Origin: Candidatus Saccharimonadota bacterium
GTDB lineage: Bacteria > Patescibacteriota > Saccharimonadia > Saccharimonadales > Saccharimonadaceae
Assembly (NCBI GenBank): GCA_002421785.1
Contig: DIRZ01000003.1
Span: 180,001-212,000, forward strand
Direction of reading: 5' to 3'
DNA length: 32,000 bases
In this document: one piece after another, positions 1 to 32,000 of the stretch
Layout: each line of letters opens with the position of its first letter
How positions within the stretch are numbered: position 1 is the first letter of the stretch
Notes under the pieces: generated by a model
Seen by the model: only the letters and a program-made list of their open reading frames with translations
Database searches by the model: none
What the model was told of the DNA's origin: nothing
Translations under genes and position numbers: made by a program

Positions 1-277
1 CGGTAAAGTTAATGTAGTCGAATTCTTTAGTAGGCAAGCGGTACGTTGATACATGCTCCCTAAACGAACTTGCGGGGCTGAATCCAATCGATGAGCCTTT
101 GCTATTTTTTACACTTACAAATCCCATCGCCGCGTAATGTGGTAAGCCGACCGTTGCACCTGTAAGAAGCGTCTTGCCTGCCTTAGCAATTTCGACCCCA
201 AGCGCAAACGCATGCTCGTGCGATCCATTCACTGTTTCGCCCGCAGCTGCTCCGCTGACGCATATTTGATATCTCAT
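1..277 (-). CDS. LOG / TIGR00725-like Rossmann-fold protein (N-terminal part only; the gene runs off the window)
   Basis: This ORF is absent from the ORF track because the window edge truncates it. My reverse-strand translation from ATG 277-275 reads MRYQICVSGAAAGETVNGSHEHAFALGVEIAKAGKTLLTGATVGLPHYAAMGFVSVKNSKGSSIGFSPASSFREHVSTYRLPTKEFDYINFT... The layout 'I-x-V-S-G-A ... LG-x-E-IA-K-x-G-x-x-L-x-T-G-A-x-x-G ... S-I-G' matches the LOG ('lysine decarboxylase-like') superfamily, TIGR00725-type branch. The start overlaps the upstream stop as ATGA (274-277). Confidence 0.5.
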   Translation of the reverse strand, partial: MRYQICVSGAAAGETVNGSHEHAFALGVEIAKAGKTLLTGATVGLPHYAAMGFVSVKNSKGSSIGFSPASSFREHVSTYRLPTKEFDYINFT

Positions 278-1770
278 ATATGTAACTCCTCTGCCTTATA
301 CCATTCCGGCGCTTCTGATAGGTATCCTTCTATATCTTCTTTGCCGAGTAAACCTGCTTGAGCGCCAAGTTTCTGTACCACGCTCATACTGTTTATCGGT
401 GCCCACGTAAGTGCTGTCGCTACGGTTTCGCCCAGTGCCAGCGCGGCCACAATCGTACTTGCAAATGCGTCCCCGGCCCCAGTTCGATCGATCGGCGGCG
501 CGGGGTCAGGATAATTTGGCACTTTGTATAACCTGCCGTCATACGACGCATAGGAGCCTTCTGGTCCATCGGTAATAACGACCACTTCTGGACCTACTGC
601 GTGCAGCGCGTCAGCCAGGGCGCGCACGTCATCATAGGATTGGCCGGTTACATCTACCGCTTCTTCACGGTTCATCACAACGATATGCGATCTCTCATAA
701 ACGCGTTTTAGCTTATCGACTCCCCATTTAAAGTGGAATGTTCCTGGTTGAAATGCAAGTTTGACTTCTGGATGCACTTCGAGAAATGCGAGCATGTCTT
801 CGTGAAGCTGCCAACTGTCCGCGCTAATTAGCGATAGGTATATCCAGTCAGGCTTGGTAGCAGGTTCAATCCAACGATAATCATACGCTTCATTTTTCAC
901 AAGAATTGTGCGGTCTGCTCCATATCGTAAAACGTAGTAAGTATTGCTAGGCGTATCCGGCTGCTTAACAACCGGTGTCACGTCAACCTGCTCGCTGGTA
1001 AGATAGCTAATGGAGTCATCGGCGACCTTGTCTGTCCCAAGCCAACTCATCATGCCAACCCGCAGCCCTAAGCGGGCACATGACACACCAGCATTAGGCG
1101 ACGGCCCCACGCTCGTAACAGTATCAACACGTTCATACGGTGGCTTACTGCCGAATGGAACACTCAGTCTTTTACTGCCGTCTGCATCAGTATCGATTCG
1201 TGCTTCGCTTTCCAGTAGCTTAATGAATACATCAGTAAAAATGTCACCCACGCATAGAACATATGGCCGCAGGTCGCTCGTGTTAACTTGGAGCTTTTTT
1301 TCGTGATACTCATCAAGACTACAACGATCGAGCCCCGCTTCGCTGACAACTTCGTCAATCACGCCCTCATCATCACCATCTGCAGCAACGTATCGGGCGG
1401 TCAGTCCGTGCTGAATTTGGCATCGCATATGAGCAACAGTTCGCGAATCATAGGGTCGGGTCACGTTTTCTTTTACATCGTCATGGTTAAATGAAATGAT
1501 ACGACCACCAAACGAAAGACCAACGTCATCGGTATGGCTGAACAACACACCATTATCCGCCTGCGCTTCCAAGGCATGATACAGCTCTTGTTCAGTTGTG
1601 TCTGCTGGATTCAGGCCAATTTGACGCATCACATCATGCGCACGTGCAGTGATGTCACCGATATAGGCAACATCGATACCCTGATTCCGCGTCATAGACT
1701 CAAGCTGTCGCATCGCCGCACTAAACATCGGCTCTTTTGCGTTGAGTAACTGCTGAAGATACCTTGCCAC
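274..1770 (-). CDS. PfkB-family carbohydrate/nucleoside kinase with an unrecognised ~170-aa N-terminal extension
   Basis: 498-aa ORF. The C-terminal ~320 aa parallel the neighbouring 324-aa PfkB kinase and carry the PfkB signature 'DRTGAGDAFAS'. The GTG start at 1770 has GGGAGG about 9 nt upstream. I recognise no motif in the N-terminal ~170 aa. Confidence 0.75.
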   Translation of the reverse strand: MARYLQQLLNAKEPMFSAAMRQLESMTRNQGIDVAYIGDITARAHDVMRQIGLNPADTTEQELYHALEAQADNGVLFSHTDDVGLSFGGRIISFNHDDVKENVTRPYDSRTVAHMRCQIQHGLTARYVAADGDDEGVIDEVVSEAGLDRCSLDEYHEKKLQVNTSDLRPYVLCVGDIFTDVFIKLLESEARIDTDADGSKRLSVPFGSKPPYERVDTVTSVGPSPNAGVSCARLGLRVGMMSWLGTDKVADDSISYLTSEQVDVTPVVKQPDTPSNTYYVLRYGADRTILVKNEAYDYRWIEPATKPDWIYLSLISADSWQLHEDMLAFLEVHPEVKLAFQPGTFHFKWGVDKLKRVYERSHIVVMNREEAVDVTGQSYDDVRALADALHAVGPEVVVITDGPEGSYASYDGRLYKVPNYPDPAPPIDRTGAGDAFASTIVAALALGETVATALTWAPINSMSVVQKLGAQAGLLGKEDIEGYLSEAPEWYKAEELHI

Positions 1771-1771
1771 T

Positions 1772-2746
1772 TTATGCCTCCCTCGCGTTAACCGGTCGTT
1801 CGTGAATCGGCATTTCGTGCAGCTTCACACCACGATGAAGAATACCGTCCTTTGCGCCAATTTTTGTGACCACGCTCGTGCTGTTCGCACTCGCGAATAT
1901 GATGGACTCTTTGAGCGATTTGCCCTGTGACCACTGACTCAAAAAACCGCTGGCAAAAGCGTCGCCAGCCCCAGTCCGATCAATCACCGGAACATCTTCA
2001 TACATCCCGGCACGAACCAGCGTCTTACCGTCGGTTGCTACGACCCCATTTGGACCATCGCTAACTATTGCAACCGGGACATAATGCAGTGCGTGCAGAG
2101 CAAGTTCTTCGAGTGTTTCTCCAGCGACAAGTAACTGCATTTCTTCTTTGTTCGTACAAAGTACATCAACACTCTCGAGAAGCGCCTTCAGCTTATCGGG
2201 CTCGGCTAGTTCGGGACCAGCGGGATTGAGCATAACCTTCACCTGGTGTTTCTCGGCTTCATCAACAATATGCCGCAATAATGGTAGACCCCCGTCGCCA
2301 AGTGAAGTCGGATATATCCAGTCAGCGGAATGTATCGCGGCGTAATCTAGCTTTGGGTGCTTGCCACCCGCATAGCCGCGGTGATTTAAAATCGTCCGTT
2401 CGCCATTCGTTGCAATAAGAATAACTGAGTAGCCCGACTGATAGCGCTCGTCCTGTACGACCGCAGAGGTGTCGACACCTTCTGCATCCAGTGCGTGGAG
2501 AATAGTTTCGCTGGCCGGATCATGGCCAAGTGCCCACATATAGCTTGCTTGGAGCCCCTGGCGAGCAAAGGTGACTGCTACATTCGTCGCGTTACCACCT
2601 GTACTAAACGTTACATCTTCCACTTCCATTTTTAATCCCAGTGGCAAATGCGTGAACATATGCGTACCTTCTTTATGAGGGTCAAATTCATCGCTCTTCA
2701 GAAACACATCTTGCGTGGCTTTGCCAATCGAAAGAATCTTGACCAC
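1772..2746 (-). CDS. PfkB-family carbohydrate/nucleoside kinase (ribokinase-like fold)
   Basis: 324 aa. Motifs seen are N-terminal 'ILSIGKATQDVF', 'TGGNATNVA' and C-terminal 'DRTGAGDAFASGF'. The GTG start shares one base with the aldolase stop (TAGTG at 2744-2748). Confidence 0.8.
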   Translation of the reverse strand: MVKILSIGKATQDVFLKSDEFDPHKEGTHMFTHLPLGLKMEVEDVTFSTGGNATNVAVTFARQGLQASYMWALGHDPASETILHALDAEGVDTSAVVQDERYQSGYSVILIATNGERTILNHRGYAGGKHPKLDYAAIHSADWIYPTSLGDGGLPLLRHIVDEAEKHQVKVMLNPAGPELAEPDKLKALLESVDVLCTNKEEMQLLVAGETLEELALHALHYVPVAIVSDGPNGVVATDGKTLVRAGMYEDVPVIDRTGAGDAFASGFLSQWSQGKSLKESIIFASANSTSVVTKIGAKDGILHRGVKLHEMPIHERPVNAREA

Positions 2747-3657
2747 TAGCGAACAGCCTTTCCTGCGCTGCCGAATGCTCGTATTTTTTCCTCTACGACT
2801 ACTTGAACTGCGCCATAAACTTCTGGCATCAACTTCACGACCGCGTACTCGTCTGGGTGCTCACGAAGCACTTTTTCCAAGGTTTCACGGAAAGCAACAC
2901 GCATATCGCTGTTAATATTTATCTTACTCACGCCTATCCGAGCTGCCTCTTCGAAATAATGAAGCGGGGTTCCACTGCCGCCGTGGAGGGAAATCTGACA
3001 GTCAAGCGACTGACGAATTCGCTGCAAGAGCTCAAGATCCAGCTCTTTAGGAACCGGGTATTTGCCATGCAAGTTTCCAATTGCTGCTGCGAAAGTGTCG
3101 ATTCCGGTAGACTGTTCGAATCGTTTTGCGCCTTCGGGTGTACTAAATGTTTTTTTGATTTCTTCGTAATCGATATTTTCGGTGTGTAAGTTGCTGCTGC
3201 CGCCAAAATAATGCGGTTCGCTTTCTACCAGTGCACCCGTAAACTTGGCGTAGTCAACAACCTCCTTGGTCTTGGCAATGATCTCTTCTTCGGAGGCGTC
3301 GTGATTTGCCTGACTTACGTCGATATGTATAAACTCATAGCCCGCGTCTATTGCACGCTTGCAGTCTTCGACACTCGGGCTATGGTCGAGATTTATGTAT
3401 ATCTCGATTCCATATTCATCTCGGTAATTGTCGACAAGATCGCGAATGTTCTCGAGACCGAGAGCCTTCACTTCACCGTCACTTACTTCAACGAGGACGG
3501 GAGCGTTTAAGCTCTGGGCTGCCTTGCAAACAGCAATCAGCGTTTCTTGATTATCAATATTAAATGCACCGACAGCAAATCCCTGTTGCCTACTCCGCTG
3601 CATCAAATGCCTTGCGCGCAACGTTCGGTCGCGTATTTCAGCAATTGTTAACCCCAT
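2746..3657 (-). CDS. fba: Class II fructose/tagatose-1,6-bisphosphate aldolase
   Basis: 303 aa with class II aldolase landmarks: 'FAVGAFNIDN', 'PVLVEVS', 'NLDHS', 'IHIDVS', 'GNLHG', 'SLHGGSG' and 'KININSD'. It has an ATG start with GGGGG about 9 nt upstream. Confidence 0.88.
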   Translation of the reverse strand: MGLTIAEIRDRTLRARHLMQRSRQQGFAVGAFNIDNQETLIAVCKAAQSLNAPVLVEVSDGEVKALGLENIRDLVDNYRDEYGIEIYINLDHSPSVEDCKRAIDAGYEFIHIDVSQANHDASEEEIIAKTKEVVDYAKFTGALVESEPHYFGGSSNLHTENIDYEEIKKTFSTPEGAKRFEQSTGIDTFAAAIGNLHGKYPVPKELDLELLQRIRQSLDCQISLHGGSGTPLHYFEEAARIGVSKININSDMRVAFRETLEKVLREHPDEYAVVKLMPEVYGAVQVVVEEKIRAFGSAGKAVR

Positions 3658-3698
3658 AGCATTAGCCCCCTAGAAGTCTTTATGGTTACTCTGTTTCT

Positions 3699-3707
3699 AG
3701 TATACCA
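3699..3707 (-). promoter_or_regulatory. Extended -10 promoter element (TGGTATACT) upstream of fba, giving a ~40-nt leader with an SD
   Basis: The reverse strand reads ...aaTGGTATACTagaaacagag...ctaGGGGGctaatgctATG. This is a TGn + TATACT arrangement. Confidence 0.45.
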
Positions 3708-3787
3708 TTTCGTGCAATGCTCATAGGCATTTAGCATATTCAATTAGCAAATAGCGGTATGTAGTCTGTAGCTGAAGTGTGGCAATG

Positions 3788-4783
3788 TTAAAAACCCTGA
3801 TGATACTTCGGTTTTGTTTCTACGTGATTCTTCACTTGTTCAGCAATACCGGGACCATCGAATCCAAAATAGGTAATGAGCTCAAGCGGTGCGCCACTTT
3901 CACCGTAGCGATCCGGCATTCCAATTCGAAGTAGTGGTGTGGGCAATTCATCACCAAGGAGCTCTGCGACAGCCCCGCCCAGGCCGCCAGCTTTCTGCGC
4001 ATCCTCAGCCGTCACGGCCCGCCCCGTCTTTCGCACGCTTTCCAGTATCGTTTCGGTATCCAGTGGTTTGATCGTAGGCGCATGAACAACCTCGGCGCTC
4101 ACCCCTTGCTGGCTCAAAAGCTCTGCGGCTTTCAGCGCATACGGCGTGAGAATACCCGTACTAATAATTGTCACGTCTTCACCCTCTCGGAGCACATATG
4201 CTTTGCCGATTTCGAACGGCGAATCCGCGGTACTAAAAATTGGCGTTTTCTCACGAGCGATGCGTAAATAACACGCGCTTGGATATTCAGCAATTGCCAT
4301 AGTGGCCTTTTCTGCCTCGACACTATCACCCGGGCAAACAACAACCATGTTTGGCATAACACGCATTAAAGCGATATCTTCGAGCATTTGATGCGTCGCC
4401 CCATCTGGCCCCACTGTCACGCCTGCATGGGCACCTACCATCTTTACAGGTTGCTCGTTGAGAGCGGTTGTCGTTTTTATTTGTTCCCAGTTGCGCCCGG
4501 GGCTAAAGGCGGCATAGCTTGCTGCAAAAGGAATTTTGCCGGCACGTGCAAGGCCACTGGCAATAATGGGCAAGTTTTGCTCAGCGATACCTACCTCGAT
4601 ATATCGGTCAGGAAATGCTTCGGCAAACAAGTGCATCTGCACGCTCTCTACTAAATCAGCACATAACCCAACAACATTAGGGTACCTCTCGCCGGCCGCC
4701 TTCAGGCCACGGCCAAACCCTGCGCGAGTTGGCTCGACGTCGGGCGTATCGGTATATAGGTTCTCGTTCAGTGAATAAGTCAT
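3788..4783 (-). CDS. Transketolase, C-terminal subunit (pyrimidine-binding plus C-terminal domains)
   Basis: 331 aa with 'GIAEQN', 'FAASYAAF' and 'VGPDGATHQMLEDIALMR', typical of the split transketolase B subunit. The start overlaps the stop of the N-terminal subunit (TAATG). Confidence 0.9.
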   Translation of the reverse strand: MTYSLNENLYTDTPDVEPTRAGFGRGLKAAGERYPNVVGLCADLVESVQMHLFAEAFPDRYIEVGIAEQNLPIIASGLARAGKIPFAASYAAFSPGRNWEQIKTTTALNEQPVKMVGAHAGVTVGPDGATHQMLEDIALMRVMPNMVVVCPGDSVEAEKATMAIAEYPSACYLRIAREKTPIFSTADSPFEIGKAYVLREGEDVTIISTGILTPYALKAAELLSQQGVSAEVVHAPTIKPLDTETILESVRKTGRAVTAEDAQKAGGLGGAVAELLGDELPTPLLRIGMPDRYGESGAPLELITYFGFDGPGIAEQVKNHVETKPKYHQGF

Positions 4784-5643
4784 TATTGGTGCTCCGCGCG
4801 GATTTTACCGCCCATAGTTCGTAGTTCGTGCAGCGCCTGTTTTGCCTGCTCTTTGTTTGGCGGTATTCCGTGCCACTTGTAGTTATACTCCATAAAGTCG
4901 ATGTTCTTCCCGGGGATAGTATGCGTAATGATAACACTCGGACGATTCTCGATTGCCTTGGCCATACCAACGGCATCAATAATACTATCGATGTTGTGAC
5001 CATCGATCTCTTGCACATGCCAGCCAAATGATTCCCATTTTGCGCGCAAATTCTCCAGAGGCATAACATCTTCGGTGTTGCCGTCAATCTGAATATTGTT
5101 GCGGTCGACAAATACAACCAGCTGGCTCAACTTGTACTTGGCAGCGAACATCATCGATTCCCAGTTATTTCCTTCATCAAGCTCACCATCGCCCGTAACA
5201 ACGTAAACCCAGCGGTGTGGGTGGTGGTCGAGGTACTGCAGAGCGTATGCATACCCCGCTCCTTGGCCAATACCACACCCAAGTGGCCCGCTTGTATTTT
5301 CAAGCCCAGGCAGTTTCGTCCGTTCAGGGTGGCCCTGAAGACGGCTGCCCAGTTTGCGCAGCGTCAGCAACTCTTGCTTATCAAAATACCCCCGTTCAGC
5401 CATGGCCGCATATTGCACAGGGACGCAGTGACCATTACTCATCAGGAATATATCGCGCTGTGGATCATCGACGTTCTGAGGATCAACGTTCATAATTCGG
5501 AAATATAGCGCGGTCACAAGGTCGGCTAAGCCGAGAGGTCCCGCACTATGCCCACTACCTGCGTGCTCAAGCATGGTAATAATGCTTTTGCGAACTTCGT
5601 TTGCCTTTTGCTCAAGTTGCGTAATTGTTAATTGCCCACTCAT
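4783..5643 (-). CDS. Transketolase, N-terminal (ThDP-binding) subunit
   Basis: 286 aa with 'GSGHSAGPLG', 'SNGH' and the ThDP-binding motif 'VTGDGELDEGNNWE'. Confidence 0.9.
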   Translation of the reverse strand: MSGQLTITQLEQKANEVRKSIITMLEHAGSGHSAGPLGLADLVTALYFRIMNVDPQNVDDPQRDIFLMSNGHCVPVQYAAMAERGYFDKQELLTLRKLGSRLQGHPERTKLPGLENTSGPLGCGIGQGAGYAYALQYLDHHPHRWVYVVTGDGELDEGNNWESMMFAAKYKLSQLVVFVDRNNIQIDGNTEDVMPLENLRAKWESFGWHVQEIDGHNIDSIIDAVGMAKAIENRPSVIITHTIPGKNIDFMEYNYKWHGIPPNKEQAKQALHELRTMGGKIRAEHQ

Positions 5644-5767
5644 ATAGTACTAGTGTAACATAAGCGTTTTACTGCAGTATACTTGCTTTTATGTATGAAT
5701 GTACTATAATTATAGTTACTTATCGTGACGTGCGATAAGCGCACGTCTCCGTCCGAAGGGAAATCAC

Positions 5768-6115
5768 ATGCTGAGCTTCGCGTTTTGGGCACTCATCGTC
5801 CTCATCGTCTTCTCAACGATCGCCACACCGTTCAACGCGCATCAGCGCGTCGAGGTGACTAGAGGACTGGCATCCTGGTCGGTAGTCCTCACTGCCCTCG
5901 TGGTCTGGCTGAGCATCGAGCTCTTTCAGCATCACACCCACCCGACAACCCTCGTGTGGGTCGCAGTGGTCTACATGGTCGGTAGCAGCATGGTCGGCCT
6001 CGTCCGTGTCCTCCTGAAGACCGGTCGGTCGATCCACTACTCGAATGCCTACATGGCATGGGTGGTCATTGATGCAGCCCTGTCGCTCACCGCGCTTTTC
6101 ATCCTGCGCAGCTGA
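5768..6115 (+). CDS. Small polytopic membrane protein (about 4 TM), unknown family, GC-rich
   Basis: 115-aa ORF with hydrophobic segments (FAFWALIVLIVFSTIA, SWSVVLTALVVWLSI, LVWVAVVYMVGSSMVGLV, AWVVIDAALSLTALFIL). Third codon positions are strongly G/C. TATAAT lies at 5705-5710 and GAAGGGA lies 7 nt before the ATG. Confidence 0.6.
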   Translation: MLSFAFWALIVLIVFSTIATPFNAHQRVEVTRGLASWSVVLTALVVWLSIELFQHHTHPTTLVWVAVVYMVGSSMVGLVRVLLKTGRSIHYSNAYMAWVVIDAALSLTALFILRS

Positions 6116-6131
6116 ACCCATCACGTCAATA

Positions 6132-6174
6132 AGCCACATTCTCGGTTGCCCACAAGGCTTCCGAGAATGTGGCT
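6132..6174. terminator. Hairpin between convergent genes (14-bp perfect stem, 15-nt loop)
   Basis: AGCCACATTCTCGG (6132-6145) pairs with CCGAGAATGTGGCT (6161-6174). It sits between the stop of 5768-6115 (+) and the stop of 6194-6838 (-). There is no strong U-tract. Confidence 0.55.
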
Positions 6175-6193
6175 CTTGCTATATGTGGATATA

Positions 6194-6838
6194 TTAAATA
6201 ACTGAATGCTTGTTGATTTCATCGACAAGTTGCTTGTACGCCGCTGCCGGATCATGCGCTCTGTTGATAGCGCCACCACAATTGATAACATCCACACCAC
6301 CCTGCGCAAGGCTGAAGGCGTTTTCCGTATTCGCACCACCATCCCAGCCAACCTCAACCTCGGGGTGAATGGTACGGATCAGTCGAACTTTTTCGAGCTG
6401 CATCAAGCTTGCGGTGCCCCCATAGTGCCCTAAATCACCACTAAAAACTAAGACGTGATCAGCTGACTCGATGTATGGCTGCACCGTACTTGGTACGGTG
6501 GGTTTAAGCAGAGCAATGCCAGCCTTTATTCCTGCCTGCTTTAACTTGGCAATAACAGGGGTGAGGTCTTCCCCGGTTTCTGCATGAAAGATAACAGTAG
6601 CAGGCTTCATCTGTATCAGTGCGTCAACATATTGGCTAGGGTGCGCCACCATAGCATGAATGTCAACAACCCATTCCTGCGGCCACCAAATTTGATTGAC
6701 GCCGACAGTAAAGGTCGGAGCAAACTCACCATCAGTCAGGTCGATGTGCACACGTTGAGCGAATGGATGCAATCGTTCAATCGTCGCTTTGTAGTCGTCT
6801 TCCGTTTCACAAAGTATTGTCGGGACTATTGCTGCCAT
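6194..6838 (-). CDS. rpe: Ribulose-phosphate 3-epimerase-like protein (divergent ribulose-phosphate-binding barrel)
   Basis: 214 aa. 'HIDLTDGEFAP', 'DIHAMV', 'IFHAE', 'IKAGIAL' and 'WDGGAN' are collinear with the Rpe landmarks HxDxMDGxFVP, DVHLM, FHxE, KxGxAL and VDGG. The usual 'NPGFGGQ' is replaced by 'SGDLGHYGG'. The start overlaps the rpiB stop (TAATG). Confidence 0.65.
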   Translation of the reverse strand: MAAIVPTILCETEDDYKATIERLHPFAQRVHIDLTDGEFAPTFTVGVNQIWWPQEWVVDIHAMVAHPSQYVDALIQMKPATVIFHAETGEDLTPVIAKLKQAGIKAGIALLKPTVPSTVQPYIESADHVLVFSGDLGHYGGTASLMQLEKVRLIRTIHPEVEVGWDGGANTENAFSLAQGGVDVINCGGAINRAHDPAAAYKQLVDEINKHSVI

Positions 6839-7299
6839 TAGAACATATCCAGTTCTGCGTTACGACGAACAAACCGTGCTGCACCAGCAAAAGGTGTTGC
6901 CAGCCATGTATCGATGATGTCTTTCCAAAGAGCAAGGTCGTCTCCGTCTGCGTCAACGACGCGGGCAGGCAAGCACAGCACATTGCTATTATTGTCGTTG
7001 CGACACTCACGAGCCTCAAAGCTATCCCATATCACTGCAGCTCTAATTCCTCGAAAACGGTTCGCCGCCATCGCCATTCCTTGTCCGCCCGTGCAGATAA
7101 GGATTGCCCGTGGATCGGTTTTTTCATCTTCACCCAGTAGCTTCGTTGCTGCCATTTGAGCAAACTGCGGAAAGTCGTCATTAGGATCGAGCTCTTTGTC
7201 GCCCACATCTTCCCATTCTATGCCGCGCTTACTAAGGTATGCTTCTATTTTTTCTTTTAAATAGAACCCTCCGTGATCAGAGCCGATATATATCTTCAT
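6838..7299 (-). CDS. rpiB: Ribose-5-phosphate isomerase B (RpiB/LacA/LacB family)
   Basis: 153 aa with 'KIYIGSDHGGFYLK' and 'ILICTGGQGMAMAANRFRGIRAA', the classic RpiB motifs. Confidence 0.88.
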   Translation of the reverse strand: MKIYIGSDHGGFYLKEKIEAYLSKRGIEWEDVGDKELDPNDDFPQFAQMAATKLLGEDEKTDPRAILICTGGQGMAMAANRFRGIRAAVIWDSFEARECRNDNNSNVLCLPARVVDADGDDLALWKDIIDTWLATPFAGAARFVRRNAELDMF

Positions 7300-7305
7300 A
7301 CCTTA

Positions 7306-7334
7306 AGTATAAGCGTTAACCAGGCGGCTGTAAA
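7306..7334 (-). promoter_or_regulatory. Sigma-70-type promoter TTTACA-17-TATACT, with the -10 box ending 6 nt before the rpiB ATG
   Basis: The reverse strand reads cTTTACAgccgcctggttaacgctTATACTtaaggtATG. It lies in the 43-nt gap after the pilin stop. Confidence 0.55.
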
Positions 7335-7342
7335 GTGAGGGC

Positions 7343-8089
7343 TTATGGATAGTGAAAGCCTGGATTCGGCGGACACGGGCCGTCCTGAATGCCAATTGAG
7401 CTTGGTACAGCATGATATATAATGTCGGCAAACTTAGCCGCTCGCCCCTCAACACAAAAATCACTCGCCGCACTCCCTACCGTTACAGAAACAGGTGCGG
7501 GCAAAGGACTACCGTCTTTTGGGACTGCTATCGGGAATTCGCCACCCTGTTCAACGAACTTTGCGATGATATCCGCCTGAGCAACATTGCACGCAGCCCC
7601 ACATGTGAGAACAAAGTCAGTCTGAGAAAATGCAGGCCCGTCTATAACAACGTTGGACGAAATCGTCCCCTTAACATGGATATTATTCCCACTGTAAATA
7701 CACGCGTTGTTGTATGTGGTCGCTCCGTCTGTGATTGGCATAAATCCATTGCAGGAGTTGAGAAAAAGCTGCGCATTCTGATCTGGCGTGAGGTTATCAT
7801 ATACAGGGGTTTCTGGCGCATTTGTATACAGCGCGACGGCCACCGAGAGTGGTGGCGCGTACTCGGTACCCGCTATATTCGAAGGATAGGACTTGTCGAT
7901 AACATAATACAGCTGCAGGCTCTTTAGTGCATCTGCGACCGTCTGACGAGTCTGCGTGTCGGCAGCACGACGCTGCACACCGTTATATGTCACAAGTATA
8001 ACCGCAGCCAGTGCAGCTAGCACTGCAACAATGATGATGATTTCGACGAGCGTGAACCCCTTTCGATGCCACCGGAGAAGTACACGCAT
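7343..8089 (-). CDS. Type IV pilin-like protein (prepilin N-terminal cleavage/methylation motif)
   Basis: 248 aa. The leader 'MRVLLRWHRKG|FTLVEIIIIVAVLAALAAVILV' is the class III signal G/FTLxE plus hydrophobic helix. The C-terminal globular part has 6 Cys. Confidence 0.85.
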   Translation of the reverse strand: MRVLLRWHRKGFTLVEIIIIVAVLAALAAVILVTYNGVQRRAADTQTRQTVADALKSLQLYYVIDKSYPSNIAGTEYAPPLSVAVALYTNAPETPVYDNLTPDQNAQLFLNSCNGFMPITDGATTYNNACIYSGNNIHVKGTISSNVVIDGPAFSQTDFVLTCGAACNVAQADIIAKFVEQGGEFPIAVPKDGSPLPAPVSVTVGSAASDFCVEGRAAKFADIIYHAVPSSIGIQDGPCPPNPGFHYP

Positions 8090-8094
8090 GTCAG

Positions 8095-9126
<1,032 letters not shown>

Positions 9127-9239
9127 TCAAGCATTACCCATTTAATTTTTAGTATATCGTATGGGGCACCCACGATACATATTGACATTTCTATCATTAT
9201 TAGCATAACAACCATACATACGCTTATCGACGAATAGTA

Positions 9240-9245
9240 TATAAT
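9240..9245 (+). promoter_or_regulatory. -10 box TATAAT, 6 nt upstream of the rel ATG (candidate leaderless start)
   Basis: gtaTATAATcagtatATG. There is no SD-like purine run between the box and the ATG. Confidence 0.45.
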
Positions 9246-9251
9246 CAGTAT

Positions 9252-10808
9252 ATGGATAAGCGGGAATTGCTAGGTGTCGCAAAAAAACACTATAGCGCCA
9301 CTCAACTGGCCGAGCTTGAGCGCGCCATTGAGTACGCAATGGCCATGCATGATGGACAGCTTCGCAACAACGGAGACCCTTACATTTCGCACCCGCTTCA
9401 CGTTGCGGCTACACTCATCGATTGGGGCATGGACATTGACACCATTATTGCGGGCGTCCTGCACGACACCGTCGAAGACACGGGCGCGGCGCTTGCCGAG
9501 ATTGAACAAAAGTTTGGCCACGATGTCGCATTTTTGGTTGATGGCGTCACTAAGGTTGGGCGAGCCCGCGCGGGAATGCGAGACCTCGAAAGCTATCTGC
9601 CTAGCACAAAAGACAACCTCACCAAGCTCTTGATAGCCGTTGGGCAAGACGTTCGCGTTATCATCATTAAACTTGCAGACCGACTCCACAACATGCAAAC
9701 GCTGCAGCATAAGAGCGAGGCAAAGCAAAAAAAGATTGCCCGTGAAACGATTGAGGTATTTGCGCCCCTTGCCGACCGGCTCAACATGGGTCGAGTGCGC
9801 GTTCAGCTTGAAGAGCTCAGCTTCCGCTATCTTATGCCAAGTGACTTCGAGCACACGAAACAGTTGATGGACAGTCGACTAAAGAAAAGTGAGCGAAAAC
9901 TGCGTGCAGTAAAAAAAGAAGTCGACGCCTACCTTGCCAAAGAATCAATTCCTCATACTATCGATGGACGCGTAAAAAGCGTGTACAGCCTATACAAAAA
10001 AATGAAGCGCGTTCCTCACATTGATGATATCTATGACCTCATGGCGTTGCGAATTATCGTCGATGATGTTGCAACTTGCTACCTCGTACTTGGCGAGCTT
10101 CATAGTATATACGAGCCGATGGTTGACCGAATCAAAGACTACATTGCAAAGCCAAAGCCTAACGGCTACCAAAGCCTCCACACGACAGTCGTTACCAAAT
10201 CTGGTCAAATCGTCGAATTCCAAATTCGTACCCATGAAATGCATGAATATGCCGAGCGCGGCCTTGCGGCGAGCTTTCACTATAACGAACAAAAGCTGAG
10301 CGACGCTTACTTACATGGCGCAATAGCCGAACTTCCTGCCCACCTGCACTGGATTGCCGACCTACAAAATGCGGCAGCACTTGCCGGTGAGGGCAAAGAG
10401 TTCGACGAAGCAAGTCTCCGCGTAGATTTGTTCGGAGACCGTATTTTTGTACACTCACCCAAAGGAGATATTTACGATCTACCCAAGGGTGCCTACCCCC
10501 TTGACTATGCCTACCGTGTCCACAGCGACCTAGCCGCACGCGCAAGTGGATTTATCATCAACGGAAAAATGAAACCATTTAGCTACCGGCTCGAGCACGA
10601 TGATGTAATCGAGGTTCTGACAAGCAAAGGCGCACGCCCACGCCCCGATTGGATGCAATACGTTCTCACCAATCACGCTCGGCTAAAACTTCGGGCCCAA
10701 CTGCGCAAGAGTGGTTTTTTAGGTCAACTCAGCAATGCCGCAGCCATTATTCACCGCAAGGTCACCGAACGGCGAGCAGCAGTCGACAAAAAGAAGAACC
10801 AGCGATAA
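9252..10808 (+). CDS. rel: RelA/SpoT-homolog (p)ppGpp synthetase/hydrolase, short form (HD-SYNTH-TGS only)
   Basis: 518 aa. Hydrolase HD motifs are 'HPLHVA' and 'HDTVEDT'. Synthetase motifs are 'GRVKSVYSLYKKM', 'DLMALRIIV', 'YQSLHT' and 'EFQIRT'. The TGS region runs 'IFVHSPKGDIYDLPKGAYPLDYAY...INGKM'. The protein ends about 50 aa after TGS. Confidence 0.9.
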   Translation: MDKRELLGVAKKHYSATQLAELERAIEYAMAMHDGQLRNNGDPYISHPLHVAATLIDWGMDIDTIIAGVLHDTVEDTGAALAEIEQKFGHDVAFLVDGVTKVGRARAGMRDLESYLPSTKDNLTKLLIAVGQDVRVIIIKLADRLHNMQTLQHKSEAKQKKIARETIEVFAPLADRLNMGRVRVQLEELSFRYLMPSDFEHTKQLMDSRLKKSERKLRAVKKEVDAYLAKESIPHTIDGRVKSVYSLYKKMKRVPHIDDIYDLMALRIIVDDVATCYLVLGELHSIYEPMVDRIKDYIAKPKPNGYQSLHTTVVTKSGQIVEFQIRTHEMHEYAERGLAASFHYNEQKLSDAYLHGAIAELPAHLHWIADLQNAAALAGEGKEFDEASLRVDLFGDRIFVHSPKGDIYDLPKGAYPLDYAYRVHSDLAARASGFIINGKMKPFSYRLEHDDVIEVLTSKGARPRPDWMQYVLTNHARLKLRAQLRKSGFLGQLSNAAAIIHRKVTERRAAVDKKKNQR

Positions 10809-10842
10809 GCTGGCTCTCCCTTGCTTTGTGTAATTCTCGTGT

Positions 10843-11373
10843 TTATTTGTTATTGTAACGCTCAATGCACTCGTGAATGATTGCCTTGGCTTCTTCCGCA
10901 TCACCCCAACCCATTACTTTTGTACTCCCCGGTTTCTTCAGGTCCTTGTAATGAGTAAAGTGATGTTCGAGTTTTTGTCGGAAACGATCGTGAACGTCTT
11001 CCAGGGTTTGAATCGCATTGTCGGTGTTGCGGTCGTCGGCAGGTACGCAGATAATTTTGTCGTCAACTTCACCGTCGTCTTCAAACTTCAGTACGCCAAT
11101 TACCTTTGCCTCCAAAAAGACACCCATTGGAATCGGGTCATTCGTCAACACGAGTGTGTCAAGTTCGTCACCATCTTCATCGAGCGTTTGCGGGATAAAC
11201 CCATAATTAACCGGCTTAGCGAAAATACTTGGCTCAACACGATCAAGCTGGAACGCCGCAACCTCGCGGTTCCACTCGACCTTCAGCGTGGACCATTTAG
11301 GGATTTCGATAACCGTATTGATAAAACCGGCATCGACGTTACCTGGTGACAAAACTACATTAAAATCTGGCAT
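10843..11373 (-). CDS. ppa: Inorganic pyrophosphatase (family I)
   Basis: 'VIEIPK', 'YGFIPQTLDEDGDELDTLVL' and 'DDKIICVP' are present. The track ORF starts at GTG 11397. I prefer ATG 11373 (MPDFNVV...) because AAAGGA lies 6 nt upstream. Confidence 0.9.
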   Translation of the reverse strand: MPDFNVVLSPGNVDAGFINTVIEIPKWSTLKVEWNREVAAFQLDRVEPSIFAKPVNYGFIPQTLDEDGDELDTLVLTNDPIPMGVFLEAKVIGVLKFEDDGEVDDKIICVPADDRNTDNAIQTLEDVHDRFRQKLEHHFTHYKDLKKPGSTKVMGWGDAEEAKAIIHECIERYNNK

Positions 11374-11443
11374 ACATTTCCTTTCACATTTACTCACCTT
11401 AGTGTACCACTTCAGGGGCGCGTACGGTATACTACCTAGAGTA

Positions 11444-12445
11444 ATGTTTCAAACCAGCGCCCCAAAACTGCTCATCGGCACAGAATGCGCACGTGATGCC
11501 GTAAAAAGTATCGATAAAGCATCGGTGCGAATTGCTCTCGCTACCACCACATTCCGCGCTGATGATGAGCTAAGTAGTAATGTCATTGATGCTCTTTGTC
11601 GTGCGAGCAAAAGGGGCGTGATTGTTTCGGTCTGTGCCGACACCTACACCTACCTGGAACCACGAGGCTTCAATTTTACATCGACCAAACAATATTCCGC
11701 CCGCGCTTACCATGCGTTAAAGCTCGAACGTAAATTAAAAAGCAGCGGTGTTTCATTCCACTGGCTCGGTAGGTTGAGCAACTTTGGCTTTACTGGCAGA
11801 ACTCACAGCAAGTGGCTTGTTGCCGATGACACCGTGTATTGTTTTGGTGGGGTTAATTTTGACGGCGAAAGCTTTACTCATAATGATTATCTCTTCCGCC
11901 TCAACAATAGCGACTTTGCTGACCAATTATTCGCGCAGCATACTCGCACCATCAAAGCAGACAAGTCGGGACACGCAGCACGCTACTGTACGATTCCCCT
12001 CGATAAAAGCTCCACCGCTCTTTTTGACAGGGGCCTGATTGGGAATTCTATCATTTACCGCAGGGCCTGCGAGCTTGCCCAAGCGGCTACCGATGTCACC
12101 CTTGTATCTCAGTACTGCCCCACTGGCAAGCTCAGCCGAATTTTACACAGGAAGCACGCTAAATTATACTTCAACCACTGGCAAAACACGAAAGGCGTTA
12201 ATACCGCGATGATACGGTTTGGCATGACGCTCACGCATCAGCATACGCTCTATAAACGCGACCAATACCTCCACGCCAAATTCATCCTGTTTACGATGCC
12301 CGATGGCAGTAGAGCAGCAATTACGGGGTCGCATAATTTTATGTTTGGCAGCGTCGCGTTTGGAACGCGCGAAATCGCTCTCGAAACAACCGACCCATCC
12401 ATCATCGCGCAGCTTGAAAAATTTTTCAAAAACCATGTCCAGTAG
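11444..12445 (+). CDS. Phospholipase D-family protein with two HKD motifs (soluble; transphosphatidylase or nuclease type unresolved)
   Basis: Two HxK(x)4D motifs are present: 'HSKWLVADD' and 'HAKFILFTMPDGSRAAITGSHNF'. The track ORF (11288) overlaps ppa on the opposite strand. I start at ATG 11444 (MFQTSAPK...), which has TATACT at 11428-11433. Confidence 0.75.
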   Translation: MFQTSAPKLLIGTECARDAVKSIDKASVRIALATTTFRADDELSSNVIDALCRASKRGVIVSVCADTYTYLEPRGFNFTSTKQYSARAYHALKLERKLKSSGVSFHWLGRLSNFGFTGRTHSKWLVADDTVYCFGGVNFDGESFTHNDYLFRLNNSDFADQLFAQHTRTIKADKSGHAARYCTIPLDKSSTALFDRGLIGNSIIYRRACELAQAATDVTLVSQYCPTGKLSRILHRKHAKLYFNHWQNTKGVNTAMIRFGMTLTHQHTLYKRDQYLHAKFILFTMPDGSRAAITGSHNFMFGSVAFGTREIALETTDPSIIAQLEKFFKNHVQ

Positions 12446-12481
12446 CGCTACGCTCAGTTCGACGTAATGCAAGACTAGGGG

Positions 12482-12487
12482 TATACT
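12482..12487 (+). promoter_or_regulatory. -10 box TATACT, 7 nt upstream of the GDPD ATG (candidate leaderless start)
   Basis: gggGTATACTgagtactATG. Confidence 0.45.
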
Positions 12488-12494
12488 GAGTACT

Positions 12495-13199
12495 ATGCTT
12501 ATTATTGGTCATCGTGGCGCCAAAGGTGTTGCACCAGAGAACACCATGGAATCGCTCCAAGCGGGATACGATGCGCAGGCGGATATGCTAGAATTCGACG
12601 TGCGCAGCACAAAAGACAATGTACTTGTCGTTATCCATGATGCACGCCTCCTACGAACGCACCGTAGACCAGTAGCGATTAACAACCTCACTCTCGATCA
12701 GCTGCGTGAGCTCACCCTGCATGAGCCCGTTCCAACACTCCAAGAAGTACTGGATGAATTCTACGGCAAAATTATTCTCAATATCGAAGTAAAGAGTCGG
12801 GGCGCCGGCGAGGCGGTCATTAAACTGCTAAAGAAACGCTACATCACAAAAGCCGCAGACTGGGACAATGTTCTTGTCTCTTGCTTTAAAACGAGTGAGC
12901 TCATTAAGATGCGCAAGCTTTCTTCGCGTGTTAATTTAGCACTCCTTCATGACGACAACCCATTCATTTTTATCGCCTACCAGCGACGTTTACGACTTAC
13001 TGCCGTCGGATTCCATCGTTTATATTTAAATCGTTTTGCACTCGAAATCGCCAAAAAATCTGGATTATTCATATATGTTTACACTGTCAACCGGCTTGGT
13101 GCCTTACAGATACTCGAGCAGCAGCATGTTGATGGAGTAGTGACTAACTATCCTGAAACCTTTCGTCGCTACTTGGAAAATCCACATCATCGTCAATAG
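12495..13199 (+). CDS. Glycerophosphodiester phosphodiesterase (GDPD family)
   Basis: 234 aa with 'IIGHRGAKGVAPENT', 'LEFDVRSTKDNVLVVIHD' and 'NIEVK', the GDPD catalytic landmarks. Confidence 0.85.
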   Translation: MLIIGHRGAKGVAPENTMESLQAGYDAQADMLEFDVRSTKDNVLVVIHDARLLRTHRRPVAINNLTLDQLRELTLHEPVPTLQEVLDEFYGKIILNIEVKSRGAGEAVIKLLKKRYITKAADWDNVLVSCFKTSELIKMRKLSSRVNLALLHDDNPFIFIAYQRRLRLTAVGFHRLYLNRFALEIAKKSGLFIYVYTVNRLGALQILEQQHVDGVVTNYPETFRRYLENPHHRQ

Positions 13200-13211
13200 T
13201 GCCCGTGCTTA

Positions 13212-13240
13212 TTGACTTTACGTTGTTTTTAATGTATAAT
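13212..13240 (+). promoter_or_regulatory. Near-consensus promoter TTGACT-17-TATAAT, with the -10 box ending 7 nt before ATG 13248
   Basis: aTTGACTttacgttgtttttaatgTATAATatatatcATG. No SD is present, which implies a leaderless or 0-2 nt leader transcript. Confidence 0.6.
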
Positions 13241-13247
13241 ATATATC

Positions 13248-13970
13248 ATGACGGATCTCTCTCAGGAAGCTGCGGGAGTCCCCACACCTTTCGACAGCCT
13301 TGAACCACTCAAGCACTACGTTGCCCCACTAGAGCAAGTCGTTGCCGACCCATCACCGGCAAACCTCGCCGCCTACGTCGCATACGACAGTGACGTATTC
13401 ACTCCTGTTGTTGTACTCTACCCGGAGTATGGCCACAGCAACCGTCATGTCTACGGGTGTCGAAGCTTCATCTCGGGCATCCTGTACGATGCCATCTCGA
13501 TGGTCGTCGAGAGCGATGACCCTAGCGACAAGCGGCTCCGCAACGCAGCGCGCGTTGTACTGCACGGCGTCGTGTCAGGCCTCACCGAGTCATGCGCCTT
13601 TCCTTACGAGGAATCGCGCGAGGCTTACGAGTTGATCGACGCAGCCTACGTGCGCCTCGTAGGCCACGATCCAAAGCACCTCGCCTTCGCGCGCAAGCGC
13701 ACCAGCCTGACTCTGCTCAACGTGTGGTCCGAGGCCAAGTACTGGCCCCATCTCATTGCCGGTCGACCACAGTTTGCCATGACCATGGCAGAAGTTGGCT
13801 GGGAGGTGTTCGGAGCTCCCTACGGCTCAGCACGGCTAGCCAAGCTCGCCGCAAAGGCCAATTCCCCGGTTCAACCGCTGACAACCAAGCGGCGGCCTCT
13901 CCTCATCTGGAGACGGCCGCCACACCACCACCCTCGCCCGAGGGTTTTATTTTTGTTTCTGGGAATCTAG
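13248..13970 (+). CDS. Hypothetical soluble protein, GC-rich; its 3' end reads through terminator hairpins and overlaps trxB
   Basis: 240-aa ORF. Third codon positions are overwhelmingly G/C in this frame, which supports the frame. I recognise no family motif. The last ~25 codons (..RRPLLIWRRPPHHHPRPRVLFLFLGI) are encoded by hairpin and T-tract sequence. Confidence 0.55.
   Translation: MTDLSQEAAGVPTPFDSLEPLKHYVAPLEQVVADPSPANLAAYVAYDSDVFTPVVVLYPEYGHSNRHVYGCRSFISGILYDAISMVVESDDPSDKRLRNAARVVLHGVVSGLTESCAFPYEESREAYELIDAAYVRLVGHDPKHLAFARKRTSLTLLNVWSEAKYWPHLIAGRPQFAMTMAEVGWEVFGAPYGSARLAKLAAKANSPVQPLTTKRRPLLIWRRPPHHHPRPRVLFLFLGI
13891..13958. terminator. Two tandem hairpins plus a T-tract in the convergent 13248-ORF/trxB junction
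   Basis: Hairpin 1 is GGCGGCCTCTCC (13891-13902) paired with GGAGACGGCCGCC (13909-21), 12 bp with a 1-nt bulge. Hairpin 2 is CCCTC-gccc-GAGGG (13931-13944), followed on the + strand by TTTTATTTTTGTTT. On the - strand the same hairpins lie just downstream of the trxB stop (13947). Confidence 0.5.
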
Positions 13971-14894
13971 ATATTCACGGATATTTAACGCTGCGGTAGC
14001 GCCTGCGCCGACCGCGCTTGCTACCTGCATCGTTGCGCCACTACGAACGTCGCCACTGGCATAAATTCCCTCAATATTTGTTGCCAGATGCTCATTGGTT
14101 TTAATCAAACCACGCTCGTCAAGCTCAATGCCGCTTCCACGCAAAAACTGAGTGTTGGGCTTAAGCCCAATAAATACAAACACGCCATCCGTCTCAAAGA
14201 CGGTTGGCTCGCCCGCCTTCGTGGCACGCACAAAGGCGACCTTACCCGTATCATCCGTCGCAATTTCTGTCGGATTCGTCTGTAAATGAATCGTCACTTT
14301 TCCAGAATCGACATAGGTTTGAAGCTCACGCTGCAACACTTCACTAGCCTTTACTGTGCTACGGACGAGTAGATCAATATGGCTCGCGAAGCGTGTTAGG
14401 AATAGCGCCTCTTGCACGCCACTATTTCCCCCGCCGACAACAACCAGTCTTTTGTCTCGGTAGAACGCGCCGTCGCAGGTTGCGCAGTAGTGGACACCCC
14501 TGCCATAAAACTCGGCCTCTCCAGGTATGCCCAGTTTGTGATAATCACTGCCAGTAGCAATGAGAACACTGCGCGCTTTTACAGCTTGGCCGTCAATTGT
14601 TAGCTCGACGTGATTATCACGCCGTCGAACAGCGCTCACATCACCATATTCAATACGGGCTCCAAAACGCTCAGCTTGCTTTTGCAGCTGATCGGCCAGC
14701 TTCATTCCCTCGATACCTTCGGGAAAGCCAGGGTAGTTATCTACCTTATCAGTGATGGCAGCGAGGCCACCAACGGCACCTTTTTCATACAGCACCGTCT
14801 CTATGTCTTCACGTGTGGTATAGATAGCTGCTGCAAGCGCGCTCGGGCCAGCACCCACCATGACAACTTGGTGTACGGCTTCCTGCTCGTTCAT
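13947..14894 (-). CDS. trxB: Thioredoxin-disulfide reductase
   Basis: 315 aa with the FAD motif 'VGAGPSALAAAIY', redox centre 'CATCDG', NADPH motif 'VVGGGNSGVQEA' and 'IYASGDV'. Confidence 0.92.
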   Translation of the reverse strand: MNEQEAVHQVVMVGAGPSALAAAIYTTREDIETVLYEKGAVGGLAAITDKVDNYPGFPEGIEGMKLADQLQKQAERFGARIEYGDVSAVRRRDNHVELTIDGQAVKARSVLIATGSDYHKLGIPGEAEFYGRGVHYCATCDGAFYRDKRLVVVGGGNSGVQEALFLTRFASHIDLLVRSTVKASEVLQRELQTYVDSGKVTIHLQTNPTEIATDDTGKVAFVRATKAGEPTVFETDGVFVFIGLKPNTQFLRGSGIELDERGLIKTNEHLATNIEGIYASGDVRSGATMQVASAVGAGATAALNIREYLDSQKQK

Positions 14895-14896
14895 GA

Positions 14897-15592
14897 CTAG
14901 CCCCCAAATCCTTGCAGTAATTCGACGGGGATTTCAGGCGTCGCAATCGCTGATGGCGGTTCAATGGCCATGACAATAAAAGCAATCGGCGTGTTCGGTG
15001 GAATGTCATCACCAGAGCCTTGTTCTCCATAGGCCTTGTCTGATGGAATCGTAATCATGCGGATACCGCCAATTCGCATGCCCTTCATTCCCTCTTTCCA
15101 GCCTTCGATTAAACTCGCCTTGTCGATTCCCTCATCGAGTCCAACAAATCCTTGTTCTGGCTTTGAATGATAAATCGGCTCCTTCAGGCTATCGCCATCA
15201 ATCGACTGATCAAACACCTTACCCTTTGGGTTCCATCCGATGTAATAGGCTGCAAATTCTGTGGTGCCTGTTATTTCCGCACCTTCGCCAACCACCAAGT
15301 CTTCGGTGGCAATAGTCTTCACACTATCTCTATCAAACGTGTTAACTCGCGATGCATATGGACTGAAAGTCGCATAGTATTTGTCGGAAAGCTCTTTGGT
15401 CTGCGCGTCGACTTTCGTTTGATATTCAGCATACGCCGCTTGATAATCTTGAACAATCTTCTGTTGTTTAGCGGCATCGGCCGCGTCATTCTCCGTTGAA
15501 AGTCCCATTACCGCAAACGAGCCGAGCGTTCCCACGACCGTCACTATCAAAATAACCAGAATACCCCAGCGTTGGGCCTTAGATGTCGCCAT
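14897..15592 (-). CDS. Membrane-anchored FKBP-type peptidyl-prolyl cis-trans isomerase
   Basis: The N-terminal TM is 'WGILVILIVTVVGTLGSFAVMGL'. The C-terminal FKBP domain has 'YIGWNPKGKVFDQS', 'GWKEGMKGMRIGGIRMITIPSDKAYG' and 'IPPNTPIAFIV'. The SD GAGGG lies 5 nt upstream, and an extended -10 TGCTAAAAT sits at 15628-15636 (-). Confidence 0.85.
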   Translation of the reverse strand: MATSKAQRWGILVILIVTVVGTLGSFAVMGLSTENDAADAAKQQKIVQDYQAAYAEYQTKVDAQTKELSDKYYATFSPYASRVNTFDRDSVKTIATEDLVVGEGAEITGTTEFAAYYIGWNPKGKVFDQSIDGDSLKEPIYHSKPEQGFVGLDEGIDKASLIEGWKEGMKGMRIGGIRMITIPSDKAYGEQGSGDDIPPNTPIAFIVMAIEPPSAIATPEIPVELLQGFGG

Positions 15593-15655
15593 ATGTCCCT
15601 CTCATTTATTGTATGTATCTAGTGCTTATTTTAGCATAATTCAGCCTAAACGGCA

Positions 15656-16855
15656 CTACTTACGCTTACGTATGCGTCGCAACGTGGGCGTAAAATAATC
15701 ATTCTCATAAACTGTCGCTGCTTTCCACGCACCGATGGCGGTGCCAAACGGCAGGACCTCGGAATACCCCACAAAATCGGCAGCGCGGCGCAGCAAAGCA
15801 CCAGCTAGACCATATATACGAATCCATCGCCATTCAACTACCGCCCACCGCGAACCAACAGGTATCGCCTGGACTGGCAGGACTGCTCGGTACTTGCGAG
15901 GCTTCTTGCCCTTTTTCATTCGTTCAAAATTAGCAGCAACCGTCAAGGCGTCGTGAATTGCCGTTTGCGCAAGCCCCGTGAACGGCGTGGCGGCGTTATC
16001 GCCAATAACATACACGTCCTTTGTTGCCTGGAGGTGCTCATCTACCACAACGCGACCATTCTTTGCGAGCGTAAAGATATGCGGGTGCGCTGCATACAAG
16101 GGATGGTTCGCGACACCAGAGGTCCAAATGACAGTGTGGCTTTCGATTGGATTGCCACTCACAATCAGCTGATGCGCGTTCTCTTTTTCGACGCGCTTTC
16201 CAACTTCTACGGAAACACCCAACTTTTTTAGTCGACGAGTGACATGACGGCTTGTGTGGGGATGAGAGCGTGGTAGTACGCGGGGAGCCGCCTCCACCAA
16301 GCGGACACGAATGCGGTGTCTGTTCACGCCATAGTGCCGACATAAGCGCTTAATGTATGTGCCGATTGCCGCCGACAATTCAATACCCGTAGGCCCCGCA
16401 CCGATTATCACGTAATTCTTATCAAGCCGCCCCTTTTCGGCAATATCAATAAATAACCGCTGCTTGAGTCGTTGGATTTCTTCGACGTTTTTTATGCCAT
16501 AGGCATAGGTTTCTAGCCCAGGAATGCCGAAATATGTCGTCACGACACCGAGCGCCATCACGAGTACATCATACTTATAGGTTGTGCCAGATGCAGCATG
16601 GATGGTTTTTGTCGTCGCGTTTAAGCCCGTTACTTCATCGACGTACACATGCACGTTCACATGATCGGCAAAGATCTCACCCAGTGGAACCCAACTTTCG
16701 GCGTGACTGTGCCCCGTAGCGCTACTATATAACGTAGGGTAATACTGAAAATCCGGTTTATCTGTAATAAGCGTTATACGGTTTTTGGTGTTCTTTGCAA
16801 GCTCGAGTGCCGCTTTAACGCCACCAAACCCACCGCCAATAATTGTTACATGCAT
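15656..16855 (-). CDS. ndh: Type II NADH dehydrogenase-like FAD-dependent oxidoreductase (NDH-2 family)
   Basis: 399 aa with two dinucleotide-binding motifs, 'VTIIGGGFGGVKAA' and 'VIIGAGPTGIELSA', plus 'VYVIGDNA'. The amphipathic C-terminal tail is typical of NDH-2. Confidence 0.78.
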   Translation of the reverse strand: MHVTIIGGGFGGVKAALELAKNTKNRITLITDKPDFQYYPTLYSSATGHSHAESWVPLGEIFADHVNVHVYVDEVTGLNATTKTIHAASGTTYKYDVLVMALGVVTTYFGIPGLETYAYGIKNVEEIQRLKQRLFIDIAEKGRLDKNYVIIGAGPTGIELSAAIGTYIKRLCRHYGVNRHRIRVRLVEAAPRVLPRSHPHTSRHVTRRLKKLGVSVEVGKRVEKENAHQLIVSGNPIESHTVIWTSGVANHPLYAAHPHIFTLAKNGRVVVDEHLQATKDVYVIGDNAATPFTGLAQTAIHDALTVAANFERMKKGKKPRKYRAVLPVQAIPVGSRWAVVEWRWIRIYGLAGALLRRAADFVGYSEVLPFGTAIGAWKAATVYENDYFTPTLRRIRKRK

Positions 16856-16924
16856 AATGAATTTTTACCTAAACCCATTGTACGATACTGTTTATGGCAA
16901 TACAAATCCGATCATCCGGAGTGT

Positions 16925-17779
16925 CTATCGGCGCCCATGCGTATCGCCCTGGAGTAGGCGAGATACGCGAGCCTCAGTAGATGGGTGCGTACTAAACAGA
17001 GCATTCATGCCCTGAAGATTAAACATATTCATAAACATCAGATGATTTGTGGATTCCTGGGCGGGGCTCGGCTGTACCGTTTGAAGCGCTGGGCGTAGCT
17101 CGTCGAGTTTTCGCAAAGCACTTGCAAGGTCTTTACCGCTACCCACGAGTTTCGCACCGTAATCGTCCGCCCCAAACTCACGCGAACGACTGACGGCCAT
17201 TTGAATCATCATGGCGGCAAGCGGTGCTAAGAGCATCATTGCGATGGATGCAATAGGATTTCGGTTTTCTTCATCACCACCACCAAAAAACATCGCCATT
17301 TGTGCAATAGCGCTAATCGCGCCGCCCAACGTCGCAGCAATTGCACTCACAAGCATGTCGTTGTTCTTAACATGTCCTAGTTCGTGGGCCAGCACTGCCT
17401 TTAGCTCGTTATCATTAAGCAGCTCTGTAATTCCGCGCGTAACAGCAACAACGGCGTTATCTTTATTCCGGCCTGTTGCAAAAGCATTTGGAATCGGCGT
17501 ATCGACAAAATACAGTTTGGGCATAGGTAGCCCATCCTTCATAGCCAAATCCTGCACCATACGCACCACATTACCGTGTTCGCCCTGATCAAGCGGTTCA
17601 GCGTGCTGCATTTTGAGCACTAAGCTGCCACTCCACCAGTACATAGCAAAGTTGCTCATCGCCGCAAAACCAAGTGCCATTAGCATACCGTTTTGCCCCC
17701 CAAGCAAATAGCCAGCGGTCATAAACAGCCCCGTCATCAAACCAAGCAATAACGTTGTCTTCAGTGTATTCTTTATCAT
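16925..17779 (-). CDS. htpX: HtpX-like M48 zinc metalloprotease
   Basis: It has the 'HELGHVKNND' HExxH motif, four TM segments and 'EFGADD'. The track ORF begins at GTG 17827. I prefer ATG 17779 (MIKNTLKTTLLLG...), the normal HtpX N-terminus, with TATACT 7 nt upstream. Confidence 0.88.
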   Translation of the reverse strand: MIKNTLKTTLLLGLMTGLFMTAGYLLGGQNGMLMALGFAAMSNFAMYWWSGSLVLKMQHAEPLDQGEHGNVVRMVQDLAMKDGLPMPKLYFVDTPIPNAFATGRNKDNAVVAVTRGITELLNDNELKAVLAHELGHVKNNDMLVSAIAATLGGAISAIAQMAMFFGGGDEENRNPIASIAMMLLAPLAAMMIQMAVSRSREFGADDYGAKLVGSGKDLASALRKLDELRPALQTVQPSPAQESTNHLMFMNMFNLQGMNALFSTHPSTEARVSRLLQGDTHGRR

Positions 17780-17786
17780 TACTAAT

Positions 17787-17792
17787 AGTATA
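17787..17792 (-). promoter_or_regulatory. -10 box TATACT, 7 nt upstream of the htpX ATG (candidate leaderless start)
   Basis: The reverse strand reads gaTATACTattagtaATG. Confidence 0.45.
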
Positions 17793-17848
17793 TCAATCCT
17801 CAGCAATTTCGATGTGATATAGATCACAGTTATTGCCGATTAACGTAT

Positions 17849-19024
17849 CTACTGAATCTTGCGGTGTGAAGCAGGCTTTTTTACCGGTTGCGGCCCTGCA
17901 CCCGAGCGAGCATGCGCACTACTCGAGAATGCCTCTTGAATCTCGCGCAACACGACGCTATCGCTTGCCGTCAGCTTACCCAGTAGATATTGGTACACGA
18001 CGTCATCCCGTATAATCATAAACCGTGTCGCTTCTTCATTTACTTCGCATGAAACAATCGGCACCTTTAGTTCTTCTTCGAGGTTCAACATGTCATCGAA
18101 GCTCTTCACGGGCACAAGCCGCTTGCCGCTGAGGTCTGGAAGTTCCTTGGCTCGAATGATAATCCCGTCATGATAGCGATATATACGGTCAAGCTCAGCG
18201 CGGTAGGGTGTTTTGAATATTCGACGGCGCTGGCCTACTATCACCAAGCATAGTCCTACGGCCGCCAGCACTCCTGTAGCAATAAGTCCATACTGAACCA
18301 TTGTTGCGTGTTGCGAAACCACAGTCGTTGAAAGTACCTGCTTTACGTCATCTTTGTCGTACTTGATTGCCAGCTGATATATCTGCTGTGTTAACGGAAT
18401 AGTAATGGTCGAGGTACGCACGTCATTAAAGGCAACTCCATCGATTTCACCCCGGGCGCGAACCGTGAACGTCACAATAGCTTCTCCATTAACCGGCACT
18501 TGAAGTGTCGAGCGGTAATCGTCTATCATTTTTTTGTACTCTTCAAACGGAATTGTTACCGAATCAGAAATCAGAATATTACCCGCGCCTGCTGTTTTAG
18601 CCTTGGGGCTCACAAGCTGAATTTGCTTCAACCATACATTCGCAGCTTCATCTTCTTTTCCTGTCAATGTATACGTACCTCGAACGGTGCTTTTCACGTC
18701 GTAGGTGTAGCTAACATTCGTCGCATTCGCGCTCTGGAATGTGTATCGAAACGTCCCGGCGATGGAGTCAGTAAGGCTAGCAAGATACGCCGTATCGGTT
18801 TGTGCGGGCCCATTATCATAAAAGCTATTGTCTCGATACCCAACCGCGCCCTTTAGAGTCTGCTCGATTCGGTAGTTAGAGTCAGCACTGTCAGCGGTTG
18901 CTTTATAGCGTTGAGGTATCAGCCAAATAGCGAAGCCCGCGGCAACGAGCATACACAAAACACCAACAGTCGTTACTGTCCGCGACCGTCGCTCATATCG
19001 TTCTTTTTCGTATGTTGTCGTCAC
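17849..19024 (-). CDS. Two-TM membrane protein with an extracytoplasmic beta-rich domain and a cytoplasmic C-terminal domain (DUF5305-like topology)
   Basis: 391 aa. TM1 is 'VGVLCMLVAAGFAIWLI'. A ~215-aa T/S-rich ectodomain follows, then TM2 'YGLIATGVLAAVGLCLVIV', then a ~120-aa charged tail. It is the last gene of the SipW-like operon, and its GTG start lies 10 nt after the peptidase stop. The DUF5305 assignment comes from remembered topology and gene context only. Confidence 0.55.
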   Translation of the reverse strand: MTTTYEKERYERRSRTVTTVGVLCMLVAAGFAIWLIPQRYKATADSADSNYRIEQTLKGAVGYRDNSFYDNGPAQTDTAYLASLTDSIAGTFRYTFQSANATNVSYTYDVKSTVRGTYTLTGKEDEAANVWLKQIQLVSPKAKTAGAGNILISDSVTIPFEEYKKMIDDYRSTLQVPVNGEAIVTFTVRARGEIDGVAFNDVRTSTITIPLTQQIYQLAIKYDKDDVKQVLSTTVVSQHATMVQYGLIATGVLAAVGLCLVIVGQRRRIFKTPYRAELDRIYRYHDGIIIRAKELPDLSGKRLVPVKSFDDMLNLEEELKVPIVSCEVNEEATRFMIIRDDVVYQYLLGKLTASDSVVLREIQEAFSSSAHARSGAGPQPVKKPASHRKIQ

Positions 19025-19033
19025 TTCCTCACC

Positions 19034-20203
19034 CTACTTTGTTATTTCCCGTAACCACACTGTTGGATACCCGACAAATGGGATATACCCTCGCACCACG
19101 CCAATTATTTGCCGAGAATGTACGATAGGGTCTTCGGTGGGGCTATTATCTCCCTTAGTCACAAATACCCGTTCGCCGTTACCGGAAACATCCCTGTCGA
19201 TAGCAATCACGCGGTGCGTCATCATCTTATCTGGTGCTTCGTATTGTACAATATCGCCTACGCTTATGTCCATCGGCGCGACTTTCTGGACGACCACCAT
19301 CGACCCACGGCTATACACTGGTTGCATGCTATTCGACATTACTGCCATCGGCCGGTACGCAAACAAACCTGTCATAAACAACACTAACGCGACAATAACG
19401 GAATACATCATGACATCAAAAGCCCGGCGTGGATGCATATGGCGTCGTGCGTGCGCCGTCGGTGCATGCTGTGTCATTCTATCAATCGCCAAATATACAG
19501 CAACAGCAAGCAACATCATCGAAGCGCCAATCAAATACCAATCTTGTTTGGGAATAATTGGCGGAAGAATCGTCACCGCAACGACGCCCAATCGGTACAT
19601 AAGCTGCGACGGTAAACCCCCGGCAATAGCAAGATATGTCAAAAGGAAGCTTGCCACAAGTGACGGCAACACGTCGACAAACACCATCTTAATAGCCCGC
19701 TCCGCAGTGGTAATATCGCCAAGCTGCGCAAGGTTCATCAACGGTAGCGCGAAAACGATAGAGACAACCACGCCAAACCACACCGCGTTACGACGCCCCA
19801 CAAGGAGCAGTAATTGATGCCGCGTATATTCCATTGCCACCGCTACGCTTCCGTAAGCAAAAATGTTGAGTACAACCCCCTTCGCCCCCGCAACGAGTGA
19901 ATTGTGAGTGAATGTCAAGAAGACACCTGTCAAAAAATACAATACGAACCAAATTGCAATCACACTCCCAATCACGATAACCTTATCGCCACGATGACGC
20001 GACCGATCCTTTAGTCCGGAAGTCATGGAGCGTGCAACCAATGCAGTCCCTATAGCCAGCAACGGCTCAACAGCGTACATCGTCAAGGATACATCGATCG
20101 GTTTCATCCACTTGAGAGCCATGACCATTATCGCAACAAGCACGACAAGGCCAACTAGCGCCCATACCGCGGGCTTAACGCTCAGTAATCTCCTATACCA
20201 CAC
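19034..20203 (-). CDS. Archaeal/ER-type (SipW-like, S26B) signal peptidase I fused to a ~280-aa N-terminal polytopic membrane domain
   Basis: 389 aa. The C-terminal ~105 aa read 'VMSNSMQPVYSRGSMVVVQK..GDIVQY..MTHRVIAI..FVTKGDNSPTEDP..IIGVV'. This matches the SipW/Sec11 pattern: Ser nucleophile in SxSM, His in THRV rather than a catalytic Lys, and the KGDNxxxxD box. The N-terminal part has about 8 hydrophobic helices and no motif I recognise. The GTG start overlaps the upstream stop (TAGTG). Confidence 0.72.
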   Translation of the reverse strand: MWYRRLLSVKPAVWALVGLVVLVAIMVMALKWMKPIDVSLTMYAVEPLLAIGTALVARSMTSGLKDRSRHRGDKVIVIGSVIAIWFVLYFLTGVFLTFTHNSLVAGAKGVVLNIFAYGSVAVAMEYTRHQLLLLVGRRNAVWFGVVVSIVFALPLMNLAQLGDITTAERAIKMVFVDVLPSLVASFLLTYLAIAGGLPSQLMYRLGVVAVTILPPIIPKQDWYLIGASMMLLAVAVYLAIDRMTQHAPTAHARRHMHPRRAFDVMMYSVIVALVLFMTGLFAYRPMAVMSNSMQPVYSRGSMVVVQKVAPMDISVGDIVQYEAPDKMMTHRVIAIDRDVSGNGERVFVTKGDNSPTEDPIVHSRQIIGVVRGYIPFVGYPTVWLREITK

Positions 20204-21003
20204 TATGGCATTCCCTCTATCACATAGTTGGTCAGGACCCAGCTGGTACTGGTGGACCCCAGCGATGGCACAAACTGAAAGGTGCCACTCTTCGCGACAC
20301 TCGTCTTGCTTGTAATGATGATTTGAGAAGCCGTGGTCGTATAGTTCACAGTGGTCGGCATGGTTCGTACAGAGTTGGCAGAGCCCCAGTTAGCGGTGAT
20401 GCGCCAGCTACCCACATTAAATGCAGAGTTATTTGTGACGACGATTGTGTAGGGCCAATAGTAGTTACGCGCCACTTTTGTTCTTGCACCACGCGTCGCC
20501 GTCATCGTGAGGCCTGGAATCGCTTGATAGGTCGATGCATACAAACCAGAAATCTTCAGGTTCTGCAAAACCGACCTTTGTAGTGGAGCGGTAAACGTCA
20601 CCGTAAACGTCGTCTGGCCCCCAGGTGCCAATGTGCCGTTGCCCACGGTGCTGTTTGCCGTCACAACCATCCCCGCCTGAGCGCAGGTGACATTTGTGCA
20701 AACATGACTGGTCGTGCCGGTTGGTAAATCGTAACCCACCTGCCAACTGCCAATGCTACTTGTTCCACCGTTTGTTACCGTAAATAGCAACGAATAATTC
20801 CAACTCCCGCCAGACTGGGTAACCGTCTTGCTATACCGTACCGATAAGTTCTGGGAGCTTGTATAGGTAACGCCGCTCGTGCTCGCAGTCACCGTTAATT
20901 TTTGCGTAAAAAGAGCATACCCCGTGCTCATAAGAGCAAGGGGTATTGCGAGTATCATCACTATATCGCGAATTACGACTTTATGTCTGCGGCTGCGAAA
21001 CAC
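20203..21003 (-). CDS. Secreted protein with a SipW-cognate-type signal peptide and two CBM2-like beta-sandwich repeats
   Basis: 266 aa. The signal region is 'RSRRHK-VVIRDIVMILAIPLALMSTGYA|LFTQKL'. The two repeats resemble the GGF..V.VTNTG...I.GW.V...  layout: 'WNYSLLFTVTNGGTSSIGSWQVGYDLP...LAPGGQTTFTVTF' and 'YYWPYTIVVTNNSAFNVGSWRITANW...AKSGTFQF'. The protein is S/T-rich and has no LPXTG. The GTG start at 21003 is uncertain. Confidence 0.55.
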   Translation of the reverse strand: MFRSRRHKVVIRDIVMILAIPLALMSTGYALFTQKLTVTASTSGVTYTSSQNLSVRYSKTVTQSGGSWNYSLLFTVTNGGTSSIGSWQVGYDLPTGTTSHVCTNVTCAQAGMVVTANSTVGNGTLAPGGQTTFTVTFTAPLQRSVLQNLKISGLYASTYQAIPGLTMTATRGARTKVARNYYWPYTIVVTNNSAFNVGSWRITANWGSANSVRTMPTTVNYTTTASQIIITSKTSVAKSGTFQFVPSLGSTSTSWVLTNYVIEGMP

Positions 21004-21035
21004 GGGTGATTCCTACTTTCCACCGCTCGTGGTCA

Positions 21036-21530
21036 TTATGTGTTCTGGACGTAGTTGAAGTCAATCGTTGCGTTCTTGGTAGCACCGCTTGTACCAGTTG
21101 CGGCCGCGTCCCAGGTAACAGTCACGACTGCAGTCGCCGTACCGCCCGCCGCCAAAGTATCGTTCACCGCAACACCACTTACCGAATACGTAATGTACGC
21201 AGGTGCTGATGCGTTAAGCGTTGTTAGGTCTGTGAGTGTCGAGAGCTTTGCAGGAATTGTTCCTGTATTCTCGATAACAACGTTATAGGTTGCTGTTGCG
21301 CCAGGATACTGCAGGTTCGTGCTGAACGATGCAGTTGTCGCAGTGAATGACGGTACGACTGCTTCGGTTGTACCGGTCGACGAGGTATTTGTTATGCCTG
21401 TTATTTCGACGCTCCAATCACCAGTTGCGGTACCTGTACCGTTGATCTGTAGTGATTGCGAGAAGGCTGCATACGCGACAGAAGCAAGCACCACCACAGC
21501 TAGCGCGGCAACCAGAATTTTACTTTTCAT
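21036..21530 (-). CDS. Small secreted TasA/camelysin-like protein (SipW-cognate-type signal peptide)
   Basis: 164 aa. The signal 'MKSKILVAALAVVVLASVAYA|AFSQS' mirrors the TasA junction '...GGGTWA|AFND'. The core 'YPGATATYNVVIENTGTIPAKL' matches the TasA/camelysin 'PGD..t..F.v.N.Gtl..k' strand pair. The protein is A/T/G-rich with no Cys. The SD AAAGGAAG lies upstream, with an extended -10 TGCTATAAC at 21565-21573 (-). Confidence 0.6.
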   Translation of the reverse strand: MKSKILVAALAVVVLASVAYAAFSQSLQINGTGTATGDWSVEITGITNTSSTGTTEAVVPSFTATTASFSTNLQYPGATATYNVVIENTGTIPAKLSTLTDLTTLNASAPAYITYSVSGVAVNDTLAAGGTATAVVTVTWDAAATGTSGATKNATIDFNYVQNT

Positions 21531-21606
21531 ATACCTTATCTTCCTTTGTGTTAGTGGTTATATAGTTATAGCATACACCACTTACAGCGGAAGTCCAATA
21601 TATTGT

Positions 21607-22137
21607 TTATGTATAGCGAACGAGCGAAAATGCCTGACGCCCCAGCTTCTTCCGGCCCTCGAGTCCAGCGAGCTCAATCATAAATGCCGATTCTGCTACC
21701 TTTGCGCCAGTACGTTCAATGAGTTCGAGTGCCGCCTTGGCCGTCCCGCCCGTCGCAAGTAAATCGTCAACGATGACGACGTTATCCCCGTAGCCCACGG
21801 CATCGACATGAATGTGCACTTCGTCCACTCCATATTCAAGCTCATAGGTCTGACTTATCGTAGCCCTGGGAAGCTTACCAGGTTTTCGAACCAGAACAAG
21901 CGGCACGCCCAGGCTAATCGCAAGGGGCGCACCGATAATAAACCCCCTTGATTCCGGCGCCGCAACAGCGGTAATACCCTGATCGACATATCGATCATGA
22001 AGTGCACCGATTGTATCAGCAAAAAGTTCCGGATCTTCTAAAACGGGGGTGATGTCTTTAAATATAATCCCCGGCTTAGGAAAATCAGGGACATCGACAA
22101 TCGCTTCCCGTAACCTGTTGGCTAACTGTTCACTCAT
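21607..22137 (-). CDS. apt: Adenine phosphoribosyltransferase
   Basis: 176 aa with 'PDFPKPGIIFKDITP' and the PRPP motif 'VVIVDDLLATGGTA'. A strong SD AAGGAGG lies upstream. Confidence 0.92.
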   Translation of the reverse strand: MSEQLANRLREAIVDVPDFPKPGIIFKDITPVLEDPELFADTIGALHDRYVDQGITAVAAPESRGFIIGAPLAISLGVPLVLVRKPGKLPRATISQTYELEYGVDEVHIHVDAVGYGDNVVIVDDLLATGGTAKAALELIERTGAKVAESAFMIELAGLEGRKKLGRQAFSLVRYT

Positions 22138-22192
22138 ACACCTCCTTGGTTAGTGTCTTACTTACACATTATATCCAATCATGCGTATTGTG

Positions 22193-22214
22193 GTGCTCAA
22201 TACAAATTGAGCAC
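22193..22214 (-). terminator. Hairpin (9-bp stem, 4-nt loop) abutting the yitT-like stop codon
   Basis: GTGCTCAAT-acaa-ATTGAGCAC. There is no clear U-tract on the transcribed strand, so its function is uncertain. Confidence 0.35.
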
Positions 22215-23101
22215 TAAGGGCGAGAGGGTATTTTTTTGCGAAGTGGCGAACTCGTTTCTCGATATAGCGAATTCTCGGTCATCTTGCCCATTGCCTCATG
22301 AGCTGTTGTCGTGACAATGAAGGCCCGCGGATCCACCTTACGCACTGCATTGATGACTTTCTGCTCTTCAAACCGAGTAATCACCGCCAGCATGACCCCA
22401 TGCGGCTCTCGGTCCTTCGGGTTACTCTCTTTGACATATGTCACAGGCTCTTCAATCAGCTCATTTATAAGTCCACCGAGCTTGCGCACATCAAGACTAA
22501 CGATCCACATACTACGCGACTCATCAAGCCCCTCAACAGTAACATCGATAGCTTTATGCGCAACAAAGTACGCGATGAGTGAATAGAGCGCCTGTTCCCA
22601 TCCAAACACGAAACCCGCCAGCGTAATGATAACTGCGTTAATCGACATAATCGCTTCGCCAACGGAGAACACAGTCACTCGGTCGACCAGCACGGCAACC
22701 GTGTCGGCACCGTCAATAATCCCGCCATAGCGGACGACAATTCCCACGCCGACTCCCACAATCATGCCTCCAAAAACAGCAGCCAAAATCGGAACCTCCA
22801 CGAAACCTCGTGGGATATGCACGAATGTCAAAAGCGCAAGCGTAGTGATTCCCATGACTGAGTACATAGTGAACTCTTTACCGAATTTTTTATAACCCAA
22901 AAAAACGAACGGTATATTAAATAGCAATAAAAATATGCCAAGCGGCCAGCCCGATACGTGTGCCGCGAGAATTGAAACTCCCGTTACGCCCCCGTCCAAT
23001 AAATGGTTTGGAAGCAAGAAAAACTGCAGACCGGCTGCAGTAATAATGGCCCCCATAAGTACCAACACAATTCTTTTTATGGTGTCTAATGAAATAATCA
23101 C
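22214..23101 (-). CDS. YitT-family membrane protein (DUF2179 C-terminal domain)
   Basis: 295 aa. It has five or six TM segments with 'GGVTGVSIL' and 'GGMIVGVGVGIV'. The soluble C-terminal domain has 'MWIVS...V..IN..I...VTYV...G......VMLAVITRFEEQKV...V..VDP.AF'. The start codon is uncertain: GTG 23101 directly abuts GAGGGGAGG. Confidence 0.78.
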   Translation of the reverse strand: MIISLDTIKRIVLVLMGAIITAAGLQFFLLPNHLLDGGVTGVSILAAHVSGWPLGIFLLLFNIPFVFLGYKKFGKEFTMYSVMGITTLALLTFVHIPRGFVEVPILAAVFGGMIVGVGVGIVVRYGGIIDGADTVAVLVDRVTVFSVGEAIMSINAVIITLAGFVFGWEQALYSLIAYFVAHKAIDVTVEGLDESRSMWIVSLDVRKLGGLINELIEEPVTYVKESNPKDREPHGVMLAVITRFEEQKVINAVRKVDPRAFIVTTTAHEAMGKMTENSLYRETSSPLRKKIPSRP

Positions 23102-23214
23102 CTCCCCTCATTTTTATTATTATCACTTAGTATAGCCCATTTGGCCCCTAAGCCGCAAACGCGCGCGTAGCCTGGCCGGCCACCTATGGCAGTGTCTGCC
23201 GAATTATTCTTGGT

Positions 23215-23691
23215 TCAAGGAACTAATGGTTTGTGAAGGTCAATCACTACTGAGTTCTCGCTCCCACTACGGTCAGGATAGTACCCAAGTCGTTCATAAA
23301 ATTCGAGTGCCGACTCACCAATAACACGCAGTCGAATTGAGCGCATATTTTGAATTTTACCGATTCTTTCAATAGTCTGCATGAGGGCAGATCCGACGCC
23401 AGAGCCACGGTAACGTGGGTCGACAGCAATACTCTGCACCCAAAAATCTTGCACGCCTTCATGCACAACAGCAACCCCACTCGGCATTGCGCCAACCGCA
23501 GGCTTGGCGCTTAGATTAAATCTTGCTTCATCCATGCTCTGAAGCAAGTGCGCGGCCCGTCCAACAGTTTTAAGTGGTCCACCATATATGGCAGGTTCGA
23601 TTATGCGTAGCGCGTGCAATGTATCCGGCGGAATGTCGTCAAACTGCGCGACGAAGCGAGGGTCCGGAATAGAGAGCTCACTGATAACCAC
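23215..23691 (-). CDS. GNAT-family N-acetyltransferase
   Basis: 158 aa with the acetyl-CoA motif A 'IAVDPRYRGSGVGSALMQTIE' and 'FYERLGY'. The GTG start overlaps the upstream stop (TAGTG at 23689-23693). Confidence 0.8.
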   Translation of the reverse strand: MVISELSIPDPRFVAQFDDIPPDTLHALRIIEPAIYGGPLKTVGRAAHLLQSMDEARFNLSAKPAVGAMPSGVAVVHEGVQDFWVQSIAVDPRYRGSGVGSALMQTIERIGKIQNMRSIRLRVIGESALEFYERLGYYPDRSGSENSVVIDLHKPLVP

Positions 23692-24542
23692 TACTGACTC
23701 ACTGCGCCATTAAGCACCCGGGCGCTTGCATCCATGTAAGCCCTCACCGCGTCACTATCCAGCCTTCCGGCGTGTTCTTGCGCATCGAGGGGAACATGAA
23801 GCCGGCCTTCCGCGTCCCAGCTGATATCTGGAAACTCTTGAACAATCGGCGGCAATTCCTCATCGACGACCATCGCACTCAAACCGCCCGCAAGACCAAA
23901 GTTAGTCCCACGAGCCTCCAGCTCGGTGTCGTTATACGCTGCGTCCAAAAACGGTAACAGCGCCTGGGCGTCAAGTCGCTTACCAGTGCCGTGAGAAGCA
24001 TCAAACAGCACGTAATCAAGGCTTGGCAATCGACGAAGCTGGTCAAGCACGACTTCCGCACCCTGCGCCATGGCTGGCCCATGACACTGCATAATAACGC
24101 CGTAGCCACGCCTACGTATTCGTGAAATAACACTCCCCCACTCGCGTGACGCCGGGTCGTGAAACGGTAACATATCAAACTGCACATGCGTCAGCCATCT
24201 TTCACCCCGAGCCATAACCCTGTCTACAAATTGTTCGGGATAGTCTGGCTTTCGTTGTATAGACTCCGGATCTAAATACATTTGGGCCACACCCATTTCG
24301 CCCTCATAAAATACATCACTGTCCATAAGGGCATTGCGAAATTCATCGTGCCCAACGGGGTACCAATTGCGGCCATATTTATTAGGTCGGTCGAGCCACT
24401 GCGTATTATGCACTGCCTTTACTCCCATCAGTAGCCCACGGCGGCGCAACACTTCATGAGACCGGCGCACATCTTCATACGCAAACTGCTGTTTACACTC
24501 AACCAAACCACTTATACCAACATAAGGCCTGCTTCGATTCAT
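23691..24542 (-). CDS. TIM-barrel protein resembling phosphoribosylanthranilate isomerase (TrpF-like), GC-rich
   Basis: 283 aa. 'YVGISGL' aligns with KICGIT. 'YVLFDASHGTGKRLDAQALLPFL' aligns with LLDxxxGGSGxxFDWSLL. 'FGLAGGLSAMVV' aligns with xLAGGLxPENV. 'ISWDAEGRL' aligns with VDVSSGVE. The similarity was judged by eye only. Confidence 0.45.
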   Translation of the reverse strand: MNRSRPYVGISGLVECKQQFAYEDVRRSHEVLRRRGLLMGVKAVHNTQWLDRPNKYGRNWYPVGHDEFRNALMDSDVFYEGEMGVAQMYLDPESIQRKPDYPEQFVDRVMARGERWLTHVQFDMLPFHDPASREWGSVISRIRRRGYGVIMQCHGPAMAQGAEVVLDQLRRLPSLDYVLFDASHGTGKRLDAQALLPFLDAAYNDTELEARGTNFGLAGGLSAMVVDEELPPIVQEFPDISWDAEGRLHVPLDAQEHAGRLDSDAVRAYMDASARVLNGAVSQ

Positions 24543-24593
24543 ACTTATTTACACCTTCGTTATTGTTTACACACTTTCGCGTAGCTACCGCCG

Positions 24594-27089
24594 CTAGATG
24601 CGTTCAGCGCCAAGCTCATTCTTTGCAGCATTTGCTGCATAATCCATAACGGGTTTTATTGTATCATCTTTCAAGGTCTCGTGATAACTTGTGAATTCAA
24701 TATGCAACGTTACCGTCTTTGTCGACGCAATTTCTTCGGCACGGTATATGCTTACGGGAGTTATCCGAACATCCATACCGGCTGCGTTTTCAGCGACAGC
24801 GGCCCAAACTGTATGAAAGATTTGCTCGTATGTTACCTCGACGGGGACCTTCAATGATATATCTTGACTAGTCATTGGGTAGCGCGATAGTGGCGCATAG
24901 TTGACACGCCGTATTTCACTCGCCGCCTGAAGTGCCGCCATATCCAGGCTCATCGCGGCGGTATAAGCTGGTAATTTAAACGCTCCCAGAACCGTTTGCT
25001 TCAGCTCGCCAATGATTCCAATCTCATCTCCCTGCCGTGTAGAAACAATAGCGCTCCTCGAAAGGTCAAACGGTGCCGTTGTGGCGCTATATTCAGAGTG
25101 TGTCGCAGGCGAAAACCTAAGTGTAAATCCAAGATCTTTCGCAAGTTGGGCTACAAGACGACGCATATAGTAGTACGCGGCGCCTTCTTTTCCTTGTCGG
25201 CTCGTGTATACCGCATCAGCATACTCGATCTCTTTTGGCAGACCGTCGTCATCCGCTAGATGAAGTTTCTTGTTGTGGCCCTTGCCGATTTCAAATAGTG
25301 TAAACTCGTCAAACCCAGCTTTAATATTTGCATGTACCTTATCAAGTAAACTAGGCAATACACTCAACCGGTAATACTGCAGGTCAGGGCTCAACGCGTT
25401 ACCTAGTTTAAAGGCCTCTTCCGGTTTTTGCTCGGCACGCTTCATGATGTTTTCGTGAACGAAACTGTAGGTCAGTACCTCGCTCGAACCTGACCGCCCC
25501 AGACTCTGGCGGACTCGCTGCTTAGCAACGCGAGCAGGATTGTGTGGCGCAGGCGATATACTGCGTTGCGGTAGCTCGCGCGGCAATTTGTCGAACCCAT
25601 AGAGCCGCCCAACTTCCTCGACAACATCTTCGGGCAGCTGAATGTCCGTACGCCAATACGGCACCGTAACAACAAGTTCGTGTGCTTCAATAGCCACCAC
25701 AAATTCGACATTTCCAAGAATCGACGAGATCTGCTGCGCGTCCAGGCCAAGCCCCAGTCGAGTATTTATAAAATCGACAGATACTACAACAGGAGCTGGC
25801 ATTGCAAGTTCACCCGATACATCATTAACCTCGCTCGCTTGCGCGCCATTAGTCACATTAAGGACCGACTGCAACAAGCGGTCCATAACGAACGGCTGCT
25901 GAAGCGATGACTGACCCTTATTAAAACGAGTAAGCGCATCGGTAAATACCCCATGCCGCATACTTGTTTTACGAACAGTGTACATGTCGAAGTTAGCTAC
26001 TTCGAGGACGATACGTTGAGTCACGGCAGACACTTCGCTATTTGCTCCGCCCATGATACCGGCTAGCCCCACAGGGCCCTTGCCATCAATAATCACGAGG
26101 TCTTCAGAGGTCAGTGCATACGTCTTACCATTCAGCAACAAAAGTGTTTCGCCCTCATGCGCCCTGCGTGCCGCTAATTTATGTCCACGCAACTTGTCAT
26201 AGTCATAAGCGTGCACCGGCTGACCTGTCAAAAGCATGATGTAATTCGTCAGGTCAACGATATTATTAATCGACTTACTGCCTAGGCGAACAAGTTCGCA
26301 TTGCATCCAAAGAGGACTTGGTTCGACAACCACATCCTTAATAGCAACGGCCATAAAACGCCGAACGAGGTCTGGAGACTCATTTTCAACTGTTAGTTCT
26401 AAACCACCAGCAGATACAAACTCGGGCAGATTTTTATACCAATCAGGGCTAGTGAACTGCTGCGCGGTAATCCCGGCAATTTCACGCGCGACACCAAGCT
26501 GGCCAAAGCAATCAGGGCGATGGGTAAACATTTTATTTTCGATATCAATCACAATATCATCCAAGCCATATGCAGCAGCAAAACTCGCGCCGGCAGCCGG
26601 TTTTACATCATATGGCGTCCATTCATCAGAACGGATCTCAACAATACCATTATGATCCGAGCCGATTGCAAGCTCGTCTGCAGCAGCAAGCATACCATTA
26701 CTTTTAACACCACGCAGTTCACGAGCATCGAGTACAAATGGTTCATTCGTTCCATAAGTGGCGGGCACCGTACTACGTGGCGGCAGCCATACCGCCAGCA
26801 TATCAGCGTGCACGTTTGGCGCCCCACACACTACCCGCACATACCCACTATCATCTCGCTCGACGTCATCCACAACACCCGCATCATCAATCATACACAC
26901 GCTCAGTTTGTCGGCATTTGGGTGCGTTTCTGCGCTGACAACGCGCACGATAACGGCATCATTATATTTTTCACCCAAATCAACAACTTCTTCAACCCCA
27001 CCAAGTTGCTCATTAATCTTAGCGACGAGCTCATCAACGCTCATGTTCACATCGACATATTGCTTAATGATATTCAGACTAACCTTCAT
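24594..27089 (-). CDS. pheT: Phenylalanine--tRNA ligase beta subunit
   Basis: 831 aa. It has an N-terminal tRNA-binding (OB) domain ('HPNADKL..C'), B3/4 and B5 domains, and a C-terminal FDX-ACB-like domain. It lies immediately downstream of pheS. Confidence 0.93.
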   Translation of the reverse strand: MKVSLNIIKQYVDVNMSVDELVAKINEQLGGVEEVVDLGEKYNDAVIVRVVSAETHPNADKLSVCMIDDAGVVDDVERDDSGYVRVVCGAPNVHADMLAVWLPPRSTVPATYGTNEPFVLDARELRGVKSNGMLAAADELAIGSDHNGIVEIRSDEWTPYDVKPAAGASFAAAYGLDDIVIDIENKMFTHRPDCFGQLGVAREIAGITAQQFTSPDWYKNLPEFVSAGGLELTVENESPDLVRRFMAVAIKDVVVEPSPLWMQCELVRLGSKSINNIVDLTNYIMLLTGQPVHAYDYDKLRGHKLAARRAHEGETLLLLNGKTYALTSEDLVIIDGKGPVGLAGIMGGANSEVSAVTQRIVLEVANFDMYTVRKTSMRHGVFTDALTRFNKGQSSLQQPFVMDRLLQSVLNVTNGAQASEVNDVSGELAMPAPVVVSVDFINTRLGLGLDAQQISSILGNVEFVVAIEAHELVVTVPYWRTDIQLPEDVVEEVGRLYGFDKLPRELPQRSISPAPHNPARVAKQRVRQSLGRSGSSEVLTYSFVHENIMKRAEQKPEEAFKLGNALSPDLQYYRLSVLPSLLDKVHANIKAGFDEFTLFEIGKGHNKKLHLADDDGLPKEIEYADAVYTSRQGKEGAAYYYMRRLVAQLAKDLGFTLRFSPATHSEYSATTAPFDLSRSAIVSTRQGDEIGIIGELKQTVLGAFKLPAYTAAMSLDMAALQAASEIRRVNYAPLSRYPMTSQDISLKVPVEVTYEQIFHTVWAAVAENAAGMDVRITPVSIYRAEEIASTKTVTLHIEFTSYHETLKDDTIKPVMDYAANAAKNELGAERI

Positions 27090-27091
27090 AG

Positions 27092-28126
27092 CTAAAACTG
27101 CCTCAAGAAATTAAGTTTAGCACTTTCTAGGTGGCGAATGTCTTCGATATTGTGTTTCATCATCACAAGCCTGTCGATACCGCAACCGAACGCAAAACCG
27201 GTAAATTCATCACTATCGATACCAGCAGCAGCGAGAACGTTCGGATGAATCATACCGCACCCAAGTAGCTCAATCCATTTGCTGTGACTACAGACACTAC
27301 ATCCATCTTCGCAGAAAGGACATTCAAGTGCGAACTCGAAGCTTGGTTCGGTAAATGGAAAATAAAATGGATTAACACGAACGTTAAGCGAACGTCCATA
27401 GTATTCTTCCAGAAACTTCTGCAACGTTGCTACCAACATGCCCGCATGAACGCCTTTTGCAACATACACTCCCTCAACCTGATAAAACGTGTGCTCGTGA
27501 CGAGCGTCAAGGTCTTCGTTGCGGAATGTTCGATCAGGAACAACGACGGCAATCGCCTCACCTTGTGCCAAATTACCTTGATATTTTTTCAGCACGCGGT
27601 TCTGCATCGTACTGGTATGTGCTGGCGCGATAAGCGGATCGCCGTCTTGGTCGGTTTCGACTGTCATGAATGTATCGTAATCATCCCTTGCCGGATGGCC
27701 TTTAGGAAAATTAAGTGTTTCAAACATATGAAATTGGTCATCAATTTCTCGTGACTGTTCTGTCACAAACCCCATGCGATTAAATATAGCCGACACGCGC
27801 TCGATTTCCTGCGTCAGCGGGTGTAAGGTGCCTTGGCTCGCGGGCAACAACAGTGGTTCACTGCTATTCACGTCGAACGGTGCCGTAACATCAATAGTAG
27901 GCAGTGCAACCGTGGCAAGCTCAGCTTTGCGCTGACCGATTGCGTCGTCTACAGCTTTTTTCAATTCATTAACACGCTTCCCAAAATCGCCACGGTCTTC
28001 AGGGGGCAGCGAAGGAATCTGCGCGTAAAGCTCACGAAACTCCGGTGCTTTCGCCACTTCTGCAGGCGCCTCTGAAGCATGGACGCGCGCGATTAGTTTC
28101 TCTTTCAGTGATTCAACATCTATCAT
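27092..28126 (-). CDS. pheS: Phenylalanine--tRNA ligase alpha subunit
   Basis: 344 aa with class II motifs 'HPL', 'FRNEDLDARHEHTFYQVEG' and 'GFAFGCGIDRLVM'. Confidence 0.95.
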   Translation of the reverse strand: MIDVESLKEKLIARVHASEAPAEVAKAPEFRELYAQIPSLPPEDRGDFGKRVNELKKAVDDAIGQRKAELATVALPTIDVTAPFDVNSSEPLLLPASQGTLHPLTQEIERVSAIFNRMGFVTEQSREIDDQFHMFETLNFPKGHPARDDYDTFMTVETDQDGDPLIAPAHTSTMQNRVLKKYQGNLAQGEAIAVVVPDRTFRNEDLDARHEHTFYQVEGVYVAKGVHAGMLVATLQKFLEEYYGRSLNVRVNPFYFPFTEPSFEFALECPFCEDGCSVCSHSKWIELLGCGMIHPNVLAAAGIDSDEFTGFAFGCGIDRLVMMKHNIEDIRHLESAKLNFLRQF

Positions 28127-28133
28127 TACTGTT

Positions 28134-28142
28134 ATTGTACCA
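28134..28142 (-). promoter_or_regulatory. Extended -10 element TGGTACAAT, 7 nt upstream of the pheS ATG (candidate leaderless start)
   Basis: The reverse strand reads aaaaaTGGTACAATaacagtaATG. There is no SD. Confidence 0.5.
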
Positions 28143-28156
28143 TTTTTAGCAGATGT

Positions 28157-28435
28157 TTACTGATTCGCGATAATAACGAAGAAGATAAATATTGCCAGCG
28201 CAATCAGAAACAGCAAAAGCCAAACCGGTGCGAGCGTCGTCGTCGCTTTTGTGCCCTTTATATACTGGGAATCGTCGACACCATCGGGCGCATCATAGTA
28301 GCCCGCGCCATTCGCTCCTTCTTGCTTTGCTTTCGCCGCAGCCTTGGCGCGCAAATCTGCAGCAATTCGTTGCTGCAACTCACTTCGCGCTTCGGTTTGT
28401 TCTAAATATCGTCCCATATAGAAGCTAGTATACAT
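28157..28435 (-). CDS. Small tail-anchored membrane protein, unknown function
   Basis: 92 aa with a charged, A/K-rich N-terminal part and the C-terminal TM 'LAPVWLLLFLIALAIFIFFVII'. The start is ambiguous between ATG 28435 and ATG 28417. The latter has TATACT 9 nt upstream. Confidence 0.5.
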   Translation of the reverse strand: MYTSFYMGRYLEQTEARSELQQRIAADLRAKAAAKAKQEGANGAGYYDAPDGVDDSQYIKGTKATTTLAPVWLLLFLIALAIFIFFVIIANQ

Positions 28436-28458
28436 CAGAACTTGCCATGAACGGTATG

Positions 28459-28467
28459 TGCTATAAT
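28459..28467 (+). promoter_or_regulatory. Extended -10 element TGCTATAAT upstream of the MIP channel gene (leadered, with strong SD AAGGAGGG at 28487-28494)
   Basis: gtaTGTGCTATAATgatttcatatttcaaattaAAGGAGGGaatatacaATG. Confidence 0.55.
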
Positions 28468-28502
28468 GATTTCATATTTCAAATTAAAGGAGGGAATATA
28501 CA

Positions 28503-29414
28503 ATGGCTACTACAAAAGCCGCTTCTACCAAGAAAGCGACCGTCAAAAAGCCGGCCGCAGCCAAAGCCAAAACAACTGTCCGCACACTACGTGCTGATGC
28601 AAAACCGGTTGCAGCTTCTACTGTTCGCACACGCAGTGCATCCGTATTGCCAGGCAACATTGTTAATATCGTTTTTGCTGAACTTATCGGCACTTTCGTA
28701 CTGACACTTGTTGCGTTGCTTGCGTTTAAAGAAACAAGCGCGCTGTACGTCGGCCTAACCGCAACAGTTCTCGTCATGGCTATCGGTGCCATTTCAGGCG
28801 CTCATATTAACCCTGCCGTTACCTTTGGTTTATGGGCAATGCGTCGCCTCAAATCAATCTTGCTTCCATTCTATTGGGGTGCTCAGTTCCTCGGTGCAAT
28901 GCTTGCGGTCATCGTTATGAACCTTCTCACTGGTGGACTTACCAGCGGTGGTTCATACAACCTCAACTTTGATCACATTTGGTCACTCGATTGGCCTATC
29001 CTCGGCGTTGAGCTTATCGCAACCGCCGTCTTCATGTTTGGTCTTGCTGCTGCAACCAGCCGACGTGAACTAAGCGTTGGCTCCCGCGCACTCGGCGTCG
29101 GTCTATCTCTACTTGTTGGTTTGCTCGTTGGTGGAAGCCTCCTTGCAACAATCCAGGGTTCATACGACACGAGTAAATGGGCCAGTGTCAACGACGTTCA
29201 GCATGGATATCGCGTCAAAGCCGCAACCGTTAACCCAGCCGTCGCTCTTGCATCAACCGAAGCAACAGACGCTAGCCTTACCGGCCAACGCGCTGAAGAG
29301 ACCGAGAAGCAATACAGCCGATTCACAACTGAAGTTGTCCTCGGTTCGCTCATTGGTGCCGCACTCGGTGGCAACCTTTACCTCTTGGTCGCTGGCGCTC
29401 GTCGCAACGACTAG
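28503..29414 (+). CDS. MIP-family channel (aquaporin/glycerol-facilitator type) with an A/K/T-rich N-terminal tail
   Basis: 303 aa with two NPA boxes ('HINPAVTFG' and 'TVNPAVALA') and six hydrophobic helices. The first ~45 aa are 'MATTKAASTKKATVKKPAAAKAKTTVRTLRADAKPVAAS'. Confidence 0.85.
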   Translation: MATTKAASTKKATVKKPAAAKAKTTVRTLRADAKPVAASTVRTRSASVLPGNIVNIVFAELIGTFVLTLVALLAFKETSALYVGLTATVLVMAIGAISGAHINPAVTFGLWAMRRLKSILLPFYWGAQFLGAMLAVIVMNLLTGGLTSGGSYNLNFDHIWSLDWPILGVELIATAVFMFGLAAATSRRELSVGSRALGVGLSLLVGLLVGGSLLATIQGSYDTSKWASVNDVQHGYRVKAATVNPAVALASTEATDASLTGQRAEETEKQYSRFTTEVVLGSLIGAALGGNLYLLVAGARRND

Positions 29415-29430
29415 TACATCCGTACATTAT

Positions 29431-29459
29431 AAATACCCCGCATTCACTGCGGGGTATTT
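29431..29459. terminator. Bidirectional intrinsic terminator (11-bp stem, 7-nt loop, flanked by A/T runs)
   Basis: AAATACCCCGC-attcact-GCGGGGTATTT is followed by ATTTAATT. It sits between the MIP stop (29414) and the rmuC stop (29462). Confidence 0.75.
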
Positions 29460-29461
29460 AT

Positions 29462-30532
29462 TTAATTGTCGTTTCGAGGCTTATCGATTAACAGTGGTTC
29501 AACACTGGGGGCTGTACCAGCTATCTTCACAACGTCTTTATCGACTTTCCCCAGCTCTTTGTGAGCCGCATTGTAATGGTTTACTGTGGTGCCGAGCGCA
29601 CCTCCCAACCTATTCATGTACTCATCAAACTTACTAATGTGCTGGCCCAGCTTACCGACACGCACCTGGATATCTTTTGCCTGTTCCTCGATCTGCAGAC
29701 TCCTCAAGCCTTGTAGTACCGTCTGTAGGTACGCCATAAAACTCGTCGGGCTTGTAATGATAACATGCTTATCACGGAATGCGTATTCGATGAGGTCACG
29801 CGAACTTCCGCCCGTCCCTACGTTGTTGATAAGCAAATCATAGTAAAGTGACTCGCTCGGAATGAACATAAACGCAAAGTCCATCGTCTTTTCGCTTGGG
29901 CGAATATACTTACTCGTCTCATCTATCCTGCCCTTCAAGTCAACTTTAACCTTTTGCAGCAATTCATCACGCTCCTTGCCACTCGCATTAATCATGCGAT
30001 TATAGTTTTCCAGACTGAATTTGCTGTCAACCGGAAGAATCTGGCCCTTATCAAGAAATATCACCGCATCGGCTATGTCGCCATTTGAAAACTTGTACTG
30101 CATTTGAAACTGCGTCGTAGATAACACATTCTCGAGCACACTCTGCAAGTAGTATTCGCCAAACACGCCACGCTGTTTCGGGTTGCTCAGCACGTTCTGC
30201 AGTGTTTTCAGCTCATCGGCGACATCAACTACTCTTCGGTTTGTTTCATCAAGCTTCGCAAGACGCTGAGTCACATCCGCAACAAGCTTAGCGCTTTCGC
30301 TCAATTGTTTTTGAACCGAAGTCTGTACGCTCAAGCTACTTCGTTCCAGTTTATCGCCCATAGACTGCTGTAACATGGCAATAGTCCGAGAAAGCTCAGT
30401 CACGTCGCTCTTCATCATGTCCACCGAGCTATGCTGTTTGAGCTCGTTGAGTTTCTGAGTGAGAATATACATGATAGCTCCCAGACCAAAAACGAGCAGT
30501 AAGAGTACGATAATAAGCAATGTTTGTTCCAT
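29462..30532 (-). CDS. rmuC: DNA recombination protein RmuC
   Basis: 356 aa. It has an N-terminal TM, a long coiled-coil and an RmuC nuclease-like core ('DAVIFLDKGQILPVDSKFSLENY', 'FAFMFIPSESLY'). TACAAT lies 6 nt upstream of the ATG. Confidence 0.85.
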   Translation of the reverse strand: MEQTLLIIVLLLLVFGLGAIMYILTQKLNELKQHSSVDMMKSDVTELSRTIAMLQQSMGDKLERSSLSVQTSVQKQLSESAKLVADVTQRLAKLDETNRRVVDVADELKTLQNVLSNPKQRGVFGEYYLQSVLENVLSTTQFQMQYKFSNGDIADAVIFLDKGQILPVDSKFSLENYNRMINASGKERDELLQKVKVDLKGRIDETSKYIRPSEKTMDFAFMFIPSESLYYDLLINNVGTGGSSRDLIEYAFRDKHVIITSPTSFMAYLQTVLQGLRSLQIEEQAKDIQVRVGKLGQHISKFDEYMNRLGGALGTTVNHYNAAHKELGKVDKDVVKIAGTAPSVEPLLIDKPRNDN

Positions 30533-30570
30533 ATGCTTATTGTAGCATTGTAACCAGAAGGGCCTACACG

Positions 30571-31074
30571 CTAGGCAACAAGCACATAACGGATCGCAAC
30601 AATAAGCACGATAACAACGACAATCGCCAGGATGAAGGAGCGTAGCCGGCTAGCCCATGAAAACAACCCGTAAGCCAGTCCGAAAATTACTGCCAAGATT
30701 GCGACGAACCAGTACCACGCAAGGCCACTAAGCATAGCGCTCACACCCCATAACGCAATCGTTGCTGCAATGACAATCAGAAGCGGACGATACACGCGTA
30801 GTCGAGCAAGCGCAACAACCCCCGCTATCGCGCCGACAATCATTGCGACAATCGCGGCATAATGAGGCGCTTGGCCGCACTCGGCGCTAGATTGCGGGCG
30901 ACACAGGACAACACCAAACACAAACGTATTCATAAGGTATGATACCAGCGCAACAAGCAAACCCACTCCTACGCCTACAGCAATCGTTGCCATAAGCTCT
31001 CGCCCCGGCATAGATACAATCGGCGATACACGCGCAACAGACCCTGATTCATCACCAACTACTTCTCTATTCAT
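30571..31074 (-). CDS. Hypothetical 4-TM membrane protein
   Basis: The track ORF starts at TTG 31089. I prefer ATG 31074 (MNREVVGD...) because GGGAG lies 6 nt upstream. It has four hydrophobic helices and no recognisable motif. Confidence 0.5.
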   Translation of the reverse strand: MNREVVGDESGSVARVSPIVSMPGRELMATIAVGVGVGLLVALVSYLMNTFVFGVVLCRPQSSAECGQAPHYAAIVAMIVGAIAGVVALARLRVYRPLLIVIAATIALWGVSAMLSGLAWYWFVAILAVIFGLAYGLFSWASRLRSFILAIVVVIVLIVAIRYVLVA

Positions 31075-31108
31075 TACAACTCCCTGCAAACTAATTGTAT
31101 GTATTGTA

Positions 31109-31606
31109 CTATTTTTTTGCTTTTTTAGCTAGTCTCGGCGCAAGCTTAGTTTTTGCATAGGGCAAGTACCAAGCAGCTCCGAGCACGGCAAAACCGAGAC
31201 CTGCCATAACATCGAGTGGCGTGTGCACCTGCGCGAGGACACGTCCAATCGCGACAAGAACCGTCATTACGGCAAGAATGACAGCGTACTTTGAATTGCG
31301 AGTTGCAAACCACACCGCGAGCGTTAAAAAGCCCGCAAACAACGTATGGTCAGAGGGAAAGCCAGGGTTATCGAGGTACGCCGCGCCAGCTTGCACACCC
31401 AGTTGCTCAAAAGGGCGCAATTCTTGCGGCTGCCAAACCGCCGACACAAACTTAGCGAGCATATATGAAGTGATCCCTGCCATTAGCACACGCGTGTAAA
31501 TATCGTAGCGATGCGCGCCCGGTACTCTCATTAGTAACGCGTATGCCGCCAACAGTACAATGGGAAGCATCATTCCATCCGCAATTAATCGTATAAGGGT
31601 TTCCAT
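31109..31606 (-). CDS. PAP2-family lipid phosphate phosphatase (undecaprenyl-diphosphatase-like)
   Basis: 165 aa with the PAP2 motifs 'PSDH' (in 'GFPSDHTLFAG') and 'QVHTPLDVMAG'. TATACT (31613-31618) lies 6 nt upstream of the ATG and abuts the upstream stop codon. Confidence 0.78.
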   Translation of the reverse strand: METLIRLIADGMMLPIVLLAAYALLMRVPGAHRYDIYTRVLMAGITSYMLAKFVSAVWQPQELRPFEQLGVQAGAAYLDNPGFPSDHTLFAGFLTLAVWFATRNSKYAVILAVMTVLVAIGRVLAQVHTPLDVMAGLGFAVLGAAWYLPYAKTKLAPRLAKKAKK

Positions 31607-31618
31607 AGCATTAGTATA

Positions 31619-31978
31619 CTACTTTTTTGCACGAGCTTTTTTTATTGAATTTACTCCAAACATATCCATAATGACATCAGCAACCTTTTCGGGCATAGAC
31701 TCGTCAACTTCTGCTCGCCGTGCTGCAACGAGCTTTCTTCGAACTAACTGTTGGTTCTTCGCCTGCTCAGGTGGCCTGCTGATAGCCGGTTGCGGCTTCG
31801 AGGCCTGGGTTACACGCTTTGGCGTCGCCATCACCACCGGCTTGTTGTCATCGAGCAACTCTTTCAGATACGACCTTGGTCTTTCGGGCACATCCGCAAC
31901 TTGCTCAAGTATGCCGTCATGCTGCTGAATTTCCGGGGGGCAACTGCCGGGTTGTTTTGTGGTGCAAAATTTTGCCAT
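31619..31978 (-). CDS. Hypothetical basic protein with a Cys-rich N-terminus; the frame stays open to the window edge
   Basis: 119 aa from ATG 31978, with GAGGGG about 7 nt upstream. The frame remains open upstream to position 32000 (..ALCEGCP-MAKFCTTKQPGSC), so the true start could lie outside the window. The C-terminus is K/R-rich. Confidence 0.45.
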   Translation of the reverse strand: MAKFCTTKQPGSCPPEIQQHDGILEQVADVPERPRSYLKELLDDNKPVVMATPKRVTQASKPQPAISRPPEQAKNQQLVRRKLVAARRAEVDESMPEKVADVIMDMFGVNSIKKARAKK

Positions 31979-32000
31979 CGGGCACCCCTCACAGAGCGCT

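Follow-up and report, generated by a model that had tools for sequence, protein, structure and literature searches.

Gene arrangement and conservation of the cassette

The window analysed here, i.e. the whole stretch of 32,000 nt of DNA from a Saccharibacteria-like genome, carries on its minus strand a cassette of four co-oriented genes (P1 to P4), which encode proteins of 164, 266, 389 and 391 aa and are separated by gaps of 32, -1 and 9 nt. A check of the open reading frames bore out an earlier note on this DNA, which had described four tightly packed genes of these sizes and spacings.

21531-21606, minus strand: region upstream of P1, 76 nt, containing a ribosome-binding site of AAGGA type and TGcTATAAC as a candidate extended -10 element
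21036-21530, minus strand: P1 ORF, 164 aa, ATG start
20203-21003, minus strand: P2 ORF, 266 aa, GTG start
19034-20203, minus strand: P3 ORF, 389 aa, GTG start
17849-19024, minus strand: P4 ORF, 391 aa, GTG start

The cassette had also been said to have its own extended -10 promoter and SD sequence. Both AAGGA and TGcTATAAC were seen, but a consensus promoter scan gave sites at or below the level of shuffled sequence and did not list the candidate upstream of P1. The cassette contains neither an anchor gene of the LPXTG, sortase or SLH kind nor a regulator gene.

Around the P1 homologues (48 loci, two phyla), only the P1 to P4 families were conserved, and the flanking genes varied. Of the 38 Saccharibacteria loci nearly all kept the order P1-P4, and the same families were present, rearranged, at 10 gut Bacillota loci. 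The invariant core consisted of P1, P3 and P4; P2 was the least conserved member, being absent or replaced in several Bacillota loci.

The signal peptidase P3 and the DUF5305 protein P4

P3 consists of a membrane domain followed by a peptidase domain, and the adjoining gene encodes P4.

19421-20203, minus strand: P3 multi-pass membrane domain at the N-terminus, of about 260 aa and with about nine hydrophobic cores
19034-19420, minus strand: P3 C-terminal ER/archaeal/SipW-type signal peptidase I, with S292 (SNSM), H330 (THR) and D352 (GDN)
17849-19024, minus strand: P4, a DUF5305 protein that crosses the membrane twice (TM segments: residues 18-36 and 246-264), with an external domain between the two segments and a cytoplasmic C-terminal domain

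The C-terminus of P3 matched NCBIfam TIGR02228 (archaeal-type signal peptidase I) with 81.3 bits (cutoff 51.85). The closest PDB relatives of the peptidase, searched with the family profile, were human SEC11A/C (E 1.7e-17), whereas bacterial Ser/Lys enzymes gave values of 0.017 or worse. The catalytic residues S292, H330 and D352 were invariant in an alignment across two phyla. These results sustain the assignment of P3 as a SipW-type Ser/His signal peptidase and disfavour a Ser/Lys type.

The membrane domain, estimated from family-averaged hydropathy to have about nine TM helices, had no match in Pfam, NCBIfam or the PDB. Its polar residues N113, E125, R128, K172 and W222 were invariant in the alignment across two phyla. 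Its counterpart is the multi-TM SPase I described at abpX loci (bioRxiv 10.64898/2026.01.04.697558). This domain was missing from the earlier description of P3.

The whole of the Pfam profile PF17231 (DUF5305; positions 1-217 of 217) was matched by P4 with 82.4 bits (cutoff 29), and together with the two hydrophobic segments of P4 this agrees with the DUF5305-like topology that had been proposed. P4 adjoins P3 in 44 of the 48 loci, and is presumed to be an accessory subunit of the P3 peptidase, a role suggested for DUF5305 proteins in work on the abpX and tafi loci.

The secreted proteins P1 and P2

The features of the two exported proteins are as follows; a slash marks the signal-peptide junction here and below.

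21036-21530, minus strand: P1 precursor, candidate major fibre subunit, AbpX-like, single-domain, all-beta
21468-21530, minus strand: residues 1-21 of P1, MKSKILVAALAVVVLASVAYA, Sec-type signal peptide, predicted cleavage after Y20-A21
21432-21467, minus strand: residues 1-12 of mature P1, AFSQSLQINGTG, predicted to be a donor strand and aligned to the AbpX donor strand QWSETLSLSATI
20203-21003, minus strand: P2, minor component, with P1-class signal, junction and first strand, then two CBM2-like beta-sandwich domains
20878-20913, minus strand: N-terminal strand of P2, LFTQKLTVTAST, predicted to become free on cleavage, with the junction motif, low-confidence and unstructured in the monomer model, aligned to the P1 strand

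The composition of P1 (A/T/G/S/N/V = 69%) and its single, N-terminal hydrophobic segment fit the description of an A/T/G-rich secreted-type protein. The predicted mature form has 143 aa and a pI of 4.05, with only 5.6% Asp+Glu. Homologues of P1 (n=253, about 165 aa) were for the most part from Saccharibacteria, and the P1 domain was also found at the head of many large adhesin-like proteins. In an alignment of 45 homologues A19, Y20 and A21 were invariant. The first strand, with conserved positions F+2, L+6, I/V+8 and G+10, ranked among the best-conserved P1 segments and is common to P1 and P2. The junctions VAYA/AFSQ (P1) and GYA/LFTQ (P2) were both present as claimed, and in a six-frame translation of the whole window a regular expression for the junction class matched only these two places. 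The core motif of P1, PG..Y.V.V.N.G, is generic: Ig-like domains that do not polymerise, among them DUF11, CARDB and choice-of-anchor D, contain it too, and P1 matched these weakly.

AbpX is a donor-strand bundling pilin of Pyrodictium abyssi, with a solved structure and a place in the TasA superfamily, in which W2-I12 was seen experimentally to be the donor strand (bioRxiv 10.64898/2026.01.04.697558; PDB 9sj2, 9rhp). AbpX was the best PDB sequence match for both P1 profiles. Comparison of the P1 and AbpX families by hhalign gave 96.9% (E 1.5e-10, 154 columns), and 93.3% (E 2.6e-7) when the mature parts alone were used, while reversed and column-shuffled control profiles all gave 0.4% or less. 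At the level of sequence profiles, these comparisons show the P1 family and AbpX to be homologues. Over the junction and first strand, YA/AFSQSLQI of P1 faces YA/QWSETLSL of AbpX, and P1 VAYA/AFSQSLQINGTG aligns with AbpX LTYA/QWSETLSLSATI (AbpX junction LTYA/QW), suggesting that mature residues 1-12 of P1 act as a donor strand. The calcium-binding Glu at mature position 4 of AbpX is replaced by Gln, Thr or Ser in the P1 family, and the acidic content of P1 is 5.6% compared with 14-17% in four of five AbpX-family sequences. P1 lacks these calcium features of AbpX, and its assembly trigger may therefore differ.

The P2 protein (mature pI about 10) matched Pfam CBM_2 with 30.3 bits (GA 24), and its CBM2-like domains span residues of about 53-155 and 165-265. 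In the AF2 model (pLDDT 85) residues 26-43 were disordered. Foldseek matched this model to the CBM2 structures 6qfs, 2rtt and 3ndy (TMt 0.68-0.79), and to the CBM2 domain of Streptomyces Chi18aC with 32% identity. A homologue of P2 is named 'cellulose binding domain-containing protein' at NCBI. The first 30 residues of P2 are homologous to P1 (hhalign 95%), in keeping with the P1-type junction claimed for this 266-aa protein. Residues Y29, A30, Q34 and L36 were invariant in the family, and the SRR of the n-region was not conserved. Judged from its sequence, P2 is a TapA-like arrangement, with a P1-type signal, junction and first strand on a different body.

A probable surface-fibre system and its alternatives

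Taken together, the data indicate that the cassette probably encodes an AbpX-type (TasA-superfamily) surface-fibre system. P1 and P2 would be exported via Sec with a distinctive signal peptide ending in Y-A, after which P3 would cut as a dedicated peptidase. Its Ser292/His330/Asp352 domain would lie on the outer face, tethered to the membrane domain with its nine or so TM helices, and P4 (DUF5305) would assist. Cleavage would liberate the conserved N-terminal strand A-F-S-Q-x-L-x-I-N-G, which could then enter the beta-sandwich of the next P1 (donor-strand complementation), giving a thin fibre of 14-kDa P1 subunits without a separate chaperone. As P2 has the same strand but CBM2-like domains and no pilin body, it would join at one end only. 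It would nucleate or cap the fibre, as TapA does for TasA, and tie it to polysaccharide of the cell's own wall or of a host surface. The fibre may have a role in attachment. Nucleation of TasA has been explained in the literature by the donor-strand-like N-terminus of TapA, and in the related haloarchaeal tafi system pilins are no longer processed and fibres do not form once the cluster's peptidase has been deleted (PMC11821415, PMC12337348).

It is unlikely that P3 and P4 instead process non-polymerising surface proteins, with P1 as an Ig-like protein and P2 as a CBM2 glycan binder, monomeric on the envelope or released. This would fit the weak matches of P1 to the non-fibre Ig families choice-of-anchor D, DUF11 and HYDIN/VesB Ig (Pfam/NCBIfam profiles), and the AF2 monomer of P1 (pLDDT 84.4, all-beta), which is a closed, self-complemented sandwich and for which Foldseek found no solved fibre subunit in the PDB. 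TasA monomers are also self-complemented, however, and the homology to AbpX spans the whole mature P1, donor strand included. The strong conservation of the N-terminal strand, its presence in both P1 and P2, and a locus architecture like that of known fibre loci likewise argue for polymerisation. Even less probable is capture of polysaccharide for nutrients, in which the tandem-CBM2 P2 would bind cellulose, chitin or xylan and P1 would be a scaffold or spacer. The CBM_2 score above the gathering threshold, the similarity to cellulose- and chitin-binding CBM2 structures and the NCBI name agree with such a function, but no glycoside hydrolase or sugar transporter was linked to the cassette in the 48 loci, and P2 lies outside the invariant core.

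The earlier note had likened P1 to TasA/camelysin and compared the cassette with the tapA-sipW-tasA operon of Bacillus (B. subtilis TasA fibres: PDB 8AUR), with which it shares a major subunit, a donor-strand-mimicking minor protein and a dedicated Ser/His peptidase. The family membership did not hold: neither P1 nor P2 matched Pfam Peptidase_M73, NF046066 or TIGR04088 (the SipW-dependent signal-peptide model), which a TasA positive control did match. The P1 profile reached only 15% probability against TasA (hhalign), and TasA was not returned by Foldseek. True orthology to tapA-sipW-tasA, with P1 as a Peptidase_M73 protein, was largely refuted by these family-model tests and is very improbable. 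Apart from the common peptidase type, it could draw on LKPGDKLTKDFQFENNGSLAIK, the place in TasA where the P1 profile aligned best locally, and on one weak match to Peptidase_M73 (E 2e-4) among 61 long P1-family proteins. P1 and TasA also have the local PG...N.G motif in common. Mature P1 is much smaller than TasA (143 vs 234 aa), P3 carries the extra membrane domain, P2 does not have the TapA fold, and the three-gene Bacillus operon, according to the literature, has no DUF5305 counterpart. The idea of a TasA-like fibre operon, with a dedicated Ser/His peptidase, a DUF5305 partner, a small subunit and a second protein of like junction, was itself supported by the synteny, the ER/SipW-type peptidase and the homology of P1 to AbpX; with the TasA/camelysin claims failing, the proper reference is therefore an AbpX-type locus. 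Membership in the Pam pilus system of Candidatus Mycosynbacter amalyticus is scarcely credible. Pam is a different donor-strand pilus, reported in 2026 for CPR bacteria (bioRxiv 10.64898/2026.03.03.709456), and the phylum, a Saccharimonadia host and thin extracellular filaments of Ig-like subunits formed by strand exchange would be common to both. Pam pilins, however, are two-domain proteins of 39-55 kDa that depend on chaperones, and the published description sets Pam apart by its operon content and neighbourhood. The membrane-anchored PapD-like chaperones, RbmA-like anchor and ATP synthase neighbours were absent from the cassette and the window, and Pam is described without a dedicated peptidase or DUF5305.

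Among haloarchaeal systems, Tafi (TafA/E, TafD, TafG; PMC11821415, PMC12337348) similarly has a dedicated SPase I and DUF5305 beside donor-strand pilins. Its pilins mostly carry Tat signals, whereas those of P1 and P2 are Sec-type, and TafD has four TM helices and a second external domain in place of the larger N-terminal block of P3.

At abpX loci the pilin is encoded together with minor/tip proteins, DUF5305 and an SPase I that has ten TM helices (bioRxiv 10.64898/2026.01.04.697558), which is the composition found here. Both also have the Y-A junction, and in both the amphipathic strand that comes next carries an aromatic or hydrophobic residue at +2. The present cassette differs in its tandem CBM2-like partner, in its lower content of acidic residues (about 5% vs about 15%), in lacking an SLH/LPXTG anchor and a regulator gene, and in the TM number of P3, for which simple hydropathy gave about nine compared with the stated ten. 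It also differs in its host, since the abpX loci listed in the 2026 preprint are from Thermoproteota, Bacillota and Chloroflexota (bioRxiv 10.64898/2026.01.04.697558). A literature search found no description of an AbpX-type cassette in Saccharibacteria, consistent with the remark in the earlier note that TasA-type fibres are not known to have been described in this lineage. We regard the cassette as a further case of the AbpX-type kit.

Organization and conservation of the cassette

The four ORFs P1 to P4 are arranged on the minus strand of the window, separated by 32, -1 and 9 nt, and both the ORFs and the gaps were exactly those described in the earlier note.

Features of the window: the four cassette ORFs and a split transketolase
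21036-21530, minus strand: ORF of P1, 164 aa, candidate major fibre subunit
20203-21003, minus strand: ORF of P2, 266 aa, minor protein with a P1-type N-terminus
19034-20203, minus strand: ORF of P3, 389 aa, multi-TM domain and signal peptidase
17849-19024, minus strand: ORF of P4, 391 aa, DUF5305 protein
4783-5643, minus strand: N-terminal TPP-binding half of transketolase
3788-4783, minus strand: pyrimidine-binding and C-terminal half of transketolase

The GC content (0.48–0.51) does not change between the cassette and the DNA on either side. The genes around it have housekeeping functions and encode PheS/PheT, an adenine phosphoribosyltransferase-like protein, an HtpX-type M48 protease, GAPDH and RelA/SpoT, as well as NDH-2-like and thioredoxin-reductase-like flavoproteins and a transketolase, which is split over two adjacent genes (3788-5643, minus strand). 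Two further ORFs on the minus strand, of 248 aa (7343-8089) and 283 aa (23691-24542), had no Pfam match at E<=1e-5; the latter lies directly upstream of P1 in three loci (L001-L003).

The 76 nt upstream of P1 contain an AAGGA ribosome-binding site and a TGcTATAAC element, so that the sites on which a promoter and Shine-Dalgarno sequence of the cassette's own had been proposed are present. A generic promoter and terminator scan gave counts no higher than in shuffled sequences, and the TGcTATAAC site upstream of P1 was absent from its listing. The promoter is therefore only a plausible reading of this site.

One genome per GTDB species was scanned with patterns derived from P1, which yielded 45 loci (Saccharibacteria, 35; gut Bacillota MAGs, 10), and three more, among them the complete 1.01-Mb genome CP064995.1, were obtained by a close-homologue look-up, giving 48. 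Where enough sequence was available, the Saccharibacteria loci share the gene order P1(x1-2)-P2-P3-P4 on a single strand, except for a few loci in which P3 or P4 is split or shortened, and the fusion of the multi-TM domain to the peptidase is found in all but the few with a split or shortened P3. The P1 proteins of the Bacillota loci (L039-L048, e.g. Clostridium sp. CAG:571, Bacilli bacterium RGIG9051 and Lactobacillales SIG196) were 43–52% identical to P1. These loci contain the same families, with a P2-like protein in about six of ten and sometimes a second P1 between P3 and P4. P1, P3 and P4 are thus common to two lineages with small genomes, Saccharibacteria and these gut Bacillota MAGs.

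All-against-all clustering of the ORFs showed that exactly four families are widely common to the 48 loci, namely P1 (48), P3 (46), P4 (44) and P2 (43), and the cassette proved syntenic across the Saccharibacteria loci, a point which the earlier note had proposed to check. Other recurrent ORF families were either antisense shadow ORFs or sporadic neighbours present in seven loci at most, and no anchor, sortase, chaperone or regulator gene was conserved with the cassette among the 48 loci. The flanking genes of the window were not conserved past its nearest relatives; the 283-aa ORF and HtpX, which adjoin the cassette, were kept in the closest relatives only, and not with the cassette elsewhere. 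In 15 of the 38 Saccharibacteria loci (L004, L007, L010-L015, L019-L021, L029, L034, L035 and L038) P1 is present as two paralogues in tandem, which may represent a major and a minor subunit; the window has a single P1.

Family relationships of P1 and P2

The earlier note had assigned P1 and P2 to TasA/camelysin proteins with a SipW-type signal peptide, an assignment that the family models did not bear out. Neither protein matched Peptidase_M73 at E<=1, nor in a control run of the TasA/SipW-substrate models at E<=10, and nothing was matched among the TasA, BsaA and TIGR04088/04089/04090 models of Pfam and NCBIfam. The TasA precursor, included as a control, scored 513.8 bits with NF046066 and 38 bits with TIGR04088 (cutoff 19), and weakly, below the cutoffs, with TIGR04089/04090, indicating that the TasA-family models work. 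Like P1 and P2, AbpX (a donor-strand bundling pilin of Pyrodictium abyssi) and the Bacillota homologues of P1 had no match to NF046066, TIGR04088 or TIGR04089/04090. The core of P1 had also been read as the camelysin/TasA strand motif. The best local match of the P1 profile on the TasA sequence did fall on this motif, but the overall probability was 15% and not significant.

The close homologues of P1 number 253 and are about 165 aa long; all those with a source name are 'hypothetical proteins' of Candidatus Saccharibacteria or Saccharimonas. A profile search over 1.8 billion cluster representatives (clusters at 50% identity) detected 4,756 P1-related clusters at E<=1e-3, of which 1,527 also passed E<=1e-10. 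Small proteins are frequent among the members, and many others are proteins of 300–1,074 aa, in which an N-terminal P1 domain is followed by adhesin-type modules (BspA-type LRR, Listeria-Bacteroides repeat, DUF285, DUF6273 and PT-HINT). Among the distant members very few (two) carried a source name, and both came from 'Bacilli bacterium' MAGs. The P1 family is thus very large and unannotated, and many of its members head big adhesin-like proteins of uncultured gut Bacilli.

The first PDB sequences found with either P1 profile were those of AbpX only (9sj2 and 9rhp), with marginal E-values of 0.05–0.17 and a striking common core, AYPGAEVNVTFTLENVGTIPA in P1 and QYPGATATYNVVIENTGTIPA in AbpX. 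When the P1 family was compared profile-to-profile with an alignment of the AbpX precursor and four relatives (five sequences), hhalign gave a probability of 96.9% (E 1.5e-10, 154 columns), and without the signal peptides 93.3% (E 2.6e-7, 123 columns), while one reversed and eight column-shuffled controls remained at or below 0.4%. Judged from these profile comparisons, the candidate major subunit P1 is homologous to AbpX, a donor-strand pilin of solved structure. AbpX has been placed in the TasA superfamily, and bacterial homologues have been reported in Bacillota and Chloroflexota (bioRxiv 10.64898/2026.01.04.697558).

A Sec signal followed by an amphipathic N-terminal strand was found in both proteins (YA/AFSQSLQI in P1 and YA/QWSETLSL in AbpX, with the predicted cleavage site marked by a slash). 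At position +2 of the mature protein, 44 of 45 close homologues have F, and 73 of 78 sequences of the wider family have L or F; the other fixed positions are Y-2, A-1, L+6, I/V+8 and G+10, with +2 being hydrophobic or aromatic in general. AbpX-like proteins are very acidic, and an acidic residue at mature position 4 binds calcium (bioRxiv 10.64898/2026.01.04.697558), whereas the P1 family has Gln, Thr or Ser at this position. Asp and Glu together make up 5.6% of mature P1 (median of the Saccharibacteria homologues 4.8%), compared with 14–17% in the AbpX-family sequences, except for one of the five, which has 9.5%. Both calcium-related features of AbpX, the acidic +4 residue and the high acidity of the subunit, are therefore lacking in P1.

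Most of the 21 homologues of P2 are annotated as CBM_2, and Y29, A30, Q34, L36 and two cysteines are invariant among them. P2 is homologous to P1 over its first 30–31 aligned residues (hhalign 95%), a stretch that comprises signal peptide, junction and first strand, and the junction motif had no match outside P1 and P2 when the window was translated in all six frames. Residues 71-153 of P2 matched Pfam CBM_2 with 30.3 bits (GA 24). The AF2 model (pLDDT 85) has two beta-sandwich domains and an unstructured segment 26-43, which contains the junction and strand. With Foldseek the domains were superimposed on CBM2 structures (6qfs, TMt 0.79; 3ndy, 0.78; 2rtt, 0.68), and the last of these, the chitin-binding domain of Streptomyces coelicolor Chi18aC, was 32% identical over 101 columns. 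P2 is CBM2-like according to both family match and modelled fold, and is predicted to bind glycans. Modules of the CBM2 type are characteristic of Actinobacteria, and Saccharibacteria usually live on hosts from this group; the likeness to Chi18aC could reflect either acquisition from the host or binding of a host glycan.

The arrangement of P2 resembles the one proposed for the Bacillus minor protein TapA, in which a donor-strand-like N-terminus is joined to a complete fold; TapA donates this N-terminus to start TasA fibres. The n-region of P2 (residues 1-15; 20959-21003, minus strand), MFRSRRHKVVIRD, contains an S-R-R resembling a twin-arginine motif. Export by the Tat pathway is unlikely, since the RR pair varies among the P2 homologues.

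The signal peptidase P3 and the DUF5305 protein P4

Residues 270-383 of P3 scored 81.3 bits with TIGR02228, the model of archaeal-type signal peptidase I (cutoff 51.85), and 51 bits with the Bacillus SipW equivalog model, which has a cutoff of 190. The SipW-type Ser/His peptidase proposed in the earlier note was thereby supported as a type, but not as an orthologue of SipW. The closest relatives of solved structure are human SEC11A and SEC11C (E 8e-11 with the single sequence, 1.7e-17 with the family profile), compared with E 0.017 or worse for bacterial Ser/Lys signal peptidases. The SNSM, THR and GDN motifs of P3 align with SGSM, VHR and GDN of SEC11A/C, and S292, H330 and D352 are the same in all of 16 homologues, which represent two phyla. 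By these sequence criteria P3 is a signal peptidase I of the ER type, i.e. Ser/His and not Ser/Lys. One Saccharimonadales MAG (L029) has, some 4 kb upstream of its cassette, a second and short peptidase ORF of the S26 type (206 aa; 1335-1955, minus strand), which shows weak similarity to the P3 catalytic domain (E 3e-12) and is possibly the housekeeping signal peptidase.

The N-terminal ~260 residues of P3 (19421-20203, minus strand), on which the earlier note is silent, contain about nine hydrophobic cores in the family-averaged hydropathy. No relative of this membrane domain was found in Pfam, NCBIfam or the PDB. N113, E125, R128, K172 and W222 are invariant from Saccharibacteria to Bacillota, and the conservation of such polar residues suggests that the domain has its own function, e.g. 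in substrate docking or as an assembly platform. A CPBP-like reading of the E..R motif was dropped, as the membrane part has no conserved His.

P4 matched Pfam DUF5305 (PF17231) over the whole profile with 82.4 bits and has two hydrophobic segments (18-36 and 246-264), in agreement with the two-TM, DUF5305-like topology ascribed to it before. It is kept beside P3 in 44 of the 48 loci. Besides the pilin, abpX loci typically contain genes for minor and tip subunits, for an SPase I that has ten TM helices and for an accessory protein of the DUF5305 family (bioRxiv 10.64898/2026.01.04.697558). P3, with its ~9 TM segments and ER-type peptidase, corresponds to this SPase I.

Proposed mechanism and relation to known fibre systems

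What was established directly in the current study is how the genes are arranged, to which families and catalytic types they belong, that P1 is homologous to AbpX and that the module is conserved. These results are probably best accounted for by a P1 fibre which is processed by P3 and P4, carries P2 at its end and is attached to glycan. P1 and P2 would leave the cell via Sec and would be cut after Y-A by P3 with the help of P4. The freed strand of P1 would then enter the next P1 subunit to form a thin fibre of defined polarity, and P2 would start or cap this fibre and tie it to glycan, from which a role in host attachment may follow. A precedent exists in the Tafi system (TafD/TafG), where deletion of the peptidase stops both pilin processing and fibre formation (PMC11821415, PMC12337348).

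The main rival explanation is that the cassette is a processing module for surface proteins that stay monomeric. The AF2 monomer of P1 (pLDDT 84.4, pTM 0.77) is all-beta, and its first mature strand folds back onto the sandwich, resembling self-complemented monomeric TasA. A Foldseek search with this model against the PDB returned weak matches only, the best being a self-complemented FimA variant (E 2.5e-3, TM 0.35), and TasA was not returned. The junction and donor strand of AbpX, LTYA/QWSETLSLSATI, were aligned onto VAYA/AFSQSLQINGTG of P1, and residues W2-I12 of AbpX are the donor strand seen by cryo-EM (bioRxiv 10.64898/2026.01.04.697558). A far more specific form of the polymerising-fibre proposal appears rather improbable. 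It holds that the cassette encodes a second and so far unrecognised surface organelle of Saccharimonadales, a chaperone-free and calcium-independent donor-strand fibre of the AbpX/TasA type with a tandem-CBM2 cap or anchor, in which the ~9-TM domain of P3, where E125 and R128 are invariant, would act as an assembly platform in the membrane and link cleavage to polymerisation, and which would contact wall glycans of the actinobacterial host.

The Pam pilus of CPR bacteria, reported in 2026, is set apart from P1 by its published description: Pam pilins have two domains and 39–55 kDa, and their operon, which includes membrane-anchored chaperones of the PapD-like kind, differs in content and in its surroundings (bioRxiv 10.64898/2026.03.03.709456), whereas mature P1 has 143 aa and one domain. 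Neither a two-domain pilin nor PapD-like chaperones were found in the cassette or the window, and no further conserved family accompanies P1-P4 in the 48 loci.

Systems of this kind are already known from the AbpX loci (January 2026 preprint), Tafi and TasA; the variant features of the cassette are the non-acidic subunit, the tandem-CBM2 partner and the absence of an anchor gene. In the literature on Saccharibacteria and other CPR bacteria no paper was found that links such a system to them, and on TasA fibres in Saccharibacteria nothing relevant was found, while on donor-strand fibres the unrelated Pam system was the only result. The AbpX preprint does not mention Saccharibacteria, Patescibacteria or CPR, and one supplementary file mentions neither of the first two (bioRxiv 10.64898/2026.01.04.697558).

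Among environmental Saccharimonadales the cassette is widespread. Because they live attached to other bacteria, surface appendages are central to the biology of Saccharibacteria, and type IV pili have been implicated in this lifestyle. The cassette represents a bacterial and genetically small example of the pairing of SPase I with DUF5305. If the proposed fibre is real, it would be a third fibre system in Saccharibacteria beside type IV and Pam pili, and a very compact one of only four genes.

Follow-up and report, generated by a model that had tools for sequence, protein, structure and literature searches.

A signal peptidase I fused to an eight-helix membrane domain of predicted CAAX-protease-like fold, encoded beside putative fibre subunits in Saccharibacteria

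In the 32,000-nucleotide stretch of DNA that was analysed (the window), one gene on the minus strand encodes a predicted signal peptidase I that is preceded by eight additional transmembrane (TM) helices. The explanation that we consider best, with a probability of roughly 65%, is that this protein is a dedicated Ser-His signal peptidase I tethered to a non-catalytic scaffold or gate of CPBP fold, and that it processes the subunits of the gene cassette in which it is encoded. The fused peptidase belongs to a kind of protein that is known but has hardly been described. Because this design turns up repeatedly in surface-fibre gene cassettes of bacteria and archaea, the fusion represents a little-studied family and not a one-off. 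The gene and its parts are:

19034..20203, minus strand: whole fusion protein gene, 389 aa, with a CPBP-like eight-TM domain, a linker, a TM anchor and an S26B signal-peptidase domain
19469..20203, minus strand: N-terminal domain (N-domain), residues 1-245, eight TM helices with a CPBP/Rce1/SpdC-like fold (AF2 and structure searches)
19820..19867, minus strand: TM4 segment, to which the invariant polar residues of the N-domain are confined (Asn113 19865-19867, Glu125 19829-19831, Arg128 19820-19822; codons verified)
19415..19468, minus strand: linker, residues 246-263, basic and rich in His/Arg (charge map; pLDDT low, 53-78)
19358..19414, minus strand: TM9, residues 264-282, the N-terminal membrane anchor of the peptidase itself (hydropathy peak 2.34; aligns to the SEC11A/C TM anchor)
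19034..19357, minus strand: extracytoplasmic catalytic domain, residues 283-389 plus stop (TIGR02228, SEC11 alignment), with Ser292 at 19328-19330, His330 at 19214-19216, Asp352 at 19148-19150 and Asp358 at 19130-19132 (codons verified)

The open reading frame (ORF) has a GTG start that shares 1 nt with the stop codon of the upstream gene (TAGTG), and the sequence GAGGGA lies 9 nt 5' of this start. Fusion ORFs of similar length were found in at least 120 Saccharibacteria homologue clusters (316-405 aa, mostly 386-399 aa, with 99% coverage), and a single ORF is also kept at 15 syntenic Saccharibacteria loci and at 30 further loci of other phyla. A preliminary description of this gene had raised the question of a frameshift or assembly error merging two adjacent genes. 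The probability of such an artefact is negligible: the same continuous ORF (~383-414 aa) is present in hundreds of independent assemblies, including the complete genomes CP134881, CP074575, and CP130488, and the linker and TM9 align throughout the homologues. The artefact was ruled out by the single-ORF conservation across clusters and loci, that is, on the basis of conservation and not of reads. Comparison of the homologous sequences leads us to conclude that 19034-20203 is a genuine single gene and a true conserved fusion.

Judged by its sequence, the segment of residues 264-389 is a signal peptidase I of the archaeal/ER type (Sec11/SipW-like; MEROPS S26B). Residues 270-383 matched TIGR02228 (E = 6.7e-23, 81.3 bits vs. 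a cut-off of 51.85), and human SEC11A/C were matched at E ~2e-10 with SNSM on SGSM, THRV on VHRV, and KGDN on KGDN. The nucleophile Ser of the S-x-S-M-x-P motif, a His (not Lys) as general base, and the aspartates of GDN...D are all present. Ser292, His330, Asp352, and Asp358 are intact, and each is invariant in 31/31 homologues. The TM anchor (264-282) lies directly N-terminal to the catalytic Ser and contains Phe276 and Gly279, both conserved in the family alignments. There is no C-terminal TM helix, as hydropathy shows no peak past residue 282; the TIGR02228 match ends at position 132 of the 158 positions of the profile, and 31 residues follow Asp358. The SipW equivalog NF046067 remained below threshold (51.3 bits vs. 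a cut-off of 190). A large polytopic domain joined to a SipW/Sec11-type peptidase, with the catalytic module at the C-terminus and no TM helix behind it, had been proposed in the preliminary description and is borne out by the conservation of the fusion, the TIGR02228 and SEC11A/C matches, and the hydropathy profile. The accompanying estimate of ~280 aa with about eight hydrophobic helices was correct for the helices only. Hydropathy and the AF2 model both give eight ahead of the peptidase anchor, and thus nine TM helices with TM9. The extra domain is shorter than estimated because helix 264-282 is the normal N-terminal anchor of the peptidase; what is added to the enzyme is residues 1-245 and the 18-residue basic linker. 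This linker is predicted to be cytoplasmic, and the N-terminus of the fusion protein would be cytoplasmic as well.

The N-domain had been called unrecognised, which holds at the level of family models. Pfam and NCBIfam scans of this domain in the fusion protein gave no match to any model (for PF02517, none at E<=0.1), and 0/59 family members matched PF02517 or another TM family at E<=1. Comparison by hhalign with 15 canonical Patescibacteria PF02517/CPBP proteins yielded a probability of 3.6%, and a PDB profile search with an alignment of 80 sequences (A2) returned peptidase matches only. Because Pfam, NCBIfam, the PDB profile search, and hhalign reveal no sequence link, the relationship between the N-domain and CPBP proteins rests on predicted structure. 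AF2 predictions were run on single domains or proteins, namely the N-domain and the 164-aa protein described below. The N-domain model (pLDDT 94, pTM 0.90) matched SpdC with TM scores of 0.55/0.58 and Rce1 with 0.51 in Foldseek. In VIA-align the Z-scores, which can be high by chance for helical bundles, were 14.2 for SpdC, 12.6-12.9 for Rce1, 8.2/7.8 for TMEM147, and 7.9 for APH-1B. SpdC and Rce1 were far above all other matches in these two independent structure searches and cover ~90% of the N-domain; TMEM147 and APH-1 come next. The top match outside the CPBP superfamily had a Z of 7.1 in the wide search and 5.7 when the matches from Foldseek were re-aligned. The domain is therefore not of an unknown kind: its predicted fold is that of CPBP/type II CAAX proteases. 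An exosortase/archaeosortase or rhomboid identity was also considered and rejected, given that there is no conserved Cys/His and that such folds are absent from the structural matches, an absence that is no proof in itself.

The TM4 segment is where the N-domain is most conserved in polar residues. In the 80 aligned sequences (A2), N113 is present in 100% and E125 and R128 in 99%. Among 31 sequences that include five archaeal ones, E125 and R128 are found in 31/31 and N113 in 30/31. The string 'AMEYTRHQLL', singled out in the preliminary description as a conspicuous polar cluster, contains Glu125 and Arg128, which are invariant across the whole family. The invariant pattern is E125-Y-x-R128, with a spacing unlike EExxxR. 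On the structural model, the Asn113/Glu125/Arg128 segment is probably a remnant of CPBP motif 1, an equivalence drawn from helix number and a colinear structural alignment and not from residue-level superposition. CPBP motif 2 (FxxxH) and motif 3 (HxxxN/D) with their catalytic His are absent family-wide (sets of 80, 59, and 31 sequences). No N-domain column has a His or Cys conserved in 25% or more of the 80 sequences of A2; His reaches 31% in one column of a 59-sequence subset (A4); in 31 further sequences every column stays below 30%. No Cys precedes the peptidase in the fusion protein. The lack of Cys, and of canonical CPBP His motifs or an exosortase Cys, had been noted earlier from the single sequence and extends to the family alignments.

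Compared with Rce1/CPBP (PF02517; PDB 4CAD), the N-domain has the same eight-helix fold, colinear over ~220 residues, and keeps Glu and Arg on TM4. It differs in that motifs 2 and 3 are both missing, motif 1 is probably reduced to E-x-x-R, and no HMM or profile-profile similarity is found. Because the two His-bearing catalytic motifs are lost, we do not regard the N-domain as a second protease. It is unlikely that the domain is still an enzyme, in the form of a non-canonical, His-independent glutamate intramembrane peptidase that uses Glu125, Arg128, and Asn113 and that might cut the subunits a second time or, in the role of a signal-peptide peptidase, clear the released signal peptide. The near-complete invariance of the three residues in Bacteria and Archaea would suit such an enzyme, as would their apparent location on TM4, where CPBP proteases have their catalytic EExxxR, and the position of catalytic Rce1 as second-best structural match. 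However, CPBP proteases depend for catalysis on the motif 2 His and on the His/Asn of motif 3 (PMC12260438), the N-domain has no conserved His, and its E-x-x-R spacing does not match EExxxR. The degenerate proteins SpdC and SpbR keep similar remnants and are not proteases.

The best structural match, SagB-SpdC (PDB 6U0O), aligned over 230/248 residues with an rmsd of 4.4 and 9% identity. The solved complex has nine TM helices, eight of which belong to SpdC. Its 8+1 layout is the same as in the fusion protein, with an eight-TM non-catalytic CPBP scaffold paired with a single TM helix from an extracytoplasmic hydrolase. In that case the partner is a glucosaminidase, not a peptidase, and the two proteins are unfused. 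A precedent for the proposed partnership is SpbR-SpsB of S. aureus (PNAS 2025), in which a degenerate eight-TM CAAX-protease-like protein is coupled to a type I signal peptidase: SpbR contacts the ectodomain of SpsB as well as its TM helix, which lies on SpbR TM5/TM7, and controls cleavage (PMC12260438). The two S. aureus partners associate as distinct chains, and SpsB is a P-type (Ser-Lys) enzyme of general secretion. In contrast, the fusion described here is covalent, in one ORF conserved across phyla; its peptidase is of the ER/archaeal type (Ser-His) and would be dedicated to the cassette, and there is no detectable sequence similarity to SpbR-SpsB. By analogy, the N-domain is most likely the covalent counterpart of SpbR. 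SpbR alters which SpsB substrates are cut, by inhibition. Since a permanently fused inhibitor makes little sense, the likeness concerns the partnership and not necessarily the sign of its effect.

The genes next to the fused peptidase are:

17849..19024, minus strand: DUF5305 protein, 391 aa, two TM helices (PF17231, E = 4e-23), 9 nt downstream of the fused peptidase
20203..21003, minus strand: 266-aa secreted protein, junction GYA/LFTQKL, CBM2-like beta-sandwich repeats (PF00553 CBM_2, E = 5.6e-7)
21036..21530, minus strand: 164-aa secreted beta-sandwich protein, signal helix followed by the junction VAYA/AFSQSLQINGTGT

A triad of pilin-like genes, fused signal peptidase, and DUF5305 gene was found at the 15 Saccharibacteria loci and at the 30 loci from Clostridia, Bacilli, Mycoplasmatota, Peptococcia, and Archaea. 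The DUF5305 gene is directly downstream of the fused peptidase in 14/15 Saccharibacteria loci (it is split into two ORFs in L048) and in 29/30 loci of other taxa, archaeal loci included. Its product is a putative accessory subunit of the peptidase, a role drawn from published work. Homologues of the 164-aa protein flank the fused peptidase in most of these 45 loci, and the protein is a probable major fibre subunit and peptidase substrate. The gene for the 266-aa protein, probably a minor or tip subunit, is directly upstream of the peptidase in 9/15 Saccharibacteria loci (L043-L051); it was not searched for in a tenth locus of this type, L117. The two secreted proteins share the junction motif [AG]-Y-A-x-F-[ST]-Q-x-L, and the cassette subunits carry ordinary Sec-type signal peptides with a conserved basic n-region, M-[KR]-N-K. 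A separate housekeeping signal peptidase I of the LepB type is encoded in the same genome (TIGR02227, E = 2e-32). Promoter-like sites numbered 7, with no excess over shuffled sequence (mean 7.0, sd 2.8). Terminator-like sites were somewhat more frequent than in shuffles (11 vs. a mean of 5.9, sd 2.6), with none marking an operon boundary. In genomes of the same genus that do not carry the cassette, the htpX flank is only 40% identical and synteny is lost, so that these genomes do not reveal the cassette as a clean insertion.

The preliminary description had suggested that the membrane domain is possibly an export, assembly, or anchoring platform. In this reading the domain would move the subunits across the membrane, polymerise them, or fasten the fibre to the membrane. 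The strict linkage to fibre-like subunit genes is in keeping with this suggestion, as is the finding that the ORF list, Pfam, and NCBIfam reveal no other obvious assembly factor in the four-gene cassette. We nevertheless consider it very unlikely. The nearest solved folds are an intramembrane protease (Rce1) and non-catalytic scaffolds (SpdC, APH-1, TMEM147); the fold is unlike that of a transporter or secretin, with transporter Z-scores of at most 7.1 (fungal ABC transporter Cdr1 7.1; other ABC and MATE transporters <=5.7). Moreover, TasA-superfamily fibres assemble by donor-strand complementation and need no platform (bioRxiv 10.64898/2026.01.04.697558), the Sec-type signal peptides of the subunits are ordinary, and the DUF5305 protein is a better candidate for an anchor or accessory.

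The AF2 model of the 164-aa protein (pLDDT 88) has a helix at residues 2-23 followed by eight strands. Fold searches (Foldseek, VIA) returned generic Ig/PapD-like sandwiches, with Z-scores of 5.3 for AbpA and 5.4 for the 0406 thread. The top two PDB sequence matches were both AbpX and were weak (E = 0.36 and 1.2), and a profile of 24 homologues found nothing in the PDB. AbpX proteins have an aromatic residue at mature position 2, an acidic residue at position 4, ~15% Asp+Glu, and a pI of ~4 (bioRxiv 10.64898/2026.01.04.697558). If the 164-aa protein, which is rich in Thr/Ser/Ala, is cleaved after AYA as predicted, it begins with AFSQSL and has Phe at mature position 2 and a pI of 4.05 but Gln at position 4 and 5.6% Asp+Glu. 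Taken together, these data hint only weakly at membership in the TasA/AbpX superfamily.

Dedicated ER-type peptidases encoded beside the fibre subunits that they process are also found in B. subtilis (SipW, in the tapA-sipW-tasA operon) and in haloarchaea (TafD, which is paired with the DUF5305 protein TafG). SipW has ~190 aa with N- and C-terminal TM helices, and TafD has four TM helices and a second extracellular domain; neither has an eight-TM CPBP-like domain. The fusion had been put forward as mechanistically new for TasA-type systems. It is not wholly so, since a preprint of January 2026 mentions, in one sentence, "ten-TM" signal peptidases with DUF5305 at AbpX fibre loci (bioRxiv 10.64898/2026.01.04.697558). 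Those enzymes resemble the one described here in being TIGR02228-type, in having many TM helices, in adjoining DUF5305 and small secreted beta-sandwich subunits, and in occurring in Bacteria and Archaea; they differ in having ten TM helices instead of nine. Saccharibacteria are not among the taxa named in the preprint (Thermoproteota, Bacillota, and Chloroflexota), and the nature of the TM domain is not given there (bioRxiv 10.64898/2026.01.04.697558).

For the system as a whole we infer a scaffold or gate role of the N-domain, cleavage of the subunits at the shared junction, a complex with the DUF5305 protein, and formation of a fibre. In the mechanism that we propose, the TM9-anchored archaeal/ER-type signal peptidase I would be covalently held to an eight-helix pseudo-protease of CPBP fold, and its catalytic domain would strip the signal peptides from the co-encoded beta-sandwich subunits. 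The cut is predicted to fall, probably, after the conserved A-Y-A and to leave an A-F-x-Q-x-L N-terminus. General secretion would be handled by the LepB-type peptidase of the same genome. By analogy with SpdC for SagB, SpbR for SpsB, and APH-1 for presenilin, the N-domain is most likely a scaffold or gate within the membrane: it would dock TM9, determine at what height and in which orientation the active site is held, and limit or time the access of substrates. N-domain, DUF5305 protein, and peptidase may together form a small signal-peptidase complex.

Glu125/Arg128 are conserved in every lineage and Asn113 is missing from a single sequence, a degree of constraint beyond what a passive scaffold would seem to call for. 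A more specific proposal, which we hold to be doubtful, is that these residues serve as a signal-peptide receptor for the subunits, through which the CPBP-like domain would select substrates and pass them to the fused Sec11-type active site; the basic M-[KR]-N-K n-region might then be bound from the cytoplasmic side. If this were true, the fused protein and DUF5305 would make up a self-contained prokaryotic signal-peptidase complex, and the partnership of a CPBP pseudo-protease with a signal peptidase, seen so far only as SpbR-SpsB, would be ancient in Bacteria and Archaea.

Prokaryotic signal peptidases are usually viewed as stand-alone single-pass enzymes. In the present family the peptidase is permanently joined to a CAAX-protease-like pseudo-enzyme, and under the scaffold or gate reading that we prefer the fusion would be 'Rosetta-stone' evidence that regulation of the SpbR-SpsB type is widespread and old, tying it to the assembly of TasA/AbpX-like surface fibres. 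Saccharibacteria live attached to host bacteria. The patchily distributed fibre/adhesin cassette is a plausible determinant of host attachment or biofilm formation in this group.

The long architecture had seemed unusual; a whole family spanning Bacteria and Archaea has it as its ordinary form, and the members in Saccharibacteria, Clostridia, Bacilli, Mycoplasmatota, Peptococcia, and several archaeal lineages carry no annotation beyond 'signal peptidase I'. Cultured carriers of the family include the Mycoplasmatota strains zrk6 and WC44. E-values of archaeal members against the N-domain HMM range from 1e-37 to 1e-45, and an extra C-terminal helix occurs only in some of these members. The N-domain, at present invisible to Pfam and NCBIfam, merits a family model of its own. 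Truncated matches of 233 and 289 aa look like fragments because full-length cluster mates exist. The few short matches to the N-domain alone (205-237 aa) have variable ends, inside or just after TM7-TM8. Neighbours in the ESM Atlas, 221-235 aa long with scores of 0.88-0.90, are candidates for stand-alone N-domain proteins.

The fused peptidase gene is the third of a tightly packed set of four genes, all reading in the same direction:

21036-21530, minus strand: gene for a 164-aa protein
20203-21003, minus strand: gene for a 266-aa protein with a PF00553 (CBM_2) match
19034..20203, minus strand: fused peptidase gene, 389 aa, GTG start
17849-19024, minus strand: DUF5305 gene, 391 aa (PF17231, E 4e-23)

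The start codon of the fused gene shares one base with the stop of the gene upstream (TAGTG), and GAGGGA lies 9 nt upstream of it. The preliminary description of this ORF, with a C-terminal peptidase, about eight preceding helices, no Cys and no C-terminal TM, was confirmed by ORF reading, TIGR02228, SEC11 alignment and hydropathy. Residues 270-383 match TIGR02228 (archaeal/ER-type signal peptidase; 81 bits, cut-off 51.85) and align with human SEC11A/C, the catalytic motifs falling opposite one another. Hydropathy revealed eight hydrophobic helices, a basic linker (246-263) and a ninth helix (264-282), the counterpart of the usual Sec11/SipW anchor; beyond the catalytic domain the same measure shows no further hydrophobic segment, and the 389 residues include no Cys. 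The extra membrane region, previously given as ~280 aa, is present but spans residues 1-245, since helix 264-282 is the normal anchor. The upstream flank of the cassette is variable: in the window (21607-23691) three extra genes (apt-like, YitT-like and GNAT) separate the TrpF-like gene from the cassette, whereas in the same-genus genome G647 (locus L043) the cassette follows the TrpF-like gene directly.

Ser292, His330, Arg331, Asp352 and Asp358 are invariant in 31 further bacterial and archaeal sequences, so that, judged from sequence, the peptidase half should be active. The window's genome (1.04 Mb, 98.6% complete) already encodes a separate, conventional SPase I of the LepB type on a different contig (TIGR02227, E 2e-32), and the fused enzyme is thus an extra, dedicated signal peptidase. 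On contig 3 of the same genome (C3:160435-160698 and C3:171978-172511), one canonical PF02517 CPBP protease gene and the housekeeping LepB-type peptidase gene lie ~11 kb apart; both are unrelated to the cassette.

The N-domain had been called unrecognised. This holds for Pfam and NCBIfam, where no model matched it in the window protein or in 59 diverse members, but not for its predicted fold, which is CPBP/Rce1/SpdC-like by Foldseek and by a second structure search. From an alignment of 80 sequences, AlphaFold2 modelled it with very high confidence (pLDDT 94, pTM 0.90) as eight long helices. Foldseek against the PDB placed SpdC (6U0O_A) first (probability 1.00, TM 0.55/0.58) and gave Rce1 (4CAD) a TM of 0.51, with all other PDB matches below 0.22. 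An independent all-against-representatives search returned SpdC at Z 14.2 (230/248 residues aligned, rmsd 4.4), a level that helical bundles can reach by chance (Z ~14), together with Rce1 (Z 12.6) and APH-1B (Z 7.9). When the Foldseek list was re-aligned, TMEM147 joined these matches (Z 8.2 and 7.8), and the best unrelated chain reached 5.7. The top structural matches, SpdC, Rce1, APH-1B and TMEM147, all belong to the CPBP/type II CAAX-protease superfamily, of which we take APH-1 and TMEM147 to be members. Because ~90% of the domain is covered colinearly, far above background, and the top matches form one superfamily, we trust the match and assign the modelled N-domain a predicted CPBP/type II CAAX-protease fold. 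A resemblance of SpdC to Rce1 is described in the paper on the SagB-SpdC complex. By hhalign, the N-domain family and 15 canonical PF02517 proteins of the same phylum gave a probability of 3.6%, with no sequence-level relationship detectable.

Active CPBP proteases carry EExxxR, FxxxH and HxxxN/D (PMC12260438). No N-domain column reached 25% His or Cys in the 80-sequence alignment A2, and none reached 30% among the 31 further sequences; in the 59-sequence subset A4 a single N-domain column holds 31% His. These family-wide counts bear out the earlier remark that the N-domain has no CPBP or exosortase-type Cys/His pattern, and at the level of the alignments the CPBP catalytic signature is gone. 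The surviving residues are Asn113, Glu125 and Arg128 on helix 4, together with Gly93, Pro215, Pro218 and Trp222; Glu125 and Arg128 occur in 31/31 further sequences and Asn113 in 30/31. E125-x-x-R128 is probably what is left of CPBP motif 1, which likewise lies on TM4. Residual, non-canonical protease activity of the N-domain, for which the invariant Glu, Arg and Asn would speak, is in our view unlikely when set beside the column counts.

The evidence best supports a dedicated signal peptidase in which the anchor helix would be tethered to a non-catalytic CPBP-like scaffold, with a presumed packing between the two domains. We give a probability of roughly 0.65 to the N-domain being a scaffold or gate rather than a second protease. 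The earlier idea of an export or anchoring platform for the same eight helices appears very improbable beside this fold assignment. The scaffold reading shares its logic with three precedents. APH-1 scaffolds presenilin. In an 8+1-helix complex, SpdC sets the orientation of the single-pass hydrolase SagB, and protease residues play no part in this (SagB-SpdC paper). The degenerate CAAX-like SpbR binds the signal peptidase SpsB at its TM helix and ectodomain, controlling which substrates are cut (PMC12260438). The fusion is most likely a covalent form of the SpbR-SpsB pairing: both couple a degenerate CAAX-like protein with a signal peptidase, but here the peptidase is ER-type and the two share one chain. 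An earlier proposal makes the DUF5305 protein, which has two TM helices, a beta-sandwich on the outside and a domain in the cytoplasm, an accessory subunit of the peptidase (bioRxiv 10.64898/2026.01.04.697558).

The same preprint describes an SPase I with ten TM helices at AbpX loci of bacteria and archaea, gives its TM domain no identity and does not list Patescibacteria. The window protein has nine helices instead of ten, and some archaeal family members have a tenth, C-terminal helix. In the literature searched we found no paper linking SipW-type peptidases with CPBP/CAAX domains. A polytopic signal peptidase of this kind is already known but barely characterised, and the window protein is a member of it in Saccharibacteria; the useful additions are the predicted N-domain fold and the cross-domain linkage.

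The 164-aa and 266-aa proteins have a junction motif in common (VAYA/AFSQSL and TGYA/LFTQKL, respectively). In its model (pLDDT 88) the 164-aa protein begins with a signal helix and continues as a beta-sandwich of eight strands. Against PDB sequences its only matches of note were two AbpX entries, at non-significant E values of 0.36 and 1.2, with a local YPGA...EN-GTIPA motif in common; a profile search with its family gave no match, and fold searches gave generic Ig/PapD-like ones. It resembles AbpX, as characterised in the preprint, in its aromatic residue at mature position 2 and pI of 4.05, but differs in having Gln at mature position 4 and only 5.6% acidic residues. From context, a TasA/AbpX-type donor-strand fibre is plausible. 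The 266-aa protein, with its CBM_2 cellulose-binding module family match (E 5.6e-7, residues 71-153), is a candidate glycan-binding tip or minor subunit.

A frameshift or two-gene artefact was rejected, since the same full-length fusion recurs in many clusters, and the long architecture is not rare. The full-length query found 130 clusters at E ≤ 0.001 among 5.8 billion proteins; lengths among the 120 listed span 316-405 aa (most 386-399 aa), with 43-91% identity and mostly 99% coverage, and those with a name are 'signal peptidase I' of Candidatus Saccharibacteria or Saccharimonas. An exhaustive phmmer search restricted to the N-domain (residues 1-262) yielded 275 representative clusters, most of 375-400 aa and 20-28% identity. 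Of eight matches checked, six (388-835 aa) carry TIGR02228 in the same place, and two shorter ones (233 and 289 aa) share their clusters with proteins of 380 and 389 aa. Named members include some from Bacilli, Lactobacillales, Candidatus Pelethosoma and Oscillospiraceae MAGs. Scanning species-representative genomes added Clostridia, Peptococcia, Stomatobaculum and the complete genomes of Mycoplasmatota strains WC44 and zrk6, and among archaea Candidatus Methanosuratincola petrocarbonis, Bathyarchaeia, Thermoplasmatales and one unclassified archaeon. The full fused gene was present in 30 such loci (N-domain E 1e-27 to 1e-74, with HMMs built in this analysis), DUF5305 lying immediately downstream in 29/30 and one to four pilin-like genes beside it in most.

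Within Saccharimonadia the distribution is patchy: the locus occurs in 18/400 sampled genomes, all of one family (8/186 genera), and in 4/13 other sampled genomes of the window's genus. In a phylum-wide sample of 301 genomes only the window's own carried it. The order pilin(s), optional 266-aa gene, fused peptidase, DUF5305 was kept in 15/15 Saccharibacteria loci examined. Broken or collapsed copies (L031/L039, G600:C1:594922-595622; L032/L040, G367:C2:113392-114119; L038, G491:C1:586585-586938; L134:3800-4249) suggest that the cassette is being lost in some Saccharibacteria lineages. Among them are copies split between two frames, a copy interrupted by in-frame TGA and TAG stops, and a remnant of 149 aa still beside a DUF5305 gene.

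Some Saccharibacteria genomes (G583, G626) hold two copies of the cassette or its parts, and locus L056 has an additional pilin-like and DUF5305 pair ~2.5 kb upstream of a complete set. An 835-aa JGI metagenome protein (P0209) continues beyond the 8-TM domain and peptidase for ~450 residues, with C-terminal LysM peptidoglycan-binding repeats. On an uncultured Clostridia chromosome (OV788638), the cassette is followed closely downstream by a second SipW-type peptidase, of ordinary form (189 aa) and lacking the N-domain (L111:6871-7440). Five proteins of 205-237 aa (P0172, P0216, P0250, P0228 and P0189) match the N-domain only and are probably fragments, as their ends vary around TM7-TM8; two of the five, which end exactly after TM8, could be genuine unfused forms.
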